A DNA stretch of 64,000 nucleotides, from assembly GCA_019894975.1 (NCBI GenBank), contig JAGXNO010000011.1, positions 1 through 64,000 of the forward strand. Reading direction: 5' to 3'. Below are positions 1-64,000 of this stretch, piece by piece (positions within the stretch are counted from its first letter, which is position 1; the number at the start of each line of letters is the position of its first letter). The notes beneath the pieces are model-generated. The model saw only the letters and a list, made by a program, of their open reading frames with translations. It did no database searches and was not told where the DNA came from. Origin of the DNA: Promethearchaeota archaeon (GTDB lineage: Archaea; Asgardarchaeota; Lokiarchaeia; Sigyniarchaeales; SOKP01). The position numbers were made by a program, and so were the translations under genes.

Positions 1-1735
1 CACATGAGCCAACGTTTACTAGACATCCTCTATCAAAATCTCCTGCAAATCTGTCATATAAAGTTTTACCCTCTTCATCTTTTACAAGGCCAATATCCAT
101 TGCACCACAACCAGACACAACAACAATGTAATTTCTTATTAGGAACTCTTCTGCCATTTTGTATAATTCTTGGATTTCATGAGCATAATTACCACATCCT
201 ATAATAGCGACTATTCCCGGAATTTCCCCTAGAACGATTGGAGCCCCTACATTACGAATTTCGGTGTCCATGATTGGTCCTCTTCCCGATCTACAGTTAT
301 ATCTCTCTGTCTTGATATATTCCCTTCCCGCATATTGAATAAGAGTTAATGGAGAAACATCCTTCATACAATCTGATTCGCATCTACCACATCCTAAACA
401 ATCATGGAATATACTTTCTAACACTGAAAAATCAACATCCTTTGCTAAATTAATACCTTCTACAAGAGCTAGATCATTTGGACAGTTTCTTTGGCAGTTT
501 CCACAACCATTACATCTCATTGCCATATCTTGACATCCCTTTTCATCGGGAACGCCACTTTTACCTTTTCTTATTGGTTTGATCTTAAGTGATGTTTCTG
601 CTGCGACTTCACCTGCTTTTATTGGATCTAATATCAAAACACCATCCATCTTCCCACTTACTAAATCATCAACAATTTCCATCATTGGATCATCTGTCCT
701 ATCGGCAAAACCTCCCATGATTTTTTCGTTGGTGGTAATATATGGTGCTCCAACAGCTTTTGATTCCTCATATGTTCTCAAATTGACACATTGTTCATCT
801 ACCATCACTACGTCAGCTAAACCAGAACGAATGTAGTGTAATTGCCTTGAATAAGAACCAATAATTTTTGCCCCTTCATAGTAGCGAGTAAGATCATGAG
901 CAGTACAACAAATTGCACCTACATCAATCTTATCTTCATAACCTTTTTCTCTAATATAGTCTACTAGTTCAACTCCAGGAGCTACGTTATGTCCAATCAT
1001 TAATATAGTTGCTTTATTCTCCGTATCCATAGTACCCATTCCTAATTCTACGATAGGTGCTTCAGGATCTCCCACAGGCATCCCGTAAGCAGCTATTTGT
1101 ATAGCATCAGAAATTTCCATTCCAACTGAATCACATAAACCAGCAAGGAAGCTTTTTGCTTCGTAATCAAGATAACTTGATTCTTGACCTGTATGACCTG
1201 CGGCTAAGAGCTGGGTTAAAGTATAATGAACATATTCCATCGCAGTCTCCAAGTCTTCTAAGTTCTCTGGCTTCATACCAAGTACCAAACGAGTATGTGG
1301 CATTTCTACGGCAATATTGTTCCCAAAATTAATTGGTACATTTCCATATTTCTCCTTTAACCAGTGAAGTAAATGATCGCCGTGTGCTGAATGACACGCT
1401 GCACCTATACAGCATGCAATTTCAACAATTCTTGCTTGTTGTGTTTCCATGTTTATTCCGCATGCACCAGTTCTCCCTTTAGAAAGATTACACTTACCAT
1501 ATGTACATAAACAACACATATCACAAATGGGCATATAGAAAGGTTTATATCGATCCATTAGCTTGAAAAACCATGATCTTAGATCTCTAAGCCCAGGAGC
1601 AGGAGTAGGTCCCATAGGTTCCCATTCTGTCTCATCACCATAAGAAATCCTTCCAGTAGTCAGTTCAAAGCCTTTAATCGAGCCAAGAGGTCCTTTATAT
1701 TCGTCAATCTTTATTTTTGCGCCTTTTTGTTCCAT
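1..1735 (-). CDS. cdhA: Acetyl-CoA decarbonylase/synthase (CODH/ACS) complex alpha subunit; 3' end runs off the window
   Basis: Not in the ORF track because it is open to the edge. Manual translation from ATG 1735 gives MEQKGAKIKIDEYKGPLGSIKGFELTTG...WEPMGPTPAPGLRDLRSW...PICDMCCLCTYGKCNLSKGRTGACGI...GAACHSAHG, typical of archaeal CdhA, followed later by CxxCxxCxxxCP ferredoxin-like motifs. Confidence 0.93.
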   Translation of the reverse strand, partial: MEQKGAKIKIDEYKGPLGSIKGFELTTGRISYGDETEWEPMGPTPAPGLRDLRSWFFKLMDRYKPFYMPICDMCCLCTYGKCNLSKGRTGACGINMETQQARIVEIACCIGAACHSAHGDHLLHWLKEKYGNVPINFGNNIAVEMPHTRLVLGMKPENLEDLETAMEYVHYTLTQLLAAGHTGQESSYLDYEAKSFLAGLCDSVGMEISDAIQIAAYGMPVGDPEAPIVELGMGTMDTENKATILMIGHNVAPGVELVDYIREKGYEDKIDVGAICCTAHDLTRYYEGAKIIGSYSRQLHYIRSGLADVVMVDEQCVNLRTYEESKAVGAPYITTNEKIMGGFADRTDDPMMEIVDDLVSGKMDGVLILDPIKAGEVAAETSLKIKPIRKGKSGVPDEKGCQDMAMRCNGCGNCQRNCPNDLALVEGINLAKDVDFSVLESIFHDCLGCGRCESDCMKDVSPLTLIQYAGREYIKTERYNCRSGRGPIMDTEIRNVGAPIVLGEIPGIVAIIGCGNYAHEIQELYKMAEEFLIRNYIVVVSGCGAMDIGLVKDEEGKTLYDRFAGDFDRGCLVNVGSC

Positions 1736-1875
1736 TTTAAATTCACTTTATTTTTTGAATTGTTTATAGATTTTTTTTGAATTTAATAATTATAATTGTT
1801 ATAATTAATCCCATAAAATAAAAGCTATTGATTAACTTTTAAAATGAATTAGGACAATTTATTTATGGATATTTA

Positions 1876-1891
1876 GTGTGAAATTTCACAC
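1876..1891. promoter_or_regulatory. Perfect 16-bp palindrome (GTGTGAAATTTCACAC), candidate operator in the divergent cdhA/DUF1295 intergenic region
   Basis: Palindrome seen directly; the function is inferred from position. Confidence 0.45.
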
Positions 1892-1992
1892 AAGCTTTTA
1901 GATACGTTTTTAGTTCTTATTTTGGTAAAATATCTAGGTTTAATACAATTCCTTAATTACCAATGAAAAGGACGGGGATATATGATTAGAAA

Positions 1993-2892
1993 ATGGTAAA
2001 TATTAATCTAATTAAGGCTTATATTGTTGTTGTTTGTTCTTATGCACTTGCATTTTTTGTAGCAATTTTAGTAGGGATGATGACCATTACTTTCCATCCA
2101 CTTGTGATGATCTTATTTGCAGATTTAGCGGCAACATTGGTTATTTTTGTCATAAGTACGATAATAAAAAACACTAGCTTATATGATCCCTATTGGAACA
2201 TTGCTCCTTTAGTGATTGGATTTTACTTCTTAATCTTTCTTGAAGGACCAAAACTTGATAATATACGTTATATCATTGTATTTATTCTCGTAGCAATTTG
2301 GTCAATAAGACTGACATATAACTGGTTAAGGGGATGGCGCGGATTAAAGCACGAAGACTGGAGGTATATGTACTACAGGGATAAGATGGGAAAGAAATTT
2401 TGGTTCATAAATCTTACTGGTTTACAATTAATGCCAACTATTTTGGTTTATCTTGGAACCATTTCTGTATACCCCGCGGTTTCATTGAGAAAAAATTCAT
2501 TGGGTATCCTTGATCTTGTTGCCATCATTATAACGCTAGGATCGATTCTCTTAGAAACAATAGCAGATCAGCAAATGTATAATTTTATTAAAAATCGTGA
2601 AAATTCTGACCAAATTATAAATCAAGGCTTGTGGAAATACTCAAGACACCCTAATTATTTAGGAGAAATATTGTTTTGGTGGGGTTTATTTATTTTTGCC
2701 CTAGCTTCTGATCTCAATTTCATTTGGGCTATAATTGGACCTCTTTCTATTACGATTCTTTTTAATATTGTGAGTATTCCCTTGATAGAAAAGCAAAAAT
2801 TAGAGAAGAGACCTGACTATGCCAATTATAAGAAACGAGTTTCAAGGTTAATACTGTGGTTCCCAAAGAATAAAGTTCAAAAAGAAGACTGA
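1993..2892 (+). CDS. DUF1295 family membrane protein (steroid 5-alpha-reductase-like)
   Basis: Multiple TM segments; YDPYW, EDWRY, ETIADQQ and GLWKYSRHPNYLGE..FWWG motifs. Confidence 0.88.
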   Translation: MVNINLIKAYIVVVCSYALAFFVAILVGMMTITFHPLVMILFADLAATLVIFVISTIIKNTSLYDPYWNIAPLVIGFYFLIFLEGPKLDNIRYIIVFILVAIWSIRLTYNWLRGWRGLKHEDWRYMYYRDKMGKKFWFINLTGLQLMPTILVYLGTISVYPAVSLRKNSLGILDLVAIIITLGSILLETIADQQMYNFIKNRENSDQIINQGLWKYSRHPNYLGEILFWWGLFIFALASDLNFIWAIIGPLSITILFNIVSIPLIEKQKLEKRPDYANYKKRVSRLILWFPKNKVQKED

Positions 2893-2922
2893 ATAAAAAA
2901 AGTTGAAAGTGAATGTCAACTT
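2893..2922 (-). terminator. Possible terminator for alba (7-bp hairpin followed by a U-tract)
   Basis: AAGTTGA (2900-2906) / TCAACTT (2916-2922) inverted repeat, then a T-run on the minus strand, between convergent genes. Confidence 0.35.
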
Positions 2923-2972
2923 AAATCTCATTTAATTGAATCATTAAATCCTAAAAAAAATTCGAATTCTTT

Positions 2973-3263
2973 TTATCCCGAAGGTGAAACAACGATCTCC
3001 ATTGAGCTTACATTATTTTCACGACCATCCTCGCCTTTAAGTTGCTCTGTAGAAATGCGAATATCTTTATACACCGTTCCTTTCAAAAAGCGATTTTTTA
3101 GAATCTCACAAATATCGACGGCGTGAGAAATCGCTCTACCGCGAGCCTTTACTGTACAATCTTCTCCTTTATTCAAGATCATCATCACTGCCATTACATA
3201 ATTCATCGTAGGACGACGCCCTACGAAGACTGAGTTTTCTTGACCGTTCTCTTTTTTTCCCAT
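2973..3263 (-). CDS. albA: DNA/RNA-binding protein Alba
   Basis: VFVGRRPTMNYV, VKARGRAISHAVD and NVSSMEI signature; 96 aa. Confidence 0.95.
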   Translation of the reverse strand: MGKKENGQENSVFVGRRPTMNYVMAVMMILNKGEDCTVKARGRAISHAVDICEILKNRFLKGTVYKDIRISTEQLKGEDGRENNVSSMEIVVSPSG

Positions 3264-3557
3264 TTTCTCTGAATTGTTGTTTTTTTACTCTCTATATTAA
3301 TAGGTTATTTTATGTATTATGATTTAAATTCTTGTGGATTACAAGATTTGTTGTGATTCTTTTGGTTCTCACATATTTTACTCAATCTTATAATAATGAT
3401 ATTTCAATAGAACATATTGGTTCTTTTCCAAACCATTCAACAAGTAACTTTAATTATGTATCTGAAATAGTGAAGTCAAAATTAGATAGTTATAAATCAT
3501 TAGTTAAAATAATAGAAAGGATTTCAAGAGAAATAAATTTAGAAACATCATCTATGC

Positions 3558-4151
3558 CTAAAGAGTAGAAAGAAAGTCAGAAACATTTTCTTCGGATTCT
3601 TCATCTATTAAACCGGCATCTATTTCTCCACCGATATAATTGAATCTGTAAGTACACTTTTCTTCGTCCAATAAGGCACATCCGATTTCTTCTCCATCAA
3701 CATCCATTTTTAAAATGTCAAATAAACCATTGAATATCCCTTGGTATAATAAACAAATGTTTTTTGCCATGATGTTGTTTGATTCTTCGCAAGCAAGCGA
3801 ATCTTTAACATCTATTATAATATGATCTTTTTTAAACTTACCAAGTATATGACCATATCCCATGAGTTCTAATGCTTCAAGTGATACTAGAAATACTTCT
3901 TTTCTCGTTGCCATAGACTCACTTTCCCAATCTTTACTAACAAAGAACTTTTGCATAAATACTCTACCTAATGACTTACCTACCCAAATAAGTATATCAT
4001 CTGCGTTTGTGCCTGCAAATTCGGAGAACTCAATTATATCAAGGGGTCTAAGCATTAACAATTTCATATCTTTCTTTTTATCCCCAAAAAATAACTGCCC
4101 TTCTTTTTCATCAATCATTATTTGTAAATCTTTTTTCAGCCTTTTCGACAT
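3558..4151 (-). CDS. V4R-domain protein (Bet3/TRAPP-related fold)
   Basis: GKSLGR...MGYG...CLLYQGIFNGLF...EIGC...CTYRF pattern typical of V4R domains. Confidence 0.75.
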   Translation of the reverse strand: MSKRLKKDLQIMIDEKEGQLFFGDKKKDMKLLMLRPLDIIEFSEFAGTNADDILIWVGKSLGRVFMQKFFVSKDWESESMATRKEVFLVSLEALELMGYGHILGKFKKDHIIIDVKDSLACEESNNIMAKNICLLYQGIFNGLFDILKMDVDGEEIGCALLDEEKCTYRFNYIGGEIDAGLIDEESEENVSDFLSTL

Positions 4152-4310
4152 TTTTATCCCCTAAATCGATTCTCACAGAGGTTTAATAAATTTTTATAAA
4201 GATGTTATTTCTTATAATAGAAATTTAAGTGCCTAGATATTTAAATTTAATGATTCTATCATTACTGTTCAAAATTTACCCTAATCGAGAGAATAATTTT
4301 TAAAATATTT

Positions 4311-5309
4311 TTAATCAGCCATCAGATCGAAGATTGTCTGAACTGTTGATTCAATATTATGATTGGTTTTTACTGATGTAAATAAGAATTTCCAGTCTCG
4401 ATTCTTTATTCTATCAAACTCAAAATAATTAAAGACTTCTTCCCTTAAATTCTGAAGTTGAGCATCAGATTGTTTTACTAAATCACTTTTATTTCCTAAT
4501 ATTAATAAGGGGACAGCATCCAATTCATTGCTATTTAAAATATTCCAAAATTCTTTTTTTGCTTCTTCAAATCTTCTCTGATTTGCAATATCTAACATGT
4601 AAACTAGGATATTAGAATCTTGTAACCCTTTAAGCCACCTAGATCTAAAACCTAATTGTCCAGGCATGTCCCAAATAGCCAACAAGCCACCATATTCTTC
4701 AATATATTCAATTTCAAATTTGCGAGTTGGTGTAAAGAAATTCTCGTTGAACTCTCCTGTTTTCAATAGACGTACAAGACTTGATTTTCCGGAATTATCA
4801 ATCCCAAAGAGAAAAACCTTAAAGAATGCGTCTCTCTGGAAGTAATGCTCAATTTCGGGTGTTTTTTCTACGACTTCGTCACCATATCTTCGAAGGTCAA
4901 TGAACATTGAAATTAATAAATTATCAATTTCCATCTCCTCATCAAAAGAATACCCGTTCCCATTATTGAGCAATTCACACAATAATTCTTCAAATATCTC
5001 TTTATAATCATAAGGGTTGTCTTCATCCTCAAAAATTAAACCCACAATTATTTCTTCATTTATACAGGACGTATAGATATTAAAGTCATTAATATATTGA
5101 GCAATTGGCGTATCAATTTTGAAATGATTTGCTGTTTCACAGGAAGAAGGAGTAATTTCATTATCGGTTATTTTTTCTTGATCATGCCCTTTAATGATAT
5201 TGTTAACAAGGGTTTTATTATTGGTATTAATAATTTCTTTGGGATAACAGTAAATATTAAGATCCTCTAAATCTTTTTTACCCTTGAATAAAAAAATATC
5301 GCGTAGCAA
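4311..5309 (-). CDS. Arf-family small GTPase with an ~160-aa N-terminal extra domain (eukaryotic signature protein)
   Basis: G1 GIDNSGKS, G2 PT, G3 WDMPGQ, G4 NKSD, G5 TSVK. GxDNxGK and WDxxGQ are Arf-like. Confidence 0.9.
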   Translation of the reverse strand: MLRDIFLFKGKKDLEDLNIYCYPKEIINTNNKTLVNNIIKGHDQEKITDNEITPSSCETANHFKIDTPIAQYINDFNIYTSCINEEIIVGLIFEDEDNPYDYKEIFEELLCELLNNGNGYSFDEEMEIDNLLISMFIDLRRYGDEVVEKTPEIEHYFQRDAFFKVFLFGIDNSGKSSLVRLLKTGEFNENFFTPTRKFEIEYIEEYGGLLAIWDMPGQLGFRSRWLKGLQDSNILVYMLDIANQRRFEEAKKEFWNILNSNELDAVPLLILGNKSDLVKQSDAQLQNLREEVFNYFEFDRIKNRDWKFLFTSVKTNHNIESTVQTIFDLMAD

Positions 5310-5489
5310 TTGTATTTCCGAAATTCTTAATTCCTATATGGTTGAAAATCAAAAGTACTTAAAAAAAGTTTGGAATCTTGCAGAGGTTGTATACTTTTAA
5401 AGTTTTCGGTTTAGCTTATAAAAGACAAACACCCTAATGGATTTGAGAAATGAATAATAATATTAAAATTTAAAAATTGAATAAATTGA

Positions 5490-6914
5490 TTAATCCTCTT
5501 CTTTTTCTGCTGGTTCTTCTGATGGAATTTCTTCTTTTTTATCTTCAGGTTCTTCTTTTGGTTCTTCGCTTTGCTCAGAACTTGGTTGCTCAGTTGGTTC
5601 AGGTTCACCTTTAGCGCCTACAGGAGTTTCGCAATGGGGGCATTTACTCCATCCAGGTCTTAAAGCATATCCGCATTTCACACATTCTTTCAGATCCGTG
5701 TCTGGTTCCCATTCAGGAATATCTAAGCCTCCCTGTCTCTTTCGAGCCAAGTCCTGTAAGTCTTCTTCAGTCCAAACTTCCATACCTTCAGGTAAGCCAG
5801 TTCCTCGTTCAGTAGCAAATTTGTTTAATTCATCCTCTGTCCATGAAGGCATATCTGGTTGGGATTCCATTCTTTTTTGAGCTTCCGAAGCTAATTCTTC
5901 AGCGGTCCACACTTTAATTTCTTGACCTCCGGGAGTTCTCATTGCACCTGTTTGTTGAGGTGCCGTCTGTCCCGGAGCCTGTGGTTGTTGAGAGGGTGCC
6001 CCCGTAGAGGGAACATTACATGATTCGGCAGAAAATCTTAATAATGCTTCAAAGCATCTTGAATTTTGATTTGGATCTTTCCCCTCGTCAACTAATAGTA
6101 ATAATGTAGTCTTTTCTGCATTTTGAGGGACTGCAATGCCGCAAACGGCTATATCCGAAGAAATTCGGTTTGATTCCAATCCTGAAGTTATTCGTCCCAT
6201 TGAATTTATTAATTCATCATCTTTCATCAAAAAATCACATATTGGATCTCCATGTCTCTGATACGCTTCCTGATATTTCGCAAGGTGATTTCTTGTTAAT
6301 GTTGAGTCTAAAGAGGTAATAATTGCACTGACATAGGAATATATTTGAGATTTGGGTTCTTTTTGAGACTCATCAAGCTTGTATCCACCCAAATCAATAG
6401 TTCCCATAATTGGAGCAAAAAGTGGTTTCTCTCCCTTCATTTTCCCAAAGATTGTTGACCGTGAGAGAAGAGATTTAACTTCACCATAATATGCAATAGA
6501 GGTATCTAATAGTTCTACTTTCTTGTCGAAAACTATGCGAGGGACAGTACGAAATAGAACATCACCCCAAGGCATTTCTTTTACAGGGATTATAGCAACA
6601 CATGTCTTTTCAATTAATTCTTTCAAGATTTTAACGTAATTCTTTAACTCTTTTTTTAAATCTTCGTACTCCTCGTTAGCTAATTCCTCATTTGCTCTTT
6701 TTTCGAGTTCCTTAAATTTTTCCTCATTTACTTTCAGATTACCTCCAAAGGATTTAACTTCACCTACAATATTATCTTTCATTATTGCAGTTGCGCTTTC
6801 AATCGCTTTTTTCTGGAAATCTGTAAGTTCATGTTCTTCGCTTGGTACTAAGTAATCAGCAGGGTCAAATTCCAGCTTATTTTGGAACACTTGAAAAAGT
6901 TTCTGTTCTGACAC
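5490..6914 (-). CDS. Hypothetical protein with a Q/P-rich linker, three WTxE[ED]L repeats, a zinc ribbon and an acidic tail
   Basis: 474-aa ORF; CVKCG...CPHC ribbon; repeats visible in the translation. Confidence 0.75.
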   Translation of the reverse strand: MSEQKLFQVFQNKLEFDPADYLVPSEEHELTDFQKKAIESATAIMKDNIVGEVKSFGGNLKVNEEKFKELEKRANEELANEEYEDLKKELKNYVKILKELIEKTCVAIIPVKEMPWGDVLFRTVPRIVFDKKVELLDTSIAYYGEVKSLLSRSTIFGKMKGEKPLFAPIMGTIDLGGYKLDESQKEPKSQIYSYVSAIITSLDSTLTRNHLAKYQEAYQRHGDPICDFLMKDDELINSMGRITSGLESNRISSDIAVCGIAVPQNAEKTTLLLLVDEGKDPNQNSRCFEALLRFSAESCNVPSTGAPSQQPQAPGQTAPQQTGAMRTPGGQEIKVWTAEELASEAQKRMESQPDMPSWTEDELNKFATERGTGLPEGMEVWTEEDLQDLARKRQGGLDIPEWEPDTDLKECVKCGYALRPGWSKCPHCETPVGAKGEPEPTEQPSSEQSEEPKEEPEDKKEEIPSEEPAEKEED

Positions 6915-7071
6915 TTCTTTTCCCTTTATTTCCTTTATAATTTTGAATAATAGATATTTATAATTATAGCAACGGAATGAATATAAAAATTTATTTGAAT
7001 CCGGTATTTATCGAAATTAAAGAGAAAATAATATTTTACTTCTTTAAACTTGAGTTACCAGAGAAAAAATT

Positions 7072-8124
7072 ATGAAGAATCCAAACAACCAAATAAAGAA
7101 GCAAGTAAATGATATAGTTGTATATTTTGTATCAACAATACCAGATCCTGCTCGAAATTACATTTCAGAAAGATTGCGTGATTTCAAGAATGTAAACCTT
7201 GTATTTAGAACTAAAAATTCAAATGAAAGTATTACAAACTCGGTTTCAGACGCCGATATTTTAATAGGGTGGCGTCCATCGAAAGAATTATTGTCTAACG
7301 CTTCAAAGGTTAAATTATTTATAAATCCCGGAGCAGGAATTCAGCATTTATTGACCTTGTTTAGAGAAATAAATGAAGAGAGAGAAATCTTACTTATCAA
7401 TGGGCACGGAAATTCATATTTTGTTGCTCAGCATGCTGTAGCACTTTTACTCACCCTTATGAATAAAACTATCCTTCATCATGAATGGATGCAACAAGGA
7501 AAATGGAGAACTGGTGATAATGATGCAATTTCCATTCCATTACGATTCAAAAAAATAGGTTTCTTAGGATATGGGGCAATAAATCAGAAAATTCATAAAT
7601 TTTTAAGCGGATTTGATGTCGAATTTTCAATACTAAGAAAGCATTGGGATAAGCAGAATTCACCTATGCCAACAGAAGCAAAGAGATATGAATTTTCGCA
7701 TCTCCATGATTTTCTTAATGAAATTGAAATACTAATTATAGGGATTCCTTTAACAACAATAACAAGGAAACTGATTAAAAGAGAAGAATTAAACCTTTTA
7801 GGAAAAGAGGGATTAATAGTAAATATTGCCCGAGGAGACATTATAGATGAGGAGAGTCTTTATGATTGTTTAAAGGATAAAATTATAACTGGGGCTGCGA
7901 TTGATGTATGGTATGATTATACACCAAAAAGTGATGGAGAAGGTAAAAAACATCCTTTTCATTTTCCATTTCATACTCTTGATAACATAATTCTTTCACC
8001 TCATAGAGGATACTCACCATTCAGTGATTTATTACGATGGGATGAGGTAATTGAGAATATAAAGCGAATGGCTCAAGGAAGGGATGACTTTATTAATGTT
8101 GTGAATTTAGATGAAGAATATTAA
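7072..8124 (+). CDS. D-isomer-specific 2-hydroxyacid dehydrogenase (NAD-binding)
   Basis: GFLGYGAI Rossmann motif, VNIARG, AAIDVW and ILSPH. Confidence 0.9.
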   Translation: MKNPNNQIKKQVNDIVVYFVSTIPDPARNYISERLRDFKNVNLVFRTKNSNESITNSVSDADILIGWRPSKELLSNASKVKLFINPGAGIQHLLTLFREINEEREILLINGHGNSYFVAQHAVALLLTLMNKTILHHEWMQQGKWRTGDNDAISIPLRFKKIGFLGYGAINQKIHKFLSGFDVEFSILRKHWDKQNSPMPTEAKRYEFSHLHDFLNEIEILIIGIPLTTITRKLIKREELNLLGKEGLIVNIARGDIIDEESLYDCLKDKIITGAAIDVWYDYTPKSDGEGKKHPFHFPFHTLDNIILSPHRGYSPFSDLLRWDEVIENIKRMAQGRDDFINVVNLDEEY

Positions 8125-8617
8125 AAAGTAGATTTAATTTTAAATAGATCTTACTAATCATAATTATTTCAAGAGTAGAGTCTTATTTAATATTTTTTAC
8201 CCAAAAATTATGATAATTGTGACTAAATTTTTTAATTTTGTTTAACTAAATGTCTATTAGAATTAAAAATCTCTTCATGACAATTTAATTAAATGAAAAA
8301 TGTTTATTCAAATTCAAATCTAAATTGAAATGATTCAAAAAAACTTTGATATAAATTAAAAATTTTTTATTCAAGTATATAAATCCCAAAAACACCCTTA
8401 AATTTAAGGAGTAGAGCATTGTTTAAAAAATTAACGTATTAATAAACATTTTGGAATTGGAAAGACATGACAAAATAGTATTGCTTTAAATATATTAATG
8501 CGGTAAAAAAAAATGTTTATATATTATCATATCATCTTTATTCATGTAAAAAAAATTGTGGTTAAAGGCGATTGTTTGTAAAAAGGTTCTAGGCAGTATG
8601 CCGAATCTTGATTTTGA

Positions 8618-8923
8618 ATGAGGAGAAATGATATGAAAATTGTCACCGTTAATATACCTGAAACTTATCTCGAAAGTATACAGAGATTAATTGGGGAGGA
8701 TGGATTATATCCTTCACGATCTGAATTAATTCGTGTTGCCGTGCGGGAATTTTTAATAAAAGAGTTAAAAAGGGCAAACGAAATGATAAGATATAAAGAA
8801 GTCGAGGTTGAGGAACTCGATGATGAGAACTTTGTTCGTGTACCTGTTGAAAAAATGGACGAAAATAACGAACCTGTTCGAGAATTCAAGACTTATAAGA
8901 TAATTAAAAGGCTTGAATATTAA
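8618..8923 (+). CDS. Ribbon-helix-helix (CopG/Arc/MetJ) transcriptional regulator
   Basis: MKIVTVNIPE...GLYPSRSELIRVAVREFL. Confidence 0.88.
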   Translation: MRRNDMKIVTVNIPETYLESIQRLIGEDGLYPSRSELIRVAVREFLIKELKRANEMIRYKEVEVEELDDENFVRVPVEKMDENNEPVREFKTYKIIKRLEY

Positions 8924-9183
8924 GTTTTCAATGAATTTTTAGGTTAGTAAGGAAAACTCTTTCCTCATTTTCTTTTTTTTTAATTTTGCTTGACGTAAGG
9001 TTGAATAGATTCTCAAATGTGATTTATATAGATAAGAGATTTAATTTAGGGCAAAATTAAAACAGTTGAGATATTATGATTGTTATTTATAAGTAATTAT
9101 GTATTTAAGGAAGAAATAAATTAGATATTAATATTAAACTCTAAGATATAATTCAATTAGAAGGAAACAAAGAGGTAATTTTC

Positions 9184-10461
9184 ATTCCAAATAAAAAAGA
9201 TGATTCTAATAAGGAAGAATTTAAGTGTCGCTTTATGGAATGGGGGATTATTAATCAAGAGAATTTCAAAGATATTTATGAAATACCTATTAAGCGATGG
9301 GATCCTCTATCTACAGTAAAGATTACTTCAGAAGAATTCGGTCTTCGAAGTGAACGTACTAGATATTATGGTCATTATTCTTATATATCTCCTATTCGAG
9401 GTGCAAGGCCGAAAGGTTTTAAATCAGAAGAAGAAGAAAAAGAATTTTATGATTGTTCAAAAAAAATACTAAAAAAGCATAAAGATGTCTTTACTTCGGT
9501 TATAGAAGGAAAACAAGCTTATGATGAGTGGGGTATGCCGATTGGTGATGGCTATACATTGGTTATTACTCAAGATGAAATTCGAAGAGATAATCCTTTC
9601 TCTAAGAAACCACATCAGATTGAAAAAATACCAGAGGCAACAAAAGCATTAACACTAATTAATAGATATCCTTCAATGGCTAGAATAGTTGATAGTGATA
9701 TCGAGAAAGATGTAAAAGATAAATTACCTTCTCATTTAAAACTATCAAAAGGAATTAATCTGGTTACCATTTCAAGGCATTTTTATCCTTCTTTATGTTT
9801 CAATCTGATTCCTACGGATGTATTAGCTGGAATTTTTCTTTCTATGAAAGCCGCAATTCTTTATTGCATAGAAGAGGCGATTGAGAAGGATTATTATGAT
9901 ATACCCGTTATACCCTTCTTCAATATTGGGAAGGAAGTTGGCGGTTCACAACCTCGCATTCATAGCCAAACCTATATAGATTTGAATATGGATGGACATG
10001 GAAGCCGTCTAGAAGGATATCTTGAAGCATTTAAAGAAATGGGAGATGGCTGCCATCTATGTAAAACATCACATGGTAATACAGATAGAATTATCCTTAA
10101 ATCTGATTTTTGGACCTTTTATAACACCGGAAGTCCAGTAAGGAATTATCATATCAGATTTCATCCAAACGAACACATTAGACGTTTTTCGCAATTAAAA
10201 ATTAATCAAATTGAAGACTTGGCTTATTCTTTAAAATTAATTTTTCAAGCGTTAGATGATATAAACATTGATAAAAATCGAAATATCCTATTTAATTGTT
10301 GCCCCTTTGGGTATGATGCTAATTTTCATATGTTTGCGGATATTATTCCTCACGAGACAATTGGAGGGCTCGAGTTGGCTGAGGACATGAGAGTCGCTCG
10401 CAAGTTACCACATATCGCAGCAAAAGAAATCAGAGAATCATTGGAGAAATATTCTAAATGA
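9184..10461 (+). CDS. GalT/HIT-like nucleotidyltransferase (galactose-1-phosphate uridylyltransferase family)
   Basis: RWDPL, NRYPS, FFNIGKEVGGSQPRIHSQ (GalT N-x-G-x3-G-x-S-x2-H-x-H-x-Q motif), CHLC and GGLELA. The ORF track starts at ATG 9235; the frame is open back to ATT 9184, which follows GAGGT. Confidence 0.75.
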   Translation: MPNKKDDSNKEEFKCRFMEWGIINQENFKDIYEIPIKRWDPLSTVKITSEEFGLRSERTRYYGHYSYISPIRGARPKGFKSEEEEKEFYDCSKKILKKHKDVFTSVIEGKQAYDEWGMPIGDGYTLVITQDEIRRDNPFSKKPHQIEKIPEATKALTLINRYPSMARIVDSDIEKDVKDKLPSHLKLSKGINLVTISRHFYPSLCFNLIPTDVLAGIFLSMKAAILYCIEEAIEKDYYDIPVIPFFNIGKEVGGSQPRIHSQTYIDLNMDGHGSRLEGYLEAFKEMGDGCHLCKTSHGNTDRIILKSDFWTFYNTGSPVRNYHIRFHPNEHIRRFSQLKINQIEDLAYSLKLIFQALDDINIDKNRNILFNCCPFGYDANFHMFADIIPHETIGGLELAEDMRVARKLPHIAAKEIRESLEKYSK

Positions 10462-10609
10462 TTACTTGAAATAGCTCTTTATACTTTAATTTGATAACTT
10501 TTTTATATGAATTAAAATTAGATTTAAATCTATTGTATCTGTTATATATTATGTTTGTTTTCTTGTTGAATTCATATTCTATCTATCTAAAGTTAAAAGT
10601 TAGTTAAGT

Positions 10610-11761
10610 ATGGCTCGTGATTGGTCTGCTATAGTTCTGGCTGGTGGTAAAGGTAATCGTTTAATGCCTTTGACCTCTTTAATTCCAAAACCGTTAGTAA
10701 AAGTTACCAATGTTCCTATGGTCGATTATGCGATCGCACACTTAGTCTTTGCTGATATAAAGCATATAATACTTGCATTAGCTTATAAAGGAGATGTATT
10801 AAAAGATTACATAAAGAAAACTTGGACTCCCGATAGACTTGGAGATGTTGAGTTGGAATGTGAAATACAAGAAAGTAGGGGTACAGCTGATGCATATAGA
10901 TTATTAACAGATAATGTGGATTCGGAGAATGTTGCTGTAAGCATGGCAGATATTGTCACAAACCTTCCTATGAAAGATTTTATGAATTTTCATTCTGAAA
11001 AAGGAGGGATAGCTACTATTTCAATGAAAACTGTTGATAGTCATACTTCTCAATATGGTGTAGTTCTTTTAGATAAAAATCGTAAGATCTATCTCTTTTT
11101 GGAAAAACCAGCCCCAATGGAATTATATGTAAGCAGTATGGCCCAGAGAGCTGATCTTTTTCTGCATACTAATATAATTAATACGGGAATTTATTGTTTT
11201 AATCGGGATATAGGAAATATTCTTCATGAAACTGCTTTAATGGATTTCGGTAGTGAACTTTTTCCATATTTGCTTGAAAACCAATTTGACTTATATGGTT
11301 TTGTCAGAAATTATTACTGGATGGATGCTGGAAATTCCACTACATATTTATGGGCAAATTGGGACTTACTTCGGAAATACGCGTGGCCTATTTTGCCTAG
11401 TGGTGTAGAATACGACGGAATTTACGTGATAGGGATTATCAACTCTGGACAGAATATTGAAATTCAAAAACCAACTTGTTTTGGGGAAAATGTTCAATTA
11501 GAAAACCGTGTGAAAATTAAGGAACTCACCTCAATAGGACAAAATGTAATTATCGGAGAAGATAGCGTACTTGAAAAAAGTGTTGTATGGGATAATGTTA
11601 CGATCGGAGCGGGATGCATTATTACAGAAAGTATAGTTTGTAACGATTGTGAAATTGGCGATAACGTTGTTTTAGAAAGAGCCATTATTGCCCCAAATTG
11701 TAAAATTGAGAATAATTCCCAACTGAGAGATAAAACTTTAGAGCTAGGGACAGTATTGTAA
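10610..11761 (+). CDS. NDP-sugar pyrophosphorylase (mannose-1-P guanylyltransferase/GlgC-like) with C-terminal left-handed beta-helix
   Basis: LAGGKGNRLMPLT..PKPL, GTADA, FLEKP, YWMDAG and hexapeptide repeats. Confidence 0.9.
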   Translation: MARDWSAIVLAGGKGNRLMPLTSLIPKPLVKVTNVPMVDYAIAHLVFADIKHIILALAYKGDVLKDYIKKTWTPDRLGDVELECEIQESRGTADAYRLLTDNVDSENVAVSMADIVTNLPMKDFMNFHSEKGGIATISMKTVDSHTSQYGVVLLDKNRKIYLFLEKPAPMELYVSSMAQRADLFLHTNIINTGIYCFNRDIGNILHETALMDFGSELFPYLLENQFDLYGFVRNYYWMDAGNSTTYLWANWDLLRKYAWPILPSGVEYDGIYVIGIINSGQNIEIQKPTCFGENVQLENRVKIKELTSIGQNVIIGEDSVLEKSVVWDNVTIGAGCIITESIVCNDCEIGDNVVLERAIIAPNCKIENNSQLRDKTLELGTVL

Positions 11762-11863
11762 CCCATAGTTCATTATAAAGAGTAGTAAAATGAAGTAAAG
11801 AAATTCCTCTTTATGAAGGGCAAAAATGAAATACTTATATAATTGAGATGAATAAATAATATC

Positions 11864-12274
11864 ATGTCGCCACCATACTGCATAGAATGCGGGAAAGAAA
11901 TTGAGGAATCTTGGAATGCATGTCCTATATGTGGAAAAGCTGTTAGGGGAAGAGAAGCACCTCAACCTCAACCAGTTGCAAAACCACAAACGCAACCACC
12001 GCAATATCAAACACGTCCATATCAAAGATCCTATTCCATGGGAGGTAAAAATTCATATGGAGCAGTTGCCTTAGTTTGTGGAATTATTGGTTTATTTTGT
12101 GGCGGAATTATTTTTGGAATAGTAGCACTAGTTATGGGGGGTCTTGGATTAAATAGGGATGAAAATTCTAGCATGGCAACAATAGGGTTAGTTATAGGTA
12201 TCATAGATATCGCTTGCTTCTTTATTGGTTGGTTCTGGATTTTTTCATGGTTTTCATGGCCGTTCCCTTTTTGA
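11864..12274 (+). CDS. Zinc-ribbon plus DUF4190-like membrane protein
   Basis: CIECG..CPICG, P/Q linker, ALVCGIIG...GIVALVMG..GL and A.IGLVIGII helices. Confidence 0.75.
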   Translation: MSPPYCIECGKEIEESWNACPICGKAVRGREAPQPQPVAKPQTQPPQYQTRPYQRSYSMGGKNSYGAVALVCGIIGLFCGGIIFGIVALVMGGLGLNRDENSSMATIGLVIGIIDIACFFIGWFWIFSWFSWPFPF

Positions 12275-12322
12275 TAAAGAAACTTGAGTACTGAAAGATG
12301 AAAAAAAATTTTCTATGAAATT

Positions 12323-13048
12323 TTGTGTGAATTTGGTTCTTTTGGATTGTATATAGAATGTAAGGTGAAACAGATAAAATATAACCAAAATAATGAACAA
12401 ATAGAAAATGTAAATTCAGATTCAGGTATTCAAAAACATCCAAGGAAGATAAAAAAGTTTTTACTGTATGGAAAAAGTTTTATCCCCTTTTTTTTAAGTC
12501 ATCATCCAGAATGTGAAAATTTCAAAGGCCACACAATTAATTGTGGTAAAATTAGGTTATGTATAGGGTGTTTCATAGGATATCCAACAGCGATTATTAC
12601 TATTTTCCTACTGGGAATATTTGATAATAATAATCTCTTTAGTTCTGATTTCTTTCTTATTCTAAGTCTTGTCTTTTTGGGAACCTTCTTCCTTAGTTTA
12701 CTAAATCTTACAAAAATTAAAATAATTAAAATCATACAAAAATTTCTCATAGGTCTAGGAGCTGCATTGTTATTTAATTGGCTAATGGAACGCCCCTCAT
12801 CGAGAAATGCGAATTTAAGAACGACCTTTGTAATTTTTTATGGGATATTAATTATATTAAATTTATATCATGCCTATGGCATTATGGGTTCTTGTTATAG
12901 ATGTGAAACACCGTTTAATTGGGGAGTATGCTCTGGTTTTTGTAAAATAAGAGAAAGGATGAAAGTAAATGATTTAGATAACTTCCTTTTAAACTTTGAG
13001 AGTTTTTCACTTAAATTGCTAGAGAGGAGGGCTAGGAAGAAGAAGTAA
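12323..13048 (+). CDS. Membrane protein with Cys/His motifs (DUF2085-like); true start uncertain
   Basis: SHHPEC...LCIGCFIGY followed by 4 TM helices and a C-terminal CYRC...C..FC. Confidence 0.55.
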   Translation: MCEFGSFGLYIECKVKQIKYNQNNEQIENVNSDSGIQKHPRKIKKFLLYGKSFIPFFLSHHPECENFKGHTINCGKIRLCIGCFIGYPTAIITIFLLGIFDNNNLFSSDFFLILSLVFLGTFFLSLLNLTKIKIIKIIQKFLIGLGAALLFNWLMERPSSRNANLRTTFVIFYGILIILNLYHAYGIMGSCYRCETPFNWGVCSGFCKIRERMKVNDLDNFLLNFESFSLKLLERRARKKK

Positions 13049-13105
13049 TTTAGTAATATACTATAAATACAAGGAATAAATTGATATTATAACTATATTT
13101 TAACT

Positions 13106-14704
13106 ATGTCTCTTGGATATTTTGGCTTAATTTTGCATGGGCATATTCCTTGGTGTAAAAAATCAGGGAGATGGCCTGCAGGAGAAGAATGGCTATTCGA
13201 GGCTATGAATGAGACGTATATCCCTTTTTTGAATGTTTTAAGAGATCTTAAAGAAAGGGGAATAAAAACAGCTTTAACAATTAATATTACTCCAATATTG
13301 GCTGAGCAATTAGCGGATGAATATATGAAGCAACGATTCTCAGAATATATGGAGGATCTAATTTCGCGAGCTCAAAATGATATTAAACGGTTTGAAAACC
13401 ATCCCCAAAGAAAAGCAATAGCAGACTTCCATTTAAGAAATTTAGAATTTACATTAAATACGTTTTATAATTATTATTATAGAGATATATTGGGAAGTTT
13501 CAAATGGCTCCAAGACGAGAGCATGATTGAATTAATTACATGCGGTGCAACGCACGGCTTTTTACCACTTCTTGAAAGTGATTCAGGAATATTTTCTCAA
13601 ATTCAATTAGCTGTGGACACTCATAAAAAGCATTTTGGAAGAGAACCTAAAGGTATTTGGTTACCTGAATGCGCCTATAGACCAAAAGAATACAAGAATG
13701 GTAATGTTAGAGAAAGCATAGATTATTGGGTACACAATTCGGGTATTGAATATTTTTTTGTAGATAGTCATGGAATCCTTAATGCAGAGATTATTGAACG
13801 AAAAAATGATGTAGGTTTAAACACAAATTTTGGTTATAATCTAGAAACAAATGTTTCAGCTTTCGGACGAAATAAAAACACAAGTAGACAGGTATGGGAT
13901 GCAAAAATAGGGTATCCTGGTAATGAATATTATAGAGAATTTCATAAAAAAGATTATGAATCGGGGCTGCATTATTGGAGAATATCTGATAGGAAGCAAA
14001 AAGGAGAAGAAAATAAAGAATTATATAACATTGAAAAAGCAATTGAACAAGTAGAATTTCATGCTAATGATTTTATAGGCCTTTTAGAAAAAGAACTTCA
14101 AACCTTTTCAGATGATAATAATCTTACAGGAATTATTATTTCACCCTATGATTTTGAGTTATATGGGCATTGGTGGGGTGAAGGAATAGTTTGGTTAAAG
14201 AAACTTATTGAAAATATCAATGAGAACCGAAATATTGAAATGATAACTATTTCAGATTACAGATCTAGATATAAAGACAAATTTTCGATTATTACAATGA
14301 AGGAAAGCAGCTGGGGAATGGGGGGACACTTCGAAGTATGGAAGAATCCAGAACATGGATGGATTTGGTCTTATATAAATGCATCAATTAAAGAATATGA
14401 AGCTGTTTTAGAAATTAGTCCAAACCCAAACGAATGGGAGCAAAGGGTTCTTGAGCAAATTGCTAGAGAATTGCTTTTAATGGAGGGAAGTGATTGGTCG
14501 TTTTTACTTTATACAGAACAGGCAAAGGAATATGCTAATCAAAGATTTCACCACCATCATCAAAGATTTCTTAAATTGATTTGGGCTGCGAAAGATTTTA
14601 ATGACAAAAATAGAATTACATTGAGAGAGTTAGAAGAAATTGAATCGATAGACTCATGTTTTCAAGAGATCTCTATTGACTATTTCAGGAAAAAGGAATC
14701 CTAA
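13106..14704 (+). CDS. GH57 1,4-alpha-glucan branching enzyme (copy 1)
   Basis: LHGHIPW, ETYIP, CGATHG, WLPECAY (nucleophile Glu), PYDFELYGHWW (acid/base Asp), SDWSF. Confidence 0.92.
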   Translation: MSLGYFGLILHGHIPWCKKSGRWPAGEEWLFEAMNETYIPFLNVLRDLKERGIKTALTINITPILAEQLADEYMKQRFSEYMEDLISRAQNDIKRFENHPQRKAIADFHLRNLEFTLNTFYNYYYRDILGSFKWLQDESMIELITCGATHGFLPLLESDSGIFSQIQLAVDTHKKHFGREPKGIWLPECAYRPKEYKNGNVRESIDYWVHNSGIEYFFVDSHGILNAEIIERKNDVGLNTNFGYNLETNVSAFGRNKNTSRQVWDAKIGYPGNEYYREFHKKDYESGLHYWRISDRKQKGEENKELYNIEKAIEQVEFHANDFIGLLEKELQTFSDDNNLTGIIISPYDFELYGHWWGEGIVWLKKLIENINENRNIEMITISDYRSRYKDKFSIITMKESSWGMGGHFEVWKNPEHGWIWSYINASIKEYEAVLEISPNPNEWEQRVLEQIARELLLMEGSDWSFLLYTEQAKEYANQRFHHHHQRFLKLIWAAKDFNDKNRITLRELEEIESIDSCFQEISIDYFRKKES

Positions 14705-14716
14705 ATAAAGAACTTT

Positions 14717-15238
14717 TTACCTAATAACCAATACGTCGCATTGTGCATTTTCTACAACATACTCCGCAACTGAACCCATTAAAACTTGATCTAACTTGGA
14801 ATGCATCCCTGTTATCCCAACTATAACAAGATCAAAGTTTTTCTTCTTTACAATTCTTTCAATATATCGTTCAGGATCCTCTTTAATTATCAATCGTGTT
14901 TTAACAGGTACTTGGACCTCATCAAAGAAAGCCTTTGTTCCGTTTAAAATATCTTCACCTATTTTTTCAACCTCTTGGTCAGTTAGAATCTTAATATTTG
15001 GATCATGTTCACTCCGTATTTTTACACCATCAGATGCTGTAGTCACATCAAAATAGGCATTAGAAGTATAAGGAACTGTCCATCCATGGGAAGGAGGTGA
15101 AACTTTTTCCGCCATGTGCTTAATAGAATGAAAGATCCTAATTTCACAACCCCATTTTTTATAAAATGCCGTAATCACTGCGGTAGCTCTTCGCATATGG
15201 GTTGATCCATCCGTTGCTAGTAGAATTTTCTTATACAT
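14717..15238 (-). CDS. Universal stress protein
   Basis: MYKKILLATDGS...DLVIVG..G...MGSVAEYVV..AQCDVLVIR. Confidence 0.92.
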   Translation of the reverse strand: MYKKILLATDGSTHMRRATAVITAFYKKWGCEIRIFHSIKHMAEKVSPPSHGWTVPYTSNAYFDVTTASDGVKIRSEHDPNIKILTDQEVEKIGEDILNGTKAFFDEVQVPVKTRLIIKEDPERYIERIVKKKNFDLVIVGITGMHSKLDQVLMGSVAEYVVENAQCDVLVIR

Positions 15239-15442
15239 ATAATCACTCTCAGATTTTACTTGAGAAGAATTAGCAAATCCTAATTATTAAACTTGCTTTC
15301 TTTATTTTATAAAATCTACCTAATGGATAAGGTCTAGAACTTAAGATTTATATTCAAATAACTAATAATTTGGAATAGACATCTTTATTACCGCTCTTGG
15401 TTTAATAGAAAATAGTTAAAAATAGCCATAGGTGAGTATCTT

Positions 15443-15853
15443 ATTTATAATAAAATATTAGTTGGGATTGATGAATCAGAAGAATCTATGAAAGCAGCTA
15501 AGCGTGTGATAGAAATTCAAAAAGAATATGGTGGAGATGTAGTTGCATTTCATTCAGTTCTACATGGTTTCGCAAGTAGAGAATCAGTTAAAGAAGATGA
15601 CATAACCCAAGGTAAAAAAGTTTTAAGCGATGCCAAGAAACTTTTTAAAGATGCAAATCTTACAATTGAAACTAGATTGATAAAAGACGTTCATCCCGAA
15701 GATTTCATAAGGGATGCCGTTGAAAAGGAAGAATTTAATCTAGTAGTGCTTGGTAATAAAGGAAAACATAAATTATTGCGCCGTGCAGTCTTAGGATCTG
15801 TCCCTACGAAAGTAATGAATAGCGTTTTATGTGATGTTTTAGTAGTAAGATAG
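15443..15853 (+). CDS. Universal stress protein (probable ATT start at 15443)
   Basis: The upstream in-frame extension reads (I)YNKILVGIDESEESMKAAKR, the conserved USP first strand. LVVLGNKG...LGSVPTKV..VLCDVLVVR follows. The ORF track starts at internal ATG 15488. Confidence 0.88.
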   Translation: MYNKILVGIDESEESMKAAKRVIEIQKEYGGDVVAFHSVLHGFASRESVKEDDITQGKKVLSDAKKLFKDANLTIETRLIKDVHPEDFIRDAVEKEEFNLVVLGNKGKHKLLRRAVLGSVPTKVMNSVLCDVLVVR

Positions 15854-15885
15854 ATTTTTGTATCAATAATAGATTTATGGACGAC

Positions 15886-16650
15886 TTATTTGTTAGAATA
15901 CCTTCGTTGTCTAAGAATTTCAAATCCAATTATAACTGCTGCCGAATTAACCGGGAGAGATCCCCCAAATTCTCGCTCATAAGGAATGGTAAGCCTTAAA
16001 TTTGCATTATCTAAAAAATTACGATTAATACCTCTTTTTTCACCCCCAATTACTATAAATAACGGGGGTTTCAGATTACTTTGATATATTGACTGACCTT
16101 CATCTTTATCAGTACAAGCAATTATGTAATTTTTGGATTTGAAGAAATTAGTCGTTGTTTCAAGATCTTCAACTAACGCCATCGGCATTAATTCTGAGGT
16201 ACCGGCGGAAGATTTAATAATTATTCCTTCCACATCAAGCCAACTTCTCTGGTTCATCACAATTCCATCTATTCCTGCGGCATACAATGACCGTATTGTA
16301 TGGCCAAGATTATAAGGATCTTCAATTCCGTTTAAAAAAAAAAAAATGCCAGGTTTTGATTTTAAAAGTTCAGGTATTTTTTGGAAGATTCTCTCACTTA
16401 CAATAGCAGCAATTCCGCCGTGAGTCTTCCCAATTACATGTTTTTCAAACCAGTTTTGATCCACTGCTTCAATCTTGATATCTTGGGATTTTCCTGATTC
16501 TATAGTTTCCTTGAGAGATCTTGCTCGCTTTGTATTCCTTTTCCTCTTGAGTTTAGCAACATCATAAAATATAGTCAGAACCTTACGATATTGGGAATGC
16601 AAAACTGCATCTACAGAGATTTTACCCTCAACTACAATAGAAGTTGGCAT
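15886..16650 (-). CDS. SpoU/TrmH-family RNA 2'-O-methyltransferase (RlmB-like)
   Basis: IEDPYNLGHTIRS, KSSAG, IGGEKRGI and SLPVNSAAVIIGFE. Confidence 0.88.
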   Translation of the reverse strand: MPTSIVVEGKISVDAVLHSQYRKVLTIFYDVAKLKRKRNTKRARSLKETIESGKSQDIKIEAVDQNWFEKHVIGKTHGGIAAIVSERIFQKIPELLKSKPGIFFFLNGIEDPYNLGHTIRSLYAAGIDGIVMNQRSWLDVEGIIIKSSAGTSELMPMALVEDLETTTNFFKSKNYIIACTDKDEGQSIYQSNLKPPLFIVIGGEKRGINRNFLDNANLRLTIPYEREFGGSLPVNSAAVIIGFEILRQRRYSNK

Positions 16651-16842
16651 TTTCTTTTACCTTTAATTACAAGGATTATAAAATAGGTTTATATCGTTTT
16701 GATAAATTATTTTGTAAGTTCTTCCTATATTATCTTACTTTTATATACCTTACTATTTAAACCTACTCGGACTGCTCTTTTGCCCTCTCACCCTACAAAA
16801 AAAAGATATTAAAATAGAAAAAGTTAGATTTAAGAATATGTT

Positions 16843-18555
16843 TCATTTTTTCGCAAATGGTTCTAGGTCTAATGCTGCAAATAAATCATCATTTGCTTCA
16901 ATAGAACCCAAGAAGTGCCACTCCCCTTCATCTATATTCTGTCCCGTGCCATATCTTGAGGCCATGTCGTATAGCCGATTGAAGTTTTCGTAGTGTAGGG
17001 CTATTCTGTTTTCCGCATAATCACGTGCTGACCATGTTGTGATTAAGAATGGCCAATCGGAGCTTTGTAAGAGGAGAAGTTCTCTTGCCATTTGTTTTAA
17101 AATCTTTATGAGGTTTGGATCATGTGAGTCCTTATATTTCGCAATGATAACTTCACTTTTAGCTTCGCATTCGTAGATAGCGCGCCAAGTGTCGGTCGTC
17201 CATTCATTCAACCAGACCCAATGGGATGATGCTTGACCCCAAGATCCCTCTATTATGCTTACTACCTTATTTGGGGGATTCTCTTCAAGATATAACCTTG
17301 TATTCGTTAGACTTATTTCAGGATCATCTTCTATCCATCGAAGAACACGTGCAATCCACCAATTTCCCTCAAACCACCAGTGTCCGAAAAGTTCTGCATC
17401 ATAAGGTGCTACAACAATGCCCGGCTTTCCATTCTTATTCTTATAATCCGTTAAAATATCTTTAACTAAGTTGACATAATGCCCCGCATTTTCATCCAGT
17501 TTTCCAGGAATATCTTCTGGCCAATATAGCATTTTCTTCCCTAAATCTAACTTAGCTTCAGTCACCTTCCAGTAACGAAGACCTCCCGGGTAGTGTTTCT
17601 TATGAAAATCAAGATATTCCGCACATCCCGGATAGCCATGCTCTCCAGACCATACTACGATACCCGTCTTTTCATCTCTTGTGAAGAATCCTACTGGTGC
17701 AGGAGTGGAGGGATCGGTTGAAACCAAATATGGCTCATATTGCGATTTTTCAAAAGAAGTGGGAATTTCTTCATACTGAGAAGCAAACTGTTTCCATAAT
17801 TCAGCAAGTAAAGGAAATCGAGCGGCGTACACACCTTGTGATTTTCCACCAAGAAGTAATGCTGTATCAATAAAGAAATATTTCAATCCATTTTTAGCAA
17901 GATAATATTCAACTCCAGGACGATCAAATTCCTCACCAGTAATAGGGTTTTTCCATCGATATCCAGGACGGTAAGCACATTCAGGTAGCCATGCACCTGT
18001 AGGAGCTCTCCCAAAATGCCTTTTATAACTATCAACAGCTGTTTTAAACTGGGCATCAATAGAAGTTTCTTTAGAAAGTAGGGGTGCATATCCGTGAGTT
18101 GCTCCACATGTTATTATATCTAAAAATCCCATATCCTGTAGATTTTTATACGCACCTACAATATCCTTATTATATCTGTGAACAAAATCTTCCTTTACAT
18201 GAGAATAGAATTCTTGCCACCATTTAGTTAATTTAATTCTACTATCTTCGTATTTATTTTCGGTAAAATCTTTCTCATCGTGGTCAGCAGCATCTATTTT
18301 TTCATCGATATAACCAATAAACCCTTCTACAAAAGAAGGATGGCGAAGCATTTCACATAAAACAGGTGTAATCCCAAGAGTCATTTTTGGATGGTATCCG
18401 TCGTCAACTAATTTATAGAGTTCCATTAGTAAAGGTATATAAGTTTCTGATGCCGCTTCATTCACCCATGAGGTCCCATGAGGCCATATACCATGGTTTA
18501 GAACCCAAGGTAAATGAGCATGAAGAGTTAAGCAATAGCTACCAATTTCAGTCAT
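16843..18555 (-). CDS. GH57 1,4-alpha-glucan branching enzyme (copy 2)
   Basis: LHAHLPW, ETYIP, WLPECAYRP, PYDAELFGHWWFEG and QSSDWPF. Confidence 0.93.
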   Translation of the reverse strand: MTEIGSYCLTLHAHLPWVLNHGIWPHGTSWVNEAASETYIPLLMELYKLVDDGYHPKMTLGITPVLCEMLRHPSFVEGFIGYIDEKIDAADHDEKDFTENKYEDSRIKLTKWWQEFYSHVKEDFVHRYNKDIVGAYKNLQDMGFLDIITCGATHGYAPLLSKETSIDAQFKTAVDSYKRHFGRAPTGAWLPECAYRPGYRWKNPITGEEFDRPGVEYYLAKNGLKYFFIDTALLLGGKSQGVYAARFPLLAELWKQFASQYEEIPTSFEKSQYEPYLVSTDPSTPAPVGFFTRDEKTGIVVWSGEHGYPGCAEYLDFHKKHYPGGLRYWKVTEAKLDLGKKMLYWPEDIPGKLDENAGHYVNLVKDILTDYKNKNGKPGIVVAPYDAELFGHWWFEGNWWIARVLRWIEDDPEISLTNTRLYLEENPPNKVVSIIEGSWGQASSHWVWLNEWTTDTWRAIYECEAKSEVIIAKYKDSHDPNLIKILKQMARELLLLQSSDWPFLITTWSARDYAENRIALHYENFNRLYDMASRYGTGQNIDEGEWHFLGSIEANDDLFAALDLEPFAKK

Positions 18556-18739
18556 AATTTATCAATAAGTAAATTTAATTCATAGATTTTGAATGTAATA
18601 TATAATTTTACATATCTTAAATACTAAAAAGGAAGCGATAATTTTTAAAAATCGGTAAAGTTTTATATTGTCATTTAGTTAGGTATACTATATATTTTCC
18701 AATCAAAAATTAAATGTAAATTCACAGATGCAATTATAA

Positions 18740-20128
18740 ATGTCTCGTACTCCGATAAAGAACCTCAGTGAATTAAACAAGAACGGGAGAATTATTGGTA
18801 GAGCAAACTATATTTTCACACCAGAAATATCAAGCTCTATTGGGTCAATTCATGGAAGCATTTTTAATCAAAATGAATCCATTGTTATGGGGAGAGATTA
18901 TCATAATGACAGTCGTATGTTGAAAAGAGCATATACTTCAGGTCTAATGTCTACAGGAATTAATCTCCTTAATTTATCAGATTGTACATTTCCTCTACTA
19001 CAATTTACAATTAGACGATTTGGTGCTAGCGGTGGTGTATATATTTCTGGAGAGCATTTATATAGTGAAGATGTTGGAATTAGATTTCTAGATGCGGGAG
19101 GAATTGAGGTTTCACGAAATGAAATTCAACGGATAATTGATTCGTTTAATACTTATCCTAAACCAGTAAGAAGAGTCGATCCTAACGAAATTGGGCAAAT
19201 CACAGCAATTCCTCAGACTGCGGATATATACGTCAAATCATTACAGCAATTTGTTGATAAAAAGAAAATAAAAAAGGCAGATCTAAAAATAGTTGTAGAC
19301 TGTTCATATGGACCTACAGGTAAACTTACACCACTTTTAATAAATGATATAGGAGTTGAGGTAATTGCCCTAAATACTCATTATCGTGAACGATCCTCAA
19401 GTCCCGTTCCAAGTATCAACACAATAAGAAATACTGCTAATATTGTTAAGGCTTCAAATAGTCATCTGGGAGTGCTTTTTGACGTCGATGGTTCAAGAAT
19501 ATTAGTTCTTGATGAAAATGGAACAGAGATATGCTATGAAGATTTGCTCATGCTATTTGTATCTTATGATAAACGAATACAAAACTCAAAATCAAATACT
19601 ATTATAACAACGCCTTCAATCCCTCCTGTCGTAAAGAAGTTTATAGAAGACGCGGGATTTCCTATTAAGCAAGTTGAAAATTATCCTGGAGAAATTTCTA
19701 GACAGATTAGGGAAGAAAGAGCTTGTTTTGCTGCAGCCGATACGTTAAAGTTTTCCTTCCCAGAATTTGCTCCCTTTTCCGATGGTAACTTTATTCTACT
19801 CAAAATCCTTGAGATCATGACGAATCAAGATGATCTTCTGAGTTCCTTAACCAAAGGATTCCCCAAAGGAACTAAAATAACTAGGACAGTACCAATCTCA
19901 CCAGATCTCCTTGATAACATACATAATCGTTTGAGGGAAGTCGCAGAGGAAACGGGATACCAATATCATGATATAATAAATGAACTGAAAGTCGTAGATA
20001 ACAACTGTTATGCATTGATTAAAGTAGCTTTACATAGGAATGCAATTATTTTATCTGCGGAATCCGAGCATAAAGAAGATGCTCAAAAAATGATTGATAA
20101 GTTAGAAAAAATTATTTCAAGACTATGA
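18740..20128 (+). CDS. Alpha-D-phosphohexomutase-like protein with degenerate catalytic motifs
   Basis: PMM/PGM-like layout (GRDYH..SRMLK, VDCSYG), but ISGEHL replaces TASHN and DVDGSR replaces DGDxDR. Confidence 0.8.
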   Translation: MSRTPIKNLSELNKNGRIIGRANYIFTPEISSSIGSIHGSIFNQNESIVMGRDYHNDSRMLKRAYTSGLMSTGINLLNLSDCTFPLLQFTIRRFGASGGVYISGEHLYSEDVGIRFLDAGGIEVSRNEIQRIIDSFNTYPKPVRRVDPNEIGQITAIPQTADIYVKSLQQFVDKKKIKKADLKIVVDCSYGPTGKLTPLLINDIGVEVIALNTHYRERSSSPVPSINTIRNTANIVKASNSHLGVLFDVDGSRILVLDENGTEICYEDLLMLFVSYDKRIQNSKSNTIITTPSIPPVVKKFIEDAGFPIKQVENYPGEISRQIREERACFAAADTLKFSFPEFAPFSDGNFILLKILEIMTNQDDLLSSLTKGFPKGTKITRTVPISPDLLDNIHNRLREVAEETGYQYHDIINELKVVDNNCYALIKVALHRNAIILSAESEHKEDAQKMIDKLEKIISRL

Positions 20129-20264
20129 CCATTAAGCAAGAATTCTAAACTCTGATTCAAATTCATAAAATATAATTAATACATATAGGATTAAAAATTT
20201 AAAAAAAAAGGAACTAATTATATAATAATAAAAAATAAGTATTGAACTAGAAAAAGATGATTTT

Positions 20265-20918
20265 ATGCCCGATGCCAGTGCAATTATAGTTATAATCACG
20301 TTTTTTGTGATTTATGGGATATTTTTGTGTTTTGATCTATTTAAAAGAAATGAGAAGTACGCATATTTAAGCTATGTCGTAGCGGTTCTTCCTGCCAATT
20401 TTTATTGGGGCTTGGGTTATGATGTTCTTGTTGCTTACATTATTCTCTTTATTTTGTGGATTCTTAGTTTATTGCGCGATACTTTAGGTGTCTATCTTAA
20501 AAAAAATAAAGAGATTAATGAGATTCTCTTGTACCTCACTCTTGCTATCATTATTCAGTTGATTGTTAGTGCAATATTACCGGAAGCAAATTCTGATTTA
20601 GAGAATTATACAGAACAAATCTTATACTTTTGGTTACCCAACGTTCATTCAGCTATTTTTCGACCAAGTACAGTGGGTGCATTTAAAGTTGCTGCAACTT
20701 TGTTGATACTACTAGTTATTGTTCCCCTTATCCTTGACATAAGAGATGAAGAAGCAACACTACCAATCCTAATTGTGTTTGTTGTAATATTTATATTGCC
20801 TTTCCTATATTTAAGCTATATATGGCTTCCGGAGGCAATGGGAGTTATGACATTCCTATTTTCAGTGATTCTCTTTATCGTGCTTTTGCTGATTACTAAA
20901 TCAGGAAAGGAGAATTAG
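20265..20918 (+). CDS. Hypothetical integral membrane protein
   Basis: 217-aa ORF with about 7 hydrophobic segments. Confidence 0.7.
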   Translation: MPDASAIIVIITFFVIYGIFLCFDLFKRNEKYAYLSYVVAVLPANFYWGLGYDVLVAYIILFILWILSLLRDTLGVYLKKNKEINEILLYLTLAIIIQLIVSAILPEANSDLENYTEQILYFWLPNVHSAIFRPSTVGAFKVAATLLILLVIVPLILDIRDEEATLPILIVFVVIFILPFLYLSYIWLPEAMGVMTFLFSVILFIVLLLITKSGKEN

Positions 20919-21069
20919 CGTAAACAAGTTTTAAGCAAATATCCCAATGAAAACAAAGAATCTTTTTTTTCTTTTTAATTCTTTTTAAAAATTAACTCTA
21001 TTACAATAAGAACTTTTTTCATCTTTTTATTATTATTTTTATATTTATTTCATGATTAACTAGTATTTT

Positions 21070-22107
21070 ATGAGGAATTCAAATAGTAATATTTCTTTAT
21101 ATTCAATAATGGCAAAAAAAAAAGTTACAGCAGATACTGAAAGTGAGGAGGTAGAGCCCTTATCCAAATCTTCTTATAGTTTAAAGGATCTGCCAGGTGT
21201 TGGGGATGCAACTTTAAAAAAATTGGAGGATGCAGGAATTTTATCAGTTAGGACTCTGGCAATGTATCCCTTAATTAAACTAACTGATGAAGTGGGTTTA
21301 GGTGATAAAACAGCTGAGAAGCTAGTTAAGACTGCTCAAGACATAGAGAAAATGGGATTCGAATCTGCTGATCTAATATGGGAAAAACGTAAATTATTGA
21401 ACAGACTCACTACAGGAAGTCAAAATTTTGATGATTTACTAGTAGGAGGTATCGAACCAGGAGCAGTCACTGAAGTTTTTGGTGAGTATCGTACAGGAAA
21501 AACCCAATTAGCTCATCAATTATGTGTAAATGTGCAATTACAATACGAAAGTGGAGGTCTTGAAGGAAATGCTCTATATATTGACACTGAAGGTACATTT
21601 AGACCAGAAAGAATAATACAAATGGCTGCAGGTTTGGATTTAGATCCTAATGAGGTAATGAAAAACATAACCGTAGGAAGAGCTTATAATAGTGATCATC
21701 AAATTTTATTGATTAGAGAAGCTTCAAGAATAATTGAAGATAAAAACATCAAATTAGTTATTGTAGATTCCTTAATAGGACATTTTCGGAGTGAATATGT
21801 TGGGAGAGGGACTTTAGCATCTCGTCAACAGACGATAAATTCTCATTTACATGATCTTTTAAGATTATCTGAAGTTTATGACGAGTTGGCAGTTCTTTTT
21901 ACCAATCAAGTCTCATCTAGACCTGATGTGTTTTATGGAAACCCAATAATACATACTGGAGGTCATATTGTTGCCCATGGAGCAACTATAAGAATCTTCT
22001 TAAGAAAAGGGAAAGGAGAACAAAGGGTTGCTAAAGTCGTTGATGCTCCAAATATTCCTGAAAGTGATACTGTCTTTAGTATTACTGAAGATGGGATAAA
22101 AGATTAG
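21070..22107 (+). CDS. radA: DNA repair and recombination protein RadA (start may be ATG 21109)
   Basis: N-terminal HhH LPGVG, Walker A GEYRTGKTQ, YIDTEGTFRPERI, VIVDS, HFRSEYVGRGTLASRQQ and GGHIVAH. Confidence 0.97.
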   Translation: MRNSNSNISLYSIMAKKKVTADTESEEVEPLSKSSYSLKDLPGVGDATLKKLEDAGILSVRTLAMYPLIKLTDEVGLGDKTAEKLVKTAQDIEKMGFESADLIWEKRKLLNRLTTGSQNFDDLLVGGIEPGAVTEVFGEYRTGKTQLAHQLCVNVQLQYESGGLEGNALYIDTEGTFRPERIIQMAAGLDLDPNEVMKNITVGRAYNSDHQILLIREASRIIEDKNIKLVIVDSLIGHFRSEYVGRGTLASRQQTINSHLHDLLRLSEVYDELAVLFTNQVSSRPDVFYGNPIIHTGGHIVAHGATIRIFLRKGKGEQRVAKVVDAPNIPESDTVFSITEDGIKD

Positions 22108-22135
22108 TGGTATTACAATAAAACGCTTCTCACCA

Positions 22136-22573
22136 TTAATACTTTAGATTCACATTTACTTTGAATCCATTTCTCAACGATTCTGCAACAATACAATATT
22201 GTTCAAAGAATTTTATACATTGATCTGCGCTCTTACGCATTTCTGGAGTATCGATTTTCGGGATTATCTCAACATCAATTTTTTTAATCCTCCAAAATCC
22301 TTTTTCATTCCGGGATATTGTAACTCCAGCTTTTCCTTCTAAATCCGATAAAGTAAAGTTTTTTTTTTGAAGACAAAATGAAAAACTTGCTGCTAAGCAT
22401 CCTAGAACTGATAATGCTAACAGTTTTGTTGGAGAGGTGCCAATTTTTTCTGTTTTTTCTACATTCCTTTCGTCTATATAGAGATTATCTATCTTAAAAC
22501 TTCCAAGGTCACCTTTAAAAACCATTTCTTCTACTTGTTTTAAACCAGCTTTAGTATTTAATTCAGTTGTCAT
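22136..22573 (-). CDS. OsmC/Ohr-family protein (paralog 1)
   Basis: GTSPTKLLALSVLGCL and FEQYCIVAESL; both Cys residues present. Confidence 0.85.
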   Translation of the reverse strand: MTTELNTKAGLKQVEEMVFKGDLGSFKIDNLYIDERNVEKTEKIGTSPTKLLALSVLGCLAASFSFCLQKKNFTLSDLEGKAGVTISRNEKGFWRIKKIDVEIIPKIDTPEMRKSADQCIKFFEQYCIVAESLRNGFKVNVNLKY

Positions 22574-22616
22574 ATATAATCATCATAGTTTGGATATTTT
22601 TTATATTTGATCTAAA

Positions 22617-23093
22617 TTATAAATCTATATTTACATTCACATCAATACCAGATCTTATAGATTGTGTAACAGTACAATATTGTTCGAAGAAGCTTACCCC
22701 ATCTTTTGCAGATTTTAAGCATTGTTTTGCTCTTTTAAGAGCATCAGGATCGGTTATATTTGGCTTAATATTAACATCAATGTTTTTAACTCTCAAAAAC
22801 TCCTTCTCGTTTCGTGAAATAATGACTTCTGCTTCAGCTGAAAAATCATCAACCTTAAATTTTCTTTTTTTCAAACAAAAAATAAAGCTCGCACTTAAGC
22901 ACCCTAAAATAGCTAATCCCAGCAACCTTGAGGGATTAGGTCCTAACATATCAACTTCTTGAGGATGTTCTTCATCTATATAGCAATCCTTAACCTTCAT
23001 ATTCCCTAAATCACATTTAAAAACCATTTGGGATTCAGATTCATCTAGAATGATCCCAACTGTTGTTTTCATTTCTTCTGAAATTCTAATCAC
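22617..23093 (-). CDS. OsmC/Ohr-family protein (paralog 2); start is GTG 23093 or ATT 23084
   Basis: GPNPSRLLGLAILGCL and FEQYCTVTQSI; clear paralog of the adjacent gene. Confidence 0.85.
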   Translation of the reverse strand: MIRISEEMKTTVGIILDESESQMVFKCDLGNMKVKDCYIDEEHPQEVDMLGPNPSRLLGLAILGCLSASFIFCLKKRKFKVDDFSAEAEVIISRNEKEFLRVKNIDVNIKPNITDPDALKRAKQCLKSAKDGVSFFEQYCTVTQSIRSGIDVNVNIDL

Positions 23094-23193
23094 CTATGAG
23101 TAATTAAGTTCTAATTATTTTCCTTATCTGTTATTGAATAGAAATAATTATTGGTTATTTTTTATTATTTAAAAAGAATGAAATACATTTCCA

Positions 23194-23784
23194 TTAGCTT
23201 GATTCAATTCTCTTCAAATTAAAATGGCGTTGTAGGTGGAATCCTAGAAAGATAAAGTAAATGATGATAATGAAGAAATAATTGAGAGCAAATATAGATA
23301 TAAAAAAAATCATGGAAATGAAAATCAAGACTTCAATTAGTATAACCCTTGTATTTCCATAATATTTTTTATCAAAGAAGGATCCAGGTCTTTTATATTG
23401 AGATAGATGTGTCGAAATATTTGCAAACTCGTCTTTTGTAATTAGTAATTTAAGACCTACTTGTTTTTTTGGAAAGTAAAAGAAATTAGTTCCCCAATCA
23501 AATGTATCAATAATAACATGAAGGGAGTAACTGAGACCACTTAGTATCAATACAATCCAATTAAATATTACTCCTAAAACAGTGACAATAATACCAGGAA
23601 GAATCGAATGGGTGATCAACATTCGATGATTATTATCTAGCGCATATTTTGAGAAAAAAATATCAAAATCACATACAAATGAAAAGATAAGTACTAGGAA
23701 AAACTCTAAAAAGTTTAATTCTAAAAAGTAGTTGGAAATAGACGTTATGATAATGCCTATACCAAAATGTATATTTATATGTAT
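23194..23784 (-). CDS. Membrane-bound metal-dependent hydrolase-like protein (YdjM-like); probable ATA start
   Basis: The frame is open upstream of the track start (23622): HINIHFGIG...FVCDFD...NHRMLITHS...SLHVIIDTF. This matches the H / DxD / HRxxTHS / HxxxD pattern. Confidence 0.65.
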   Translation of the reverse strand: MHINIHFGIGIIITSISNYFLELNFLEFFLVLIFSFVCDFDIFFSKYALDNNHRMLITHSILPGIIVTVLGVIFNWIVLILSGLSYSLHVIIDTFDWGTNFFYFPKKQVGLKLLITKDEFANISTHLSQYKRPGSFFDKKYYGNTRVILIEVLIFISMIFFISIFALNYFFIIIIYFIFLGFHLQRHFNLKRIESS

Positions 23785-23799
23785 GAATACTCACCTAGT

Positions 23800-24774
23800 T
23801 TATTCAATGTATTCTTTTCTGCTTGCTCTTTTTAAAACGTTCATTTTTGTTCCAAATCCTGAAGGACCTTTTTTTTCCACCAAAAACGAAGCGGCTGCTG
23901 AAGCTAAAAATGCACAACTTCTAATCTCATCCCAAGATTTATCCGAATGGAGAAATTCATATAAAAATATTGAGAAATATACGTCCCCGGCGCCAGTTTC
24001 ATCACTAACTTTTTTTGGTTTAAAAGCGGGAATTTCTACTATTGGGTATCCTTTTTTATAAATCAAAGAACCCTTTTCTCCTAATGTCATAATGAACAAC
24101 CCGTTTGTGTTGTATTTTTCAAAATAATTCATCACTCTGTAAGAATCCTTATATTCATTTGTAAAGAGTTTTATTTCTTCTTCTGATCCTTTAAGGATTA
24201 AGTTATCTCCAATCAAATATATTATCTTTTCGATATTTGAGATAATATTTTCATTATAATGATAAGAAACTTTTCCTTGGTTATCGATATTTCTAATAAA
24301 ACCTTGTAAATCGATCCCTATACAGACATTGGGAACTTTCCTCGAAATTTGTGAAACATATTCAAAAGAGATTTCATTACACAAAGGAACTAATACAATA
24401 ACATCAGGGGGATTGATTAGATATTCTTGGGGTATGTCTTCAAACTTAAGATCTGGGCTTCTTGATTTTAGTGTTAGAGTCCTAGTATGATCAAAATAAT
24501 CTAACACGAAATTAGTATTTTCTACATTTGAATGTTTTACTCCTTGTAAATCAACATTCTTTTTTTTTACAGAGTCCAATAAAGATATATTGAAATTTTT
24601 TTCACCAATATGAGAAATAATGCCAATTTTAACATCTTGAGTATAATTTCTTAGAGCTAATGAACAATAAGAAACACTACCTCCAAGAGTAGCCTTACTT
24701 AGATGTTTAAATCTAATAATATTATCTATAGCAAAATGTCCCGCAAAAATTATGTTCTTAATTTGATTACTCAT
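23800..24774 (-). CDS. PfkB-family carbohydrate kinase
   Basis: LGGSVSY, IDLQG, MTLGEKGS and DETGAGD. Confidence 0.9.
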   Translation of the reverse strand: MSNQIKNIIFAGHFAIDNIIRFKHLSKATLGGSVSYCSLALRNYTQDVKIGIISHIGEKNFNISLLDSVKKKNVDLQGVKHSNVENTNFVLDYFDHTRTLTLKSRSPDLKFEDIPQEYLINPPDVIVLVPLCNEISFEYVSQISRKVPNVCIGIDLQGFIRNIDNQGKVSYHYNENIISNIEKIIYLIGDNLILKGSEEEIKLFTNEYKDSYRVMNYFEKYNTNGLFIMTLGEKGSLIYKKGYPIVEIPAFKPKKVSDETGAGDVYFSIFLYEFLHSDKSWDEIRSCAFLASAAASFLVEKKGPSGFGTKMNVLKRASRKEYIE

Positions 24775-25902
24775 TTATGATGATTTTAATTCATCAATAA
24801 TTTTATTCTTTTCTTCTATGGTTATTTTTAGTCTATTTATTGTTTTCTGCAAATCTTCCACTAAACTAGCTATGGGTCTTTCTGGGGCTATCATTTGAGG
24901 TTGACGGGATTCTTTAATTTCTGCTATAATTTGATCTTTTGCTTTTAGTTGTTTTTGTAGGTCCTCTACTAATCTCTCAGATTCGGCAAGCGAGAGAGTT
25001 TCTATGGAAATTTTTGATTTTTCTTTTAGAGTTTCTTGTATTTGGGAAAGATCAGATTTCAGCTGGTCATTTTCTTTCTTTAACTCTTTTATCTCTTCGG
25101 GTTCAATCTGGACTCCGCCTTGATCAATCGCACTTTGGAGCTCAGAGTTGTCTTGGTTTAACCTATCTATTACTTTCTTGTACTTGTTTAAATCTGCTTG
25201 AAGATCTTGGCATAAAATTTCTAAAGTTGCAGAAGAAGTTTGAGCAGGTTGAGGTCTTATTATTTTTGATTCGGGAGTTTCAACAGGTATAACATATTCT
25301 ACTTGTGATTTTGTTTCCTTTTCAATTAATTGTTCATTCAGACTAGAAATTTCTTTACTTAGTTCTAGGTTTTTCTGCTCCAATTCAGATACTTGAGACT
25401 TTTTCTTTGATAATTCTGATTTTAGATCTTCTATTAATTCTTGGGAGATATCAGGCCCAGTTTCAGAAGCTGTATCTGCCATAAATTGGACTGCGGATGT
25501 GGCTTCATCTAATTTCAATTTTAATTCATTTATTTCATTTTCTTTGAAGTTTATAGCGTTATCTTTTTCCGTTAAGCTTAAAGTTAATGAGCTAATTTTA
25601 TTACTAAGGTCAAGATTTTCTTGATGAATTTTCTCTACATTCCCTCTATCAAAAGATCCAGTATTTTTTAATTCCTCTTTCAGCCTTTCATTTTCGTCAA
25701 TTGTTTTTCGGATAACTTCTTCTGTTCTACTAATTAAATCTATATTAGCTTGAATTTTAGTTCTTAATTGCTCATTTTCTTGTTCAACTTCTTGAATACG
25801 TTTTAAAGTATCGCCAATAGCACTGGGTTTGTCTGACTCGGTGTCCATTTTCTTACGCCACAAACTAATAAAATCCTCAACTTTTTCCTTATCTTCGGGC
25901 AT
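24775..25902 (-). CDS. Long coiled-coil hypothetical protein
   Basis: 375 aa, E/K/L-rich heptads interrupted by Pro-rich hinges. Confidence 0.75.
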   Translation of the reverse strand: MPEDKEKVEDFISLWRKKMDTESDKPSAIGDTLKRIQEVEQENEQLRTKIQANIDLISRTEEVIRKTIDENERLKEELKNTGSFDRGNVEKIHQENLDLSNKISSLTLSLTEKDNAINFKENEINELKLKLDEATSAVQFMADTASETGPDISQELIEDLKSELSKKKSQVSELEQKNLELSKEISSLNEQLIEKETKSQVEYVIPVETPESKIIRPQPAQTSSATLEILCQDLQADLNKYKKVIDRLNQDNSELQSAIDQGGVQIEPEEIKELKKENDQLKSDLSQIQETLKEKSKISIETLSLAESERLVEDLQKQLKAKDQIIAEIKESRQPQMIAPERPIASLVEDLQKTINRLKITIEEKNKIIDELKSS

Positions 25903-25934
25903 AATATTGTTTTATTTTGTTTTTTTAACTAAAT

Positions 25935-26855
25935 TTATTTTATTAAGATCCCTGAAAAATATCCAACTGTCCAAGGATGTCTTCCAGGAGATATATCTTT
26001 GCTATTATAAGATTTTAAGCACTTACCTTTATTTATATTTAATTTTTGACCAATAGCGAGTAATGTAGCAATTGCGTGTCGACCACACACAGAAGGTCTT
26101 CTTTCTCCCATTTCGAATTTATCATATAATTCTTGATTTACATAGTTTTCAGGTTTAAGGAATTGTTCGGGATCAAGTTTCAAAAATTGGTCGATTTCGA
26201 TTTGATCAATTTCTCTAAGAGTTTTCAATTGCTCATCGTTATATACATTGTAATGCGACATATCTGAGGAAACCACTACTACAATATCTTTAGAAGAGCT
26301 ATTTATCAATTCTACAATATCGTCAGCAATTTGTTCCAAATCTTTAAATTTATGAGAAAATATTTTAATTGGTAATATCTTAACATCTTTATCTTCTGCG
26401 CAATATTTGATGAATGGTATTAAAAGTTCAAGACTATTTTCTTTGATTCCTAAGAATACAGACTCGTTAGAAACAATTATTTTGCTTATTGCTAATAATT
26501 TCTCAGCTAATTCATTATCAATTTTTACGTTTCCTAGTGGTGTTTCCCATTCTCCTTCTTTTAATATCGAGTTGGGGCCAATTCCTCCATGATAAAATCC
26601 AATTACAATTAGTACATCGGGGATTTTTTCCTTAAACAAATTTAAAAAAGTAAAAGCGGCACATGATCCAGAAATTTCTATTCCTGCGTGAGGTGAAACA
26701 CCACCTATAATAGTTCTTTTATTTAAATTTAAAGATTTTGGCTTTTCTCCCGGTCCAAATTCTTTGTTAGTAAAACAACGGTCTAATAAATTAGTTAATC
26801 CTTCGTGACTATGAGGATACCAAGAGCCTGCAAAGAAAGATTTTCTAATTACCAT
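25935..26855 (-). CDS. MEMO1-family protein (AmmeMemoRadiSam protein B)
   Basis: RKSFFAGSWYP, SPHAG, WETPLG, ENSLE, SSDMSHY, VCG and VGY. Confidence 0.9.
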   Translation of the reverse strand: MVIRKSFFAGSWYPHSHEGLTNLLDRCFTNKEFGPGEKPKSLNLNKRTIIGGVSPHAGIEISGSCAAFTFLNLFKEKIPDVLIVIGFYHGGIGPNSILKEGEWETPLGNVKIDNELAEKLLAISKIIVSNESVFLGIKENSLELLIPFIKYCAEDKDVKILPIKIFSHKFKDLEQIADDIVELINSSSKDIVVVVSSDMSHYNVYNDEQLKTLREIDQIEIDQFLKLDPEQFLKPENYVNQELYDKFEMGERRPSVCGRHAIATLLAIGQKLNINKGKCLKSYNSKDISPGRHPWTVGYFSGILIK

Positions 26856-27128
26856 ATTATTCTCACAATCTTATCTTAATTAAATACTATTTATATAGCT
26901 TCATATATATTATTTTAGAATATCCCTAAGGTGAATTAAGATAATGGCATCTCAGTTGTATAGAATTTGAGATTAAGAATAAATATATTCTTATTAAAGC
27001 AGAATTCATTATTAAGACAACCTATAAATCTTATATTGAGAGGATTATAGATAGATTTATTCGATATAATGCAAAATTTAAATTTCCTAATTTAGTAGTA
27101 TTCTTAAGCTATATTAAATAATTCTATA

Positions 27129-27737
27129 ATGATGAATGACGTTAAAGACGGTAAAATATCTCTTGATGATATAGAATTACCCGAAAAGATTCCAGCAAAA
27201 TTCATTAATTCAAGAGTGATAATCTTTAATCCCCTTTTTGCTTCTTATCTTTATGTAAAGGGCATCAATGGTCAACGTTTTTTTGGATCACCATTAGGCA
27301 TAAATAAGCCACGATTAGAATATTTTTCAAAACCCTCAGAATTATCACTAATAGAAGCGTACTATTTATTGGAAAAAGAATATATATCGATTTTTGACGT
27401 CATAGAAAACAAAGAATTAGAAGCTAAAGACTTTTATGAAATAGCATTAAAAATCCATCATAAATTTGAAGAAAAATATAAAATCTATAAAGACTTACGA
27501 AATAAGAATTACGTACCTAGACCTGGATTAAAATTTGGGGCAGATTTTGTCGTATATCGTCTCGGACCGGGTCTTGAACATTCACTTTTCATGGTGCATG
27601 TTTTACCCCATGATTCTGAAATTACCGCAGTAGATATGGTACGAGCGGGAAGATTAGCAACATCAGTAAGAAAGAAATTTGTAATCGCCAATCCTATGAC
27701 AAATTCTTATTATTTCTTTGAATGGTTTAAACCCTAA
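27129..27737 (+). CDS. endA: tRNA-splicing endonuclease, catalytic (alpha) subunit
   Basis: ELSLIEAYYL, IYKDLRNKNYVPRPGLKFGADFVVY..GPGLEHS and RLATSVRKK; catalytic Tyr/His/Lys present. Confidence 0.95.
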   Translation: MMNDVKDGKISLDDIELPEKIPAKFINSRVIIFNPLFASYLYVKGINGQRFFGSPLGINKPRLEYFSKPSELSLIEAYYLLEKEYISIFDVIENKELEAKDFYEIALKIHHKFEEKYKIYKDLRNKNYVPRPGLKFGADFVVYRLGPGLEHSLFMVHVLPHDSEITAVDMVRAGRLATSVRKKFVIANPMTNSYYFFEWFKP

Positions 27738-27756
27738 TAAAATCTTATAATTTTTC

Positions 27757-29562
27757 TCAGGCAACTTGAACATTTAATTGTCGGGTGAGTTTTTTCCTTA
27801 TGGATTCTATTTTCAGGAAATCGTCATTATCAACAGTTTTACTGATTCTTAATATGGCATTAACCAGATCAGGATCAATTAAATTTTCAATTAAGACTCC
27901 CTGATCTACAAGGTCTTTACCCTGGTTGTAAATAAGTAATATGAGTTTTATCATCCCTAATAATTTTTTAACGTTGGTATAGCTATCAATTTCATCAAAA
28001 GCACTTTGGATGAGAAATCCATTTTTAATTAGTCTAGATATAAATAAGATTAGCTGCTGAGATTCTGGTAAATTTTTCTCACCAACTAATTGAATAACGT
28101 ACTTAAGCTCTTGTTCTTGAGATAAAATCTCATTTACTTGCTTCCGGCATTCTACCCAATCAATATCTATTTCCTTCCAATCAATATCTCTCTCATACCA
28201 CCAATCCGCTAAGTACGCAGCATAGTTTGAATAGGAACTTGCCCAGTCTATTGCGGGATAATGTTTCAGATATGCCAATTTTGGATCCAAAGCCCAAAAA
28301 ACCTGGACAAGTCTTTTTGAAGTGGCTGTAACCGGTTCACTAAAATCTCCAGCAGGTGGAGAGATTGTGCCCAAAATCGTCAGAGATCCATTTCTTTCTC
28401 CACCTAAATGATCTTTTCCTATATTTTTAACCACACCTGCGCGTTCATAAAAGCTAGATAGTTTTGATGGTAAATAAGCAGGATACCCTTCTTCAGCAGG
28501 CATTTCTTCTAAAAGTCCAGAAATTTCTCTCAAAGATTCCGCCCATCGCGATGTACTGTCAGCTAATACAACAACATCATATCCCATATCTCGATAGTAT
28601 TCAGCTATGGTAACTCCTGAAAATAAACTAGCCTCGCGCGCTGAAACAGGCATGTTTGAGGTATTTGCAATAAGAACGATATGATCTATTAAGGGGGCTC
28701 CAGTTGTTCTATCCTTAGTTTCTGAAAATTGCTTTAAAATATTTGCTATCTCGTTCCCCGGCTCCCCGCAACCAATGAAAATGATCACATCAGCATTACA
28801 CCACTTTGCAAGGGATTGTTGGATAATAGTCTTCCCCGTTCCGAATCCTCCTGGAATCGCAGTAGTACCGCCCTTTGCTAATGGAAATAATAAATCTATA
28901 ACACGCATTCCAGTAATTAAAGGTTCGTTTGGATCTTCTTTCTTTTTATAAGGTCTACTCTTGGTAACTGGCCATTTTTGTAACATCGGAAAAGAAGTTT
29001 CAACTCCATCAATCTTTAATCGATATATTTCATCAACGATAATATAATCTCCCTCAGGAGCAATATGAGTTAGATTACCTTTAATATTAGGAGGCACCAT
29101 GATTTTGTGTTCTATTATAGGTGTTTCTTGCACAGTCCCGATAATATCCCCGCCATCAACTTCCTTGTTTATTTCCATTTGTGGTGTAAAGTGCCATTTT
29201 TTGTCCCGAGAAAGAGGCGGGTATTTTATTCCCCGATCCAGTTTACCAGAAGTGTCACTATTAAAAACTCTTTCTAAGGGTCTCTGGATTCCATCAAAAA
29301 CACTTGATAATAAGCCAGGACCCAATTCCATAGAAAGAGGAACCTCTAAACTAATTACATCCTCATTTAATTTTACTTTCATAGTATTATCGAAACATTG
29401 GACAATAATATGATCTGAATAGATTTGAATTATTTCCCCTAAAATATTATGTTTAAGTATTTTAACGATATCATGTAGACGTGACACCTCTTCAAGTCCT
29501 TTTACTTTTATTAAGGATCCTATAATTTCTGCTATATATCCTGTTTTCTGTTCTGTCATCAT
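27757..29562 (-). CDS. atpA: A/V-type ATPase subunit A, second copy, with GEPGNE in place of GERGNE
   Basis: [38 protein letters not shown] and [13 protein letters not shown]. Confidence 0.93.
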   Translation of the reverse strand: MMTEQKTGYIAEIIGSLIKVKGLEEVSRLHDIVKILKHNILGEIIQIYSDHIIVQCFDNTMKVKLNEDVISLEVPLSMELGPGLLSSVFDGIQRPLERVFNSDTSGKLDRGIKYPPLSRDKKWHFTPQMEINKEVDGGDIIGTVQETPIIEHKIMVPPNIKGNLTHIAPEGDYIIVDEIYRLKIDGVETSFPMLQKWPVTKSRPYKKKEDPNEPLITGMRVIDLLFPLAKGGTTAIPGGFGTGKTIIQQSLAKWCNADVIIFIGCGEPGNEIANILKQFSETKDRTTGAPLIDHIVLIANTSNMPVSAREASLFSGVTIAEYYRDMGYDVVVLADSTSRWAESLREISGLLEEMPAEEGYPAYLPSKLSSFYERAGVVKNIGKDHLGGERNGSLTILGTISPPAGDFSEPVTATSKRLVQVFWALDPKLAYLKHYPAIDWASSYSNYAAYLADWWYERDIDWKEIDIDWVECRKQVNEILSQEQELKYVIQLVGEKNLPESQQLILFISRLIKNGFLIQSAFDEIDSYTNVKKLLGMIKLILLIYNQGKDLVDQGVLIENLIDPDLVNAILRISKTVDNDDFLKIESIRKKLTRQLNVQVA

Positions 29563-29568
29563 AATTTC

Positions 29569-30030
29569 CTAATATTTCACATTTTTATTACAAAAGGGAC
29601 ATTGCTTTACAAAGTTTGGTATGATATTGCCACAATTTCTGCATTTTAGTACAATAGGTTTATAATATTTTGTACTTAACCTAATGGGTCTACGAATCCT
29701 GCGTTGTGTTTGTTCAATTTCCTTCTTTTGTGATATCGAACTACTTGTCTCAATAGGGGGCTCTCTCCTTTTGTCTGGGAACATCTTTGAATATAAAGAT
29801 TTACCTTTTTTCCGAAATAACAACCCAATCGTCATTAAAAGTATAAATATGATAATTAAAATTGTTATTACTGGATCGCTTCCAGATTCTACAAGAATAT
29901 AATATAAATAACCAAGAATAAGTAAATAGATTACTAAAAAAACTATACGAATAACAAACCGTTTTCGAGGATATCTATTAACATTATTTTCAGTTGCCAT
30001 AAAATATTTACTCAGATACTGAATTTTCAT
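29569..30030 (-). CDS. Two-TM membrane protein with C-terminal zinc ribbon, embedded in the ATPase operon
   Basis: Two hydrophobic helices and CRNCG..CPFC; abuts atpI and atpA2. Confidence 0.7.
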   Translation of the reverse strand: MKIQYLSKYFMATENNVNRYPRKRFVIRIVFLVIYLLILGYLYYILVESGSDPVITILIIIFILLMTIGLLFRKKGKSLYSKMFPDKRREPPIETSSSISQKKEIEQTQRRIRRPIRLSTKYYKPIVLKCRNCGNIIPNFVKQCPFCNKNVKY

Positions 30031-32373
30031 CTATTCATATTTTTTTGAAATATAACTTATAGCTTTATCAATTTCTTCTTTAACTGATACAGTATCAATT
30101 TCCTTCTCAATTTCTTCAGAAATTATATCTTTTCCAATTTCCGCTTGAAATGTCATGATAGAATAATCGCTATCTAAATAAAATGGAAAATATTCAATTC
30201 CAGAGCCTCTGTAGAATTTGAAAAAGAACTCGTAATAATGCAATCGCATAGTATTAATGAAAACAAGAAGACCTTCGATTATGATAACGACTAGGTTCCC
30301 AAAAATTGCCCCCACAAACTTCAGTAACTCAATCAAGAATCCTTCACCTTCGATTAAATTTCCCATTTCATTAAAGGAGAATATTAAAGCAATATGAGCT
30401 AATGCTAAAGCTAATAACCTAATATAAGATAATACATTACTCATAACAGACAATATTGTTTCAAATGTTTCAATAGTACCTTCTCCGATTAAACTTCCAA
30501 CAGATTCCTCTTGAAGATATGAAATCCCAATAATCTTACCGAGAGGTTTTAAAATCAATAATAATATACCGGGAATCAGTGTTAATAAAATAGGGTAAGG
30601 AGGGGCCGTCCAAGCGTAAATATCAAAACCATTGTTGAAAATAAGAGTATAACCACCTATTAGTAAAAGAATCTTGATAAGAGAATCACTTAATGCTAGA
30701 TACTTCCTGTTTTGTTTCCAGTAATTTAAGAATTGTATAAACCATCCTAAAATAATATGGAAAACTCCAATTATAATAGTAAAATAAAACACAGAAAGAA
30801 TATTGTTCAATGGATTGTATAATGTAAAATTAAAGAATGGGATCCATTCTGGTTTAATAATTCCGAAACTAATAAATGAGATTATTTCAGAGAGTTTAAA
30901 GCTTTTTAACTCAAAGTAAACTTTTCCAAATATTTCGATCTCTTCTTTACCAAAAAATTCTCCATATAAAAATCCTACAAAGAAAGAAGCAATTCCACAA
31001 AAAAAGATAATCCAACTAAAACTCGCAATCCCCTTACTCCGGTTCCTTAAAAACCACGCACCTAATAATCCAGAAATCATCAATGTTAATCCATGACCTA
31101 TATCTCCAAACATTAAACCAAATAATATTGGAAAAGTAATAGCAATAAAAGGAGTAGGATCTATTTCTGAATAAGTGGGTGTGCCATACATTTTAGTGAT
31201 CATTTCAAAGGGCCTAAAGAGAAAGAAGTTCTTCATTACTGTTGGAGCAGTATCTCGTAAATCTTCTAATTTTTTCCCTGATTCGGTTATCTCTTTTTCA
31301 ATATCACCCACATCAGGTTTTGGTTCTCCTTTTGGTTCTTTAATTCTTTTCTTCTTTCCTTTAAACGATTCAAATATTGGACGTTTCTTAGATATTTTTA
31401 TTGATTCAATCGTAATATTATCTTTAAACATTGTGAATAGGTCTTGAATTACTTTGTTTCTGAGTCTTGAAGGAATAAAAAATTTTAAAGATAACCGATT
31501 TGGTCCCGCCATTTCAAACTGTTCTTCTGCCCAATTGTATTCCTCTATATTTTGAACAATTTCATTTATACTAGCAAATATAAGTAAATTATCTTGAGCA
31601 ATACGAGTCTGTTCTTTTTGATACCGAGAAACCAAATTTTCGATGAAATGTAATTCTTTATCAATTCTTTTAAAATTTATTCCCTCTTTTGTTAAGTATT
31701 TTTTGAGAATTTGTACTTCTTCTGAATGGATAAGACGAATTCTCCCATTAAATTCATTTTCCCGATCTTTCGGATATATGATATAAAATCCAATTCGATC
31801 TTCACTTAATTCAAACGTCTCATAATAATTAGGAAATTCAGATGAATCGAACAAATTTTTTAAATTAGCTAAATTTTTGGAAAATGTAGTAAAAACACGA
31901 AAACTAAAATATTTTAAATTCTCAATAACGTCTGTATTCAGATTTATCCGTTCCAAGTTTTCATAACTAGATTTAATAATCTTTATACTCTCTAATTCAA
32001 TAATTCCTGTTGAAATATAACTTTTTAATTCACTCACTCTATTTGAATAAAAATCAATTTCTTCTGTAACATGGTCAATCAATTCAGAGAAGTCATTCGC
32101 AACAAATTCCATTCTCTCACTTCTTTCAATTTTTAAATCCAGGACATCCTGTACCCCAGTATCAAGTCTTTTAAATAAAGTATTCAAACTTTTTCTTAAA
32201 TCTTTGATATTTTGTTTAGTGGAATCCTTAAAGTCTCCACTTCCTTTGATTTTAGGTTTTTTTCTTGACTTGATATGCACAGCATTTATGTTAGAAAGTT
32301 CCATAAGAAATTGATCTTTATAATTTTGATTGATTTCCGCTCTAATTAAACTAAACTCTTCTTTCTTTACCAT
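30031..32373 (-). CDS. atpI: A/V-type ATPase subunit I (a)
   Basis: PTVMKN, YGTPTYSEIDPTP, FGLMFGDIGHG, SNVLSYIRLLAL (essential Arg) and RLHYYEFF. Confidence 0.95.
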   Translation of the reverse strand: MVKKEEFSLIRAEINQNYKDQFLMELSNINAVHIKSRKKPKIKGSGDFKDSTKQNIKDLRKSLNTLFKRLDTGVQDVLDLKIERSERMEFVANDFSELIDHVTEEIDFYSNRVSELKSYISTGIIELESIKIIKSSYENLERINLNTDVIENLKYFSFRVFTTFSKNLANLKNLFDSSEFPNYYETFELSEDRIGFYIIYPKDRENEFNGRIRLIHSEEVQILKKYLTKEGINFKRIDKELHFIENLVSRYQKEQTRIAQDNLLIFASINEIVQNIEEYNWAEEQFEMAGPNRLSLKFFIPSRLRNKVIQDLFTMFKDNITIESIKISKKRPIFESFKGKKKRIKEPKGEPKPDVGDIEKEITESGKKLEDLRDTAPTVMKNFFLFRPFEMITKMYGTPTYSEIDPTPFIAITFPILFGLMFGDIGHGLTLMISGLLGAWFLRNRSKGIASFSWIIFFCGIASFFVGFLYGEFFGKEEIEIFGKVYFELKSFKLSEIISFISFGIIKPEWIPFFNFTLYNPLNNILSVFYFTIIIGVFHIILGWFIQFLNYWKQNRKYLALSDSLIKILLLIGGYTLIFNNGFDIYAWTAPPYPILLTLIPGILLLILKPLGKIIGISYLQEESVGSLIGEGTIETFETILSVMSNVLSYIRLLALALAHIALIFSFNEMGNLIEGEGFLIELLKFVGAIFGNLVVIIIEGLLVFINTMRLHYYEFFFKFYRGSGIEYFPFYLDSDYSIMTFQAEIGKDIISEEIEKEIDTVSVKEEIDKAISYISKKYE

Positions 32374-32384
32374 CTACATCATGC

Positions 32385-33032
32385 TTATATATTTTTTTGC
32401 TGATTTATAATCAAATCTTTCGTTTTTTTTAATCGTATATAACCTTCTCTCTCAATTTCTTCTAAAACATCCTTTATCTTTTTAATATCCTCTTTTAACC
32501 TTGGTATTATGATATTTTTAAGCCCGTTTATCCTACGGTTAACCTTTTTGAAATTAAGAGAATATTTTAATAATAAATCCTCTATTTCAGAAAATTTAAT
32601 TAAAGCGTCAAAAAATTGATTTAAGACAATTATTAAATCATCAAGATAATGACTAGTGTTTTCAAACGTATAAGCGGGAAGAACTTCCTCTCGTGATAAT
32701 TTATAGTCTACATGAGATACAAGGATTCCTGCTTTTTTTTTATATCGAATGGCTATAACCGGTTTATGTTGTATTTTACTCAATCTACTAATTAAATTCA
32801 GACCGTACTTACCCATTTCCTCATAAGTGTGATTCAATTTTAAAAGTGATTGTTTAAACAGAGAAATAAATTCAATTCTTAGTTTATTATATTCTTTCCA
32901 TATCAGCTTAATTGTGAACATTAATTGTTCTCGTTTAAATTCTAAATATGTTTCTCCTTTGGTAGCAAAGTTAAGCCGTTTAGCTAATACCATTAAATTT
33001 GATTTTGTTGGTTTAAGTTCTCTAAAGCTGAT
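32385..33032 (-). CDS. atpD: A/V-type ATPase subunit D (probable ATC start at 33032)
   Basis: The extension gives ELKPTKSNL (conserved N-terminal PT motif), then LEFKREQL, NRRINGLKNIIIP and EIEREGYIRLKK. The track starts at internal ATG 32993. Confidence 0.88.
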   Translation of the reverse strand: MSFRELKPTKSNLMVLAKRLNFATKGETYLEFKREQLMFTIKLIWKEYNKLRIEFISLFKQSLLKLNHTYEEMGKYGLNLISRLSKIQHKPVIAIRYKKKAGILVSHVDYKLSREEVLPAYTFENTSHYLDDLIIVLNQFFDALIKFSEIEDLLLKYSLNFKKVNRRINGLKNIIIPRLKEDIKKIKDVLEEIEREGYIRLKKTKDLIINQQKNI

Positions 33033-33035
33033 CTC

Positions 33036-34427
33036 TTACACCTTTGATTGATAAAAATCGTCTATAAATTTTTGACGAATCCTAAATAATTGATTTGGAG
33101 TCAAATTTGAAAGTACATCCCATGATAAATTCATTGTATCTTCAAAACTTCGTTCCTCGTCTGATTTTTGATTTAATAACGTTTGTTCAAAATCATTTCC
33201 AAATGCTAAAATATTTTTTTGATCATGAGTTAATCCATCTTCTCCTACAACTGAGATAAGATCCTTAACTTCTAAGTAATTTGAGTATGAAGCTAGTAAT
33301 TGTGAATTAACATCGGCATGATCTTCTCTGGTTCTCTCTTTACCAATTGCATCTTTCATTAATCTGGAAATTGATGATAACACATCAAAAGGAGGATAAA
33401 TTCCTTTTTTATGTAGACTTCGACTGAGGACCAACTGTCCTTCAGTAATATAACCGGTAGTATCTGGTATAGGATGGGAAATATCATCGTTTGGCATTGT
33501 TAAAATTGGTATTTGGGTTATTGAACCTTTTTTTCCTTTAATTTTACCTGTTCTCTCATATAATGAAGCGAGATCAGAATATATGTAGCCAGGATATCCT
33601 TTCCTACTGGGGATTTCTTCCTTCGCCGAGCTCAGTTCTCTTAAAGCTTCACAATAGTTTGTCATGTCAATTAAAATGACGAGAATATGCATATCTTTTT
33701 CGAATGCGAAATATTCTGCTGTAGTTAAGGCTACTCTTGGGATGATCAATCTTTCAATTATTGGATCATCTGCAAAATTTATAAATGAGATAATATTCTG
33801 GATGGTTCCACTTTCTTGAAATTTCTTTAAAAAGTAAATAGCTTCATCCTGAATTATACCTATCCCGCAAAAGATTATAGCAAAAGGCTCTTCTGATGTA
33901 ACTTTAGCTTGTGTGGCGATTTGAGCAGCTAGTTTATTATGTGGCATGCCTTGTCCACTGAAAATAGGAAGTTTTTGACCTCTAATTAATGTAAACAACC
34001 CATCTATTACAGATATTCCGGTTTGGACAACATCTACAGGATATTCCCTTGCAAAAGGATTGATGGGAACGCCATTTATATCCCTTTGAACATCTGTTAA
34101 TAAATCTGAATCTAGCACTTCTTTAGTTTTAATATCAATAGGTCTGCCCAATGAATTAAAAGTTTGACCAAACATATCCTTTGAGATTTTCACATTAAAG
34201 ATGTCTTCTGTAAAAACAATTTCAGCATTTTCTGTAGATAATCCTGTTGTATCTTCAAAAACTTCAATGACAATTATTTCTTCACTCATCTTTATTACTC
34301 GTCCTGTCCTTACCATACCGTCGACAGTTCTTATTTTTACAATTTCACCATATTGAGCATCGTGCTCATTTTTTAGAAAAAGAAGGGGTCCAATGATTCG
34401 TTCAATTTTTCTATAAATTACACTCAT
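33036..34427 (-). CDS. atpB: A/V-type ATPase subunit B
   Basis: GPLL, QTGISVID, RGQKLPIFSG, DMTNYCEALRE, PNDDISHPIPD and ISRLMK. Confidence 0.96.
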   Translation of the reverse strand: MSVIYRKIERIIGPLLFLKNEHDAQYGEIVKIRTVDGMVRTGRVIKMSEEIIVIEVFEDTTGLSTENAEIVFTEDIFNVKISKDMFGQTFNSLGRPIDIKTKEVLDSDLLTDVQRDINGVPINPFAREYPVDVVQTGISVIDGLFTLIRGQKLPIFSGQGMPHNKLAAQIATQAKVTSEEPFAIIFCGIGIIQDEAIYFLKKFQESGTIQNIISFINFADDPIIERLIIPRVALTTAEYFAFEKDMHILVILIDMTNYCEALRELSSAKEEIPSRKGYPGYIYSDLASLYERTGKIKGKKGSITQIPILTMPNDDISHPIPDTTGYITEGQLVLSRSLHKKGIYPPFDVLSSISRLMKDAIGKERTREDHADVNSQLLASYSNYLEVKDLISVVGEDGLTHDQKNILAFGNDFEQTLLNQKSDEERSFEDTMNLSWDVLSNLTPNQLFRIRQKFIDDFYQSKV

Positions 34428-36277
34428 TATTTTTTAATTACTCCATGTGTTAATTTCAAAAATTCAATTTCATTAAGCAATTTCATTTTAATCTCTTCAA
34501 TTTTTTCTATATTATCATTTGGGATAGTACGGTTTATTCTTAAAATATCATTAATAGATTTAAGTGATTTTATATCTTCCATATATAATCCCTGTTTCAA
34601 TAATTCCTTACTTTCTTTAAAGAGTAAAAGAATAATTTTTATCATAGCTAAGAGTTTGCCAATATTTGTAAAATTATCAATTTCATCAAAAGCGTTTTGA
34701 ATTAAAAACGAATTTGTTAACAATCGCGCCATATAAACATCTAACTGTTGATTGTCAGATAAATTTTCTTCACCAATTAATTGAGTTATATATTTTAGTT
34801 CATTATCTTTTGATAAAATCTCGTTAACTTGGTTTCGACAATCAAGCCAGTCAATATCAATCTCAACCCAGTCAATATCCCTTTCAAACCACCAATCTGA
34901 TATATAATCCGGATAATTCGAATATGAATTTAACCAATTTATGGCAGGATAGTGTTTTGAATATGCCAATTGTGCATCTAAAGCCCAGATTCCTTGTACA
35001 AAATTTTTTGTGGTAGCGGTTACGGGCTCACTAAAATCTCCTGCTGGAGGGCTCACTGAACCGATGATCGTCAAAGATCCCCGAGTTTCGTTTCCAGATT
35101 CATCTTTCCCATGAAGCTTAACAATTCCTGCTCTTTCATAGAAACTAGAAAGCTTTGATGGTAAATATGCAGGATATCCTTCCTCTGCAGGCATTTCTTC
35201 CAAAAGACCAGATATTTCTCTTAAAGATTCCGCCCACCTTGAAGTGCTATCAGCAAGAACAGCAACGTCAAATCCCATATCTCTATAATATTCCGCGATG
35301 GTTACTCCTGAAAAAATACTTGCTTCTCTAGCGGAAACAGGCATATTTGAAGTATTTGCAATAAGTACGATTCGATTCAATAAAGGTTGATTGCTCTTTG
35401 GATCAATTAAAGCTGAAAATTGCTTCAATACATCAGCTATCTCGTTCCCTCGTTCCCCGCAACCTACAAATATAACAACATCCGCATTACACCATTTAGC
35501 TAAAGATTGTTGAATAACAGTTTTTCCTGTTCCGAAACCGCCAGGAACACCAATAGTTCCTCCTTTCGTTATAGGAAATAGCAAATCTATTACACGCATT
35601 CCTGTAATTAATGGTTCTTCAGGAGAGAGTCTCTCCTTGAATGGTCTTGGTTTTGTTATTGGCCACTTTTGGAGCATCGCAAAAGACCTTTCATCTTTGT
35701 TAACTTTTAATCGAAAAATCTCATCTTCAATGGTATAATCTCCCTCAGGAGCAATATAAGTTAGTTTACCTTTTATTTTAGGAGGTACCATGATTTTATG
35801 TTCTATTGCGGGTGTTTCCTGAACAGTTCCCACTATATCTCCCCCTCTCATTTCCTTTGAAGTTATCTTTCGAGGTTTAAAGTGCCACATTTTCTCCCTT
35901 GATAATGAGGGTATTTCTAATCCTCTACGCAACCCCCCATTCTTAATTTGATCAAATGCTTTTTGTAAAGGCCTTTGAATTCCATCAAAAATATGTCCTA
36001 ACAATCCTGGTGCTAATTCCATTGAAAGTGGTTCATCTAAATTAAGAATTTCATCATTTATCCTTAGATTCATAGTGTTCTCAAAACACTGGGCCACAAC
36101 ATGATCTGAATAGATTTGAATAACCTCCCCTAAGATATTATGTTTTGTGACTTTAATCAAATCGTGGAGTTTGATCACTCTCTCTAATCCTTTTACTTTA
36201 ATTAAAGAGCCTATAATTGCTGAAATCTTTCCATATTGAGATTCATTTTTAGATTTGGATTTGATCATATTGAACAA
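34427..36277 (-). CDS. atpA: A/V-type ATPase catalytic subunit A (canonical copy; start probably ATG 36268)
   Basis: [17 protein letters not shown] and [12 protein letters not shown]. Confidence 0.96.
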
Positions 36278-36977
36278 GATATTCTGTAATTTTTTTCTTT
36301 TGTTCTTCTACAAATTCTTCATATTCCTTCTCGGTTTCTTTAATTTCGGTGTCATTTAATATTTTAGCTATTTCCATTTGAATAAATGATGAATTCTTAT
36401 CAATTAAGTTATCTATAGTATAATCGTAAGATATTACCCCTCCAACTAATGAAATTTTAAATCCACCTATAAAATCGTATCTATCTTCATTAATTTCTAC
36501 TGGATTCTTAAAAATATCCAAAATTTTATCAAAATTCTCTATAAAATAATTATAATCTTTATGATTGAAAATAAGTTCAATCTCTTGAGGCTTATCTATT
36601 ATTTTTGTAATTTTTGTAATTGAATTTAAAAGATATTTAATGTATGCAGAATGGTTTTTCTCTAATTCTACTTTAATATGGTTAATTAAGGTTGTTTTTA
36701 GAGAAGAAATCAAATTATTTTTTAAATAAAGAAACTTCTCTTTTCCTTTTAAAAGAGTTGTTGATAACGATTGGTTTAGAAATTGTTCATAATTTTCATT
36801 AAAATGGTTTTTAAGTCGTAAGGATCTCTCATTACTTCTTTCTAAAAACCTCTTTTTTATTTCTGCTTTTTGAAATAGTGTTTTTTGGTTTAGTTCTTTT
36901 ATTTCATTTGCTGCTTTATCGATTAAATAAAGCCCTATATTACTAAAACGGTCTTTTATTTCATTTTCTTCTGAAAT
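36249..36977 (-). CDS. atpE: A/V-type ATPase subunit E (probable ATT start at 36977)
   Basis: The frame is open 88 codons upstream of the track start (36713), giving a helical N-terminus (LIDKAANEIKE...). The C-terminus has IGGFKI...YDYTIDNL. Position between F and A fits. Confidence 0.8.
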   Translation of the reverse strand: MSEENEIKDRFSNIGLYLIDKAANEIKELNQKTLFQKAEIKKRFLERSNERSLRLKNHFNENYEQFLNQSLSTTLLKGKEKFLYLKNNLISSLKTTLINHIKVELEKNHSAYIKYLLNSITKITKIIDKPQEIELIFNHKDYNYFIENFDKILDIFKNPVEINEDRYDFIGGFKISLVGGVISYDYTIDNLIDKNSSFIQMEIAKILNDTEIKETEKEYEEFVEEQKKKITEYLVQYDQIQI

Positions 36978-36998
36978 CTTAACTCTACCTCACATTAT

Positions 36999-37316
36999 TT
37001 ATATTATATCACTAATCGCATCAGATATTTTTTTTAATATATGATCATCTATTTCAACATTAGGTCGGAATACATCCGGGAGAATAAATATAAATGGTGA
37101 CTTATTATTTAACTTGAAGTCTAATAAATAATCAACTAATTCCGTAGATAAGGGTAATGCTATAATAATCATTCCTATACGTGGGCGTTTTATCAACTTA
37201 TTAAAACTTTTTAAAAATTCATCTTGTTGTTCAACCACAATACCATCTAATCCCAAGAGTCCAAACATTAACACAATGTCTTCATCCCCTATTATATATA
37301 CTTCTTGATCAACCAT
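36999..37316 (-). CDS. atpF: A/V-type ATPase subunit F
   Basis: VYIIGDEDIVLMFGLLGLDG...IGMIII...PFIFILP. Confidence 0.9.
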   Translation of the reverse strand: MVDQEVYIIGDEDIVLMFGLLGLDGIVVEQQDEFLKSFNKLIKRPRIGMIIIALPLSTELVDYLLDFKLNNKSPFIFILPDVFRPNVEIDDHILKKISDAISDII

Positions 37317-37627
37317 TAAAAATCAAGTTCTATTTTTTCTAAAATTAATTTCTGCAAGTTTCCTATTTTCTTTTGGAACAAAGTTTCTATTTTATCTATT
37401 GCCTTTTGTAGCTGTTCCTCAAATTCTTTGGTTTTATCATTAACCTTTTTAGAAAGGTTACTCAATACCTCATTTACAAGTTCATTTTTATTATTAATTA
37501 GTTTCTCAAAGTTCTTTTGTTGGTCATCTCTGAGCTTCTCAATGTCTTTAATATTGCGATTTTTAGCATTGTCTATTAAATCTTCATAAATTTTTTCAAT
37601 ATCTTCTATTTCTTTAAATATATCCAT
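37316..37627 (-). CDS. atpH: A/V-type ATPase peripheral-stalk subunit H (G)
   Basis: 103-aa charged coiled coil, translationally coupled inside the operon; assigned by size and context. Confidence 0.6.
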   Translation of the reverse strand: MDIFKEIEDIEKIYEDLIDNAKNRNIKDIEKLRDDQQKNFEKLINNKNELVNEVLSNLSKKVNDKTKEFEEQLQKAIDKIETLFQKKIGNLQKLILEKIELDF

Positions 37628-38685
37628 TATTTCAACACTTTGTATTTATCATGGAGGATTTTTACTACTCTAGGTAATATATTAAGTCTAATTTCCTTAT
37701 CTTTCTTTATTAAAACTTCTATTATCCTGAAAACAGTTTTATATTCAATATCATCAACTTTAATTTCAAAACTTTTGAAGAAGTAATCTAAATATAATTT
37801 TTCAATTTCCCATATTAAATGTTTTTGTTTAATGGGAGAACGTAGGAGAGGAAATTTCATTTCTTTTGTAGAACTTAAATGTTGGGTCAGTCGAATAACA
37901 AAATTATCAACATTTTTAAGATGTAACAATTCATTCATTATCTTTTCATCTAAGAATAGATAGTTAGTAACAAGGAATTGTGATAATAAATTTCTATCAA
38001 TATTATTCTTAATACCCCTATATAACATATTTAGATTATAAATTTCAGTTATGCATTTCACATATAAAGAAATCATATCTTTCTCTTTTGGTCTTAAAGA
38101 TTTTAACTCATCATGTAAATTTTCATAATATAAGCGATCTAAAAAAGCTTCTAAGACAAAAGTTTCATTAGTTCTTTTGAAGTATAAAATTCCTTCTCTT
38201 ATCGATTCATAATATTTTGAATTTCTCATAAACAATTGAATTTCATCAAGGGAAGAAATTTCTAAAAGGTCGTTAATGAAACCTGTATTTTCTAAATAAG
38301 TTTCAACAAGTTTATTGACTAGAGATGACTTATCACTTGTACTCATCCCTAAAATTGTTCCTAAGATGATACGTTTAACGTTCATTATTTCATATTTCAA
38401 TAAAAAATTTTTTAAAAAAGTACGCATACTCAATGGAGAATAAGAGATTATCCTTCCAATTATTTTTATATAGGTATGAAATAATGCTCTTTCGATTTCT
38501 TCAATAGTATAAGCTCGAATAGACATTTCGGGGTAATAGAATCCAATATATTCTACAAATTCCTGAATATGTTTGATTTCTTTTAGTTTTATTAGTGTTA
38601 TTTCATCCATTATTAATTGTTTCAAAAAATCGATTTTAATAAGTGTAAAACTGTAGGCTGGAACAATAACACTCGTTTTTCTCAC
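37627..38685 (-). CDS. atpC: A/V-type ATPase subunit C (d)
   Basis: 352 aa, helical; IEEIERAL, LKYEIMNVKRI, LEAFLDRLYY and EIYNLNMLYRG. Confidence 0.82.
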   Translation of the reverse strand: MRKTSVIVPAYSFTLIKIDFLKQLIMDEITLIKLKEIKHIQEFVEYIGFYYPEMSIRAYTIEEIERALFHTYIKIIGRIISYSPLSMRTFLKNFLLKYEIMNVKRIILGTILGMSTSDKSSLVNKLVETYLENTGFINDLLEISSLDEIQLFMRNSKYYESIREGILYFKRTNETFVLEAFLDRLYYENLHDELKSLRPKEKDMISLYVKCITEIYNLNMLYRGIKNNIDRNLLSQFLVTNYLFLDEKIMNELLHLKNVDNFVIRLTQHLSSTKEMKFPLLRSPIKQKHLIWEIEKLYLDYFFKSFEIKVDDIEYKTVFRIIEVLIKKDKEIRLNILPRVVKILHDKYKVLK

Positions 38686-38717
38686 CAGATATAAATTCTT
38701 TAAAAAATAAACTTAAT

Positions 38718-39083
38718 TTATGCTGGAGGTGATGGAATCTGAAAAACTAACAATATTGCGATAATTAACCCATATATTGCTATAGCTTCACCTAATGCGA
38801 CAATAACTACTAATTTTCCAAAAGCCTCTTCCCTTTCTGAAAGGGCTGAGATTGCCGCAGTACCAACTGTCCTTATAACATGTGCTGCAGCAAGTCCTGA
38901 AATAGAGATTGCTAGAGCTGCAGAAATTGCCAAAACTGCAGTAGTAGGAGAATTATAATAATCGAAATTGTCAGCTTGAGCTCTGACAACCCGTACTAAT
39001 CCATTCATTGAGAAAATTAATACTACCACTAGAAATACCTGAACTACAGCAAGTGTCATATAGAATTTTTGTTTCCCATTCAT
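38718..39083 (-). CDS. atpK: A/V-type ATPase proteolipid subunit K (c) with signal-like N-terminal extension
   Basis: Hairpin ALAISISGLAAA...VGTAAI..L.E....FGK..VIVALGEAIAIYGLIIAILL with the essential Glu. Confidence 0.92.
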   Translation of the reverse strand: MNGKQKFYMTLAVVQVFLVVVLIFSMNGLVRVVRAQADNFDYYNSPTTAVLAISAALAISISGLAAAHVIRTVGTAAISALSEREEAFGKLVVIVALGEAIAIYGLIIAILLVFQIPSPPA

Positions 39084-39238
39084 TTACCTTACATCTTCCT
39101 TTTTGCTTAAAAAAGTTATTAATTTTAAAAGTGAATAATAAAGATAAGCGTATAAATTTTATTATTTCAGATAATAAACTACTATTATTATTATTCACTT
39201 ACTTTTTATTAGAAACCAGTAATGATATAATAAAAAAC

Positions 39239-39877
39239 TTATTGATAGAGAAGGATTCTTATTTGATCGGCAATATTATGTATTCTATCACAAAGTTGCT
39301 CCAATAAGACTATGCTGTCTCTAATTCTAAGAAGTTTCCTCATATCTAATTGATCATTGGAATAAAGATATTCTAAAAATTGGCGATATATTGTATCTAC
39401 TTCATTTTCAATTTCATGTATAGCAGTAGTGTTTTTAAAAACGATATCAGGATTATCTCTAAGGCTTTTTATTGTAGATTTTAAGACATCTGCCATATTG
39501 ATTGTTTTATTAATCAATTTTTCATATCTTTTTATTATTTCCTTATCTTTTCCGCTGTCTAATTTAATTTTAGGCAGCATATCAACAAATTCCAAAGGAT
39601 AATTTATTACGTTGTCCATTTGGAGACTCAAAGCCACATAGTTCCCTAGCCCCTGTGCTCCTGCTTCAGCATAATTTTGTATTAATTGAATTTTAATATC
39701 ATCAGCATCCTCTTCGCGGAGTTGCATTTTACTCTTTTTCTTGTCTAAGGCGTCCTTATTTGATTCATAATCTGTAGCCCACGTTGAGTAGTATACCCCC
39801 ATATCCGAAATCACAGAATAAATGATCCTTGAATGTTCAATTAACATCGAAATAATTTCATCTTTAGTCTTATTCAT
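39239..39877 (-). CDS. DUF47/PhoU-like phosphate transport regulator
   Basis: Two helical repeats: EEDADDIK and IENEVDTIYR...LEQLCDRIHNIADQIRIL. Confidence 0.8.
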   Translation of the reverse strand: MNKTKDEIISMLIEHSRIIYSVISDMGVYYSTWATDYESNKDALDKKKSKMQLREEDADDIKIQLIQNYAEAGAQGLGNYVALSLQMDNVINYPLEFVDMLPKIKLDSGKDKEIIKRYEKLINKTINMADVLKSTIKSLRDNPDIVFKNTTAIHEIENEVDTIYRQFLEYLYSNDQLDMRKLLRIRDSIVLLEQLCDRIHNIADQIRILLYQ

Positions 39878-40084
39878 AATAATTCTGTCTCAATATTTTT
39901 TCTACTGATATAATTATCAATAATTAGATTATTAAAAATTTAGTATTTGTAGATTATAAGTTAGAAAGAGTATATATTTGTTATACATGCAATTTTCTAA
40001 TGATTATTTCAAGGATAATTGATTTTAAGATCTAAATATGCTTTAATTTGGAGAATTAAGTTACATAATTTAAAGTGGGTAAAT

Positions 40085-40870
40085 ATGGAATATAAAGATT
40101 TAATTATTGAGAAACGCGATGATCAGATTGCTATTGTGACTTTTAATCGCCCAGAACAACTAAATACTCTCACTACTAATTTAATGACTGAAATCGAACA
40201 GCTAACTGAGGACTTTCAAAAGGATACAGAGACTCGTGTTGTGATTTTTACTGGGGCAGGAAGATTTTTTTCTGGGGGGAGAGATCTGACGGAACAAGGA
40301 GGTCCAGCTACGGTTCTAGGAAGACAAAGAGCAATTCAAAACGGTCCAAGAATGATATACAAACTTTATAATATGGATCAAATAACTATTGCAGCAATTA
40401 ATGGTGGGGCATTTGGAGGGGGTTGTTGTATTGCTAGTGCTCTTGATTTTCGCATTGGAGATGATAAATGTAGAGCGGGATTTCCTGAAAGTCGTTTAGG
40501 GATGAGTTTAAGTTGGAGAATACTCCCAATTGTGGTCCATCTAATTGGTCCTACATTTGCAAAAGAAATGACAATATTAGGGAAAAATAACGAAGCCCAA
40601 ACATTATTAAAATGGGGATTCTTAAATGAAGTAGTGCCAAAGGAAGACTTATTGGCACGAGCAATTGAAATAGCTAAGGATTATGCTGCAATGCCGCCCA
40701 TTCCAGCCCAAATGATTAAGAAAACGATTAACCACATTACTGGTGCTCTAGATCAAGCTATAATGCATATGGATATGGATCAACTTATGTTAACTCTTCA
40801 AACAGATGATTTGAAAGAAGGAGTTGCAGCATTTTTCGGGAAACGAGATGGAAAATTTAAAGGAAACTAA
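40085..40870 (+). CDS. Enoyl-CoA hydratase/isomerase (crotonase) family protein
   Basis: FNRPEQLN, FTGAGRFFSGGRDL, IAAINGGAFGGG, FPESRLG and EGVAAFFGKR. Start taken as ATG 40085 (track gives TTG 40019). Confidence 0.9.
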   Translation: MEYKDLIIEKRDDQIAIVTFNRPEQLNTLTTNLMTEIEQLTEDFQKDTETRVVIFTGAGRFFSGGRDLTEQGGPATVLGRQRAIQNGPRMIYKLYNMDQITIAAINGGAFGGGCCIASALDFRIGDDKCRAGFPESRLGMSLSWRILPIVVHLIGPTFAKEMTILGKNNEAQTLLKWGFLNEVVPKEDLLARAIEIAKDYAAMPPIPAQMIKKTINHITGALDQAIMHMDMDQLMLTLQTDDLKEGVAAFFGKRDGKFKGN

Positions 40871-41045
40871 TTTGCATCATATGATGGGGGAATAACTTTT
40901 TAAAATTACTCTCTATTTATTTTTACAAGAAGAATAAAAGACAATATATAGATCATTCTCAATAAAAAATATAATAAAGATAAAAGATAATTGTAAATAA
41001 GTAGTTCACTGTAATATAATTTAAACACAGTTTTGGCGTATAATA

Positions 41046-41723
41046 TTGGGAAAAATTCGTAAAAAATTAAAAGATTGGAAGCAATACTCAAAAATGGCTG
41101 ATTTGGGCATAATTGCCCGTCGAAAATTTTTTAACAATGCTTTTGATGGAGCTCTAACTTGTTCGGGAATTGTGAGTGGGATATTTATCATTTTTCTGAA
41201 CAACCCAAATCAATTCACCCCCCAAAATGTTATTGTCACTGGTTTTGCCACGGCTTTAGCTATAGGTATAAGTGGTCTTTGGGGTGCTTTTCTTTCTGAA
41301 GAGGCTGAACGAAAAAAGAAAGTTTCCGACCTGAAAAAGGAAATGGCGATAATAGAAGAAAATGAAGAAAGAGATGATGATTCACTCGAGGAGAAGAAAA
41401 TCAATAACAAGAAAAAAAGAAAGAAAAATAAAAAGAAAAAGACAGTATTGGAAAAAGCTGAAGACTTTGCAACAATTGTAGCGTCCTTAGTAGATGGGGG
41501 TGCACCAGTGTTAGGATCATCTTTACCTTTAATTCCATTTTTCTTTGGTATAGATTTAACTATTGGGCATTTTATCAGTTCCTACCTCATACTTGTAGGC
41601 TTACTTGTATATTTAGGTATCTATTTAGGAAAAATTTCAGGAGGGGGACGTATAAGGTATGCGTTGCACTTGGTTACAGCTGGGGTTGTGACTCTCCTGG
41701 TTTCAATACTACTTGGGATCTAA
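41046..41723 (+). CDS. VIT1/CCC1-like (TIGR00267-type) membrane protein
   Basis: ARRKFFNNAFDGAL, GISGLWGAFLSEEAER, SLVDG and PLIPFF; Lys-rich loop. Confidence 0.8.
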   Translation: MGKIRKKLKDWKQYSKMADLGIIARRKFFNNAFDGALTCSGIVSGIFIIFLNNPNQFTPQNVIVTGFATALAIGISGLWGAFLSEEAERKKKVSDLKKEMAIIEENEERDDDSLEEKKINNKKKRKKNKKKKTVLEKAEDFATIVASLVDGGAPVLGSSLPLIPFFFGIDLTIGHFISSYLILVGLLVYLGIYLGKISGGGRIRYALHLVTAGVVTLLVSILLGI

Positions 41724-41895
41724 AATGCCAAAATTATAGTACAAAATATTTAGAAAGAATGTTCGAAAAATTCAAGACTTACTCGAAAATAACAAATCTC
41801 TAGGGATAAGTTAAATTATTCATTGACATGTAATCACAAATTTTATTTTCTGCTTTTCATTTACCATTGTAACAATATTAAGGAGTAGTGATTTA

Positions 41896-42705
41896 TTGAA
41901 ATCTTTTATAGGAATTGACATAGGGTCGCTTGCAAGCAAGGTTGTGTTATTAAGTGAGGGAAAAATGATCGATTATCGAGTAGAAAGGTCTACATTCGAT
42001 TTTAAAAGAGTTGGTAATAATCTTTTTAATGACATCATAGAAAAAAATAATTTAAGTAAAGATGATGTATTCATTATGTCTACGGGTTATGGACGTAATA
42101 CTATTGATATAGCTGATGATAGAATCACAGAAATTACAGCCCATGCTCGTGGGGTACAATACTTTTTCCCAGAAGCTCATAGCGTCATAGATATTGGAGG
42201 TCAAGATTCCAAAGCAATACTTATCTCTAAAAAAACAGGAAGTGTTATGGACTTCCAGATGAATGATAACGATAATTTTAATTAAAAATTATTGTCAATA
42301 TGTGCTGCCGGTACCGGTAGGTTTCTGGAAGTTATGGCTCATGCACTTGAAGTTCCAATTGAAGAAATTGGAGGACTTGCATTAAATTCAAATAAACCAT
42401 CAGCAATAAGTTCCACATGTACGGTATTTGCTGAGAGCGAGGTAATATCATTATTTGCTAGAGGTACCTCAAAACATGATATAGCTGCGGGGATCCATAA
42501 ATCCATTGCGAGGAGAGTTGCAGGTATGGCTAAACGGATAGGAGTAGCTCCTTTATTGGTTTTTTGTGGGGGTGTAGCTAAAAATATAGCAGTTAAAAAG
42601 TTTTTAGAAGAAGAATTAGGATATGAAATTGTAATCCCAGATCATCCTCAACTTACTGGAGCAATAGGCGCTGCTCTAATTGCTCAAGAACATAATGGTA
42701 ACTAA
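41896..42705 (+). CDS. hgdC: 2-hydroxyacyl-CoA dehydratase activase (HgdC/BcrA-D-type ASKHA ATPase), split by a putative intron: join(41896..42269,42300..42705), 259 aa
   Basis: [35 protein letters not shown]|K|[31 protein letters not shown] and GAIGAAL. The two track ORFs are in the same frame, separated by a 30-nt insert. Confidence 0.9.
42270..42299 (+). other. Putative 30-nt bulge-helix-bulge (BHB) mRNA intron
   Basis: TGAT-AA|C-GATAATTTT-aatta-AAAATTATT-GTCA-AT|A: a 4-bp central helix, two 3-nt bulges and a 9-bp intron stem. It contains an in-frame TAA, and removal restores GAT AAA TGT (D-K-C). Confidence 0.8.
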
Positions 42706-42797
42706 TGGGATTTCTATTTAATTTTTATATCAATAAATTTTATGAGTAATTGACTCTTTTTTGATTAATAATTAAAATCTATTAATTTAACTTAAAA

Positions 42798-43928
42798 ATG
42801 GAAAATTTAGAGTTTTTATCAGAATATTACACATTACTAAAAGAAAAAAAAGAAGAAGGTAAAAAAGTCATAGCCTTCATATCTCATGATAATATTCCGG
42901 AGGAATTAATTGACGCTGCGGGGTTTATTCCTTTAAGATTGATCTTTGCGGGAAATGATGAATTAATGGATGCTAGTCATGATTTTTTGCCTCCATCAAC
43001 TTGCTCATTTGCTCAATCATGTATTGGAGCTTTTTCTATAAAACCCGACAACTTAAAGGTTTTAGATTTAATCGATTATATTATAATTTCAAATCATTGT
43101 GTTTCAGACATCTGTGCATCAGAAATAATTTCAAAATATTATGATATTCCTCAATTGAAATTTTATGTCTCATACACTAAAACGGAAAATAGTTTAAAAT
43201 ATTTTAAATTAGAATTAAATGATTTAAGGGAAAAGCTTGAAGAACTTAAAGGTTCTGTAATAGAAACTCAGGATTTAATGAATAGTATTGTAAAATATAA
43301 TAATTTTAAGAAAAAAATATCAGATTTAAGTAAATTAGCGATCCCAGGGGCTCAAAAATTAAAACATTTTCAAAGAGCGCTTTTAATTGGTCCTTATTAT
43401 CTTCCAGAATTAGAGAGTTTTCTCCAAACTCAAGAAGAGACTCAAATTAATGAAAAGTCAAAGCCTATTTTTTTAACTGGTTGCTCTATTTTCATCAATG
43501 ATTACTTGAATGATTTAATTGAGGGTGGTGGGGGAAATATAGTGTTCTTTGATACTTGGGTTGGATTTAATTATTACTCACAAATTTTTGATGGGGACTC
43601 AATAAATTCCTCGATTGATCCGATTGATCTATTAGTAGAGCGTTTTAAAAAGAATATATTTGGTGATCACTCTGTACCAAATTTCTTAGAAACTAAAATC
43701 TCGCAAATAGAAGAGTTTTATAAGAATTATAAAAACACTTCAGGGAAAAAAGTAGGAGTGATTAATCATATCATAAAATTTTGTGACCACATGTCAATTA
43801 TGTCCTCACATCTGAAGAAACAACTACAAGAGAAAGGAATTCAGGTGTTAAATTTAGAAAGAGATTATTCAAGGGCTAACAAGGGCCAATTAAGTACTAG
43901 GATTGAAGCATTCCTGGAGATGATGTAA
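42798..43928 (+). CDS. 2-hydroxyacyl-CoA dehydratase family subunit (HgdB/FldC-like)
   Basis: IPEELIDAAGFIPLR, PSTCSF, KFCD and LERDY...GQLSTRIEAFLEM. Confidence 0.88.
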   Translation: MENLEFLSEYYTLLKEKKEEGKKVIAFISHDNIPEELIDAAGFIPLRLIFAGNDELMDASHDFLPPSTCSFAQSCIGAFSIKPDNLKVLDLIDYIIISNHCVSDICASEIISKYYDIPQLKFYVSYTKTENSLKYFKLELNDLREKLEELKGSVIETQDLMNSIVKYNNFKKKISDLSKLAIPGAQKLKHFQRALLIGPYYLPELESFLQTQEETQINEKSKPIFLTGCSIFINDYLNDLIEGGGGNIVFFDTWVGFNYYSQIFDGDSINSSIDPIDLLVERFKKNIFGDHSVPNFLETKISQIEEFYKNYKNTSGKKVGVINHIIKFCDHMSIMSSHLKKQLQEKGIQVLNLERDYSRANKGQLSTRIEAFLEMM

Positions 43929-43931
43929 TAA

Positions 43932-45293
43932 ATGAGTTTAGTCGCAGATGAATTAATTAGGTTTTCTTCGGTGTTAAGGATCGCTTATAACTTTTTAACA
44001 GGTAGGGATTATCTAAAGAGAAAGAAGTTTAGAGAGAAAAAGAAATTGATTTCTATCGGTTTGCCTTTTTCAGATCTTGTGTATGGGTTTCCAGATTTAA
44101 TTCCAGTCTTTCCCATAAGAATGCACGAATTTAAAATTCATAAATATCTCACCTATTTAGGGTCAGCATCAAATATTTTTGGGTGGAACAGTGTTACAAA
44201 CTTCTTAGGTTTTGTAAAAGACCTTGGTATTAAAGATGTAAGTCAAACAGTTGATAATATTATCGAAGATGTAATTGATACTATAAATTACAAATATAAT
44301 GAAATGTATGATTTTGGTGAGGAATGTGGGATTCCGACTGATTTTTGTTATGGTGTTAAATCACTCTATGGGATGAATGTATCAAAAGGGAAGAATTGTG
44401 ATGCGAACTTGAATTATACGATTCGATGTAGTGCTTGGAATAAGTATTTAGAATCAATAAAAGCAATAGGGAATCCATCCAAACAAATATGGATCGAAAT
44501 ACCTCCCAGAAATATAGGAAATTCATTAGAACTTTTTATGGATAATATTGTTAAAGGAATAGAAGAATTAGAAGAAATTAGTAGTTATAATTATAGCAAT
44601 AATGGATTAAGAGATCATTTTCGAACTGCTAATCAAATTCACCAATCTTATAAAAAAATCATATATGAAATAGGCACTGCTGATTTTTATCCGTGTAATC
44701 CTGCTACTTTTAGTGAAATTCTTGCATTATTAAACATTAGTTTTCATGATTATAATTCAAATGCTACTCGATATAGAGACAACATCACTTCTTTATTAGA
44801 TGAAATGAAAGGGAGAGTAAATAAAGGAATTGGAATGGATGTATCCAAAAGACCTAAAATTCTTATAACGCCTATGTTTGGTGGTTGGGAACCAAAAACT
44901 CATGATATTATATATGAATTAGGAGGGAGGGCGTTATATGGAGATTGGGACCTTTTAGGGTTTTTAGATGATATACCTATTTCAACTAGATCTGATCCAA
45001 TTGAAGCCTATGCTCAATTCTTAATGGATGTAACTTCAGATGGTATAGGGTGCGATAACGATATATTAACAGATTCTTATGTCAGGTTAGCTAAAAATCT
45101 AAAGGCTGATGGGCTAGTTTTTGTTCAAGTGTTTGGTTGTCATTCTGTTTCAAATTGTTATACGATGCTAAAAGAAAAACTCCGTAGAGAGTTAGAAATC
45201 CCGAGTATCGCATTGAATTTTAATAAAATGGGGGAAAATATCGAACAAATTAAAACTCGTTTAGGAGCCTTCATGGAAATGTTTTCCTTGTGA
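43932..45293 (+). CDS. 2-hydroxyacyl-CoA dehydratase family subunit (HgdA-like), copy 1
   Basis: GIPTDFCY, IRCS, ADGLVF..VFGCH and QIKTRLGAFMEM; operon context. Confidence 0.8.
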   Translation: MSLVADELIRFSSVLRIAYNFLTGRDYLKRKKFREKKKLISIGLPFSDLVYGFPDLIPVFPIRMHEFKIHKYLTYLGSASNIFGWNSVTNFLGFVKDLGIKDVSQTVDNIIEDVIDTINYKYNEMYDFGEECGIPTDFCYGVKSLYGMNVSKGKNCDANLNYTIRCSAWNKYLESIKAIGNPSKQIWIEIPPRNIGNSLELFMDNIVKGIEELEEISSYNYSNNGLRDHFRTANQIHQSYKKIIYEIGTADFYPCNPATFSEILALLNISFHDYNSNATRYRDNITSLLDEMKGRVNKGIGMDVSKRPKILITPMFGGWEPKTHDIIYELGGRALYGDWDLLGFLDDIPISTRSDPIEAYAQFLMDVTSDGIGCDNDILTDSYVRLAKNLKADGLVFVQVFGCHSVSNCYTMLKEKLRRELEIPSIALNFNKMGENIEQIKTRLGAFMEMFSL

Positions 45294-45325
45294 TATAAAA
45301 TGATGATACCGTTTGAATCATAAAA

Positions 45326-45691
45326 ATGGGATTAAAAAATTCTAAAAAAGAAAATCTTAACAAGCTTTTTGTTTATGGTACATTACAAACAGGTCAAAGT
45401 CGAAACTCTATCCTTAAAGGGTTGAAGTGTGAAAAAGCTACTCTATTCAATTTTAGAAAAGTAGAACCTTCTTCTTTAGGGTTTCCATTGATTATTCGAG
45501 ATAATTCTTCAAATGTTCAAGGAGAAATATATTATGATTTGGACCATTCCCTTATTGATCAAATCGATATGATTGAGGGAGAAGGAGAGCTTTATCATAG
45601 AATTATAGTCAAAGTAGTATTGGATGACAGAAAGAAAGTAGAAGCTTTTACTTATTATCCTTCTGAAAGTTTAATTACAAAATATACTTGA
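45326..45691 (+). CDS. Gamma-glutamylcyclotransferase (AIG2-like) family protein
   Basis: LFVYGTL, VQGEIY, IDMIEG..LYHR and AFTY. Confidence 0.88.
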   Translation: MGLKNSKKENLNKLFVYGTLQTGQSRNSILKGLKCEKATLFNFRKVEPSSLGFPLIIRDNSSNVQGEIYYDLDHSLIDQIDMIEGEGELYHRIIVKVVLDDRKKVEAFTYYPSESLITKYT

Positions 45692-45700
45692 AATAAAATA

Positions 45701-46429
45701 ATGAATGAAGATAATTCACCTAGAAATGAGAAAGCGAATAAATTCCTGCTTATAGATAATTATTCTCAAAGTTCTCAAACGGATCGTATAGATAGAATAG
45801 AAGAAATTATTAAAGATTGCGAGGTAAAGGGGGAAGTAAAATCGATTCATTTTACTCAACTAAAACCAGAATTGGTAAAGGGGTGCGCGGGTATAATTTT
45901 ATCGGGCTCTGAGTTGAATGTTTCTGAATTTTACTTTAATGAGAAATTAAAAAGGAAGTTTAAAACTCAATTAGATTTAATAAATAATAATTATCAGATC
46001 CCTATCTTAGCAATATGCTTCGGATTTCATTTAGTAGCTTATGCTCATGGTGCTCAAGTATCTAGAATGAGGATTCCGGAATTAGGAGGAAGAATCATCT
46101 TCATCTTAATTAAAAAAACAGACGAGTTAATAAATCAAAAAAATATTCCCGTAAATGCTCATCATTTAGATTATGTTTTACCCAATGATTCTAATATTCA
46201 AAGAAATTTTGAAATCCTCTGTGTTTCTAGAACATTTGGATATAACATCGTGCAATATATGAAACATATTGATAAACCTATTTATGCACTTCAGTTTCAC
46301 CCCGAAACCCACTATCTTCAAAATTTCCCTCCAATCTCCACTGATGAAAGAATCACTAATAAAACTAGGATGATCGGGCAAGAAATTATTGAAAATTTTA
46401 TTCGGGTATGTTCATACAATAAGAAATAA
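45701..46429 (+). CDS. Class I glutamine amidotransferase (GMP-synthase-A-like)
   Basis: LIDNY, GIILSG, PILAICFGFH (nucleophile Cys) and LQFHPE (His/Glu). Confidence 0.88.
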   Translation: MNEDNSPRNEKANKFLLIDNYSQSSQTDRIDRIEEIIKDCEVKGEVKSIHFTQLKPELVKGCAGIILSGSELNVSEFYFNEKLKRKFKTQLDLINNNYQIPILAICFGFHLVAYAHGAQVSRMRIPELGGRIIFILIKKTDELINQKNIPVNAHHLDYVLPNDSNIQRNFEILCVSRTFGYNIVQYMKHIDKPIYALQFHPETHYLQNFPPISTDERITNKTRMIGQEIIENFIRVCSYNKK

Positions 46430-46467
46430 TAAAAAAAAATTAAATACAAGGTTCTTTTATAGTTCAC

Positions 46468-47436
46468 ATGGATACTAGAAATTATGCAATATTTTATATT
46501 AGCGGGTTAGTCATTACTACTGTTTTAATGTTTTTTATTCTCTTCAGTGTAAATATCCTGTCGATTAGCTTTCTGTTGTTTTTCTGGATCATTAAATTTC
46601 TTTCGGGATTTGGATTGATTTTGAGCATAGCAAATGGATTTCTTATCATTCTTGATAAGACAAAAGAAAAGATTGCTAAAAACAAAAAAATTGTAAACTA
46701 CATCATTATATTCCAAATTGTAATTCCTCTTATATTAGTTGGATACGCCATCTATGCCATATTTTCGAGCTATTACGATTGGGGAACAACCCAAGAAGGG
46801 ATTGGACTATGGCTCGATTTGATTTTGTATATTTACGGGATTGCATCATTACTGTTGACTTTGTATGTTATACCAATCATAAGAGAGGAATTCCAAGATG
46901 CAGCAGATCAAGGATTCTTTAAAAGATTTAAAAAAGGAGCTAAACAGGCGGGGAGAGGCATAAAAAAGAAATATTATGGCTTTAAAAAGGAGTATGCCAA
47001 AAAACAAATACAAGACCAAAAAACATTGAAAGATTTATTGGGTGTTTGGCGACATAAGTTTGCTATTTATCTTTTAGTTCCCTTCGCAATTGGTACTCTA
47101 ATATTCACACCAATAGCTTTTGTATGCTTAGCATTCTGGATAAAGATCTTCATAATTGATAAAGATCCGGAGATATATGAAAGATATGCTTTACTCGTAT
47201 CAATTATTTGCTGTGGTGTAATTGCTATATTATCTCCGATTTTAAGATTTAATCTTTATATTGAAATTGAAAATTATCTCTGGACAATTAATATATTTTA
47301 TCTCCTCGGGATTGTAATTGCTTCAATAATTTTTGTAAGCAAACTTATGAAATTACAAGGGATAATGATTGAAGATATTAAAGATAAAATAAAAGAGAAA
47401 TTCTCTAAAGAAGAGAATGATAGAGAAGAGATATAA
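46468..47436 (+). CDS. Hypothetical multi-pass membrane protein
   Basis: 322 aa with about 7-8 TM segments and a basic loop. Confidence 0.7.
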   Translation: MDTRNYAIFYISGLVITTVLMFFILFSVNILSISFLLFFWIIKFLSGFGLILSIANGFLIILDKTKEKIAKNKKIVNYIIIFQIVIPLILVGYAIYAIFSSYYDWGTTQEGIGLWLDLILYIYGIASLLLTLYVIPIIREEFQDAADQGFFKRFKKGAKQAGRGIKKKYYGFKKEYAKKQIQDQKTLKDLLGVWRHKFAIYLLVPFAIGTLIFTPIAFVCLAFWIKIFIIDKDPEIYERYALLVSIICCGVIAILSPILRFNLYIEIENYLWTINIFYLLGIVIASIIFVSKLMKLQGIMIEDIKDKIKEKFSKEENDREEI

Positions 47437-47635
47437 TATTAAGCAGAGAAACTAAAATTTTAATTCTATTTTCTTTTTTAATTTTTTGATATTTTCATAA
47501 AGAAAATTCTATTTGAATACAATTAGAAAAAGTTTCACTATTTCTATCAATGCTAATAAATTTTAATACACTATTATGATTAATTTTAAAATGTAGATTC
47601 TAAAGTAATGTGAAATTATTGCGGTAACTAATAAA

Positions 47636-48994
47636 ATGAGTGTATATGCTGATGATGTAGTAAGTTTTACCTCAGTGTTGAAAATAGCCTATAATTTTCT
47701 AACAGGGAGAGATTATTTATTAAAGAAAAAAACTAAAGAAAAAAAGAAACTCATTTCTGTAGCTTTAGGATTTCCAGACTTAGTTTATGCCGCTGACTCT
47801 ATTCCTGTATTTCCTATAAGGATGGAGAAATTTAAAATTAATCTTTATCTCCTGGCGCTAAATACAGCAAAGAGTTTATTTGGTTGGAATATTACAACGA
47901 ATCTTTTAGGAATAGCACGTCAATTGGATTTTTTAAAAATTGTAGACTCAATAATAAATGATGTGTTGGGTACGATAAATCAAAAATACAACGAAATGTA
48001 TGATTTAGGAGTAGTAGATGAAAAACCTATGGATTTGTGCTATGGTGTAAATGCTATTTATGGCATGCATAAATCTCAATATGAAAATATAGATGCTAAC
48101 TTAAAGTTCCCAATTAGGTGTAGTGAATGGAATAGCTACTCAGAATCTCTAAAAACAATAATACCAAATCAAATTAGAGTAGATATCCCAACTTTTGAAA
48201 AAGACAACCAAGAAAAGTCTTTAGAAATCATGAGGGGAAACATTGATAAAGCAATTGTTGAGCTCGAAAATATTACAGGTAATATTGTCACAGACAATAG
48301 TTTAAAAAAACAATTCCGCATTGGAAATCAAGTTAAAAGATACTATAAAACAATTTTACATGAAATCGCTACATCTGATTTCTATCCATGTAATCCTGCA
48401 ACATTTGCAGAAATTTTAGGACTTCTTACAATTTCCTTCCAAGATTATAATTCTAATGCCCAAAGATACTTAGAGAATATGAGCCAGCTTGTAAAGGAAA
48501 TGAGAGAACGAATCAAAAAAGGCATAGGAATGGATGTATCAACAGCACCTCGTCTATTAATATCACCAATATTTAATGGCTGGGAACCCGAAACTCATGA
48601 AATTATCTATAAGTCTGGAGGGAGAGTGACTTATGCAGATTGGGATATTCTAGGACTACTAGAGGAAATCTCTGTTTCTAAAGACTCAGATCCCATTATG
48701 GACTATGCTCATTTCCTTTTAAATGCTTCAAATAAAGGAATTCACTGTTTAAAGAATTGTGATGCATTAGTTAATTCCTATTTAGAATATACTAAAAAAT
48801 GGGGTTTTAATGGTGTCATTTTTAACCAAGTTCTTGATTGTCATACAAATTATTCAAATTGTTATGAACTAATGAAAAACAAAATTAGAAACGAACTTAA
48901 AAAACCTACAGCAATTATTGAATTTAGAAAAATTGGAGAAAATATTGAAGATGTTAAAATGAAATTAACACCTTTTATGAATCTACTCCGTTAA
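47636..48994 (+). CDS. 2-hydroxyacyl-CoA dehydratase family subunit, copy 2 (paralog of 43932..45293)
   Basis: Shares IAYNFLTGRDYL, KYNEMYD, DFYPCNPATF.EIL, KGIGMDVS and GWEP.TH with copy 1. Confidence 0.8.
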   Translation: MSVYADDVVSFTSVLKIAYNFLTGRDYLLKKKTKEKKKLISVALGFPDLVYAADSIPVFPIRMEKFKINLYLLALNTAKSLFGWNITTNLLGIARQLDFLKIVDSIINDVLGTINQKYNEMYDLGVVDEKPMDLCYGVNAIYGMHKSQYENIDANLKFPIRCSEWNSYSESLKTIIPNQIRVDIPTFEKDNQEKSLEIMRGNIDKAIVELENITGNIVTDNSLKKQFRIGNQVKRYYKTILHEIATSDFYPCNPATFAEILGLLTISFQDYNSNAQRYLENMSQLVKEMRERIKKGIGMDVSTAPRLLISPIFNGWEPETHEIIYKSGGRVTYADWDILGLLEEISVSKDSDPIMDYAHFLLNASNKGIHCLKNCDALVNSYLEYTKKWGFNGVIFNQVLDCHTNYSNCYELMKNKIRNELKKPTAIIEFRKIGENIEDVKMKLTPFMNLLR

Positions 48995-49013
48995 AAATGG
49001 ATAGTATCTTCAT

Positions 49014-49583
49014 TTACATGCCAAAGAAATCTGAAGGTTTGAGTAAGTGCTGATCTTCTTCTTCCTTCTTTGCCTTTTCGTGGGGATCTACCCATCCTGA
49101 ATCTTCTTTTGCTTTAGCGGTCGTACCTGGTTCCTTGAGGCTTGTGGGTTGCACATTAATGCCCGTAGATGCAGAAATCTGTTCTGGTTGTTGTCCTACT
49201 GCTACGGGTTGGGCGGGTACATAAGTGACACCCCCAGATTTCAAAACCTTTAGTTCACTCATGACTTTCTCTAAATTCATAGTCTGTACGCTCTTATTCA
49301 TGGTATCCATTATTTCTTTTAACGATTTTGAGGTTTCTCGTAATCCTTTTGGATTAATTCCTGTAAGTAATGAATCTAAATTAGCACTTATACTTTCATT
49401 TAGTTCCTCTAGAGATTCTAATACCGTACTCCAATGTTTATTCATTTGAGATTCAATCGCACCAATCATTTTGATGGTTTCATTCATGAAATTAACATGA
49501 GCTTCGTAACGTTCCTCATCTTTAGCCCGAAGGTCAGATATGAGCATTATTAGCTTCCGTAAGGCTTCTTTCTCTTCACTCAT
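49014..49583 (-). CDS. Hypothetical protein (helical N-terminal region, low-complexity C-terminal region)
   Basis: 189-aa ORF with ATG start filling the gap between neighbours. Confidence 0.65.
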   Translation of the reverse strand: MSEEKEALRKLIMLISDLRAKDEERYEAHVNFMNETIKMIGAIESQMNKHWSTVLESLEELNESISANLDSLLTGINPKGLRETSKSLKEIMDTMNKSVQTMNLEKVMSELKVLKSGGVTYVPAQPVAVGQQPEQISASTGINVQPTSLKEPGTTAKAKEDSGWVDPHEKAKKEEEDQHLLKPSDFFGM

Positions 49584-49704
49584 TTTTTACCAAAATATTT
49601 ATTATTTTTTCTATAATAATTATGATTACAAAGAAATTTATATGTATTTATTTAGGAAATTAACGAATCCATAATAAAACTAATTTAACGAAGTTAGATT
49701 AAAT

Positions 49705-51207
49705 ATGAAAATACTAAGTGAACAGTCGGAATGGATTAAAAATCCAAAAATTTATGAAATAAATACACTTCCATGGTTGAGATCATTATCAGATATTTGT
49801 AATGCCTCTATAACTTTAGGTAACATTCCAGAAAGAATATTAAATCAGGAAATAAAACATTTTGATGCTGTTTGGCTTATGGGGGTCTGGGAAAGAAGTC
49901 CTGCAAGTAAAAGGATCGCTTCAGAACATCCTGATTTATTACGAGAATATCATAAGGCGTTAGATGATTTCAGAGAAGAAGATGTAATTGGCTCGCCTTA
50001 TGCAGTATATTACTATCATATAAATAAGGATATTGGGGGGGTAGAAGGATTAATTAAAATCCGTAACCAGCTAAAGGATAAAGGGATTCAATTAATTTTA
50101 GATTATGTTCCTAACCATGTTTCTATCGATTCTCTGTGGACTTTTGAGCCTGATCTATTTGTTCACGGTACGTTAGAAGACCTAATAAGTCAACCTAATG
50201 AGTATTTCAGTTTAGGGGACAATGTCTTTGCTCATGGAAAGGATCCAATGATGCAAGCCCCGTGGTCCGATACTATTCAAATTAACGCTTTTTCAGAAGA
50301 TGCACGCCAAAAAACGATCCATACCTTGCTCAACATAGCTGAACTCTGTGATGGAGTTCGTTGTGATATGGCGATGTTAATGACAAGTAGAATATTTAGC
50401 AAAACATGGAGTAAAAAAGCGGGAAGTCCTCCGAATAAGGATTTTTGGGAAGAAATTATCCCTGCTGTGAAATCAAAATATCCCAATTTTCTTTTTATAG
50501 CAGAGGTGTATTGGGATATGGAATTGGAACTTCAACAACAAGGATTTGACTTCTGTTATGATAAAAAATTATACGAAAAATTATTCCGTGAGGATGCAAA
50601 TTCAATTAGGGATCATTTAAAAGCTGATTGGGCTTATCAGAGTAAATTGATTAGATTCATTGAAAATCACGATGAATTGAGAGCTATAGAAAAGTTTGGA
50701 AAAGAGAAGTCAAAAGCTGCAGCTCTTATAACATTAACCTTGCCTGGAGGATATCTTATATATGAAGGACAAAACAAGGGTCATCGAATAAAATTACCTG
50801 TTCAATTAGGAAGAAATCCACTCGAAGAAACTGACAAAGATATATCTAGTTATTATCAAAATTTGATGAAAAATATCCCTGGAAGAGATTATGGGAATGG
50901 AAGTTGGTCACTTTGTGAAACCAAATCGGTAGATCCTAATGATCCTTCATATTCAAACATAATTTCTTATTTATGGTGGATTAATGATAGTTATCGACTT
51001 ATTGTGGTCAATTACAGTCCCTCTTTTTCAAAGGCTCATATAAAAATAAGTCCTTTCCATTTTGATACTTACAAGTGGACATTTACTGATTTACTCTATC
51101 AGAAATCATATAGTTATACCGGTGATAACCTATACAAGCATGGGTTATACGTTGAATTAGATGCGTGGAAGGGACATATTTTTAACATAAGAAAAGAAAG
51201 TAACTAA
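49705..51207 (+). CDS. GH13 alpha-amylase-family glycosidase
   Basis: WLMGVW, GSPYAV, LDYVPNH, DGVRCDMAM, FIAEVYW and RFIENHDE; catalytic D/E/D present. Confidence 0.92.
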   Translation: MKILSEQSEWIKNPKIYEINTLPWLRSLSDICNASITLGNIPERILNQEIKHFDAVWLMGVWERSPASKRIASEHPDLLREYHKALDDFREEDVIGSPYAVYYYHINKDIGGVEGLIKIRNQLKDKGIQLILDYVPNHVSIDSLWTFEPDLFVHGTLEDLISQPNEYFSLGDNVFAHGKDPMMQAPWSDTIQINAFSEDARQKTIHTLLNIAELCDGVRCDMAMLMTSRIFSKTWSKKAGSPPNKDFWEEIIPAVKSKYPNFLFIAEVYWDMELELQQQGFDFCYDKKLYEKLFREDANSIRDHLKADWAYQSKLIRFIENHDELRAIEKFGKEKSKAAALITLTLPGGYLIYEGQNKGHRIKLPVQLGRNPLEETDKDISSYYQNLMKNIPGRDYGNGSWSLCETKSVDPNDPSYSNIISYLWWINDSYRLIVVNYSPSFSKAHIKISPFHFDTYKWTFTDLLYQKSYSYTGDNLYKHGLYVELDAWKGHIFNIRKESN

Positions 51208-51257
51208 TGGATGAAAGAGAAAATAATATTATTAATGAGAACAAAAAGGTAACGTAA

Positions 51258-51941
51258 ATGATGGATCTTCTTAACATACTAAAAATTATTGCCGCAATTG
51301 TTTCAGTTATAATAGCCATTACTGTTGGAATAATTGAGCTACGTTTGAAACCGGATAACATGCTAAATAGATGGTTTTTCTTGTTTTTTATTTCAATATC
51401 TCTAGGTTTTCTTGCGTATACTACATATCATATAATTTTGTTTAATTCTGATATTATTATTCCTATTATGATAACAGGCCAAATATTCTTCAATTTTATC
51501 CCTATTTCCTTGGTAATGACTGTTTTTATCATAGAAAAATATGAGAAGATCGCGATGAGTTTTAGATATCTTGGAATAATGATGATCTTGTTTGGTATTA
51601 TGAGTTTCGGTTATTTTATTTGGGTTCCCACATTGGATATGACAGACTATTCAAACGGAATTGTTGATACTTCTACTCCTGACGAATGGTTTATTTTTGT
51701 AAATCTTATTAGAATCTTATTATTCGCGTTTGTCGTTTATAAATACGCTAAAATCACAAGAAGTATTGAGGAAGACACTAAGAAAAGAATACAGTGGTTC
51801 TTTGTGGGAATTATTGTTGCTATTATTGGGCTCCTTATTAATTTAGTGGGAGGAATGCTCAAATGGATACCAATGGAGATTATTGCTCTAATTGCGGTTG
51901 ATATTGGAATAGTGTTGGTATTTAAAGGTTTTTTAATGTAA
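51258..51941 (+). CDS. Stand-alone ~7-TM membrane protein (resembles HisKA_7TM-type sensor input domains)
   Basis: About 7 hydrophobic helices; K.P.N.LNRWF and KKRIQWFFVG; no kinase domain. Confidence 0.55.
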   Translation: MMDLLNILKIIAAIVSVIIAITVGIIELRLKPDNMLNRWFFLFFISISLGFLAYTTYHIILFNSDIIIPIMITGQIFFNFIPISLVMTVFIIEKYEKIAMSFRYLGIMMILFGIMSFGYFIWVPTLDMTDYSNGIVDTSTPDEWFIFVNLIRILLFAFVVYKYAKITRSIEEDTKKRIQWFFVGIIVAIIGLLINLVGGMLKWIPMEIIALIAVDIGIVLVFKGFLM

Positions 51942-52070
51942 TTGGTTTTTTTAATATTCCTTATTTCTTCTAAATAACATATAAATTACGAAATAAAGCT
52001 TTATTAATTGTCAGAAATTATTTTTACTAAAGTAATTAAGAAATATGAGTCAGAAAAGAGATATAATAAT

Positions 52071-53312
52071 ATGGTATATAGAAAAAACTCATTAATTAAC
52101 GATTTAATAGAAAAAGGAGTTAAAATACCGAATCCTTCTTCAGTTGAGATAGGCGAGGGAGTCGATATTAATCTGATATCCTCTGAGGATGTCACGATAC
52201 ACTCGGGTTGTAAAATATTTGGTAAAAGGACACTTATTATGTCAGGAGTTAAATTAGGTAGAAGGTCTCCGGTTACTATTAATAATTGTCAATTAGGGAG
52301 AAATGTTGAATTAAGAGGAGGATATTTTGAAGAATCAACATTTCTGGATTCTGTGATTATGGGTGATGGTGCCGAAGTTCGAGAAGGATGTCTTCTGGAG
52401 GAAGAAGCAAATGGTGCCCATACAGTAGGGCTTAAACAAACTATTCTTTTTCCTTTTGTTACATTAGGAAGCATTATAAATTTTTGTGACATTTTAATGG
52501 CAGGTGGGACAAGTAGAACGAATCATAGTGAAGTAGGTAGTTCATATATTCATTTTAATTACACACCTAATCAGGATAAAGCAATTGCATCTTTGGTTGG
52601 AGATGTAGCATATGGTGTTATGCTTAATCAACCTCCTATCTTCTTAGGAGGGCAAGGTGGAATAGTAGGACCAAGTCAGATTGGATATAATACAGTAATT
52701 GCAGCAGGAGTTATTTACCGAGGAGATTGTCCCCAAGGGAATAAACTTTTAATGAGTAAAGAACCTCAAAAGGAAGACATGGATTTCTATCCTGGTCTAT
52801 ATTCAGGTATTAAAAGAAGAGTCATAAATTGTATTGAATATATCGCGAATATAATCGCTCTCAGACAATGGTACTTAATTGTACGTTCTAAGTTCTATCA
52901 AGCAAATAATATGGAGAAATTGCTTTATGAGGGTGCACTTGAAAAACTTGAGATTATTTTCAATGAGAGAATTAAAAGGTTCAAACAACTAGCTAATAAG
53001 ATGGAAACATCAATAGAATTATATGAATCGATTATGGGTAATAAAGCTTCAAGAGAGTTGATAAAACAAAAAAGAGAATTATTTGAGAATATACAAAAAA
53101 TAGAGAATGGTTTTAAGGAATGTCTATCATTTTCTGGGGACAAGAAAAGAAGAGATGAGTTTTTAGAGGACATAAAAACAACTAATAAGGAGTACATCAC
53201 GGTTATAAAGAATTTAAATAGGGATAGTATAAAAGCTGGAACTTTATGGCTTCTAAGTATAGTTGAAGAAACACGAAATACTGTCTTGAAGCATCTCCCA
53301 TCTTTTAATTAA
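52071..53312 (+). CDS. GlmU-related left-handed beta-helix protein lacking a recognisable nucleotidyltransferase domain
   Basis: LIEKGVKIPNPSSVEIG, hexapeptide repeats, GLKQTILFPFVTLGS and FNYT; no LAAG motif. Start taken as ATG 52071 (track gives 52008). Confidence 0.7.
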   Translation: MVYRKNSLINDLIEKGVKIPNPSSVEIGEGVDINLISSEDVTIHSGCKIFGKRTLIMSGVKLGRRSPVTINNCQLGRNVELRGGYFEESTFLDSVIMGDGAEVREGCLLEEEANGAHTVGLKQTILFPFVTLGSIINFCDILMAGGTSRTNHSEVGSSYIHFNYTPNQDKAIASLVGDVAYGVMLNQPPIFLGGQGGIVGPSQIGYNTVIAAGVIYRGDCPQGNKLLMSKEPQKEDMDFYPGLYSGIKRRVINCIEYIANIIALRQWYLIVRSKFYQANNMEKLLYEGALEKLEIIFNERIKRFKQLANKMETSIELYESIMGNKASRELIKQKRELFENIQKIENGFKECLSFSGDKKRRDEFLEDIKTTNKEYITVIKNLNRDSIKAGTLWLLSIVEETRNTVLKHLPSFN

Positions 53313-53361
53313 AAATCATTTTTTCACTTAATATCACTGTTTTTGATTAAAATAGATAATA

Positions 53362-55212
53362 TCAATGAACAGTAACCGTTTTAGATAGATTAAGCGGTTT
53401 ATCTGGGTCTAATCCATGAAGTAAAGCGGCATAGTATGCTAATAATTGTAAAGCAGGAGTAAATGTTATTGGGCTGAAGATATTGTAGTATTTATTTCCA
53501 GGTTGGGGTATCCGAATTGATATATTACTTAAATCGGAAATATATTTATCATTCTCTACAACAAGAGAAATTATTTTGCCCCCTCGCGCTTTGAATTCCA
53601 TTACATTTCCAATTAACCGTTGGTATGTCTCATCTGGAGGAGCAATAAATATTATAGGGAATCCTTCTCTAACTAGAGATATTGGTCCGTGTTTGGCATG
53701 AGCAGCCGAGTATCCTTCTATAAAACGGCAAGCGACTTCCTTTAATTTTAATCCCCCTTCTTTAGCAGTGGCAATTGATATACCCCTTGCCAAAATGAAA
53801 AAATTTACGCTTTTTTCTAAAGTATTTACAACATCTTTAATTGAATCTACATTATTCTTTAAAAAATTTTCAATAATTTGTGGAGTTTCTTCTAAAGCTT
53901 TTTCATATTTTTCAATTTCTGATTCTAATTCAATTTTTCTTAGTTTTGCTATTTCTATTGCTATCAAGGCTAAAGTTAGTACTTGAGTATTATAAGTTTT
54001 AGTTGCTGCAACACCAATTTCTGGTCCTGCTTGAGTCACAATCACATGATCGGAATATCTGGTAAGAGAAGACCCCACTACATTTGTAATTGTTAAGATT
54101 TTTACATTTCTTTTGCTTTTTGCCCATCTAATTGCTTCAATTGTGTCTATTGTTTCACCTGATTGCGAAACCGCAATTATGACAGATTCATTTTTTAATG
54201 AATTGAACAGTTGCGTTTGAAATTCAGAACATTCAATAGCTTGAATATACTTACCTAGAAATCTTGAAATTATAAATTTTCCAGCTAAAGAAGCATAAAA
54301 AGATGTACCAGCTGCAGTTATATAAATATTTTCTGCTGACCATAATATATTTGCAAAAATTCTTAAAAGATCTTTAGAGATTTTCATTGTACGCTTCATC
54401 GCAGTTGGTTCTTCGTAAATTTCTTTTAACATAAAGTGTTCATATCCCCCTTTTTCTGCTGCATCAATACTCCAATCAATTGTTTTTAATTCTTTTTCAA
54501 TTTTTTCATTGGTTTTGAGATTAATGAATTCAACTTCCCCTGCTTTTAAGATAGCCAGTTCATCGTCATCCATTATATAACATTTCCGTGTTAACGGTAA
54601 AAAAGCAGGGATATCTGAAGCACAGTAAGTTGTTTTACCTTCAATTATACCAATAACTAGAGGGGATTCCTTCCTAGCCACAATAATTGAATCGGGGTAA
54701 TCAACATGACAAACTGCCAACGCATATGCCCCAGTTAATAATTTAAGTGTTTCAACTACGGATTCTTTGAAATCTAATCCTTCTTTCATTTTAATTTCAA
54801 TTAGATGTGGAATAACCTCGGTATCTGTATCTGATTTAAAAATATGACCTCTTTCAGATAGAGCTTTCCTTAATTCTATAAAATTCTCAATTATACCATT
54901 ATGAACAACCGCAATTTTATTAGAGCAATCTGAATGAGGATGGCTATTAATCCTAGTGGGTTTTCCATGGGTCGCCCACCGAGTGTGGGCAAGGGCAAGT
55001 TTAGAGTTATTTGGTATTTCTGCTAAATCTATTCTTTTTTGGATTTCCTCGATTTTTCCTGAATCCTTTTTGATGTACAATTTAGAATTAGAGAGAGAGA
55101 CTACTCCACATGAATCATATCCTCGATATTCTAAACGCTTAATCCCTTCAAGAACAACATTTCCAAGGGAGATATTATCTTGGTTAGTTATAACACCGAA
55201 TATACCACACAT
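53362..55212 (-). CDS. glmS: Glutamine--fructose-6-phosphate transaminase (isomerizing)
   Basis: MCGIFG, LEYRGYDS, HTRWATHG, VHNGIIEN, SQSGET, AATKT and DKPLNLSKTVTV. Confidence 0.97.
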   Translation of the reverse strand: MCGIFGVITNQDNISLGNVVLEGIKRLEYRGYDSCGVVSLSNSKLYIKKDSGKIEEIQKRIDLAEIPNNSKLALAHTRWATHGKPTRINSHPHSDCSNKIAVVHNGIIENFIELRKALSERGHIFKSDTDTEVIPHLIEIKMKEGLDFKESVVETLKLLTGAYALAVCHVDYPDSIIVARKESPLVIGIIEGKTTYCASDIPAFLPLTRKCYIMDDDELAILKAGEVEFINLKTNEKIEKELKTIDWSIDAAEKGGYEHFMLKEIYEEPTAMKRTMKISKDLLRIFANILWSAENIYITAAGTSFYASLAGKFIISRFLGKYIQAIECSEFQTQLFNSLKNESVIIAVSQSGETIDTIEAIRWAKSKRNVKILTITNVVGSSLTRYSDHVIVTQAGPEIGVAATKTYNTQVLTLALIAIEIAKLRKIELESEIEKYEKALEETPQIIENFLKNNVDSIKDVVNTLEKSVNFFILARGISIATAKEGGLKLKEVACRFIEGYSAAHAKHGPISLVREGFPIIFIAPPDETYQRLIGNVMEFKARGGKIISLVVENDKYISDLSNISIRIPQPGNKYYNIFSPITFTPALQLLAYYAALLHGLDPDKPLNLSKTVTVH

Positions 55213-55473
55213 TTAGATACTTAATTATGGAAAATATATTAATATTTCATTTATTATTTGTTAGTTCATCGTATAGTCGATTTAAAGAACAAATTTGGTA
55301 ACTATCAAAAGCGTATATTGTGTTTTATTTTTTTAAGTGAGAGGAATTCACAAGTAAGATATTTGGTATAATAAATCTTTAAATGAGTTGATATAAATTG
55401 ATAAATACATTAATTTTTATATTGAAGTAGTATTTTTTTTAGTTAAAATTTAATTTCTTAAGGATAAACTATT

Positions 55474-56430
55474 ATGACTATTAGTGTTATTATAACAAGA
55501 AACTTTGATCATATGAGTAAAGCAGCTGCTGAAATAGTGAAAAAGATTATTATACAATCATTAAAAGAAAAAAATGAATTCGTTATTGGGTTAGCCACAG
55601 GGAATTCACCTAGCGGAATGTATAAAAACTTAGCGCGGATGGCTAATTCTGGTGAATTTGACAGTTCTCGGATTCGTAGTTTTAACCTTGATGAATATGT
55701 AGGACTCCCTGGTGAAAATCCTCAACAACGAATGCTACACCCAGAGAGTTATTGTTATTTTATGATTCAAGAATTTTTTGGTCTTCTTGATAAAAAATTC
55801 ATCGAAACCTCGGTTCCTTATGGTTGTTTGATTGATCAACAACAATTAATAAATGAACTTGATGCACATCCAGAAGACTGGAGTGAATTGGGTACAGATG
55901 CAGGTAAATCGATATCAATTAAAGAAAATTCAGCCTCAGATTATTTAAGGTGGATTCAAGAATCAATATTAGAAGGATATGCTCAAAAAATTGCAGATGT
56001 GGGTGGCATTGATCTACATATAATAGGCGTTGGAGGTCGTGGTCATGTTGCTTTCCATGAATCAGGAATACCTTTTGAAGGGAGTAACGTTTTATTAGTA
56101 AAACTTGACGATAATACAGTAGAAAATGCTGTGACAGATGGTCACTTCGCAACCAAAGATAATTCCCCCAAGTATGCCATCAGTATGGGAGCTGAACTAG
56201 TATATAAAGCAAAGGAAATTTTATTGTTAGCTAATGGGGAACGTAAGGTTGAATCAGTCACTAAATCGTTGTTAAATGATCCAACTCCAGATATTCCAAT
56301 TTCTTATGGTCAGATTTATTCTAATAATGGGGGTAACTTAACTTATGTATTAGACAAAATCGCTGGTCGAGAACTCCTTGATAATAAAGAAGTACTTACA
56401 AAAAAAGGCATAAAAATTAAAGAAGTATAG
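55474..56430 (+). CDS. nagB: Glucosamine-6-phosphate deaminase family protein
   Basis: GLATGNSP, FNLDEYVGL, GGIDLHIIGVGGRGHVAFHE, AISMG and LLANGERK. Confidence 0.85.
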   Translation: MTISVIITRNFDHMSKAAAEIVKKIIIQSLKEKNEFVIGLATGNSPSGMYKNLARMANSGEFDSSRIRSFNLDEYVGLPGENPQQRMLHPESYCYFMIQEFFGLLDKKFIETSVPYGCLIDQQQLINELDAHPEDWSELGTDAGKSISIKENSASDYLRWIQESILEGYAQKIADVGGIDLHIIGVGGRGHVAFHESGIPFEGSNVLLVKLDDNTVENAVTDGHFATKDNSPKYAISMGAELVYKAKEILLLANGERKVESVTKSLLNDPTPDIPISYGQIYSNNGGNLTYVLDKIAGRELLDNKEVLTKKGIKIKEV

Positions 56431-56478
56431 TGAAATATTTTAATATCCTTTCTTATTGATTATTTAACTTTTTTTCAA

Positions 56479-57906
56479 CTAGATTAAGTTAAGTTTCTCC
56501 ATTTTTATCTTCGCTTGATCATTTACCAGTTTTGAAGATTCTAGATTAACACTTGATTCCCCAGTAAGTCTTAAATAAGGACTCGTTCCTGAACGCCTAA
56601 TAAGAATCCAACCATCGTTGTAAGCAAGTCTAACTCCGTCCATTTTGTTAATATTCGTTATTTTCTTTCCTAGAGAATCTAACGTCTCCGTCATTTCTTC
56701 AATGATTTTTTTGTTTATATCCTCTGTAAATGGAATATCAACTTTTAATGGAAACTTAGTTTCGTAAAATGGGTATTCTGGAATTTTTTTTAATATTTCT
56801 TTTAAGGGTTTTCCCGATTCCACAATCATTCTTAAGATTTTAGCGATAGTGACTATCGAATCGGGTCCAAGATGGGTACTAGGCCATATATATGTACCTG
56901 AAGTTTCTCCACCTAAGAATCCACCATGTTCTTTTATAGCAATAGCCACTTTAATATCCCCGACTTCAGTTCTCAATACTTCACATCCAAGAGGATTTAA
57001 GACATCTTCCATTAAGCTCGATGAATTAATTGCGGTGGATACCTTCATTTTCTCCTTAGGGATTTTATCTCTATATCGCTCTAAGTAATCAATTGCCATT
57101 AATGTCAAGAGACGTATTGGATCAACAATTTCTCCATTTTCATCTAAAAAAATAACTCTATCGGCATCACCATCAAGAGCAATTCCGATATCACTTTTAT
57201 CTGAAGATTTCAAAAATTTAGAAAGTTGAATTAAATTTTCTTTACTTGGTTCTGAATTGCGTCCAGGGAATTTACCATCCATTTGTGCATTAATAGTCAT
57301 AATTTTTACATTATAGGTGCTTAATAATTTGGGGACTATATCACATCCCGCTCCATTTCCTGGATCCAGTATAACATTTAATGAACTTCCATCAAACTTG
57401 ATCCTGTTGGTTACGTCTTGAATATGTATATCATTAATATCTTCGACATTAGTTACTTTTCCTACCTCATCCCAATTGATATCCACAAATTTTTTATCGT
57501 TATAGATCCTTTCAATTTCTTCTTCTTGTTCAGGTATATATCCCATTCCAGAAGGATTCCAGATTTTTAGACCGATATATTCTGGTGTATTATGTGATGC
57601 CGTAATCATAACACCACAATCTGCTTTTAAATATTTTAGCGACATTGCTAAAGTAGGAGTTGTTACTATCCCTAGAGTTTTTACATTACATCCAGTACTT
57701 ACAAGTCCAGAAATTAAAGCATATTCTATTGGTAACGCAGAAGTTCTAATGTCTTTTCCAATGACAACTGTACTTTTACTTTTTAGATATGTTCCTAATG
57801 CAAGGCCCACATCTAAAGCCATTTGAGGAGTAAACATAACGTCTGATTCACTATAATTTTGAAACACTCGACGAATACCAGAAGTGCCAAAAATAATACC
57901 TGCCAT
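56479..57906 (-). CDS. glmM: Phosphoglucosamine mutase / phosphohexomutase
   Basis: FGTSGIR, ITASHN, DGDADR, GGETSG and RSGT; lies near glmS. Confidence 0.85.
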   Translation of the reverse strand: MAGIIFGTSGIRRVFQNYSESDVMFTPQMALDVGLALGTYLKSKSTVVIGKDIRTSALPIEYALISGLVSTGCNVKTLGIVTTPTLAMSLKYLKADCGVMITASHNTPEYIGLKIWNPSGMGYIPEQEEEIERIYNDKKFVDINWDEVGKVTNVEDINDIHIQDVTNRIKFDGSSLNVILDPGNGAGCDIVPKLLSTYNVKIMTINAQMDGKFPGRNSEPSKENLIQLSKFLKSSDKSDIGIALDGDADRVIFLDENGEIVDPIRLLTLMAIDYLERYRDKIPKEKMKVSTAINSSSLMEDVLNPLGCEVLRTEVGDIKVAIAIKEHGGFLGGETSGTYIWPSTHLGPDSIVTIAKILRMIVESGKPLKEILKKIPEYPFYETKFPLKVDIPFTEDINKKIIEEMTETLDSLGKKITNINKMDGVRLAYNDGWILIRRSGTSPYLRLTGESSVNLESSKLVNDQAKIKMEKLNLI

Positions 57907-58029
57907 TATATTATCACTCTTAGGTAAATTTTATTATAAAATATTCTTAATGTAAGATAGAATAGTATAATAAAGATCTCTAATAATCTTTTCTGAATCT
58001 ACTGAGTATCTTATTAGGATAAGAATTAT

Positions 58030-58215
58030 GATCGTAGTGACAAACACAACCTTATTGAAGGATTAAAAATCGCATCCCATCCTGGTTGCCATTATAACAA
58101 ACCAAGTGAATTTTTTTAGGTTTTGATTCTTATATTTTAAGATCGAAATTGATCTGCGAGTTTCAAAGATCTCTAAGAATAATAAAGTTACTATTGCAAT
58201 GGATGGGGCTGATAA
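58030..58215 (+). pseudogene. Degraded fragment of an HdrB/CCG-domain gene
   Basis: 58057-58110 translates as EGLKIASHPGCHYNKPSE. After a frameshift in a T-run it continues LGFDS. This resembles the HdrB GLKVAxHxGCHxxKPS..LGFD motif. No intact ORF. Confidence 0.55.
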
Positions 58216-58415
58216 GGAATGACCGATAATATCACAATAAGAAGTTTGGTTGAGATTTTGTCCTCTGAACTAGTATTTTTTTCAGTAATTTTTGTTTTCA
58301 CCTTTTAAACTAAAATTTTATTTAAATTTTTTAAAGAATAGTTTATTTCATTGAAATTTAAAACTAGTCTTAAATTGTTATAAGACAATTTTTTATATTA
58401 ATATAAAAAAACAAT

Positions 58416-59606
58416 TCAATTTCTCTTTCTATGAATACCAAATAGAATTATTGCTGCAAATAATGGGACTATTATTCCCAAAATTATCATTGCCTGGGAG
58501 CCCCAAAAGTCAAAAATTAATCCTGAGATCGGCGCACCGATCGCTATCCCCGCAACAACTAACGCATAGAAAGTTCCTGTTGCCACCCCACGATTAGATT
58601 CACTAGTATTATTTCTAATGATTCCCGCGGATGTGGGGAATATCATTCCATGTCCAATTCCAAAAATGATCATACCTAGTATGGGAATTGGTAACGATGT
58701 AGAGAAAATTAATACAAAAAAACTAAATGAGACAAAAATTAAGCCGTAGGTCATTATTCTCGACTTTCCTGTTCTGTCACTTAAAATACCAGAAGGATAA
58801 TGAACTATAATCGATAATAACACTAAAATGCTGAATATCATCCCAATTTGACCATCGGTATAACTTGAATCTTTTAAAAGGATGGAATAAGTAGCGGTTA
58901 TAATTCCCAAATTAAAATTTAAGGCCAAAATACTCAAATAAGGAGCAAACATCTTCTTTGAGAAAATTGTGTGCTTAAAAATTGCAATTTCTTCCTTAAG
59001 GTTTAATTTTTCTTTAACGGGTTGATAAATTTTAGGCAGTAAAAGAGAGGTAATAGCCATTACAAACAAGATCATAGCAATTATAAAGAACAGATTTTTA
59101 TATCCTAATCCTTGTGCACCCATTCCCCCAATCATAAATCCAAATAAAAGAGCTATACCAAAGGAGATTCCGTATAAAGCCATCCCTCTTCCACTTTTTT
59201 CTTTTGGTGTCGCATCAGATAAATATGCCATGGTTCCTGGACCACCAAAACCACCTCCTAGGCCATGGATAATTCTTGCAAAGAGTAAGAAATAGGGATC
59301 CTGAGCGAGGGAATATAATAGTATTGAAAATCCATCTAAAACAATACCAACAGCTATTAGAACTTTTCTTCCGATTTTATCAACAAATCTACCCGCTATT
59401 ATATTTGCGGGAATATGAGTCATTGAATATGCACCAACAATAATTGAGGCAAGAATTACCGAAGCACCTAAATCAACTGCATAATTAGAGATTATAGGGA
59501 TTGCAACAGTACTATCAAAATTTACTATAAATGTTAAAGCCAATACTAAAAAATAGGACCGTTTCCCAATCTTAGTTGATATTTTTTCTTGTGAATTCTT
59601 ATTCAT
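58416..59606 (-). CDS. Major facilitator superfamily transporter
   Basis: 12 TM segments; GRFVDKIGRK and GILSDRTGK motif A; ARIIHGLG. Confidence 0.92.
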   Translation of the reverse strand: MNKNSQEKISTKIGKRSYFLVLALTFIVNFDSTVAIPIISNYAVDLGASVILASIIVGAYSMTHIPANIIAGRFVDKIGRKVLIAVGIVLDGFSILLYSLAQDPYFLLFARIIHGLGGGFGGPGTMAYLSDATPKEKSGRGMALYGISFGIALLFGFMIGGMGAQGLGYKNLFFIIAMILFVMAITSLLLPKIYQPVKEKLNLKEEIAIFKHTIFSKKMFAPYLSILALNFNLGIITATYSILLKDSSYTDGQIGMIFSILVLLSIIVHYPSGILSDRTGKSRIMTYGLIFVSFSFFVLIFSTSLPIPILGMIIFGIGHGMIFPTSAGIIRNNTSESNRGVATGTFYALVVAGIAIGAPISGLIFDFWGSQAMIILGIIVPLFAAIILFGIHRKRN

Positions 59607-59734
59607 GCGTTTTAACTATTGATGATGAATTCTAAAAACTTTATGAATTATAAAGATTAAATCCGTTTAAAATCATTTTATATCTATCATAAGTCCAATT
59701 CAATTATTATTCAAATTAATCTGAAATTGTTAAT

Positions 59735-60070
59735 ATGAGTTTTCCTAAAGAAAATTTAGAAAGAGAGAAAATAACATTACATACAATGATAAACATGTAT
59801 TGTAAGAAATCTCACGACTCGACCAATCAGTCGTGTTCAGAATGTATGGAATTATTCAAATATGCTGAAGAGCGTCTTAAGCTTTGTCGTTTTGGGGAAG
59901 ATAAACCAACATGCGAAAAATGTCCAATTCACTGTTATAAACCTGAAATGAGAGAGAAAGTCCGAAATGTAATGAGATATTCTGGACCACGAATGATATA
60001 TTCTCACCCAATAATGGGATTTCGACATCTCTTTAAGCAATTGAAGAAAACTAAGAATTTTGAGTTATAA
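59735..60070 (+). CDS. YgbA / nitrous-oxide-stimulated-promoter family protein
   Basis: EKITL..MI.MYC..H...C.EC..L..YA..RL..C.FGEDKPTC.KCPIHCY...MRYSGPRM..HP. Confidence 0.9.
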   Translation: MSFPKENLEREKITLHTMINMYCKKSHDSTNQSCSECMELFKYAEERLKLCRFGEDKPTCEKCPIHCYKPEMREKVRNVMRYSGPRMIYSHPIMGFRHLFKQLKKTKNFEL

Positions 60071-60183
60071 GCTTAAAATGACATCAAATATTCATGAAAA
60101 TTTATTAGGAATAAAGAAAAAGTATTAATTGACTTTATACCATAATTTAGATAACCAACTAATAGTCTTATCTCTCTCTGATA

Positions 60184-61662
60184 ATGATTTTTCAAGGATT
60201 ATTTAATATCTTAGATTTGTATTTTGATGATGTCGATCTTTTTTACAACAATATTGACCATTATTTTCAAGATAAAATCATTGCTACTTTCGGAAATAAT
60301 CCAATCAAGGAAGAGGTTTTATGCCAACAGCTTGTAGAAATTATATCATATTTTTCTGATGCTTTCATTGAATTAGGCTTTGAATTAGATGAAGTTGAGA
60401 GAACTTTTTCAGATCCCCATTTAGGAATTGAAGAAAAGGATAGGGAAATGATTTATTCACCCCTAGAGCTATATGAGAGAAAACTGGCACCATTTATTTA
60501 CGAATTCTTTTTTGAAAAGATTGTAGATTACCTAGTTGATGATGAAATTGCACCATTAATGTTAAAGTTAAAATCTGAAGGTTTTTTGCCAATAGAATTT
60601 ATAATGGAATTAAGAATTCTGAAGGATATGCTTGGACGTTATCCAAAGAAACGAGAAAATTTACGAAAATACACTCAAATTCAAAAACGAATTATTAGGA
60701 AATTTCAAGAAAACAGAGCAAAAATTGAAAGTTTAGAAGAAATAAAAGAACCAGAATATAAACTACAAGTTATCTATCTAATATATCGGATAATCCATTT
60801 TTTTGAGCTTCAGAATGAATTTGATTTTTCTTCTATAAAAGCTTATATTAGAGACAATGTAGATGAATGGCTTATTGATGTCCCATTAGTAACTTTAAAG
60901 AATCCAGATATCTATTTCTGCGGTATCTATTTAGCAATGAATTTAGGAATAGAGCTTGATAATGATAAAATTAATGATTTTCTTTTAGATTTAAGTATTG
61001 AAGCAGGTGATAGATACGAATCTCCAATTATTGAAGCAACAGATGGAGTTTATTATTTTACTAAAGCAACTGAAATGATGGGACTGTTTTTAAGCATAGA
61101 TCAATTAAAGGGAATAATAAGGATCAAGCCAGAGTATTTAGATTCAAATCATCTGAAAAATCTTGAAACATCTCAATTAGTAGTTATTCTAAAATTATTT
61201 CTTCAGTTAGGACTAAAAAAAATTGAAACCGAAAATAATGCAATTACTGAAGAAATAGAAAGACGGATTAGTCCTGAAGGAATTAAACAATTCAGAGACG
61301 GTTTTGTCTCATCAGAGGCTACATATTATGTCCTGTTTAACCATTATATGAACAACACTCTAGAGAAGTTAAAAGAACTTGATATTTTAGGCAATGTAGT
61401 TTCGAGGATTTACCGTAACCTGGAACTACTAGATTTTTCAATAGATACGAATTTTGATCTAATTAGTGAATTATTTTATTCACTGGAAAGTTTAAAGTTG
61501 TTTAATTGTATCGAAACTAAAGAAATGATAATTCATTTGGCTAAATATTTATTTCCGCCAGAACTTGTAAAGAGAATTTTAGATAGTAAAGAATTAATCA
61601 GATATAAAGCTAAATTTCGGCATTTAAAGGTAAATAGAATTACCGGGGAGACAATCTACTAA
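60184..61662 (+). CDS. Hypothetical all-alpha protein (possible prenyltransferase-like repeats in the C-terminal half)
   Basis: 492-aa ORF with repeated xTYY/YF helices; the family assignment is weak. Confidence 0.6.
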   Translation: MIFQGLFNILDLYFDDVDLFYNNIDHYFQDKIIATFGNNPIKEEVLCQQLVEIISYFSDAFIELGFELDEVERTFSDPHLGIEEKDREMIYSPLELYERKLAPFIYEFFFEKIVDYLVDDEIAPLMLKLKSEGFLPIEFIMELRILKDMLGRYPKKRENLRKYTQIQKRIIRKFQENRAKIESLEEIKEPEYKLQVIYLIYRIIHFFELQNEFDFSSIKAYIRDNVDEWLIDVPLVTLKNPDIYFCGIYLAMNLGIELDNDKINDFLLDLSIEAGDRYESPIIEATDGVYYFTKATEMMGLFLSIDQLKGIIRIKPEYLDSNHLKNLETSQLVVILKLFLQLGLKKIETENNAITEEIERRISPEGIKQFRDGFVSSEATYYVLFNHYMNNTLEKLKELDILGNVVSRIYRNLELLDFSIDTNFDLISELFYSLESLKLFNCIETKEMIIHLAKYLFPPELVKRILDSKELIRYKAKFRHLKVNRITGETIY

Positions 61663-61777
61663 GCTTGAATATATAATATTGTTTTTCTTCCCCATTATTA
61701 ATAGAAAATGAGATAAATAATAATTTTTAATTGATTTAAACATTTAACTAAAATAATAAAATTTTCTTCTGATATTA

Positions 61778-63256
61778 ATGGATTTAAAAGAATTTGAACT
61801 GATTTATAAAGAAAATCGAGTAATCATTAAAGATAAACCAGAAATTGAATCTAAATTAAAGAAGATTGTTGGATTGAATAATATTTCCACTAAAGAGGTA
61901 GATCTCTTAGCATATACAAAAGATTCAACATTATTAGCATTCAATTGGGAAATAGAAGGAAAAATTGCCGGTCTTCCTGATTATATTACATGGCCTGAAA
62001 CAACAGAACAAATTAGCGAAATCTTGAAATTAGCTAATCGAGAAAAAATTCCGGTGATTCCCTATGGAGAAGGATCTGGGGTGGTTGGAGGTGCAATACC
62101 ACTCTATGGGGGGATTATTATCGATATGAAGAAATTTAATAGAGTACTAGAAATTAATGATAAAAATCTAACCGTTACTGCGGAAGCTGGTATTAATGGT
62201 ATGAATTTAGAACGACATTTAAATGCTAAAGGATATACTTCAGGTCATATACCTCAATCGTTATATATTTCCTCATTAGGTGGCTGGATTGCTCATCGTG
62301 CGGCTGGTCAATTTAGTACCAAATATGGCAAAATTGAAGATATTGTAATGGGGATGGAAATTATATTACCACAGGGTGAATTAATTAAGTTTAAAACAAT
62401 TCCAAGGGCTTCAACAGGACCACAGCTTGATAAATTATTCATAGGAGGAGAAGGAACATTAGGTATTGTAACTAAAGCTACATTAAAAATTTGGCCTTAT
62501 CCAGAAAAAAGATCTTTAATTTCTTATGCTTTTTCTACTATAGAAAAATCGTTTGATGCAGTAAGAGAGATTCTGCGGGAACAAATTTATCCTGCAGTGG
62601 TTAGAATATATGATAAGTTTGAAACCGCTCGACATTTTCCTGATAACATTAAAGCAAAAGATAAGGTAATGACTATTTTTGTCTGTGAAGGAAATTCAAA
62701 ATTAGTTGATCTAGAAGAATCTATAACAAGAGAAAAATGTGAGTTAAATTCAGGAATAGATTGTGGAGACACTCCGGTAGAACATTGGATTGAAAGTAGA
62801 TTTCGTGTTACTGAAACATCATCAATGCCTCCTTATAAAATTGTATTCGACACTCTTGAAGTGGCTTCTTTATGGGATAATGCTGCTGAAATATATCATC
62901 ATGTTTTAGAATCTATGAACAAATTCAAGGGAGTGTTAATGATTACTGCGCATGTTTCTCATTTTTACCCAAATGGAGTCGGAATCTACTTCTCATTTGG
63001 GGGTGTGCCGCCAAGAGGAATTTCCGATTTAAAATTCTATCAAGATTGTTGGGATACTATAATCAAAGGTGTATTAGATGCAGGTGGCTCAATTGCACAC
63101 CATCATGGGATTGGGATCAATAGATCTCATTGGATGGATAGAGAATGGGGGAATGCGATGAGTACCCTAAGACAGATTAAAAATATGCTTGATCCAAACA
63201 ATATATTGAATCCCGGTAAAATTTATACGGAGACTTGGAAAAGAGGTGAAGATTAA
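61778..63256 (+). CDS. FAD-linked oxidoreductase, alkyl-DHAP synthase (AGPS)-like
   Basis: PYGEGSGVVGG, HIPQS..SSLGGW..R.AGQFSTKYGKIED, PRASTGP, GEGTLGIV, GIYFSF, HHHGIG and DPNNILNPGK. Confidence 0.85.
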   Translation: MDLKEFELIYKENRVIIKDKPEIESKLKKIVGLNNISTKEVDLLAYTKDSTLLAFNWEIEGKIAGLPDYITWPETTEQISEILKLANREKIPVIPYGEGSGVVGGAIPLYGGIIIDMKKFNRVLEINDKNLTVTAEAGINGMNLERHLNAKGYTSGHIPQSLYISSLGGWIAHRAAGQFSTKYGKIEDIVMGMEIILPQGELIKFKTIPRASTGPQLDKLFIGGEGTLGIVTKATLKIWPYPEKRSLISYAFSTIEKSFDAVREILREQIYPAVVRIYDKFETARHFPDNIKAKDKVMTIFVCEGNSKLVDLEESITREKCELNSGIDCGDTPVEHWIESRFRVTETSSMPPYKIVFDTLEVASLWDNAAEIYHHVLESMNKFKGVLMITAHVSHFYPNGVGIYFSFGGVPPRGISDLKFYQDCWDTIIKGVLDAGGSIAHHHGIGINRSHWMDREWGNAMSTLRQIKNMLDPNNILNPGKIYTETWKRGED

Positions 63257-64000
63257 ATGGGAGTCGAAGAGACATTAAAAAAATATTCATGGATGGTGCC
63301 TCTCCTTCAGAAAGCTGATAGAGAAACCAGAGCGATACTAATGAAAAACTTTAGGCAAAGAAAGAAAAATTTCTTTCCTAAAGGTGATTTCAAGGCTGAT
63401 GTAGATAATCTGATAAAATGTATGCTTTGCCCAAACATGTGCCGCTTTGATTGTGGTAGTCTCCAAGCCACAAACACAGAATCTATGAGCCCCGCTTATA
63501 AGGCAAGAATAGGTTATTATCTTTCTATAGGGAAAATAGATCCAAGTGATCCTGCAAATAAAGATTTTATTGATTTAATGTACAAGTGTACAAATGAAGA
63601 AACATGTAAAATATGGTGCCCTTTTGATTTTTCAGTAGTTTCTCTCCTAGAATCTGTGAGGGATGATTTAACAGATAAAGGATTAATGCCCGATTATCTT
63701 AAACCACGAATTCAAAACTTAAAGAACACGAAGACTATCGAAGATTACGACATATATAAAACATATAAGGAAAAAGGAATTGAAGATATTGAAACTGATG
63801 GAAAAGACGAGGTTTATTATTATATTGGATGTGAAATGATGAAATTTCCAGAGGTAGTTAAAGCTAATATTGAAATATTAAAAAAGGCAGGAATAAAATT
63901 CTCAACTAACCTAGAAAAAAAGATGTGTTGTGGTGGTCCAATGTTTAATATTAGAGATCTGAATACTGCTAAAGAGTTTGCAGAGAAAAATAAAGTACTT
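63257..64000 (+). CDS. Fe-S-binding / CCG-domain oxidoreductase (GlpC/HdrD-like); 3' end runs off the window
   Basis: Manual translation from ATG 63257 (after GAGGTGA): CMLCPNMCRFDC, YKCTNEETCKIWCP, YYIGC and MCCGGP. Confidence 0.82.
   Translation, partial: MGVEETLKKYSWMVPLLQKADRETRAILMKNFRQRKKNFFPKGDFKADVDNLIKCMLCPNMCRFDCGSLQATNTESMSPAYKARIGYYLSIGKIDPSDPANKDFIDLMYKCTNEETCKIWCPFDFSVVSLLESVRDDLTDKGLMPDYLKPRIQNLKNTKTIEDYDIYKTYKEKGIEDIETDGKDEVYYYIGCEMMKFPEVVKANIEILKKAGIKFSTNLEKKMCCGGPMFNIRDLNTAKEFAEKNKVL

Follow-up and report, generated by a model that had tools for sequence, protein, structure and literature searches.

The question raised by this locus is whether a metabolic gene of an Asgard archaeon that carries a stop codon in its middle is a broken gene, or one whose message has to be spliced before it can be read. 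The window, by which is meant the whole stretch of 64,000 nucleotides that was analysed (contig JAGXNO010000011.1 of the Promethearchaeota archaeon assembly GCA_019894975.1), has two ORFs in the same frame in its ORF list, at 41896-42285 and 42292-42705, and both of these match Pfam PF01869 (BcrAD_BadFG). As the matches cover consecutive stretches of the profile (Table 1), the two ORFs are the parts of a single activase gene broken mid-way. The BcrAD_BadFG domain, the motif MNDKCAAGTG (after excision of the insert) and the adjoining HGD-D subunits of an HgdC/BcrAD-type activase are all present, and the host gene is, on its sequence, a 2-hydroxyacyl-CoA dehydratase activase of the HgdC/BcrAD family.

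Around the insert the DNA reads ATG AAT GAT AAC GAT AAT TTT AAT TAA AAA TTA TTG TCA ATA TGT GCT GCC. An initial annotation of the window had described 30 extra nucleotides at this point with an in-frame TAA (42283-42285), and both the letters and the coordinates were confirmed. When 42270-42299 are left out the reading becomes GAT AAA TGT (D-K-C), within a 780-nt frame that ends at the stop codon 42703-42705 and encodes 259 amino acids with the motif MND-K-CAAGTG; the annotation's claim that this is a normal size also held, 259 aa being the modal length among close homologues of the activase and that of most of them. The insert interrupts the MNDKCAAGTG motif within its Lys codon, a single codon ahead of the first Cys ligand of the Fe-S cluster, and the exon junction is unique in that a shift by one base is impossible in either direction. 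The reading preferred here, which is regarded as very probable, is that 42270-42299 is a BHB intron in the activase coding sequence that is spliced from the mRNA before translation. All the predictions at sequence level that the analysis could put to the test came out in its favour.

The fold put forward in the initial annotation was a BHB in which TGAT pairs with GTCA, with bulges AAC and ATA, a 9-bp stem and a 5-nt loop, and its geometry was borne out. The central helix UGAU/GUCA has 4 bp, three of them Watson-Crick pairs and one a U-G, and the two 3-nt bulges lie on opposite strands 4 bp apart, each 3' of its own central-helix strand, a placement in which the handedness is that of a true BHB. 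As had been claimed, the outer exon-exon helix is weak: it consists of an A-U, a mismatch, a G-U and a U-G, and with only some 2-3 weak pairs the BHB counts as relaxed. Relaxed forms are cleaved by EndA of the (alpha-beta)2 form, and the L1 loop has been linked to that cleavage (PMC5829648). The rule that the cut falls between bulge bases 2 and 3 has been stated for cbf5 (PMC2738675). A caveat applies to the energy of the structure, as the minimum-energy fold obtained with ViennaRNA in the window was an 11-bp hairpin at 42269-42295, which costs the central helix and a bulge, and the BHB was not obtained. For a 53-nt piece the ViennaRNA energies were -8.5 kcal/mol unconstrained and -5.7 kcal/mol when constrained to the BHB, which therefore lies 2.8 kcal/mol above the minimum. 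It is geometry and comparison, and not the energy of this one sequence, that carry the structure in the window.

Table 1. Coordinates of the interrupted activase gene, its predicted fold, associated genes, matching independent contigs and further introns. Positions are those of the window unless another contig is named.
Feature	Position	Strand	Remarks
Activase exon 1	41896..42269	+	TTG start; last two bases AA begin the Lys codon; PF01869 positions 1-135, E 1.5e-21
Predicted 30-nt BHB-type intron	42270..42299	+	missing at exact bounds in intronless orthologues; covarying counterparts in 10 other genomes
Activase exon 2	42300..42705	+	opens with Lys codon base 3, followed by CAAGTG; PF01869 positions 135-271, E 7e-36
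Central helix, 5' strand UGAU (exon 1)	42264..42267	+	pairs with 42294-42297, pairing kept in 11/11; one U-G to C-G change
5' bulge AAC	42268..42270	+	predicted cut 42269/42270
Intron hairpin	42271..42293	+	stem 42271-79 with 42285-93, 9 bp including one G-U; loop 42280-84
Central helix, 3' strand GUCA (intron)	42294..42297	+	invariant in 11/11 introns
3' bulge AUA	42298..42300	+	predicted cut 42299/42300, yields AA/A Lys codon
EndA alpha (catalytic) subunit	27129..27737	+	PF01974, 101 bits; 14.5 kb upstream of activase
Two HGD-D family dehydratase subunit genes	42798-43928, 43932-45293	+	PF06050, E 1.1e-52 and 3.5e-34
Contig X1	40000-43984		possibly the source sample
Contig X4	42092-43879		permafrost metagenome, separate study
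Contig X6	42247-42397		subsurface metagenome
BHB intron, AMP-dependent acyl-CoA synthetase	C101:40055-40085 (L053 1556-1586)	+	join MVKEWV/NLKPGM
BHB intron, UXS-like NAD epimerase/dehydratase	C164:24143-24173 (L054 1144-1174)	+	join YFGHV/NPVGP

Comparison with related genomes began from the observation that in a DNA search of 40 relatives most of the activase orthologues were 30 nt shorter. When the site was read in these 40 the MNDKCAAGTG motif was uninterrupted in 25, and inserts of other lengths were present in two. The closest orthologues, at 82-85% nucleotide identity, are without exactly these 30 nt. Inserts at the identical site were found in 11 genomes, seven of them in genus g1 (including the window genome) and four in genus g22 of the same family, the pattern search having covered 154 genomes of the order with no match to a reversed-pattern control; an uninterrupted motif, paralogues included, occurs in 134 of the 154. 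The same pattern run over 185,579 species gave a single further match, in Acidobacteria (L044), which was dismissed as chance as there is no ORF there. The eleven inserts are 27, 30, 30, 30, 32, 32, 32, 32, 33, 35 and 35 nt long, so that seven are frame-shifting. All of them share exon UGA(U/C)-AA on the 5' flank and have GUCA-A(A/U) at their 3' end, and when each bulge is cut behind its second base D-K-C is regained in every one, together with an open frame of 253-282 codons. The initial annotation had argued that the agreement of fold and protein consensus was hard to put down to random decay, and the ten further inserts at the same site, together with a cut rule that works throughout, uphold it; chance is excluded because ten independent sequences share the site. 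Of the eleven introns that of the window genome has diverged furthest, with AUA as 3' bulge where the others have AAA or AAG.

The sequences of the hairpins vary, with pairwise identities mostly of 45-70%, and each is still self-complementary. In a MAFFT alignment (A1) of the 11 inserts 82.1% of the cells in the named structure were paired, compared with 69.9 +/- 2.3 after shuffling, a value that none of 500 shuffles reached. When the partner strand was slid by 1-3 columns the pairing fell to 31-51%. Both-sided changes were found in eight of the nine hairpin pairs among the 11 sequences, and the stem changes are compensatory. The interior folding energy of the real introns averaged -6.0 kcal/mol as against -1.0 for chimeras made from the 5' half of one intron and the 3' half of another, in which the fold is destroyed. 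In 6/11 sequences folding without constraint already gives the BHB as the minimum-energy structure.

The distribution of the intron is patchy. When 36 activase sequences were placed in a tree, those with the intron did not group together but were dispersed, and parsimony requires seven changes, at least three of which are forced by well-supported branches. The window gene itself groups with the intronless G018, G002 and G021 (support 99/97). The intron may be old, with many precise losses, or the same site may have acquired it more than once.

The activase is not the only gene of this genome to be interrupted in this way, as at least two further such introns, both of 31 nt, lie in genes for an acyl-CoA synthetase and a UXS-like epimerase. 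The exons of the synthetase match positions 25-194 and 207-384 of the Pfam AMP-binding profile, and among the roughly 100 orthologous synthetase matches listed for the family nearly all are 31 nt shorter. Those of the epimerase match GDP_Man_Dehyd at positions 1-143 and 146-332; its intron is present in five genomes of the genus and exactly missing in about 48. Cuts after the second bulge base restore the conserved residues in these two genes as well. An orthologue of the synthetase in G017 is without the first intron and carries a different 30-nt BHB-like insert about 57 nt downstream (FHSFG/MTC; L061, minus strand), so that two species carry introns at separate sites of the same gene. The genome scan looked for strict BHB geometry at which excision would join one long open frame to another, and here the outcome for a survey already proposed in the initial annotation was divided. 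Overall there was no enrichment, with 485 matches against 468 for a mirror-geometry control, most of them operon junctions. The high-stringency tail held eight matches against three for the mirror control, of which three were confirmed by homology, and it was this tail that yielded the two further introns. The scan demands 80 open codons on each side and a near-perfect motif, and its yield is therefore a lower bound from which short genes are missed. BLAST of paralogues spanning the junctions was equally noisy (33 real, 29 control). A local scan of the same strictness around cdhC (C131) gave no candidate.

Two other candidates from the genome are recorded as observations in their own right. 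At C104:42152-42210 (minus strand, L056), near the end of the contig, lies a BHB candidate of 59 nt, rich in GC and with 11 bp in its inner helix, which may be an intron of an rRNA or other structural RNA rather than of a coding sequence. At C110:13074-13150 (plus strand, L057) a further paralogue of the acyl-CoA synthetase has a 77-nt candidate excision, for which paralogues align with the downstream exon and the upstream side is doubtful.

Among the alternatives, the one that survives best, though it is very improbable, is that the gene is decaying or inactivated and the insert is a DNA insertion scar, leaving either a pseudogene or two halves that are made separately as a split protein. Selection on the coding sequence bears directly on this. 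Median dN/dS among the intron-bearing genes was 0.084 (exon 1) and 0.070 (exon 2), ratios that are rough as dS is saturated among these genes, and by this measure both exons are under strong purifying selection at ~0.07. Past the inserts, including those that are frame-shifting, exon 2 keeps its conservation in the spliced frame, which a pseudogene would not explain, and no second lesion, whether stop or frameshift, was found in any of the 11 interrupted genes. An orthologue alignment, which the initial annotation had named as a check, thus gave exact presence or absence at the junctions, compensatory stem changes and no other lesions. The in-frame TAA, the existence of an intronless activase paralogue elsewhere in the genome (C138, 48% identity), the lack of the insert in the closest orthologues and a BHB that is not the most stable fold in the window would all suit a pseudogene, but both dehydratase genes downstream are intact, and a scar would not maintain a covarying helix. 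Neither a target-site duplication at the insert nor a second copy of the 40-nt motif was found in the genome. For a split protein the TTG at 42292 could start the second ORF, yet the start of a second half is not conserved, G012 having no in-frame start codon between the last stop of the insert and TGT, and the break would fall within the MNDKCAAGTG motif, inside the Lys codon. Given the divergent intron of the window genome and its intronless closest orthologues, poor splicing or recent inactivation may apply to the window lineage alone.

Translational bypassing, in which the insert is kept in the mRNA and the ribosome hops across it, is scarcely credible for these genes. Bypassing, which has been reviewed (PMC8211752), occurs in phage T4 gene 60 and with the mitochondrial 'byp' elements of Magnusiomyces, which are short hairpin inserts in coding sequences. 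The likeness lies in short hairpin inserts with stops in otherwise intact genes, and in 9/11 of the activase inserts a Lys codon stands before the hairpin (GAT AAA/AAG) and a second Lys before TGY, like a take-off and landing pair. Bypass elements stay in the RNA and need such matched codons, whereas these are absent in the window and in two other genes. Neither the window (GAT AAC ... TCA ATA TGT) nor G087 (GAT AAT) has them, so that a hop in either would miss the invariant Lys that the BHB cut rule yields in 11/11. In the synthetase AAA precedes the resumption codon against a take-off codon of GTA, and in the epimerase a hop from GTA to GTA would give V-Y-P where V-N-P is conserved. Moreover, although stop codons are present in the inserts, they do not consistently follow the take-off codon, and bypassing leaves the conserved GUCA strand, which pairs with the exon, and the bulges 4 bp apart unexplained.

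An artefact of assembly or sequencing, or else a translated insertion under another genetic code, has a negligible chance: the genome is metagenome-assembled with 8.6% estimated contamination and the insert is AT-rich and palindromic, but contigs from three studies (X1, X4 and X6) span it with zero differences, so that it is not an assembly error (a check that the initial annotation had also raised), inserts occupy this site in ten further assemblies, and the seven lengths that are not multiples of three rule out translation or a reassigned stop codon. Among RNA data, the single metatranscriptome run found, X20, matches only 40898-41396 and 44682-44902, with mismatches, and both stretches are outside the activase. 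Proteins of 259 aa that are 98-99% identical to exon 2 were considered as possible spliced transcripts and rejected, as the contigs that encode them, from their ~85% DNA identity and neighbouring genes, belong to intronless relatives.

The enzymes that splicing of this kind would require are encoded in the genome. The best solved relative of the EndA alpha subunit is 3p1z_B (E 1e-34), the chain that supplies catalysis in the Aeropyrum pernix heterotetramer; the catalytic Tyr, His and Lys have their counterparts in the alignment, and there is no gap in the N-terminal loop bearing the specificity lysine (NKPR against EKPR). A second PF01974 gene, on contig C55 (L002 1210-1812), aligns to the M. 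jannaschii enzyme and has Phe and Thr in place of the catalytic Tyr and His, and it looks like the structural beta subunit of EndA. RtcB is also encoded in the genome, on C90. Asgard archaea have an (alpha-beta)2 EndA with a broad-specificity L1 loop (PMC5829648). ARAGORN detected no more than 16 tRNAs, six with introns, although the genome is 95% complete, and no ARAGORN tRNA or Rfam family was found within 1-64000 of the window. The low count fits the reported heavy interruption of Asgard tRNA genes (bioRxiv 10.64898/2026.10.13.758758), most tRNA genes here being probably too interrupted for detection.

From the structure, junctions, selection and enzymes observed, we infer cleavage, ligation and a fate of the intron in the cell along the following lines. 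The activase gene would be transcribed together with the insert, and in the pre-mRNA exon UGAU would pair with intron GUCA to leave two opposite 3-nt bulges beside the 9-bp intron hairpin. The alpha/beta EndA of the genome would cleave after the second base of each bulge, and RtcB would ligate the exons and free the 30-nt piece, probably as a circle. The predicted exon join runs from ...ATGAATGATAA to ATGTGCTGCC..., leaving out 42270-42299, and the predicted peptide across the junction of the spliced product is ...FQMNDKCAAGTGR. The 259-aa activase, complete with its invariant Lys and the CAAGTG motif that binds the cluster, would be encoded by the spliced mRNA alone.

Published cases of such splicing in archaeal protein genes are very few. 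The pre-mRNA of cbf5, which encodes a pseudouridine synthase, has a BHB intron in Crenarchaeota that was confirmed by cDNA and by cleavage in vitro (Watanabe 2002; Yoshinari 2006; Yokobori 2009, PMC2738675). Introns in other archaeal protein genes were only predicted (PMC2738675), and by 2020 cbf5 was the only mRNA intron that the authors of the Haloferax 5' UTR study could set beside their own (PMC7714728). In the literature searched (PMC7714728, PMC2738675), endonuclease splicing of an archaeal coding sequence has so far been confirmed only for cbf5 of Crenarchaeota. The initial annotation knew of no precedent in this gene family or in Asgard archaea, and a full-text search of the accessible literature likewise found no paper on BHB introns in Asgard coding sequences or in the activase family.

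The activase intron resembles that of cbf5 in being a short BHB or relaxed BHB within a coding sequence that splits the codon of a key conserved residue, in its predicted cuts between bulge bases 2 and 3, in its patchy distribution with exact intronless relatives and in a host with a two-subunit, broad-specificity EndA. It differs in that the gene is for a metabolic activase and not an RNA-modification enzyme, in that it belongs to the Asgard archaea (Promethearchaeota) and is one of several interrupted genes, and in that splicing has been confirmed by experiment for cbf5 whereas for the activase it is deduced. With the BHB introns of archaeal tRNA and rRNA, including those at non-canonical positions, it shares the 3-nt/4-bp/3-nt motif, the size range and the presumed use of EndA and RtcB. 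Unlike these, it sits in an mRNA, with no tRNA body and with the weak outer helix of a coding sequence, and its excision would be needed for the reading frame and not for RNA structure. The 5' UTR of the HVO_1309 mRNA in Haloferax volcanii also has a BHB intron (PMC7714728), a likeness in that an mRNA serves there, as predicted for the activase, as a substrate of the splicing endonuclease outside tRNA and rRNA; that intron lies in an untranslated leader, however, and the protein code is uninterrupted.

The mRNAs of HAC1 and XBP1 in eukaryotes are cut at paired stem-loops independently of the spliceosome and are joined by a tRNA ligase, which in animals is RtcB. The endonuclease is IRE1 and not the tRNA endonuclease, and the reaction belongs to a regulated stress response in which splicing turns on production of the protein. 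The activase intron would share with them the logic of cutting and joining an mRNA and of a protein made only once this has happened, and the endonuclease is different. It has been considered whether mini-introns are repeatedly gained and lost at preferred sites of Asgard protein genes, with the activase intron acting as a splicing-dependent switch of the dehydratase pathway in the manner of HAC1/XBP1, an idea that is tentative and unlikely as a whole.

If the preferred reading, that of a spliced BHB intron, is right, then an ordinary metabolic gene of an archaeon from the group closest to eukaryotes would depend on mRNA splicing. Genes of this kind are wrongly called as fragments or pseudogenes by annotation software, so that intact Asgard pathways are undercounted in metabolic reconstructions. 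Protein-coding 'genes in pieces', presumably spliced by enzymes, in the lineage from which eukaryotes came would bear on the history of introns, of TSEN and of RtcB. The system is easily testable with a 50-nt RNA and two recombinant subunits.

On the plus strand of the window an operon-like run comprises an enoyl-CoA hydratase (40019-40870), a VIT1-like membrane protein, the activase and the two HGD-D subunits, which are identified as the enzyme served by the activase, and the order of activase and dehydratase genes is common to relatives. In relatives (L104) the operon is extended by genes for a GGACT (gamma-glutamyl cyclotransferase-like) protein and for a class I glutamine amidotransferase, and this extended operon suggests a link with gamma-glutamyl metabolism.
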